Virus record (IMG/VR): IMGVR_UViG_3300013132_000038
DNA length: 20,000 nt
Source of the DNA: an uncultured virus (IMG/VR IMGVR_UViG_3300013132_000038)
Taxonomy: Duplodnaviria > Heunggongvirae > Uroviricota > Caudoviricetes
Reading direction: 5' to 3' (one strand)
A model generated the notes under the pieces. That model made no database searches. It had not been told where the DNA came from and saw nothing but the letters and a program-made list of their open reading frames with translations. Both the position numbers and the translations under genes were made by a program. How positions within the stretch are numbered: position 1 is the first letter of the stretch; each line of letters opens with the position of its first letter. Positions 1-20,000 of this stretch are shown here, in pieces.

Positions 1-1
1 A

Positions 2-430
2 AAATATGCTAAATATGTAAATAAAGGTAGAGACCTGTTTTGGAATTTTTATCACACTAACTTTTGGGAAGAAATAGAAGAAGTAGTAGACAATGAGGCT
101 TTTCTTTACACAACGTTTAAAGGAGGATGGGCAGGAGCATGCGATTTTGTTTATAGAAATAAGGAGAACTATTTAATAGTTGACGATTTTAAATCATCTA
201 CATCACTTAAGGAAGAGGGTGATATATTAAGTTATAAATTACAGATAGCTGCATATATGTTCATGTGTGCTGAAAAATATAACGAAATTCCTAAATTGGG
301 CAGAATTAGAATTGCTAATGAACAAACTTCTGATATACAAACATTTATTGTCCATGACTACGAATTGAAGGATTATTTAGCACAATTTATAGATCTTGCT
401 AAAAAATTCAGAGAAATCCACAGTATATAA
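2..430 (+). CDS. PD-(D/E)XK (RecB/Cas4-like) phage exonuclease, 5'-truncated by window edge
   Basis: Not in the ORF track; manual translation of frame 2 is open to TAA at 428-430: ...EAFLYTTFKGGWAGACDFVYRNKENYLIVDDFKSS...YKLQIAAYMFM..., containing the G-x-x-D, D-F-K and Q-x-x-x-Y motifs of RecB-family nucleases. Confidence 0.8.
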   Translation, partial: KYAKYVNKGRDLFWNFYHTNFWEEIEEVVDNEAFLYTTFKGGWAGACDFVYRNKENYLIVDDFKSSTSLKEEGDILSYKLQIAAYMFMCAEKYNEIPKLGRIRIANEQTSDIQTFIVHDYELKDYLAQFIDLAKKFREIHSI

Positions 431-472
431 GAAACTTATCAATTATTAATCACTATAAAATAAAAAATAAAA

Positions 473-970
473 ATGGCAAATAAAAAATCAGAATCAGTAA
501 TGGAAGCTCAAAATGAAGCAGTACTTGAAAAATTTATTAGTAATGTTGATACTGAAAAAGTAGATTCCATTAAAAAAGACTTAGAAAATTATAAAAGCAG
601 TCTGAAGGACAAAGAATATGCTGTCTCTATGAGCAAAGAACTTTTAAGAAGATTCCAGAGGTTCATGAACGAGGAAGTAGAGTGGAGATCTAAAGAAGCC
701 CTTGGTGTTATTGAAATTCTAAAAAGAATAGAGGCGGTAAAAAAAGAAGGTATCAAAGATGGTGTGGCATATTTTACAAACCTTGAAATTGAAGCCTCTC
801 ATTATTTTTTAATGAAATGGAGCAGCAAAGGATCATCAGACATTAACGACTTTATTTCACTATGGAAAACGTTTGAAGAGAGTCTTACACTAATTCAGCA
901 AGATAATATTGTTCTTAAGGATCTAGAAAAACAACTAGCTGCAGCAGAGCAAGGAATTGAACTGGAATAA
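473..970 (+). CDS. hypothetical protein (helical, charged)
   Basis: 165-aa ORF with A-rich leader, followed by a terminator; no recognisable motif. Confidence 0.75.
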   Translation: MANKKSESVMEAQNEAVLEKFISNVDTEKVDSIKKDLENYKSSLKDKEYAVSMSKELLRRFQRFMNEEVEWRSKEALGVIEILKRIEAVKKEGIKDGVAYFTNLEIEASHYFLMKWSSKGSSDINDFISLWKTFEESLTLIQQDNIVLKDLEKQLAAAEQGIELE

Positions 971-987
971 AAAACCATAAAATAGAT

Positions 988-1019
988 AAAAAGACCAGGA
1001 TTACACCTGGTCTTTTTTT
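988..1019 (+). terminator. intrinsic terminator, possibly bidirectional
   Basis: AAAAAGACCAGG-ATTACA-CCTGGTCTTTTTTT: perfect inverted repeat with a 6-nt loop, U-tract on the 3' side and A-tract on the 5' side. Confidence 0.85.
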
Positions 1020-1022
1020 GTG

Positions 1023-1030
1023 GATATATA
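1023..1030 (+). promoter_or_regulatory. candidate late promoter GATATATA
   Basis: Same motif recurs at 3377, 7377 and 15687 (GATAAATA at 18643 and 2130); lies directly after the terminator and 7 nt before ATG 1038. Confidence 0.5.
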
Positions 1031-1037
1031 CTTAAGT

Positions 1038-2270
1038 ATGAAAAATAAATTATTACCTTGGATAATAGCATTATCTGCTTTATCTGTTTCTGGATCGGCT
1101 GCTTTTTATTCAGTATCTGGCTTGGGTAAAATGTTTGCCGGAGCATCTTTACAGGTTATGGTTTTAGCCGGAAGTTTAGAATTTGCAAAACTAGTTACTG
1201 CTTCCCTCCTATATCAATATTGGAGAAAGCTTAATTTGGGACTAAAGGTTTATCTTTCCTTAGCAACTGTTATATTAATAATTATAACATCTGCTGGTAT
1301 ATATGGGTTTCTATCTTCAGCTTACCAAGAAACATCATTCAAAGTTCAAAACCAGGATAAAAATATAGAGATTCTGGATAAAAATATTTCCATAATACAG
1401 ACCGAAATAAAGAACTTCGAATCCCAAATAAATCAAAAAAGCGACAGGTTAGGTCAGTTAACAACAATAAGGACAAATCTTCAATCGACGCAAGACGTTC
1501 TTATAGAGAAATCAAAATCAACTAATGCTGTTAGACAACAAATAAAAGAAGTCGAATCTGAAATAAAAAGAATGGATTCAGAAATATCAGTGTTAAATGA
1601 TTCAATATCATCTAAAAATACAAGAGTATCATCTATAGAACAACAAAAGTTAGGGATATCGTCCAATGCAGATCTTGCTAAGGAGGTAGGTCCTCTAAAG
1701 TATATTTCAAAATTAACAGGGAGTGACATAGACAATGTGGTTAACTGGTATATAATTGTGTTAATGCTTGTTTTTGATCCGCTAGCTATTGCTTTAGTTA
1801 TTGCAGCAAACTTTGCATTTGAGATAAATGAAAAGAGAGATAAAAAAGAGGAAGAAATGAAAGAAAAAGAAGATGGAGTGATAAAAAGACTATGGTCTAA
1901 AATAACAAGATGGAGAACTAAGAGTAAGGACACAGAAAAAGAAATTATTGTGTCTCAAGAAGTAAAAGCACCAGAAGAAGATCGGATCGATACAAATACT
2001 GATGATATAATAGCTTCTGATAATCAGTTAGATTTATTTGATACTACTCCAGAAGTCACTGTTCAAGAAGTTAAAGAAAAAGTATTGGATAATGATGATA
2101 AAAATTCAGGGAATAAAATAGAGGAACAGGATAAATATAATACTGATCAAAACAACAGCGAGAGAGTAAAAAGTAGCAGAGATAAATTCAGGGGAAATCC
2201 TGATATTAAAAGCTCTAGAGAAGGAATCAGAAATAATACAGGGGACACAAATCCCTTAAATTTAAGATGA
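1038..2270 (+). CDS. membrane protein: N-terminal TM helices, long coiled coil, further TM helix, charged tail
   Basis: Hydrophobic stretches (WIIALSALSVSGSAAFYSVSGL; LQVMVLAGSLEFAKLV; VYLSLATVILIIITSAGIYGFLS), a heptad-rich middle, then WYIIVLMLVFDPLAIALVIAA. ATG 1038 is preferred to the track's GTG 1020, which abuts the terminator U-tract. Confidence 0.75.
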   Translation: MKNKLLPWIIALSALSVSGSAAFYSVSGLGKMFAGASLQVMVLAGSLEFAKLVTASLLYQYWRKLNLGLKVYLSLATVILIIITSAGIYGFLSSAYQETSFKVQNQDKNIEILDKNISIIQTEIKNFESQINQKSDRLGQLTTIRTNLQSTQDVLIEKSKSTNAVRQQIKEVESEIKRMDSEISVLNDSISSKNTRVSSIEQQKLGISSNADLAKEVGPLKYISKLTGSDIDNVVNWYIIVLMLVFDPLAIALVIAANFAFEINEKRDKKEEEMKEKEDGVIKRLWSKITRWRTKSKDTEKEIIVSQEVKAPEEDRIDTNTDDIIASDNQLDLFDTTPEVTVQEVKEKVLDNDDKNSGNKIEEQDKYNTDQNNSERVKSSRDKFRGNPDIKSSREGIRNNTGDTNPLNLR

Positions 2271-2851
2271 TAGGAAAAGTTTATACAACAGATCAAAGGT
2301 ATGTAAAATATCTAGAATGCAATCCTGCTGTTTATAGGAGGGTTTATTTCCAGTCTTGTAATTTAGACGTAAAAGAGGGTTCGAATATTCTTACCACTGT
2401 CTCCCTCTGTGATTTTAAACTAGAATCGCTAGGAAGCTCAGAATTAGGTGGATGTGGAGGGTCTGGTAAAAAAACTGCAACTTTAGGTCCATTAGGAACA
2501 TACACGTTAACCTCTCCTGAAATCGGGCAAGCACAAGGAGAAGTGCAAATGATAGTAGTTAAAGTCAGGTATGAAAAATCATGGGTAGAAGAGGAAAGAT
2601 ATTTAAACTGGGAATACAAAGGAAACATATATCCTTTGCACACCTTGATGGTGCTAACCGGAAGAACTGAGGCAGAAATACCATGGCAAGGATGGGATCT
2701 TAGCTATTATTCAAATAACCCACCTAGCCCAGATTTTAGTCCTCAGCCATACCCAGTAATAACTTCGCCTAATCTTTCTTTTGGGGGAATACTTTTCAGC
2801 AATCCCAATGATTCAAAAAGTGCTGAACTAGAAATATTTATTTTTAACTAA
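2267..2851 (+). CDS. hypothetical beta-rich protein, paralog A (possibly virion structural)
   Basis: 194-aa ORF; ATGA overlap with upstream gene; colinear similarity to the next ORF. Confidence 0.75.
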   Translation: MIGKVYTTDQRYVKYLECNPAVYRRVYFQSCNLDVKEGSNILTTVSLCDFKLESLGSSELGGCGGSGKKTATLGPLGTYTLTSPEIGQAQGEVQMIVVKVRYEKSWVEEERYLNWEYKGNIYPLHTLMVLTGRTEAEIPWQGWDLSYYSNNPPSPDFSPQPYPVITSPNLSFGGILFSNPNDSKSAELEIFIFN

Positions 2852-3342
2852 TGGCTACACCACCCCTAGTATGTGATCCAATCCAATTTGAAGGAGCTAT
2901 TTTTCAAAGATGTAATCTTCAGGTTATTAGAGGAACAACTGTTATTAAAGAGATGAGCCTCTGTGATACAATCATCGAAATTGGAAATTACTCAAGTTTT
3001 AGTGGATGTGTGTACGGAAATTCAAGTCTAGTTTTAAACTCTGAGGGAATGGGGGAACTCTGTTTTATAATGATTAAAGCATCATATCCTACTACACTAC
3101 CAGTTTCTAGTAGATTTATAAACATAATATACAATGGTGCATACCTTCCTATGTCAAATCTTACTATATTAACAGGAAATCCTTCCGATTTATCACCATA
3201 TACGAATAACAGGGGATGGGACTTAGATCCGAACGGTAGCGACATAGAATCGCCATTTTTTAGCAATGGAGGGATGATTCTTTATAATCCGCATTCGGTT
3301 AGAGTAAACGTGGATGTTATTTTAGGCGGGAGTATTCAATGA
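2851..3342 (+). CDS. hypothetical beta-rich protein, paralog B
   Basis: 163-aa ORF; TAATG overlap; shares FQxCNL, SLCD, LTG, GWDL and GG-x-x-x-x-NP motifs with 2267..2851. Confidence 0.75.
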   Translation: MATPPLVCDPIQFEGAIFQRCNLQVIRGTTVIKEMSLCDTIIEIGNYSSFSGCVYGNSSLVLNSEGMGELCFIMIKASYPTTLPVSSRFINIIYNGAYLPMSNLTILTGNPSDLSPYTNNRGWDLDPNGSDIESPFFSNGGMILYNPHSVRVNVDVILGGSIQ

Positions 3343-3376
3343 GAGATAAAAATACATAGAAAGTTTAATTAAGTAA

Positions 3377-3384
3377 GATATATA
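3377..3384 (+). promoter_or_regulatory. candidate late promoter GATATATA
   Basis: Intergenic; motif starts 27 nt before ATG 3404. Confidence 0.55.
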
Positions 3385-3403
3385 CTAAAAAAGCGAATAA
3401 CAA

Positions 3404-5722
3404 ATGGAAAAAAATATTAATCCAGAGATCAATAGATTAAATATGGAGACTTCTAGAAACGCAGCAGATTCTCTTAGAGAATGGGCTGGTTTAGGATCAG
3501 AAAAAAAACCTGTTGCATCTACTTTCCTTGGCGGATCAACAGCTCAAATGCTTAAAGAATCGCAAAACTTTGATATTTCAGGACGATCTAAAAGTAACGT
3601 TGTTTTTAGTTTTGGACTAATCAATACTGTTTCTGCCTTAAAAAATTCTTCATTAGGGGATCTTCCTGCAGGTAAGATCCTTCTCGAAAAATATGAGCAC
3701 CTATTATTAGGAAAAGGTATTTCAGAAGCTTTTATAATTGAAGGACTTTTAAATGATCTTAAATCTTTCTCCTGGGAAAATTCAGTAGCTCCAGTTTTAG
3801 AAAATTTAGAAAGGATCTTTGAAAACAGAAGAAGAGAAATAGAGGTTGTTAAAGCATACGAATCTATTAAAAATGCACCAGGAAGAGAACTTTTTTCTGA
3901 TGCTACTGGGCAAATGAAAAATTGGTTACTTGCAGAGAACAAATCAAGCGATACTCTTATACATGGACTTAAAAGCTTTGGATTTAATCCAATGGTTAGA
4001 AATTTAGTTAGCTTTTTATCTCTTTATGAAAACGATAACAGCGGTAAATTCCATGTGGGATTTGATAATAATGTTTGTAAAATAGATAATCTTTACTCGC
4101 CAATATCAGTTAGTGAAAGCGAAACATTATTTTATTCTTCTGGTAAATTTTTAAAGATAGAACACGAATCGGGAATTATCCAAGAATGTAACATTGACGA
4201 GATCCCAGACGAACTTGCAGATAAGGCTCAAATAGTTAGCGATAGAGACGTAAAAATTGAAGACAATAAGATTTCATTAAACATTGGAAACAACAAGGTA
4301 GAGATCACATTTACAAACGAATCTAAAGAGATTTATTTTGATGGTAAAAGAATAAACGAAGAGGATCTTCCAGTTGCAGTTAGTGTTAGTACTAACAATC
4401 TTTTAGAAAGCTCTAATCATAAGATTAATAAAGCAGTTTTCGTAGCTAAATCTGCTGAGGAAATCGTTGATATAGATTTTGGTAAAAAAATAAGATCTAA
4501 AGTATACGAAAACGTAGAGGTTAATCTATTTAAAACAGAAGCTGGTATTTATGTTCAAACTGTTAATCCAGCTATGAGATTAAATAAAATCTACGAGGCA
4601 AATGCAACTCAAGCAATTAAAATTGTTAAGGATTTTATTAAATATGACATCTCTGAATCTTTAACAGAATTCTTAGAAGGAGAACAAGCTTTCTTAAGCG
4701 TAATGAAAAACGACAAGAACGAGATAGTTAAAAACGTAGAGATTCTAGAAAACCAGCTTAGAAAATTAGATATAGCTAAAAGAGAAAATCCTTTACTTGC
4801 TAACTCAGAAGAACTTATCACATTAGAAGAAGGTATTCATAATGAGATTTCAGCTCTTCAAGACAGATGGAATCAAATTAACCTTGAGATCTCTAGATTT
4901 GAAAACAGAGCAAAAGAGGTTCCTTCGGTTAATGAAGATTTAGGTTATCCAATCGATACTGAGGTTAGAATTAAAAGAAACGGAAATAAAGGAAGAGTGA
5001 TTGGAGTAGACGGAAGCTCTAAAACTTATACTATTCTTTTTAAGGAAGGTAAAACTGGAGAATACTTTTTCTCCGATGTAGAAGACTTAGACGATGAGAT
5101 TGACCGATATGACATTAAAGCACCAGATCTTGATTTAGAATACACTAACGAGTCTAATCAAAACTTTGCTAATGCTCCAGGCAACAGAGGCGGATCACAC
5201 AAAGATTCTAGAATAGAAGCTCTTTCCAAAAAACACATGGCACATGCTCCAGACAAAAAAACTGGATCTTCGTCTAAGTTTATAAACAACGAGAAAGGAA
5301 CTATGGCAGGTTTACCTAAGAGTGGTAAATCAGCTCCATTAACAGGAAGAGGAGTTAATTCTAAATCTGCTAATATGGCAGATCTTCCTAGCAAAGGAAA
5401 AGGAGGAAGCGGTAAAAAATTCATAGACAATCTAGAAAATTTAGATCTTGCTAAAGCACCGAGTGCTTCTTTAAAAGGGTCTGCTAAATTTATTCAGGAT
5501 CTTAAGAATATGAATTTAGCTACTCTTAAGGAGAGCCAAAAGAATTCACACGTAGAAAAGGCACCTAAAGGTAAATCTGAAAAGTCTAAGAAATTTATCG
5601 AAGACGAAGACGATTTTAACTTTGCAGATGCTCACGGAAACAGCAAAAAGAATGGAAAAAGATTTGCAGAAAATGACAAAGTAGCAAATCTTTCATCTGC
5701 ACCGAAGACAAAAAAAAAGTAA
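3404..5722 (+). CDS. large hypothetical protein, probable head/internal protein with coiled coil, SH3/KOW-like domain and basic C-terminal repeats
   Basis: 772-aa ORF upstream of head genes; coiled coil followed by YPIDTEVRIKRNGNKGRVIGVDGSSKTYTILF (SH3/KOW-like by eye) and repeated AxAP...KFI units. Function is inference. Confidence 0.6.
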   Translation: MEKNINPEINRLNMETSRNAADSLREWAGLGSEKKPVASTFLGGSTAQMLKESQNFDISGRSKSNVVFSFGLINTVSALKNSSLGDLPAGKILLEKYEHLLLGKGISEAFIIEGLLNDLKSFSWENSVAPVLENLERIFENRRREIEVVKAYESIKNAPGRELFSDATGQMKNWLLAENKSSDTLIHGLKSFGFNPMVRNLVSFLSLYENDNSGKFHVGFDNNVCKIDNLYSPISVSESETLFYSSGKFLKIEHESGIIQECNIDEIPDELADKAQIVSDRDVKIEDNKISLNIGNNKVEITFTNESKEIYFDGKRINEEDLPVAVSVSTNNLLESSNHKINKAVFVAKSAEEIVDIDFGKKIRSKVYENVEVNLFKTEAGIYVQTVNPAMRLNKIYEANATQAIKIVKDFIKYDISESLTEFLEGEQAFLSVMKNDKNEIVKNVEILENQLRKLDIAKRENPLLANSEELITLEEGIHNEISALQDRWNQINLEISRFENRAKEVPSVNEDLGYPIDTEVRIKRNGNKGRVIGVDGSSKTYTILFKEGKTGEYFFSDVEDLDDEIDRYDIKAPDLDLEYTNESNQNFANAPGNRGGSHKDSRIEALSKKHMAHAPDKKTGSSSKFINNEKGTMAGLPKSGKSAPLTGRGVNSKSANMADLPSKGKGGSGKKFIDNLENLDLAKAPSASLKGSAKFIQDLKNMNLATLKESQKNSHVEKAPKGKSEKSKKFIEDEDDFNFADAHGNSKKNGKRFAENDKVANLSSAPKTKKK
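5713..5719 (+). other. slippery heptamer A_AAA_AAG (candidate -1 ribosomal frameshift site)
   Basis: In-frame codons ACA AAA AAA AAG TAA (5708-5722); X_XXY_YYZ pattern in the correct phase, as in E. coli dnaX and IS3-family elements. Confidence 0.65.
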
Positions 5723-5970
5723 ATAGACAATCAATAAGTGAGTCTATTGCCAAAGACCCAGACGAGGGAGTTGGTAATAGACTCAATTTTGTTTTAGATG
5801 ATTTGAAAAATTGTCTGGAAAAAATAAAAGAATTAGAAACTTCTAGTGAAGAAAACGGTAAGATAGGTATAGACACAATTAGAAATTCGAGGAAAAATTT
5901 GGAAGAATTAAGGGTTAATTTAGAACAACAAATAGAAAAGCTCCAAAATAATATCCCCGAACAAGAATGA
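5719..5970 (+). CDS. ATG-less -1 frame extension (83 aa, coiled-coil-like) of the 772-aa gene
   Basis: Frame is open 5677-5970 with no ATG: VNRQSISESIAKDPDEGVGNRLNFVLDDLKNCLEKIKELETSSEENGKIGIDTIRNSRKNLEELRVNLEQQIEKLQNNIPEQE*. It fills the whole gap, and its TGA overlaps the next ATG. Confidence 0.6.
   Translation, partial: VNRQSISESIAKDPDEGVGNRLNFVLDDLKNCLEKIKELETSSEENGKIGIDTIRNSRKNLEELRVNLEQQIEKLQNNIPEQE
5739..5785 (+). other. RNA hairpin, 15-bp stem
   Basis: TGAGTCTATTGCCAA (5739-5753) pairs with TTGGTAATAGACTCA (5771-5785) with one G-U pair; the loop also holds CCC/GGG; followed by ATTTTGTTTT. Confidence 0.75.
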
Positions 5971-6323
5971 TATACGTAAAAAACAAAGAGCTAAAAAGAG
6001 CTCTTCTTGAAAGCAAAGAAAAAGGTCAATTAACTGACGAGACCGTTAAAATGTTTACTCTTATAGTAAACGGTATGTCCAAGACACATTCCTATAGAGA
6101 TAACGAAGACAGAGAAGATTGTATATCTTCCGGACTAGAAGACTTAGTTAAATACTGGAATCGCTATGATCCCGCTAAATCTGATAATCCTTTTGCCTTT
6201 ATATCTCAGATAGCACACAATGGAATGAAGAAGGGATGGAAAAAAATACATCCGCCAAAATCACCTAAGACTATTCCATTTTCGAGAATAGTTAAGGAAG
6301 AGAATTCCAATTATAATGTATAA
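5967..6323 (+). CDS. gp55: T4 gp55-like late transcription sigma factor (short)
   Basis: YVKNKEL...LIVNGMSK...EDCISSGLEDLVKYWNRYDPAKSDNPFAFISQIAHN matches the gp55 pattern YVNNKEL...DMIxDGIE...NFDxxKxxNPxAYxTQ. Confidence 0.8.
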   Translation: MIYVKNKELKRALLESKEKGQLTDETVKMFTLIVNGMSKTHSYRDNEDREDCISSGLEDLVKYWNRYDPAKSDNPFAFISQIAHNGMKKGWKKIHPPKSPKTIPFSRIVKEENSNYNV

Positions 6324-6325
6324 GT

Positions 6326-6811
6326 GTGGATATAAAAAAGCTAAAGCCCAACGGTAAATGGGATTCTGGTAAATATTCTCCAGTTAATCCGGAAAAATAT
6401 ATTGGGGATATACATAGTATAATTTATAGAAGCTCTTGGGAAAGAAAGTTTTGTCAGTATTGCGACATTAATCCAAACATAACTAAATGGAGTTCAGAGC
6501 CCACTAGTATTCCGTATTGGTCTCCTATCGACAAGAAAGAGCACAAATATTTTGTAGATTATTACATTCAAGTAAAAAAAGAGGATGTATTTGAAAACTG
6601 GTTAATTGAAATAAAGCCAGAGGACCAATATGCTCTACATAAGAGACCTAAAGAACCAGTAGGAAATCTAACAGAGAAAAAAATAAGGTCTTATAACGAT
6701 AAACTTAAAACCTGGATAACAAATAGGGCTAAGTTTGAAGCGGCAACAAGATTTGCTGAATCTAGAGGATATAAATTTGGGGCTATCAACGAAAGCTTTA
6801 TATTGAGATGA
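6326..6811 (+). CDS. gp4: T4 gp4-like head completion nuclease (TnsA-like fold)
   Basis: GKYSPVNPEKYIGD...IIYRSSWERKF...WSSE...IPYWSPID...YFVDY...IEIKP: characteristic gp4 motifs; GTG start. Confidence 0.88.
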   Translation: MDIKKLKPNGKWDSGKYSPVNPEKYIGDIHSIIYRSSWERKFCQYCDINPNITKWSSEPTSIPYWSPIDKKEHKYFVDYYIQVKKEDVFENWLIEIKPEDQYALHKRPKEPVGNLTEKKIRSYNDKLKTWITNRAKFEAATRFAESRGYKFGAINESFILR

Positions 6812-7404
6812 TGCAGCCATTTAGAAAAAGCTTCGAGGAATATAAACTTTCAGTTTCAGGTTTATCCTCTCTCCGGGAAGAAGCTTTTATGCACTGGGTA
6901 AAAAATTACATCAATAAGAATTCACAGTTTAATCCCCTAAATTTTTTACAAGGAAAAGTTTACTCCTTTGCTTATAATGATAAATTAGAACATGGAAAAA
7001 AATTCATAAACAAAAGACCTGTAATTTTTTTTACAGGATATGATAATTATGAGAAAAAAAATCTATTCAATGGACTAGATCTTGTTTTAATCTCCCCTAT
7101 TTTTAGACTATCTTTTTTTGAAAGACTGCAAAGTGTATTCCATGATCAGATAGAAAGAAACTTAAAAAAAGAAGAAAATGGGGAGGGAAGAGATCAAGTT
7201 CCACTTAGGACGGAGTATCAAATAATGGAAACAATCCTTAAGGGTATTCCCTATAAACATGCCTACAGATCATGGGATTTAAAAAAAGTTAGGGATGTTA
7301 TGGAAATTCCTTTTGAAGATTGGACTAGAATAGTATATCTGGATACTCGATCAATTGAAGGGACCCAGTTAAATGAGATATATAATAAAAATTCACAAGT
7401 CTAA
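6808..7404 (+). CDS. gp2: T4 gp2-like DNA end protector protein
   Basis: GKVYSFAY...RPVIFF...FNGLDL...P..RL...HAYRSW...IPFEDW pattern, and adjacency to gp4. Confidence 0.65.
   Translation: MMQPFRKSFEEYKLSVSGLSSLREEAFMHWVKNYINKNSQFNPLNFLQGKVYSFAYNDKLEHGKKFINKRPVIFFTGYDNYEKKNLFNGLDLVLISPIFRLSFFERLQSVFHDQIERNLKKEENGEGRDQVPLRTEYQIMETILKGIPYKHAYRSWDLKKVRDVMEIPFEDWTRIVYLDTRSIEGTQLNEIYNKNSQV
7377..7384 (+). promoter_or_regulatory. candidate late promoter GATATATA
   Basis: Inside the 3' end of the gp2-like gene; starts 27 nt before portal ATG 7404, the same offset as at 3377. Confidence 0.55.
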
Positions 7405-9020
7405 TGGCTGGATTTACCGACGATAAAAAATCATTCTTTAGCTCTATTATAGACAGTATAAAGAAAGTGGGTAGTTTTGGAATGGCTTATGAAGATCTTG
7501 TTGTAAAGAATTCGCAAGCTGTAGGTATAACAGAAGCTCAATTTCTACAAAAAGGTGGGATTAAAGATGAATCTTTCCTATTCGGTTTAAGAAGGGCTGA
7601 TACCACTACTAAACAGTACATAGCTTATTTCGACAAGGACTATAAAAACAAAAGGCATTATTTACAAGGATTTGCACAGAATCCTGAAATCGAGTTTATA
7701 TTAGACACAATATGTGACGAGTCAATAGTTTATGACGAAAAAAACTTCTGGGCTTATTTCTCTTTTATGCAACATGATGATGTTGATGATGAAACATACG
7801 AAAAAGTTCAGAAAAGATATAAAGAGATTTATAATCTGTTTGGGTTTAATCAGGATATTTCAGCGTGGCATTTATTTAGAAAATTTCTAGTAGATGGTAT
7901 AATAGCATTTGAAATAGTTTTCGACAAGAAAGGAAAAAATATAGTAGGATTTAAAGAACTAGATCCCTGGTCTTTAATTCCAACAGTAGAAGCACAGCCA
8001 GACGGTTCTTTTATTGATATTTGGATACAGTATCCAGACAATCCATCATTAACAAGAAAACTTTACGATTCTCAGATAATTTATATAAGTTATGCTAAAG
8101 GCGGAGGAACATCCTCTAGAGTTAGTTATTGTGAAAGAATGATTCGTTCTTTTAATCTTCTAAGAATAATGGAGCACACAAGAATTATCTGGAACGTAAT
8201 GAATTCCTCATATAGGATGGCAATGACAGTTCCCATTGGTACTAGATCGCCACAAAAAGCAAAACAAACTCTAGGAGAGTTAATGTCTATATACAAAGAG
8301 GATATAAGACTTAATACTGATAGCGGAGAACTAAGTATAGACGGTAGACCAAAGATTCAATTCTTTAAGAACTATTTAATGCCTTCCTCCCCTAATGGTA
8401 CTCCAGATATACAGCCACTTCCAGGAGGAGGAGATGCCACAGCATTCTCCGATACTACAGTTCTCAAATACTTTGCAAATAAATTGAGAATGGATTCAAA
8501 AATACCCGCTACTAGATTTGGTAGAGAGGAATCGGGGTCTGAAGGAACTATCACTTTCACCGCAGAAGGATTAGATCAAGAAGAGGTTAGGTTTGGTAAA
8601 TTTATAAACAGACTAAGATCAATTTATCAAGAAATATTAATGAAGCCTTTATGGGTTCAGTTCTGCTTAGATTTTCCGCATCTTAAAAAAGATCATATAA
8701 TAAAATCTGAATTCGGTCTAGACTATGTGAAAGAAAACATGTTTGGGGAAGCTAAAGAAATGGAAGTTCTAACTGCAAGAAAAGATCAGGTAATTAAGAT
8801 ATCTGCCCTTATGAATTCTGCAGGGAAAAAATACTTTAGCATGGATTTCTTAGTTGATCGATGGCTAGGAGTAAAAGGACAAGATTTAATTAGTAACAAA
8901 AAAGCTAAAGAGAAAGCGGCGGAGGCTAAGAAGAAAGCTGCAGAAGCTGAAAGTGGAGCTACTGGAGCAGAAGGAGCTACTGGAGCAGAAGGAGGAGGAG
9001 GAGATGAATTTACACTATAA
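7404..9020 (+). CDS. gp20: T4 gp20-like portal protein, copy 1
   Basis: 538 aa; PEIEFILDTICDESIVYD, FRKFLVDG, ELDP, FNLLRIME...IIW, KIPATRF, EEVRFGKFINRLR...ILMKPLWVQ, matching T4-type portal motifs. Confidence 0.85.
   Translation: MAGFTDDKKSFFSSIIDSIKKVGSFGMAYEDLVVKNSQAVGITEAQFLQKGGIKDESFLFGLRRADTTTKQYIAYFDKDYKNKRHYLQGFAQNPEIEFILDTICDESIVYDEKNFWAYFSFMQHDDVDDETYEKVQKRYKEIYNLFGFNQDISAWHLFRKFLVDGIIAFEIVFDKKGKNIVGFKELDPWSLIPTVEAQPDGSFIDIWIQYPDNPSLTRKLYDSQIIYISYAKGGGTSSRVSYCERMIRSFNLLRIMEHTRIIWNVMNSSYRMAMTVPIGTRSPQKAKQTLGELMSIYKEDIRLNTDSGELSIDGRPKIQFFKNYLMPSSPNGTPDIQPLPGGGDATAFSDTTVLKYFANKLRMDSKIPATRFGREESGSEGTITFTAEGLDQEEVRFGKFINRLRSIYQEILMKPLWVQFCLDFPHLKKDHIIKSEFGLDYVKENMFGEAKEMEVLTARKDQVIKISALMNSAGKKYFSMDFLVDRWLGVKGQDLISNKKAKEKAAEAKKKAAEAESGATGAEGATGAEGGGGDEFTL
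8955..8990 (+). repeat. 18-nt tandem duplication in the tail of portal copy 1
   Basis: GGAGCTACTGGAGCAGAA x2, encoding GATGAE twice. Confidence 0.9.
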
Positions 9021-9026
9021 AATAAA

Positions 9027-10649
9027 ATGGCTGGATTTTTAGATAAATTAGGAAAAATAAACCCCAATATCTCCAGGATATTAAAAACTATTAGTGGACT
9101 AGGGTCTTTTGGGATGGAATACAAAGATATGGTTATCCAAGACTCAATGGCAATCGGTGTATCTGAAGCCAACATGAGAGAAAGATTTGGATTTACTGAT
9201 TCTGATGAGGATTTTATCTATAGTATAGCAGCTCAGGACACTTCCAATAGAAAATACATAGCATACTTCGATAAGGATTATCCATTTAAAAGAGATTTTC
9301 TTAGAACTTTTGCTTTAAATGCTGAAATAGAATACATCTTAGACACTATCTGTGATGAAGCAATAGTTTACGATGAAAAGAACTTCTTTTGTCATCCTGC
9401 TTTGATGAATATGGATCTTAAGGATGACGTAATAAAAGCTTTAAGAAATAATTTTAGAAAATTATACGTATTACATAACTTTGCCAATGGACTTACTGGA
9501 TGGCAATATTTTAGACAATTAATAGTAGAGGGATTTCTTGCCTTTGAAATCATATACTCTAATGACGGAAAAGAGATAGTAGGTTTTAAAGAATTAGACG
9601 CAGTTAGTTTAACCCCCGCTGTTGAAAAAAAACCCGACGGAACTAGAGAAACCATATGGTGGCAATATTACGGAGAAACTGTAAGACAAAGAAAACTTCT
9701 AGATGCACAGGTTATCTACATATCGTATGCTAAAGCAAACGTAGTTTCTAGAGTTTCATATACCGAAAGACTTATAAGATCCTATAACTTGTTAAAAATC
9801 ATGGAGCATTCCAGAATAATCTGGAACGTAATGAATGCCCAATATAGAATTAAGATGACGGTTCCTATTGGTAGTAAAGCTCCACAAAAAGCTAAAGAAA
9901 CATTGGGAGAGCTTATGTCTGTCTATAAGGAGGATATTAAGCTTGATACGACTTCGGGGGAGCTTTCAATAAACGGTAGACCTGATATACAATTTTATAA
10001 AAACTATTTATTCCCACAACAAGGGGGTGAATCGGTTAAAATCGAAACATTAAACGCACAGGGTCCAAATTTAAATATTATGGACTCAGTAGTTTATTTC
10101 TATAACAAATTAAGACAAGACTCTAAAATTCCTTATAATAGATTCTCATCTAGATTTGGTGTCGGATCTAACAATGTATTTAAAACTGCTGCAGATGGAG
10201 CAGAAAGGGACGAAGTTAGATTTGCTAAGTTTATAACACGTCTTAGGTCTATATTTCAAGAGATCGTTGTTAAACCCCTATGGATTCAAATGTGTCTCGA
10301 TTTTCCAGATCTTAAGAATGATTCAGAATTTAGAAGTCAGATAGGTGTTAAATTCGAAAGCGATAACATATTCGGGGAATCTAGAGAGATAGAGCAATTA
10401 ATAAAGAAAATAGATTTTATAACATCTATGGGCGAAATCAAAGAAACTGTAAACGAAGAAGAAGTACAGTTCTTTGACCAGGATTTTATGATAGAGAGAT
10501 GGCTAGATTTATCATACGATGATATACAATTAAATAAGTCATACGTAAAAAAAGCTGAAGAATCTGGAAAATCTGCAGCGACAGGAGCGACAGGAGGAGA
10601 CGCAGCAGCAGGAGATGAAGCAGCAGGGGGAGCTGAAGCAGCAGTATAA
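9027..10649 (+). CDS. gp20: T4 gp20-like portal protein, copy 2
   Basis: 540 aa; AEIEYILDTICDEAIVYD, YNLLKIMEHSRIIW, KIPYNRF, RDEVRFAKFITRLRSIF...KPLWIQ; colinear with copy 1. Confidence 0.85.
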   Translation: MAGFLDKLGKINPNISRILKTISGLGSFGMEYKDMVIQDSMAIGVSEANMRERFGFTDSDEDFIYSIAAQDTSNRKYIAYFDKDYPFKRDFLRTFALNAEIEYILDTICDEAIVYDEKNFFCHPALMNMDLKDDVIKALRNNFRKLYVLHNFANGLTGWQYFRQLIVEGFLAFEIIYSNDGKEIVGFKELDAVSLTPAVEKKPDGTRETIWWQYYGETVRQRKLLDAQVIYISYAKANVVSRVSYTERLIRSYNLLKIMEHSRIIWNVMNAQYRIKMTVPIGSKAPQKAKETLGELMSVYKEDIKLDTTSGELSINGRPDIQFYKNYLFPQQGGESVKIETLNAQGPNLNIMDSVVYFYNKLRQDSKIPYNRFSSRFGVGSNNVFKTAADGAERDEVRFAKFITRLRSIFQEIVVKPLWIQMCLDFPDLKNDSEFRSQIGVKFESDNIFGESREIEQLIKKIDFITSMGEIKETVNEEEVQFFDQDFMIERWLDLSYDDIQLNKSYVKKAEESGKSAATGATGGDAAAGDEAAGGAEAAV

Positions 10650-10735
10650 TCGAAAACTTATTTAGTTTTTTAGTATAATATTTAAATCCTTTTTATTATT
10701 AAAATCGATTTTCTATATTAGCTAAAAACATATAA

Positions 10736-12061
10736 ATGCAGAAAGAACTTAGAATCCTGTTAGAGATAGAAAATGCAACAGGAAACGGATCACAAAAAAT
10801 TAAACAGGATCTTATAAAAAACAATTATTCTAAAGAACTAGAATATCTACTCAAGGTTTCCCTTGATCCATTTCTCACTACTAAATTACATAAACTTCCC
10901 GTCCTATCAGATTCTCCATATATCTTAGAGACTGAAGATATTTTTGAAAGGTTTAAAGATCTCACTAGAAAGCTTTTTGAAGCACCAGCTGCCAATGACA
11001 AGTTAAGAGAGGAAGCATTCGAATTGGTTAACTGCTATCCGCTTTCAGAGGAGGAAAGAAAGATTTTGTCTAAAGTTTTAACAAAAAGATTAAACATAGG
11101 TATCGGAGCTAAGTTAATAAACAAAGCTTTTAATAAGGAGGTTATACCAGATCCCAGTTTAATGCTTGCACAGGATGACGAAGACGAAATAAAAAAATGG
11201 GATTCCATAGTCTGTGAAGAAAAATATGATGGAGTAAGAGTAATTGCATTAGTTGTTGGAGAAGAAGTAAAGTTTTACACTAGAGCATTCAATGAGATAC
11301 CAAATCAATATTTAAAAAAGATCGCAGACGAGTGCTTGATCTTAATTAAGAACTCAGGATTACAAGGAGGATGGTTTTTCGACGGCGAACTTACTGATCT
11401 AAACAGAAAGAGTGTTTCTGGTAAAGTAACACAAATGCTAAAGGGTAAACCTTCGGATTCTATCGGTGATGATCTTCTTTATAACGTTTTTGATCTAGAG
11501 GATGCAGATAGTCTAAAAAATGGCAAAGGAATCATACCTTTTGATGTGAGAAGAGGCACATTAGAGGGTGTTTTTAATACGTATAACACATCTTCTCTTA
11601 CACTTGCAGATTCTTTCTTGACTACAGAAAAAGAAGACATCTACGCTTACTATAATAAAATAGTTGCCCGGGGTGGCGAAGGGGTAATTCTTAAAAACCC
11701 AGAACACGTATATGAGTGTAAAAGATCTAAGAATTGGATTAAACTCAAGGAGGTTAACGATTGCGATTTAATAATTACTGGATGGTACCCTGGAGAAGGA
11801 AAGAGGGAAGGATTTATCGGGGGATTCTATTGTGAGGATTTATCTGGCACAGTTAAAGTAAAAGTAGGAGCTGGTTTTACAGATCAAGATCTTAAGGATC
11901 TTAGTGAAAATCCAGATTCACAGATTGGTAAAGTTTGTGCTATCCAGTATAATGTTATTATCAACGACAAAAATGATAATTGGTCTCTGTTTTTACCAAG
12001 ATTTATAGAAATAAGAAATGATAAAGATTTAGCAGACGATATGAGAGGTTTATGTAAATAG
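10736..12061 (+). CDS. lig: ATP-dependent DNA ligase (T4 gp30-like)
   Basis: Motif I EEKYDGVR, motif III FFDGEL, IIIa VFDL, IV GEGVILK, V WIKLK, and C-terminal OB domain ending SLFLPRF..IRNDK. Confidence 0.95.
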   Translation: MQKELRILLEIENATGNGSQKIKQDLIKNNYSKELEYLLKVSLDPFLTTKLHKLPVLSDSPYILETEDIFERFKDLTRKLFEAPAANDKLREEAFELVNCYPLSEEERKILSKVLTKRLNIGIGAKLINKAFNKEVIPDPSLMLAQDDEDEIKKWDSIVCEEKYDGVRVIALVVGEEVKFYTRAFNEIPNQYLKKIADECLILIKNSGLQGGWFFDGELTDLNRKSVSGKVTQMLKGKPSDSIGDDLLYNVFDLEDADSLKNGKGIIPFDVRRGTLEGVFNTYNTSSLTLADSFLTTEKEDIYAYYNKIVARGGEGVILKNPEHVYECKRSKNWIKLKEVNDCDLIITGWYPGEGKREGFIGGFYCEDLSGTVKVKVGAGFTDQDLKDLSENPDSQIGKVCAIQYNVIINDKNDNWSLFLPRFIEIRNDKDLADDMRGLCK

Positions 12062-12076
12062 TTTAAATTTTAATAT

Positions 12077-12658
12077 ATGGAGGTTAGGGTAACAAAATTT
12101 TTAAAAGGTGTATGTAAAATTCACGGAGAGACCAATTTTTATATTTATAAGGAAGAGGCTCATAAATGTGCTGAATGTACTAAGAAAAAATCTAAGGAAT
12201 GGGGTTTAAAAAATCAAAAATACAAAAAAGAATATTCTATCCAATACAATAAAAAAAATCCCGAAAGAATAAAAATACTAAATGAGAGACACAAAGAAAT
12301 AGGCAGAAAAAAAATAATAGAAAGTCGAGATGATTTTTACAAAAAATTTGGTTGCTATATAGAAGAAATAGCATCCAAGATCTCTTTGAAAAAAATACCA
12401 GGTTATAAAAAACTTGGAATAATGTCTAACCCTACTAAGGATAAAATACTCGAAGTCCTTATAAAATGTAAAAAAACACAATTAACCAATTGTGAAAGAT
12501 ATAGAGCTTCAGCAATGGTTAAGTGGAATCACCTTAAGTCTCTTAACATGAGATCTGCAACTGAAGAGCAGAAATCTATTATAAGAGCAGAGTATAAAAG
12601 AATAGCTCAGATAGCTGTTGATGCTGAGATGGAAAGAATATTAAAAAATATTAAATGA
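12077..12658 (+). CDS. basic hypothetical protein with N-terminal CxxH...CxxC putative Zn ribbon
   Basis: CKIH...HKCAEC followed by a Lys-rich helix; no nuclease catalytic motif recognised. Confidence 0.6.
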   Translation: MEVRVTKFLKGVCKIHGETNFYIYKEEAHKCAECTKKKSKEWGLKNQKYKKEYSIQYNKKNPERIKILNERHKEIGRKKIIESRDDFYKKFGCYIEEIASKISLKKIPGYKKLGIMSNPTKDKILEVLIKCKKTQLTNCERYRASAMVKWNHLKSLNMRSATEEQKSIIRAEYKRIAQIAVDAEMERILKNIK

Positions 12659-13602
12659 TACAAGAACTATTAACTGAAAAATTAAGACCGAGGGAATTAA
12701 AACATATGATACTTCCACAAAGGATAAAGGCTTCCTTTGATGATGGTCTACAACAAAATGTATTATTATCGGGATCTCCTGGATCTGGTAAAACCAGTAT
12801 GGCTAAAATTCTAATAAAAGGACATCCGCACATATTTATAAATGTATCTGACGAAAGTTCAGTTGAAACAATAAGAACAAAAATACATGACTTCTGTTCT
12901 ACCGTTTCTATACTAGACGGAGAAAATATGATAAAGATAGTTGTTCTAGATGAGTTTGACGGAGCATCAGATCAGTTTTACAAAGCTTTAAGAGGAACTA
13001 TAGAGAAATATGCAAAGACTACCAGATTTATAGCTACGTGCAATTATATTAATAAAATTCCTGATGCTATCAGATCAAGATTCCAAACATATGATTTTGA
13101 TCCTATTGATAAAGGCGAGGAAAACGAAATAAAATCTCAATGGAAGGATAGAGTTGGTAAAATATTAGATCTTATGGGAATAAATCATGACATTCATGTT
13201 CTGGAGAGTTTTACTAAAAAATACTTCCCCGATATGAGATCAGTTTTGAACACTATACAAAGATGGAATATAGATGGTGTTACAGATCTTACTGAACAAA
13301 AAATAAATGAGGTTGTCTGGAATAATGAAGAGATATTTGATATAATATTTAATTCTAAAGGACCTATGGAAAACTATAGCTTAATCATGGGTCAATATTC
13401 AGGTAAAGTGGATGAGGTCCTATCTTCTCTTGGATCTGAATTTATAAACTGGATATCTGAAAAACGTCCAGATAAGATGAATACAATACCAGCTATTATA
13501 ATTACCGTTGCTAAGTATCAATCTGAAAGAAACCTTGTTATAGATCCAGCACTTAGTCTATCTGCTTGTATATTTTCTCTACAACAAATAGTAAATAAAT
13601 GA
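12655..13602 (+). CDS. gp44: sliding clamp loader AAA+ subunit (T4 gp44/RFC-like)
   Basis: EKLRP, Walker A GSPGSGKTS, Walker B VLDEFD, TCNY...AIRSRF (SRC-like) and PDMR sensor 2. Confidence 0.92.
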   Translation: MIQELLTEKLRPRELKHMILPQRIKASFDDGLQQNVLLSGSPGSGKTSMAKILIKGHPHIFINVSDESSVETIRTKIHDFCSTVSILDGENMIKIVVLDEFDGASDQFYKALRGTIEKYAKTTRFIATCNYINKIPDAIRSRFQTYDFDPIDKGEENEIKSQWKDRVGKILDLMGINHDIHVLESFTKKYFPDMRSVLNTIQRWNIDGVTDLTEQKINEVVWNNEEIFDIIFNSKGPMENYSLIMGQYSGKVDEVLSSLGSEFINWISEKRPDKMNTIPAIIITVAKYQSERNLVIDPALSLSACIFSLQQIVNK

Positions 13603-13666
13603 TAAGTATACTAGGCATTTAATACGTAAATTATACATAATGCTTAATATAATATACAATAATAAC

Positions 13667-14137
13667 ATGAAGGCAAAGATAATCATAGTAGGTCCCGGAG
13701 GATCAGGAAAAGACTTCTTAAGAAAAAAAATGGTAGAGAGGGGATTCGAATATGGAGTATCTTTTACTAGCAGACCTCCTAGAGATGGAGAGTTGGAAGG
13801 AGTAGATTATTACTACAGAGATGAGAATTTCTTCAATTTTAATTCCGATATTTTTCTAGAGCTCCAAGAATTTAATGGATGGAAGTACGGAATATCTAAA
13901 GATGAATTCTCGGTAAAAAATCTTTTTATACTAAGCCCTGCAGGAATTAAAAGCTTACCTAAATCATTTAGGGAAGAATCTTTTGTTATTTATTTGAATC
14001 CCTCGGCGGGGATTAGGAGAAAAAGATTAGAGGGAAGAAATGACGCAGATAGCGTCGGAAGAAGATTTTTAGCTGACGGAAGGGATTTTTCTGGTTTTTT
14101 TGACTATGATATAATGATAACTAACGAAGATTTTTAA
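13667..14137 (+). CDS. gmk: guanylate kinase-like nucleotide kinase
   Basis: P-loop GPGGSGKD, TSRPPRDGELEGVDYYY, FLE..EFNGWKYG. ATG 13667 is preferred over 13640. Confidence 0.85.
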   Translation: MKAKIIIVGPGGSGKDFLRKKMVERGFEYGVSFTSRPPRDGELEGVDYYYRDENFFNFNSDIFLELQEFNGWKYGISKDEFSVKNLFILSPAGIKSLPKSFREESFVIYLNPSAGIRRKRLEGRNDADSVGRRFLADGRDFSGFFDYDIMITNEDF

Positions 14138-15267
14138 TGATAACAGTTTGTGTGGATGGAAACTATATTTTCCATAAGACCTTTGGTATATTTTCTGGAT
14201 TTGGATCAAAGAATCCGGGTGACATTTTATCATCAGATGCCGAAAGAAATATGTTTGTAAGAAAAGTAATTACAGACTTGTGTTATGCTTTAAAACAGAT
14301 ACCTGATGTAAAGCAAGTGATATTTTGTAAAGACTCTAGATCATGGAGAAAAGATTATAAAATTACCAGGAGTGTATATAAAGAAAGCAGAGTAAAAGGA
14401 GAAGGTGTAGATTGGGGATCTTTTTTTAAACTCATGGATGAATTTTCTGAATATTTAGAATCTAATGGTTTTATTTATAGTTCGTACCAAGGAGCGGAGG
14501 GAGATGACTTGATATGGGCATGGTGCGAGCACCTATCAGAAAAGGGAGAATCTGTAATAGTAATAAGTGGTGACAAGGATATGCACCAACTTGTTAGGTA
14601 CGATGATTTATCGTGGGTGGGTATATGGAACAGTAATTCCAAAAACAACAAATTAATAGTTTCTGAAAACTGGAAAGGTGAGTTAGAAACAGAAACCACT
14701 ATATTTGATGTGGATCCTATGTCTGGTTCTAATTCATCAAAAATGGAAAAACTATTATCTTCGTGTACTTTGGAAAAGATCAACACAAAAGAATATATTT
14801 TTAAGAAAATCCTAATGGGAGATAAAAAGGATGATGTTCCTGGGGTATTTCCTCACCAAACTAAAAATGGTAAAAATTCTAACATAGCAGAAGGGAAAGC
14901 TAATAAAATATGGGGGCTTTACCTAGAGTCTGAATGGAGAGATTATTCCATGGAGTATCTTTGGGATAATGACGACTTTCTAGGCTGGATATCTGGATTA
15001 TCATTGAGACTTGTTTCACAAACGGATAATTCAGAAAATAGAGAGAAATTTAAAAAATTCTATGAGGAGAATGCTAGATTGGTTTGGCTAAATTCAAGAT
15101 CACTGCCTAGAAATATGGTAGAGGGATTAAGAAATCATGTACAGGAATTAGATATAAAGGAAAGACTTTTGCTAAATATGGATAAAAAAGAAATGATTGA
15201 AAAATCACCATGGGCTAGTGAAGCTAAGCCACCTAAAGGATTTGATCCATTTGAACTATTTAACTAA
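14137..15267 (+). CDS. rnh: 5'-3' exonuclease / T4 RNase H-like flap nuclease
   Basis: VDGNY, DSRSWRK, YKESR, EGDDLI, SGDKDMHQL and MGDKKDDVPGV: the acidic motifs of the FEN/Pol I 5'-nuclease family. Confidence 0.88.
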   Translation: MITVCVDGNYIFHKTFGIFSGFGSKNPGDILSSDAERNMFVRKVITDLCYALKQIPDVKQVIFCKDSRSWRKDYKITRSVYKESRVKGEGVDWGSFFKLMDEFSEYLESNGFIYSSYQGAEGDDLIWAWCEHLSEKGESVIVISGDKDMHQLVRYDDLSWVGIWNSNSKNNKLIVSENWKGELETETTIFDVDPMSGSNSSKMEKLLSSCTLEKINTKEYIFKKILMGDKKDDVPGVFPHQTKNGKNSNIAEGKANKIWGLYLESEWRDYSMEYLWDNDDFLGWISGLSLRLVSQTDNSENREKFKKFYEENARLVWLNSRSLPRNMVEGLRNHVQELDIKERLLLNMDKKEMIEKSPWASEAKPPKGFDPFELFN

Positions 15268-15668
15268 TGAATAATCCATTTGATATAATAAAATCTTTTT
15301 ATTCTAAATCGTGGAATAAAATAAACGATAGGGACAAATCTAGAAATTTATTTATGATTAACAGGATATGTTCAATAGCTTATCCTTTACAAGCAAATTC
15401 TTTTAATAACATAAAGATAAATCCGGATAAGGTTGTTGATTTTTGGAAAGTTTTTATAACCAGTAAGCATAAAACTGTTCCGCCTTGGATATGGACAAAG
15501 ACTCAAAAGAAAGAGAAAGATGAAAAGAAAAAAGAATATAAGGAGGAAGTAATAAACTTTATAAAAGACAGGTATCAGATATCAAATAGAGAAATAGAGG
15601 AGCTAAAAACCTTTTATCCAACTAAATTCAATAATTTTTATAAGGAGATTGAAACGCTTCTAAGTTAG
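15267..15668 (+). CDS. probable clamp loader small subunit (T4 gp62-like)
   Basis: NPFDIIKSF...FMINRICS...W..K....K...INFIKDRYQISNRE resembles the gp62 family pattern (PFD...FMINR.LS...KW.K...IK.YY..S); size 133 aa; near gp44. Confidence 0.5.
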   Translation: MNNPFDIIKSFYSKSWNKINDRDKSRNLFMINRICSIAYPLQANSFNNIKINPDKVVDFWKVFITSKHKTVPPWIWTKTQKKEKDEKKKEYKEEVINFIKDRYQISNREIEELKTFYPTKFNNFYKEIETLLS

Positions 15669-15686
15669 ATTGAGATTTAAATTCCG

Positions 15687-15694
15687 GATATATA
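15687..15694 (+). promoter_or_regulatory. candidate late promoter GATATATA
   Basis: Intergenic, starts 29 nt before ATG 15716, at the switch from replication to structural genes. Confidence 0.55.
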
Positions 15695-15715
15695 TTCTAA
15701 ACATAATATTCCGGG

Positions 15716-18616
<2,901 letters not shown>

Positions 18617-18642
18617 TCCTTGACATTAATAAAAAATTAAGG

Positions 18643-18650
18643 GATAAATA
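18643..18650 (+). promoter_or_regulatory. candidate late promoter GATAAATA
   Basis: Intergenic, starts 31 nt before ATG 18674; one base from the T4 late consensus TATAAATA. Confidence 0.5.
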
Positions 18651-18673
18651 TACTATTAAAAAATAAAAATTAG

Positions 18674-20000
18674 ATGCCTCAAATATCCAGATTACCAGTA
18701 ACTATGATCGCAAGCGTCGAGCCCGGATCAGTTACTGTTAATAGTTACTATAATAATCCATCTAGTGTCTGGGACGGGTTTCCATCAAGTTTTGATTGCA
18801 CATTAAATTTAATAGCAACTCCTACATCACAGGAGCCTAATTTTACTTTTGATGCTAACGATCTAACAGTAGGCATGTGGTTTTTACAGCCTAATGGTAA
18901 TGCTTTTTCGATAACCGATATTAATGTTATCAATAACTTAGAAGTAGACGTAACTTTAAAAGATGTAGATCTTTATAATCTAGTAAGTGACTACACAGTA
19001 TCCGGTAATAACTACCCAACAGAGGGTATAAATGGAATAACATTTGAGGTATCCGAAGATGGTGCTCCTGTAACGGCTTTAATAGCAACTGCACTAGCCC
19101 CAAATCTAGACGAAAATGGATACTGGATAGATGATGCGTTAGCCAGATTTCAATTTAGAAACATAGTTAAAGCTAGCTATACGAACGTTTTTTCCCCCAA
19201 TCCAACATATTCACTATTTAATGTAGGCCAAGTTGTTTATTTAGACATTTACGGTGTTTTTGATATAGTAGACACAACATCATTAACAGAGGTAGAAAAA
19301 GCATTCGGAGTTATAACATCGATAGATGAGCCCGAATCGGGAAATATAAACGTTAGGCCCTTCGGTAGAATAGTAACGACACCTTTTATTTTACCAGGAA
19401 ATATTGGCGAAGTATTATATTTTGATAATAGTGTTACTCCTTCCTATGTTACTAATGTTAAACCAGTAGTAAACCCAATACCAGTCTATATTAAAATAAG
19501 TGACTATGTTGGTTCTTATTTGTACCCTGCACAAGGGAGTGGGTCAGGAACAACATCAGGAACCAGCGGAACATCTGGTATAGATGGATCTTCTGGAACT
19601 TCGGGAACGGACGGAACTAGCGGATCTTCTGGGGCATCAGGAACTAGTGGATCCTCAGGAACAGATGGAACTAGTGGAAGCTCAGGATCTTCAGGAACAA
19701 GTGGATCTAGTGGATCTTCGGGGACAAGTGGAAGCTCGGGATCTTCAGGAACAAGTGGATCTTCAGGAACAAGTGGATCTAGTGGATCTTCGGGAACAAG
19801 TGGAAGCTCAGGATCTTCAGGAACAGACGGAACAAGTGGATCTTCAGGAACAAGTGGATCTAGTGGATCTTCGGGGACAAGTGGAAGCTCAGGATCTTCA
19901 GGAACAAGTGGATCTAGTGGATCTTCAGGAACAAGTGGAAGCTCAGGATCTTCAGGAACAAGTGGAAGCTCAGGATCTTCAGGAACAGACGGAACAAGTG
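18674..20000 (+). CDS. structural/fibre-like protein with Gly-X-Ser repeats, 3'-truncated
   Basis: Not in the ORF track because it has no stop. Manual translation MPQISRLPVTMIASVEPGSV...YWIDDALARFQFRN...VRPFGR...YPAQGSGSGTTSGTSGTSGIDGSSGTS... stays open to the window end. Confidence 0.85.
   Translation, partial: MPQISRLPVTMIASVEPGSVTVNSYYNNPSSVWDGFPSSFDCTLNLIATPTSQEPNFTFDANDLTVGMWFLQPNGNAFSITDINVINNLEVDVTLKDVDLYNLVSDYTVSGNNYPTEGINGITFEVSEDGAPVTALIATALAPNLDENGYWIDDALARFQFRNIVKASYTNVFSPNPTYSLFNVGQVVYLDIYGVFDIVDTTSLTEVEKAFGVITSIDEPESGNINVRPFGRIVTTPFILPGNIGEVLYFDNSVTPSYVTNVKPVVNPIPVYIKISDYVGSYLYPAQGSGSGTTSGTSGTSGIDGSSGTSGTDGTSGSSGASGTSGSSGTDGTSGSSGSSGTSGSSGSSGTSGSSGSSGTSGSSGTSGSSGSSGTSGSSGSSGTDGTSGSSGTSGSSGSSGTSGSSGSSGTSGSSGSSGTSGSSGSSGTSGSSGSSGTDGTS
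19559..20000 (+). repeat. 9-nt-unit tandem repeat encoding GTS/GSS/GTD
   Basis: About 49 units such as GGAACAAGT, GGAAGCTCA, GGATCTTCA, GGATCTAGT, with recurring 27-nt higher-order blocks. Confidence 0.95.

Follow-up and report, generated by a model that had tools for sequence, protein, structure and literature searches.

A conserved poly-A run at the end of a T4-like phage gene as a probable recoding site for two C-terminal isoforms

Does a gene that stops directly after a run of nine A's encode one protein or two and, if two, is it the polymerase or the ribosome that slips? The question is raised by a gene in a 20-kb window (the whole stretch of DNA analysed here, 20,000 nucleotides) from an uncultured, freshwater, T4-like phage. 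The 3′ end of this gene reads ACA (5708–5710), AAA (5711–5713), AAA (5714–5716), AAG (5717–5719) and TAA (5720–5722), giving a 772-aa product with the C-terminus Lys-Lys-Lys. A preliminary description, made from the sequence alone, had noted an in-phase A_AAA_AAG heptamer just before the stop and had proposed a −1 shift into a second isoform. The heptamer is indeed present, and the features on which the argument turns are as follows.

3404..5722, + strand: zero-frame gene of 772 aa, from the list of open reading frames
5710..5718, + strand: run of nine A's, candidate slippage site, starting at the third position of the codon ACA; conserved
5713..5719, + strand: in-phase heptamer A_AAA_AAG, candidate ribosomal −1 shift site; last base G, C, T or A in relatives
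5720..5722, + strand: zero-frame stop TAA, adjoining the shift site; TAA, TAG or TGA in relatives, never a sense codon
5719..5970, + strand: −1 frame extension, 83 codons plus TGA, from alignment and pN/pS
5967..6323, + strand: gp55-like late sigma factor gene (Pfam Sigma70_r2, 3.1e-06; phrog_234 ‘late sigma transcription factor’, 2.6e-16)

The 772-aa protein matched no Pfam or PHROG family, and each of its 118 homologues is unnamed or annotated as ‘hypothetical’. An AlphaFold model gives a confident fold for residues ~65–565, consisting of a helical N-domain, a beta-rich middle, a long helical hairpin (417–501) and a Tudor/SH3-like barrel (~515–565); residues 567–772 are modelled as a disordered, Lys/Ala/Pro-rich tail, which carries repeats of the type KFI..(N/D)LA.AP. 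Searches of the PDB by sequence, Foldseek PDB, VIA-align wide and the ESM Atlas yielded nothing more specific than a helical hairpin of generic type and a Tudor-like barrel, a result that is no evidence of a new fold; the structural relatives are all uncharacterized proteins of myoviruses, one of them from Tenacibaculum phage PTm1. The neighbouring genes were identified from Pfam and PHROGs as gp55, gp4, gp2 and two gp20 portals. The earlier label of ‘head-region protein’ is unproven, as the neighbours are head genes but the protein itself falls into no family. When named phages were searched by blastn and tblastn (50,697 phage records), the matches were one of 104 bp and a weak one to an unannotated 462-kb record. 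The T4 late promoter motif, TATAAATA, has three matches in the window against 3.7 expected, none of them close to the gene, and no tRNA genes were found within the 20 kb.

The −1 frame is closed upstream of the run by a TGA (5674–5676) and is open from 5719 to the TGA at 5968–5970, which overlaps the ATG at 5967 of the gp55-like gene (ATGA). The frame occupies the gap up to that gene, as first described, and the stop–start overlap is present in every one of the 42 close loci whose sequence extends to the gene end. Within the extension, a variable linker of ~14 residues leads into a conserved helical segment (GNRLNFVLDDLK...ELETSS...KIG..I..SR.NLE.L...LE.QI.KLQNN.P). By eye, the C-terminus of a distant homologue of 859 aa (P0111) resembled the extension; BLASTP and hhalign found nothing.

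Heptamer, stop and open −1 frame, which the preliminary description had singled out for comparison in homologues, recur in two clades. The site is kept in 42 of the 42 close loci that reach the gene end (out of 49), including one at 40% identity (L041); the runs are A9+G in 37, A9+C in two and A10 in three, and are followed by TAA or TAG and an open −1 frame of 81–86 codons. The distant clade, at ~30% identity and with contigs of up to 434 kb, shows the same arrangement in 62 of the 62 loci that reach the gene end (out of 70): A9 or A10, one further base and the stop, and then a −1 ORF that is conserved and 50–61 codons long, or 77 in one locus. The extensions of the two clades are unlike each other, and what they have in common is the run and the stop. 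In the P0096 subclade (48% identity), the A run and the extension ORF are both missing from five of five loci; this subclade is a natural control in which the two are absent together.

Selection on the −1 frame tells the same story in both clades. The core of the extension has a pN/pS of 0.30 in the close clade, where control frames gave 0.85 and 1.50 and contained 241 and 202 stops, and in the distant clade the value is 0.31 over the first 14 codons past the junction. On this comparison the −1 ORF is under purifying selection in the two clades.

The −1 ORF might be a small gene in its own right, whose translation begins at a start codon inside it or by re-initiation once the zero-frame stop has been reached, with no fusion protein. 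Public gene callers do predict parts of it: a profile of the extension searched against 1.84 billion representatives gave nine hits, eight of which are 45–74 aa fragments that start inside the ORF. The earliest ATG, GTG or TTG of the frame in the window is a TTG at 5803, at codon 29, but this TTG is missing from 8 of 23 distinct close relatives. As the preliminary description had it, the ORF lacks a conserved start of its own: the close clade has none before ~codon 60, and 19 of the 36 distinct extension ORFs of the distant clade are devoid of ATG, GTG and TTG. Moreover, conservation in the distant clade begins at the first codon past the junction, the A run always precedes the −1 ORF, and the two vanish together. 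We consider a separate small gene to be very improbable.

It could also be supposed that the break between the frames is an artefact or a sign of decay, that is, a homopolymer error hiding a continuous 855-aa gene, or a fixed frameshift that has cut off a useless C-terminus. Homopolymers are error-prone, and one contig from the DNA collection (L148) has eleven A's. However, a contig from an independent DNA run (X2) is identical over 5415–5996 and so confirms the A9G run; together with the same frame break in the 104 related contigs that reach the gene end, this shows that the site is not a sequencing artefact. Simple in-frame fusions, which would have spoken against recoding, were looked for with the profile against the 1.84 billion representatives, among the 118 homologues and by comparing the extension with longer proteins, and no long protein with the extension domain was found. 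Decay is further opposed by purifying selection on the downstream frame in two clades that have diverged to ~30% identity, and this explanation is in our opinion scarcely credible.

Recoding at the gene end into isoforms of 772 aa and 855 aa (772 + 83) is therefore very likely, given that the site is kept in two clades, that the −1 ORF is under purifying selection and frequently lacks a start codon, and that run and extension were lost jointly in one subclade. Conservation and selection thus support the two isoforms of the preliminary description. The production of the long form, the fraction it makes up and the level of the slip (transcription or translation) are inferred: most of the product would terminate at the zero-frame stop as the 772-aa form, and a fraction would go on in the −1 frame for another 83 residues, so that the resulting 855-aa form gains a helical segment at its C-terminus.

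T4-like phages use the host RNA polymerase. The nine A's match the length of the RNA:DNA hybrid, so the host polymerase would be expected to add an extra A in part of the transcripts, and ordinary translation of the slipped mRNAs would enter the extension directly. Programmed transcriptional slippage sites, such as those of Thermus thermophilus dnaX, tssM1, IS elements and Shigella spa13/mxiE, have an A/T run of at least nine, about the hybrid length, mRNA in which bases of the run are gained or missing compared with the DNA, and a conserved and selected alternative-frame product after the run; here, 9–10 A's are found in 104 of 104 loci, and the pN/pS values point to such a product. According to the accounts in PMC5009743 and PMC1088944, bacterial polymerase slips efficiently on runs of nine A's or T's, and selection against such runs sets in at this same length. 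The run at 5710–5718 is the only one of at least nine A's in the window; composition alone predicts ~1.8, so the weight rests on conservation and not on the single occurrence. The codon that gives the first A varies across relatives (ACA, TCA, GCA, AGA, TTA, GTA or GAA) but always ends in A, and the base after the run differs freely between near-identical phages (C in L026, G in L028). A metagenome pattern scan returned at least 116 loci; among the matches listed, 28 were motif-flagged, one of them falsely (L197), and the other 27 comprise 26 with A9 and one with A11. The scan required at least nine A's and is consequently uninformative on the absence of shorter runs.

Metatranscriptome and DNA runs were examined as contigs. 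A metatranscriptome contig of a close relative (run X21) has 151 letters over 150 window positions, with the surplus between 5699 and 5719, and reconstructs from the difference table as ten A's before the G; it is one contig at a depth of 4.7, from a relative and not from the phage of the window, and other possible origins are slippage of the reverse transcriptase or during PCR, carried-over DNA and a rare variant at the DNA level. In the other RNA run (X20), contigs stop at 5652 and resume at 5764, with none over 5653–5763. The run never falls below nine A's, the base that follows it is free to vary, and one RNA contig has ten A's; these observations incline us towards slippage by RNA polymerase as the main source of the shift, a reading that we hold to be somewhat probable.

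The principal competing explanation, to which we give a distinctly lower but still appreciable likelihood, is programmed −1 frameshifting by the ribosome on A_AAA_AAG. Here, tRNA-Lys in the P and A sites, or in the P and E sites while the stop occupies the A site, would re-pair one base back; slow termination at the adjoining stop would aid the slip, and the next codon would be GTA. An in-phase X_XXY_YYZ heptamer, A_AAA_AAN, is present in 104 of 104 loci reaching the gene end, and A_AAA_AAG is the most shift-prone heptamer in Escherichia coli as summarized in PMC5009743, which also mentions dnaX genes of some bacteria for which a stop immediately past the shift site is proposed. The directly adjoining zero-frame stop is retained in every locus, and it persists as TAA, TAG or TGA even where a change synonymous in the −1 frame would remove it. 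Neither the ever-present phasing of the heptamer nor the adjacent stop is required by polymerase slippage, and both fit a ribosomal slip with the stop in the A site; the nine A's, too, would fit a ribosomal slip involving three tRNAs. On the other hand, 47 of the 62 distant-clade sites end in C, with G and C swapped between near-identical phages, although A_AAA_AAC is far less shift-prone in E. coli (per PMC5009743). Three invariant A's lie upstream of the heptamer and outside it, and the ten-A RNA contig also speaks for the polymerase. A purely ribosomal mechanism is not the best reading, since the invariant feature is at least nine A's and extends beyond the heptamer. Ribosomal −1 slippage on A_AAA_AAG would yield the same protein and is a probable contributor.

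A further feature that bears on the ribosomal explanation lies inside the extension ORF.

5739..5797, + strand: terminator-like hairpin, arms 5739–5753 and 5771–5785, followed by AUUUUGUUUUA (5786–5796)

The preliminary description had reported this 15-bp hairpin as a possible stimulator of frameshifting. The structure is real: the stem of 15 bp includes one G–U pair, and none of 200 shuffled sequences folded as stably as the hairpin with its MFE of −27.3 kcal/mol (z = −5.6). Of 23 distinct relatives, 22 retain an 8-bp core, and one pair covaries (GC in 11, AU in eight, GU in three). The stem arms show synonymous-site invariance, which is weak evidence because many other extension codons are invariant too. 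The role of stimulator, in contrast, was rejected. The hairpin begins 19 nt from the heptamer and 16 nt after the stop, and no stimulatory stem-loop or pseudoknot was found at the ~5–9 nt usual for dnaX and IS3-type sites; L041 has a different stem with U7, 26 nt downstream of the shift site. The distant clade has no such hairpin and no conserved structure from −40 to +110 around the site, and the run-less loci L123 and L126 carry textbook terminators 21–24 nt past the stop, in the equivalent place. With a stable stem and a U-rich tract directly after it, the element looks like an intrinsic terminator, putatively that of the upstream transcription unit; an automated terminator scan did not flag it, because its loop is longer than the limit of 8. 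Textbook terminators also follow the extension stop in four of five distant-clade loci examined. Efficient termination at the hairpin would end transcripts inside the extension ORF, so read-through must be assumed for the long form.

At E. coli dnaX and at IS3/IS911-type sites a stem-loop lies ~6 nt downstream, to which dnaX adds an SD-like element upstream. They share with the present site the identical in-phase heptamer A_AAA_AAG and the prospect of two products from one gene, but the present site has no conserved element of this kind, and its closest hairpin lies at 19 nt and carries a U-tract. Another parallel is tssM1 of Citrobacter rodentium (and tssM of Yersinia pseudotuberculosis), for which PMC4256274 describes transcriptional frameshifting on a poly-A tract directly before a stop. 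In both, an A run adjoins the zero-frame stop; there, and putatively here, extra A's in the mRNA lead to a C-terminally extended form, so that one gene gives both lengths. The tssM1 tract, in that account, has eleven A's, lies in a bacterial secretion gene and is seen as the rescue of an interrupted gene, whereas the present candidate has nine A's, lies in a phage gene and occurs in two deep clades with unrelated extensions. Thermus thermophilus dnaX likewise has nine sense-strand A's, with heterogeneous mRNA and two products in a set ratio, as outlined in PMC5009743 and PMC1088944; its slipped transcripts give a shorter product, on account of stops in both other frames, and those proposed here would give a longer one.

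Phages are known to produce C-terminal extension isoforms by recoding, for example T7 10A/10B, the T3 coat, and Listeria phages A118 and A500 (−1) and PSA (+1), all covered in PMC5009743. As in those cases, the minor, C-terminally extended form proposed here would come from a change of frame at the 3′ terminus of a late phage gene. Those proteins, however, are known capsid or tail proteins made by ribosomal shifts according to the same source, and the conserved signal here is a poly-A run and not a heptamer with a pseudoknot. Our literature searches found no description of this recoding site, in line with the earlier statement that none was known in a T4-like head cluster. The locus would represent a natural example of poly-A recoding in tailed phages with deep conservation: across two clades at ~30% identity the signal is retained although the extension behind it has been exchanged, and one subclade has lost signal and extension alike. 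It would also offer a clean system for separating polymerase from ribosomal slippage. Gene callers mis-annotate it: the proteins in public data end at 772 aa, with the extension represented by nothing more than small fragments.

For the close clade it is conceivable that recoding site, embedded terminator and stop–start overlap with gp55 act as one regulatory device, an attenuator governed by the choice of frame, although we regard this as a speculative and rather unlikely proposal. A ribosome ending at the zero-frame stop would leave the terminator free to form, and transcription would stop. A ribosome in the −1 frame, whether it came there on a slipped mRNA or by slipping itself, would melt the hairpin and allow the polymerase to read into gp55, and would itself be delivered to the gp55 start. 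If such a device does operate, the ratio of the isoforms and the amount of late sigma factor supplied would both be determined by the slip rate, linking the choice of isoform to late sigma factor expression.

The gene upstream of the late sigma factor in this AT-rich phage DNA (34.7% G+C across the window) is very probably recoded at its 3′ end. The preliminary description had reported an in-phase A_AAA_AAG heptamer before the stop, an 83-codon −1 frame, an overlap with the next start and a 15 bp hairpin, and all of these are present as described.

Probably recoded gene and its neighbours in the window
3404–5722: zero-frame gene, 772 aa, final codons ACA AAA AAA AAG TAA (ORF list)
5710–5718: run of nine A's (A9), then G at 5719 and the stop at 5720–5722
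from 5719: −1 frame extension, 83 codons without a stop; its TGA (5968–5970) overlaps the ATG of the next gene at 5967
5967–6323: gp55-like late sigma factor (phrog_234, 2.6e-16)
6326–6811: gp4-like head completion protein (Pfam/PHROG searches)
6808–7404: gp2-like DNA end protector (Pfam/PHROG searches)
7404–9020 and 9027–10649: gp20 portal paralogues in tandem, with 49% identity over 519 residues

The combination of A run, adjoining stop and open −1 frame, whose conservation the preliminary description had left to be checked, is kept in relatives. The close clade comprises 49 IMG/VR loci of 40–96% identity, seven of which stop short of the gene end; all 42 counted retain the site (A9+G 37, A9+C 2, A10 3), directly followed by TAA (39) or TAG (3), with a −1 frame open for 81–86 codons and closed by a stop that overlaps the start of the sigma factor gene or adjoins it. 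A protein search showed that public homologues of about 30% identity also have a KKK or KKN C-terminus. Their profile gave 73 more loci, three on contigs already counted and eight ending before the gene end. In this distant clade A9 or A10, one base and the stop are found in 62 of 62 loci (C 47, G 11, A10+T 3, A10 1), and the −1 ORF is complete in 60, with 50–61 codons (77 in one), the other two loci ending first. The run begins in a codon that differs between loci (ACA, TCA, GCA, AGA, TTA, GTA, GAA), yet the third base of this codon is always A, which argues for constraint on the nucleotide run beyond Lys-Lys-Lys alone. In one subclade of the distant clade (L073–L095 and relatives) the stop is followed by a further A run, six to eight long (A9, C, TAA, more A's), which reads Lys-Lys in the −1 frame. 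Among the metagenome-collection matches listed, L135 and L181 have an extension ORF broken further down, possibly through assembly errors or chimeras.

The pattern of substitution suggests that the −1 frame is translated, from a start other than its own. In close-clade DNA, this frame is free of stops, with a pN/pS of 0.30 in the conserved core and 1.08 in the first 14 codons (the linker); the other two frames give 0.85 and 1.50, with 241 and 202 stops. In the distant clade, the first 14 codons past the junction have a pN/pS of 0.31 and no stops, against 1.11 and 1.38 with 100 and 230 stops in the other frames. The −1 ORF had been described as lacking an ATG, and no start of its own is conserved: ATG, GTG and TTG are wholly absent from 19 of 36 distinct distant-clade extension ORFs, 8 of 23 distinct close-clade sequences do not have the codon-29 TTG (at 5803, the earliest such codon in the window's −1 frame), and in the close clade no start is conserved before about codon 60. 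In the window, the frame is also blocked by a stop 14 codons 5′ of the site. An extension profile run against 1.84 billion representative proteins gave nine matches, eight of them fragments of 45–74 aa beginning inside the ORF and the ninth a 494 aa coiled-coil protein matching in eight pieces, and no in-frame fusion was found among 118 homologues and longer proteins. A contig from an independent DNA run (X2) is identical to the window over 5415–5996. The selection, the lack of starts and of fusions, and this identity make it very unlikely that the ORF reflects a sequencing error or gene decay, or that it is a small gene in its own right.

The extensions of the two clades do not match each other. 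That of the close clade is a helical segment; that of the distant clade reads LSRNFYFAP...KAPTGK, then an acidic tail, and resembles repeats of the zero-frame tail. The P0096 subclade (L123–L127) is a natural control: at 48% identity it is nearer to the window than the distant clade or L041, the 40% identity member of the close clade, and neither the A run nor an extension ORF is present in any of its five loci, with a 207 nt non-coding gap ahead of the sigma factor gene.

Polymerase slippage and ribosomal frameshifting would yield an identical long protein, with three terminal lysines and then −1 residues beginning Val-Asn-Arg-Gln. We lean towards polymerase slippage as the main route. Nine nucleotides is the hybrid length (PMC5009743, PMC1088944) for efficient in vivo slippage by bacterial polymerase, and genomes avoid runs from this length on. 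Across both clades (42 + 62 loci) the run never falls below nine A's, and the base after it is free, flipping between near-identical phages; near the site, moreover, no stimulator is conserved. A metatranscriptome contig (run X21) of a phage closely related to L043 is one letter longer than the stretch of the window that it covers (151 letters, 150 positions). The tabulated substitutions and indels place the additional letter somewhere from 5699 to 5719, and the run then reconstructs as ten A's. Coming from a single low-depth contig and our own reconstruction, this amounts only to a hint. Just one of 66 close-clade DNA contigs with G after the run deviates (37, plus 27 among the matches listed, the window and X2): L148, a metagenome-collection contig among the matches listed, with eleven A's. 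Ribosomal frameshifting at the heptamer is less likely, though plausible. In its favour, the heptamer is in phase everywhere, and the stop always adjoins it as TAA, TAG or TGA, though synonymous −1 changes could remove it.

The hairpin had been put forward as a frameshift stimulator. Its existence (5739–5753 pairing with 5771–5785, 15 bp, MFE −27.3 kcal/mol, z = −5.6, none of 200 shuffles equally stable) and its start 19 nt 3′ of the heptamer both hold; the proposed role is not supported, the spacer being too long against the 5–9 nt usual for an entry-channel stimulator. We read it as an intrinsic terminator. An 8 bp core (TGAGTCTR/YAGACTCA), with one covarying pair (GC 11, AU 8, GU 3), is retained in 22 of 23 distinct close-clade sequences, directly followed by an invariant T-rich stretch; L041 has an unlike stem, then seven U's. 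The stem-arm codons are invariant, which gives weak support because many further codons in the extension are invariant too. No conserved structure was found from −40 to +110 in the distant clade, where four of five loci folded have textbook terminators past the extension's stop. In the run-less P0096 subclade, such terminators lie 21–24 nt past the gene stop, which roughly corresponds to where the hairpin lies in the window.

Among known systems, Citrobacter rodentium tssM1 has a poly-A directly before the stop, as here, and slippage has been shown there, with both isoforms needed (PMC4256274); this likeness, too, speaks for polymerase slippage at the present site. The Thermus thermophilus dnaX run has nine A's, as this one does, and in dnaX it acts at the transcription level. 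Escherichia coli dnaX shares the heptamer but adds nearby stimulators, for which the present site has no counterpart. In the phages T7, T3, A118/A500 and PSA, extension isoforms arise by ribosomal shifts in known structural proteins. In the portion of the literature searched, work on Tenacibaculum phages included, no description of the site or of the protein family was found. The site is an unusually well conserved case of a known type of recoding.

The label 'head-region protein' stays tentative: searches of Pfam, PHROG and, by sequence, solved structures gave no match to the 772 aa protein, and head genes lie next to it. An AlphaFold model built from 38 homologues has high confidence over residues about 65–565, with disorder from 567 on. 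Fold searches found only a generic helical hairpin (428–503) and a Tudor/SH3-like barrel (about 514–566); structural relatives that span the whole domain are all uncharacterized and come from myoviruses. The presence among them of a protein of Tenacibaculum phage PTm1 (E 1.2e-15) is a hint that the hosts may be Bacteroidota.

Just 5′ of the recoded gene, 2267–2851 and 2851–3342 encode two small proteins, side by side and paralogous (28% identity, E 1e-19), without a family match, with a homologue at the same place in L123. The 416 aa ORF at 1020–2270, which has hydrophobic segments at its N-terminus, then a coiled coil, and ends in a charged tail, has weak matches only, to spanin-like and hemolysin-like PHROGs (E about 0.002–0.005). 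Both gp20 copies match Pfam Portal_T4 full-length; two portal paralogues in one phage are unusual. Beyond them lie putative ligase-like and clamp-loader-like ORFs, labelled from their translations, and long ORFs (15716–18616 and 18674–20000) that probably encode fibres: they are rich in collagen-like Gly-X-Y and in Ser/Gly/Thr triplets, repeats that also generate long spurious opposite-strand ORFs.

Follow-up and report, generated by a model that had tools for sequence, protein, structure and literature searches.

Two diverged T4-type portal genes kept in tandem in a clade of uncultured huge phages

The portal gene pair and its neighbourhood

The window, a 20,000-nt stretch of DNA from the uncultured virus IMGVR_UViG_3300013132_000038, carries two adjacent portal genes within a tightly packed block on the + strand. 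The block opens with a gp55-like late sigma factor gene (5967..6323; phrog_234 late sigma transcription factor, 2.6e-16; Pfam Sigma70_r2), and a gp4-like gene for a head completion (head closure) protein (6326..6811; phrog_218 head closure, 2e-45; Pfam Tn7_TnsA-like_N) begins 3 nt past it. The latter shares a 4-nt overlap with a gp2-like DNA end protector gene (6808..7404; phrog_429 DNA end protector, 2.2e-10), whose last base overlaps the start of the first portal gene, designated A (7404..9020; 538 aa). The second portal gene, B, occupies 9027..10649 (540 aa), both genes start with ATG, and the pair lies directly downstream of the head completion and DNA end protector genes. An ATP-dependent DNA ligase gene (10736..12061, +; phrog_114, 7.6e-82) is the first gene past the pair, after a gap of 86 nt. 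With gp2, gp4 and a gp55 late sigma factor nearby, the pair shares the head-gene setting of T4-type phages, and in PTm1 a DNA end protector also lies just upstream of the portal, in the same gp2-to-portal order. The gp55-like gene was syntenic in every inspected pair-bearing locus and in single-copy outgroups, and the DNA ligase gene followed B at 11 of 13 inspected pair-bearing loci.

At the junction (9018..9029, +), the sequence reads cta TAA aat aaa ATG, with 6 nt between the TAA stop of A and the ATG of B and the reading frame unchanged. Across 117 unique A-B pairs, the intergenic gap ranged from -1 to +23 nt, and the stop codon of A was TAA in 114 and TAG in 3, which rules out a single read-through fusion via a recoded stop. 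Both frames are intact, with zero internal stops and zero frameshifts, and both proteins have the N-terminus MAGF. In BLASTP, A and B share 255/519 identities (49%) and 67% positives, with 13 gap positions (E 6e-179), in an alignment that is colinear starting at residue 1. A sequence-only reading of the window had described tandem ORFs of 538 and 540 aa, 6 nt apart and both starting with MAGF; the ORF list, the translations and BLASTP bear this out, and the common motifs it had listed (YIAYFDKDY, ILDTICDE, IMEHxRIIWNVMN, PQKAKxTLGELMSxYKEDI, DSKIP, EVRFxKFIxRLRSI and CLDFPxLK) were all observed in the A/B alignment.

The Pfam family Portal_T4 (PF07230) matches both proteins end to end, with 199.8 bits for A (profile positions 8-431 of 433) and 201.1 bits for B (positions 9-431 of 433) at a cut-off of 22.9 bits, and each protein additionally matches phrog_213 portal. 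This is the family of T4 gp20 (PDB 3JA7, 6UZC, 9MKB, 9LU6/9LU7), to whose chains A and B match by sequence at 3.1e-13 and 1.8e-17, respectively. Among the sampled clade members, 85/85 match PF07230 and no other family. In the AlphaFold2 model of A (mean pLDDT 66.2, pTM 0.51), the clip and the tunnel loop were poorly modelled. A Foldseek search with this model placed T4 gp20 chains at ranks 1-13 (E 2.4e-16 to 7.1e-13; TM about 0.41-0.54; 16-18% identity over the structural alignment), followed by portals from many phages, which argues against A lacking the portal fold. The predicted structure of A is a portal fold, with wing, stem helices, clip and crown; for B, we infer the same fold from its 49% identity to A and its Pfam match. 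Both genes can be taken as shown, at the level of sequence, to encode functional gp20-type portal subunits.

No + strand terminator was found in a scan of 5967-10649, and sigma-70 and terminator scans of the window gave results at chance level only. The T4 late promoter consensus TATAAATA gave three matches, each on the - strand; 3.7 would be expected by chance. No tRNA was detected within the window, and no relatives that could hint at the host were found among 185,579 cellular genomes. Contigs of two sequencing runs of uncertain library kind yielded 7 pieces of 183-418 nt at a depth of 2-4, uninformative on transcription and habitat.

Retention, age and selection of the two copies

In IMG/VR contigs, B was located directly downstream of A in 132 of 134 distinct A genes, and A directly upstream of B in all 131 distinct B genes (131/131), counting only genes with at least 700 nt of room. 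The two exceptions are A genes split by TAG, with B still present after both fragments. These loci, L223 and L056, each contain a single in-frame TAG inside A; at L056 it replaces a Ser found in 110 of the 111 A copies holding that word and looks like an error or a rare variant. Pair-bearing contigs reach up to 430 kb, and in three genomes with a completeness rating of 100% the portal matches number exactly two and are adjacent. Two portal genes per genome were likewise observed in 5/5 large contigs, in each of which the terminase, prohead protease and full-length gp23 major capsid genes occur once. Two further profiles were uninformative on copy number: PF06841 (tail tube) had no match anywhere, controls included, and PF17289 (terminase C) matched 5 control genomes and 0/5 phage contigs.

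Among GenBank phage records with a portal match, 910/912 have it in one place. The exceptions are LR756501, where the second place is a 22-bit fragment beside one full match, and LR756503. The closest relatives of the pair, at 33-46% identity, are LR756500, LR756501/2/4, Prevotella Lak phages and the single-copy IMG/VR 'S' set (L308-L349). These phages have one portal in the same slot, in the gene order gp55-gp4-gp2-portal, and share a MAGF or MASY-type N-terminus with A and B; the MAGF motif is missing from T4 gp20. In the 'S' set, one portal was found at all 34 of the 34 loci flanked on both sides by 700 nt or more. T4 itself has one gene 20 whose product forms a homododecamer, whereas two diverged genes are present here.

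In a quick PMSF tree, A and B formed separate clades (support 99 and 90, respectively), and the single-copy relatives branched outside the A+B clade. The A and B trees mirror each other, with identical 10+15 and 7+8 splits; their subtree lengths are 7.37 and 7.81, respectively, and across 300 genome pairs the patristic distances correlate with r 0.977. The possibility that the 'S' set represents B orthologs that have lost A was rejected by an AU test of the grouping of B with the single-copy genes (p 0.0045), a group named after the tree had been seen. Synonymous sites between the copies are saturated, with pS of 0.62-0.77 in every domain, and the longest nucleotide word common to A and B is 18 nt. 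Gene conversion behind the similarity of stem and clip is ruled out by pS of 0.74-0.76 there; the similarity of the two copies is instead held by selection.

Over 27 non-overlapping genome pairs, median dN/dS was 0.017 for A and 0.020 for B, with maxima of 0.077 and 0.056. The copies did not differ significantly (Wilcoxon p 0.148; A above B in 10/27), and these estimates show A and B to be under equally strong purifying selection. The sequence-only reading had proposed an old duplication with both copies retained and had named phylogeny and dN/dS as checks. This proposal is supported: no relative within the clade lacks the pair, the A and B trees are mirror images, synonymous sites are saturated and selection is relaxed on neither copy. 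As judged from gene sequences, the data show that the pair goes back to a single ancient tandem duplication, which took place in the common ancestor of a large group of uncultured huge phages whose genomes reach at least 430 kb. In all descendants sampled, both copies persist next to each other within a single tightly packed block.

A chimeric assembly repeat, or a redundant copy turning into a pseudogene, could find support in the single TAG at L223 and L056, which concerns just 2 of the 134 distinct A genes. Such an artefact or decay is effectively refuted, and its chance is negligible: the pair recurs in more than 130 distinct gene versions, its 49% identity with saturated synonymous sites lies beyond confusion by any assembler, and dN/dS is near 0.02 in both copies.

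Residue-level differences between the copies

In their alignment, A and B share an at least 90% conserved residue at 129 columns, and strict fixed differences are confined to 5 columns. Identity between the copies reaches its highest values, 67% in the stem, 57% in the clip and 54% in the wing, and is low in the tunnel loop (32.5%) and the crown (30%). The PQKAK sequence of the clip tip is present in both copies and aligns to T4 R295/K296, the site where gp17 binds. T4 clip-tip residues N291, M292, R295 and K296 align to T/R/Q/K in A and S/K/Q/K in B, the Lys being the only one identical to T4; both copies and L306 conserve the local motif (S/A)PQKAK.

The copies differ in how they treat ancestral residues. 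Among 103 deeply conserved columns, three are kept only in B and none only in A under strict identity. The tunnel-loop Arg, kept in 5/5 near and 3/3 far single-copy lineages including T4 (Arg 398), is replaced in A by Gln (Q392). A also has Pro (P338) where T4 has Thr 349, a position equivalent to SPP1 T319, whose mutation is reported to impair packaging, and carries a 2-residue insertion beside the channel loop. B retains the ETL and ERDE motifs common to single-copy portals. At the level of residue class, 8 fixed differences were identified, with A changed at 5 and B at 3 and with no charge reversals; B has lost one channel-loop Asp that A retains. On this pattern, B is the conservative copy and A the derived one.

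One reading of this asymmetry is that B is the sole true portal and that A is a portal-derived accessory, with possible roles as an initiator or chaperone of assembly, as a plug or a valve partner, or as a decoy for portal-sensing host immunity. Host defence systems that sense portal proteins exist and form the basis of the decoy idea. The three deeply conserved residues replaced only in A, the missing Arg, the Pro at the T349 position and the insertion by the channel loop all point in this direction. Nevertheless, the constraint on A equals that on B, and A keeps the clip tip, the stem helices, the wing and the N-terminal motif within a full predicted portal fold. B also departed from the ancestral class at its three sites, including the channel-loop Asp kept by A. 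We regard an accessory role for A as quite improbable.

Assembly of the two subunits

No machine of tailed phages and herpesviruses is more conserved than the portal, which nucleates the capsid, serves as the docking site of the packaging motor, controls the passage of DNA and connects to the tail. To our knowledge, all portals solved so far consist of a single protein arranged as a 12-subunit ring. A lineage in which two diverged portal genes have persisted under very strong selection since a single ancient duplication breaks this one-protein rule at the genetic level. A literature search found no description of tandem duplicated portal genes, and no duplication is mentioned in the 'portal' passages of a jumbo-phage review (PMC7824862) or in those of the main text of a huge-phage paper (PMC7162821).

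The two retained copies suggest, short of proof, a DNA-entry ring with two kinds of subunit, and a heteromeric ring is the most economical reading. Our best reading, to which we assign a probability of roughly 45%, is that A and B are both subunits of one mixed portal dodecamer, such as an alternating A6B6 ring. Co-assembly is suggested because A and B would be produced together from one block and because the same partner-facing surfaces are kept, namely the N-terminal MAGF motif, the wing, the stem helices, the clip strands and the PQKAK clip tip. Co-expressed paralogs of homo-oligomer origin cross-assemble by default unless their interfaces become insulated, and the few fixed differences between A and B give no sign of the insulation needed to prevent this. 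In such a ring, B would provide the canonical DNA-channel residues and A the remodelled inner-clip, channel and tunnel loops, and the chemical symmetry would be 6-fold rather than 12-fold.

Several observations weigh against a mixed ring. No natural A-B fusion was found, as none of 4,558 longer candidates of 943-2,690 aa scored, which is weak evidence. The complementary loss characteristic of obligate heteromers is weak (3 only-B vs 0 only-A; 5 to 3 at class level), and loss of the universal tunnel-loop Arg could mean that A left the canonical portal role. Related huge phages with genomes as large or larger, LR756500 (462 kb) and Lak (about 540 kb), have a single portal, so that a large genome by itself does not call for two. 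Furthermore, the same partner surfaces in both copies are equally expected if each makes its own ring.

This last point would also fit two separate homo-dodecameric rings with distinct jobs, for instance one at the packaging and tail vertex and the other at a different vertex or inside the capsid, or rings that serve different particles or assembly stages. Independent rings that bind the same capsid, terminase or neck partners would likewise require the complete portal architecture and the clip-tip and wing motifs that A and B both retain. Divergence is concentrated in the tunnel loop and the crown, which face DNA and the capsid interior, and the remodelled channel loops of A could tune a second ring to another DNA-handling task. 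However, the genomes have a single gene each for terminase, protease and full-length capsid protein, the copies are probably co-produced, and interface-type fixed differences are few (5 strict and 8 class-level, as above). The literature search also found no tailed phage described with two portal rings. We consider separate rings unlikely. Alternative head types, also raised in the sequence-only reading, are disfavoured by the single gp23, terminase and prohead protease genes of the five large genomes.

A stricter form of the mixed ring is an obligate alternating A6B6 portal hard-wired to 6-fold symmetry, with canonical DNA-valve residues in B and the remodelled loops in A, which would place the 12-to-6 step inside the portal. 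In T4, this step is made in the neck, where a gp13 12-mer sits on a gp14 6-mer. We hold this specific arrangement to be possible but doubtful; if true, tailed phages and herpes-like viruses would gain in A6B6 their first known heteromeric portal. A mixed ring would offer a natural experiment on the handling of symmetry mismatches (12-fold vs 5-fold and 6-fold), on which channel-loop residues all 12 subunits must carry and which are required in no more than 6, and on the route from a homo-oligomeric to a hetero-oligomeric machine.

Known systems offer partial parallels to a mixed portal ring. The fungal V-ATPase proteolipid ring is a hetero-oligomer that evolved from a homo-oligomer by gene duplication, and its co-assembly is demonstrated. 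The portal pair, whose co-assembly is a proposal, is suspected of the same logic (duplication of a ring subunit, co-expression, and both copies indispensable), and the reciprocal-loss signature of hetero-oligomeric rings is weak in it. The T4 major capsid protein gp23 and its vertex paralog gp24 provide a precedent from T4-like phages, in which a structural head gene was duplicated and its copies then specialised for non-equivalent positions within the same assembly. They differ from the portal pair in that they form the capsid shell and occupy geometrically distinct sites (hexamers vs pentameric vertices), whereas the subunits of a 12-fold portal ring are all equivalent.

Two portal genes in one packed block

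The window carries two functional, ancient and co-inherited portal genes, adjacent in one block. Portal A (7404-9020, + strand, 538 aa) and portal B (9027-10649, + strand, 540 aa) both begin with MAGF and are colinear, with 49% identity over 519 positions (E 6e-179). Each protein matches essentially the whole Pfam Portal_T4 profile (199.8 bits for A and 201.1 bits for B, cut-off 22.9), and both match the PHROG 213 portal family. The sequence-only reading had described two tandem, diverged gp20-like portal ORFs, and every detail of that description was right. The junction reads cta TAA aat aaa ATG, placing both genes in the same frame. For A, an AlphaFold2 model based on an alignment of 85 sequences reached a mean pLDDT of 66.2 and a pTM of 0.51, with low confidence in the clip and tunnel loop. 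In a Foldseek search of the PDB with this model, the top 13 ranks were T4 gp20 chains (9MKB, 9LU7, 6UZC, 9LU6, 3JA7; E 2.4e-16 to 7.1e-13, probability 1.00, ~450-490 aligned columns), followed by portals of other phages.

The pair forms the end of a compact block with gaps or overlaps of at most 6 nt, which opens with a gp55-like late sigma factor gene (5967-6323, +) and continues with a gp4-like head completion gene (6326-6811, +), matching the Pfam Tn7 TnsA-like endonuclease N-terminal domain (2.2e-17), and a gp2-like DNA end protector gene (6808-7404, +) directly before A. The terminator scan found no + strand terminator-like site within 5967-10649, and promoter scans gave matches at chance level. 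All long ORFs of the window lie on the + strand, and the sequence is AT-rich (GC 0.29-0.37 up to 16 kb). On the 3' side of the pair are genes for a DNA ligase, a gp44-type clamp loader, a guanylate kinase and an RNase H-like exonuclease, as well as two large collagen-repeat tail-fibre-like genes at 15716-20000 (one of 966 aa, the other cut off by the window end after more than 442 aa), where GC is raised to 0.385-0.46 vs 0.29-0.37 elsewhere. Upstream, four consecutive ORFs (416, 194, 163 and 772 aa) at 1020-5722 lack Pfam or PHROG matches. The 772-aa ORF (3404-5722) recurs immediately 5' of gp55 in every one of the 13 pair-bearing loci inspected (27-95% identity), with a homolog weakly present in the huge phage LR756500 (23% identity); it is a conserved unknown and possibly a virion protein.

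Distribution of the pair among related phages

The source is a distant T4-like phage. Its best GenBank phage matches are huge uncultured phages, led by LR756500 (462 kb) at 43% identity and including LR756501, LR756502 and LR756504 at 33-35%, the Prevotella Lak megaphages at 35-36%, and PTm1 and PAU at 28-29%. Five scans of IMG/VR yielded 349 loci in all, in which a script classified all stop-to-stop ORFs of 200 aa or longer against A and B; co-occurrence was counted after removal of duplicates and where 700 nt or more of room was available. B starts within 60 nt downstream in 132 of the 134 distinct A genes, and A lies directly upstream in all 131 distinct B genes. No portal-like ORF on the opposite strand was found among the loci classified. 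The pair is kept down to branches in which A is only 52-56% identical to that of the window, and it occurs on contigs of 430, 373, 349, 344, 290, 250, 245 and 219 kb. Three pair-bearing contigs are rated 100% complete, two of them with terminal repeats, and each has two portal matches and no more, next to one another. The earlier claim of an old duplication rather than an assembly repeat was thus borne out by these counts and by contigs of up to 430 kb: the pair is neither an artefact nor rare within its clade.

Both exceptions to the A-B order (loci L223 and L056) are upstream halves of A split by a single in-frame TAG, with B still following the second half. The TAG of L223 (5601-5603) falls at a variable site of portal A; in L056 it is codon 333 of the frame from 1527 and replaces the Ser found in 110 of the 111 A copies holding that word. 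In both loci the interrupted portal is copy A and the codon is TAG. Read-through is possible, and the related Lak phages have 10-14 in-frame TAGs in their portal frames; an error or a rare variant is the probable explanation of these two single interruptions.

Among GenBank phage records with a match, 910 of 912 have it in one place. The second portal place of LR756501, a 735-kb phage, is a 22-bit fragment (15166-15351, - strand) covering the last ~58 portal-profile positions inside a 101-aa open frame, far from the true portal gene. In full-text literature searches, no paper on duplicated or heteromeric portals was found; the papers that do treat two portal proteins together are comparisons between phages. 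The "portal" passages of a jumbo-phage review (PMC7824862) and of the main text of the huge-phage paper (PMC7162821) make no mention of duplication.

Age of the duplication and selection on both copies

A phylogeny and dN/dS of both copies across related phages had been proposed as checks; the trees gave separate A and B clades with matching internal splits, and no relaxed selection was observed on either copy. In a first tree (93 rows), the B clade (31 rows, support 100) and the A clade (54 rows, support 96) are sisters (support 85), with the Lak and LR7565xx phages outside. The second, a quick tree of 69 rows under a site-heterogeneous model, comprised 25 diverse two-copy genomes, 10 single-copy IMG/VR relatives, 8 named outgroups and T4. 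Here the A clade has support 99 and the B clade 90, with identical internal splits (10+15 and 7+8) in both. Patristic distances in the two subtrees are closely correlated (r 0.977, slope 1.09, 300 genome pairs); the subtrees have lengths of 7.37 and 7.81 and agree in 13 of 23 clades.

The single-portal IMG/VR relatives are 42-46% identical to both copies, slightly nearer B, and all 34 of their loci that extend 700 nt or more in both directions hold one portal only. They group with LR756500, outside A+B; forcing this group with B, an alternative chosen after the tree was seen, was 45.7 log-likelihood units worse in the AU test (p-AU 0.0045). The duplication happened in place, because the gene order gp55-gp4-gp2-portal is common to single-copy relatives and the pair-bearing clade. 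One locus, L306, has a lone, long-branch (0.95) portal (1448-3139) in a three-way split with A and B, without support for one order, and no second copy was found in the 1.4 kb upstream or the 1.1 kb downstream of it. This locus may represent a lineage branching near the duplication, or a secondary loss of one copy. Its portal seems to start at a non-ATG codon ahead of AGFLDRF, and its gp4 homolog lies on the opposite strand to the portal.

From 225 complete pairs, 117 unique ones were kept; MAGF starts both proteins in 107 of these, and the intergenic gap ranges from -1 to +23 nt. Over 27 non-overlapping genome pairs (Nei-Gojobori, own script), A had a median dN/dS of 0.017 (maximum 0.077) and B one of 0.020 (maximum 0.056), with A above B in 10 of the 27 (Wilcoxon p 0.148). 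When the two copies within one genome are compared, the proportion of synonymous differences, pooled over 25 diverse genomes, is 0.62-0.77 in every domain, reaching saturation in stem and clip (0.74-0.76), and the longest nucleotide word that the window's copies share has 18 nt. Selection therefore keeps the shared amino-acid motifs, and gene conversion as their source is ruled out. Compared with locus L277, the window shows extreme protein conservation (98-99% identity, dN 0.006-0.008) with high silent divergence (dS 0.81 for A and 0.53 for B).

Divergence of A and B and the possible portal ring

The T4 gp20 structure paper (PMC4493910) supplied the domain limits, which were transferred through agreeing HMMER and MAFFT alignments. 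Within a genome, A-B identity is 67% in the stem, 57% in the clip, 54% in the wing, 44% in the N-terminal part, 32.5% in the tunnel loop and 30% in the crown. Among columns at least 90% conserved, 129 have the same residue in A and B and only 5 are strictly fixed differences. The motif (S/A)PQKAK, kept in both copies, aligns with the T4 clip-tip residues that contact the terminase (N291, M292, R295 and K296; PMC4493910).

Eight class-level fixed differences were identified, all at columns 100% class-conserved in single-copy relatives: A changed at five (A64, A71, A331, A338, A462) and B at three (B196, B351, B457). Two of the eight adjoin the DNA channel. B keeps a Thr aligned with T4 T349, which is equated with SPP1 T319, whose mutation impairs packaging (PMC4493910), and 100% of A members have Pro there; A keeps a channel-loop Asp that is Val or Ile in B. 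Where the tunnel loop ends, B keeps an R-D-E motif. The Arg of this motif, present in 5/5 nearer and 3/3 distant outgroup lineages, T4 included, has been lost from A, with Gln in its place in 59% of weighted members. Of 103 deeply conserved columns, 59 are retained by both copies, 3 only by B, none only by A and 4 by neither, with 37 mixed. The fixed differences and this retention mark B as the conservative copy and A as the derived one; reciprocal loss is weakly indicated, and the stricter 103-column test weakens complementary retention. A may be a portal-derived accessory of a B ring. Judged by alignment, the surfaces turned in T4 towards the capsid, towards the terminase or neck, and towards the adjoining subunit are preserved in both copies.

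Each of five large clade contigs has one Terminase_6N, one prohead protease and one full-length gp23 match, which makes it unlikely that two capsid or packaging systems run in parallel. All three complete genomes also have a weak second gp23 match (~300 aa), possibly a vertex paralog. As a general rule, paralogs that descend from a homo-oligomer cross-assemble when nothing prevents it; because of this, and because A and B are probably co-produced, lack insulating differences and meet a single set of partner proteins, we infer that they co-assemble into one putative mixed ring. The two copies may instead form separate rings, one of each. No natural A-B fusion was found among 4,558 longer candidates, which is weak evidence. 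The T4 stack consists of a gp20 12-mer, a gp13 12-mer and a gp14 6-mer (PMC12929587); in a hypothetical A6B6 ring, the 12-to-6 symmetry step would sit in the portal.

The T4 neck-protein family gave one weak match per large contig, which passed the cut-off in 3 of the 5. In these contigs (G002-G006), the neck-family (gp13/gp14) match lies inside a 724-836-aa ORF near the terminase gene, and these phages may have a neck of different construction from that of T4.
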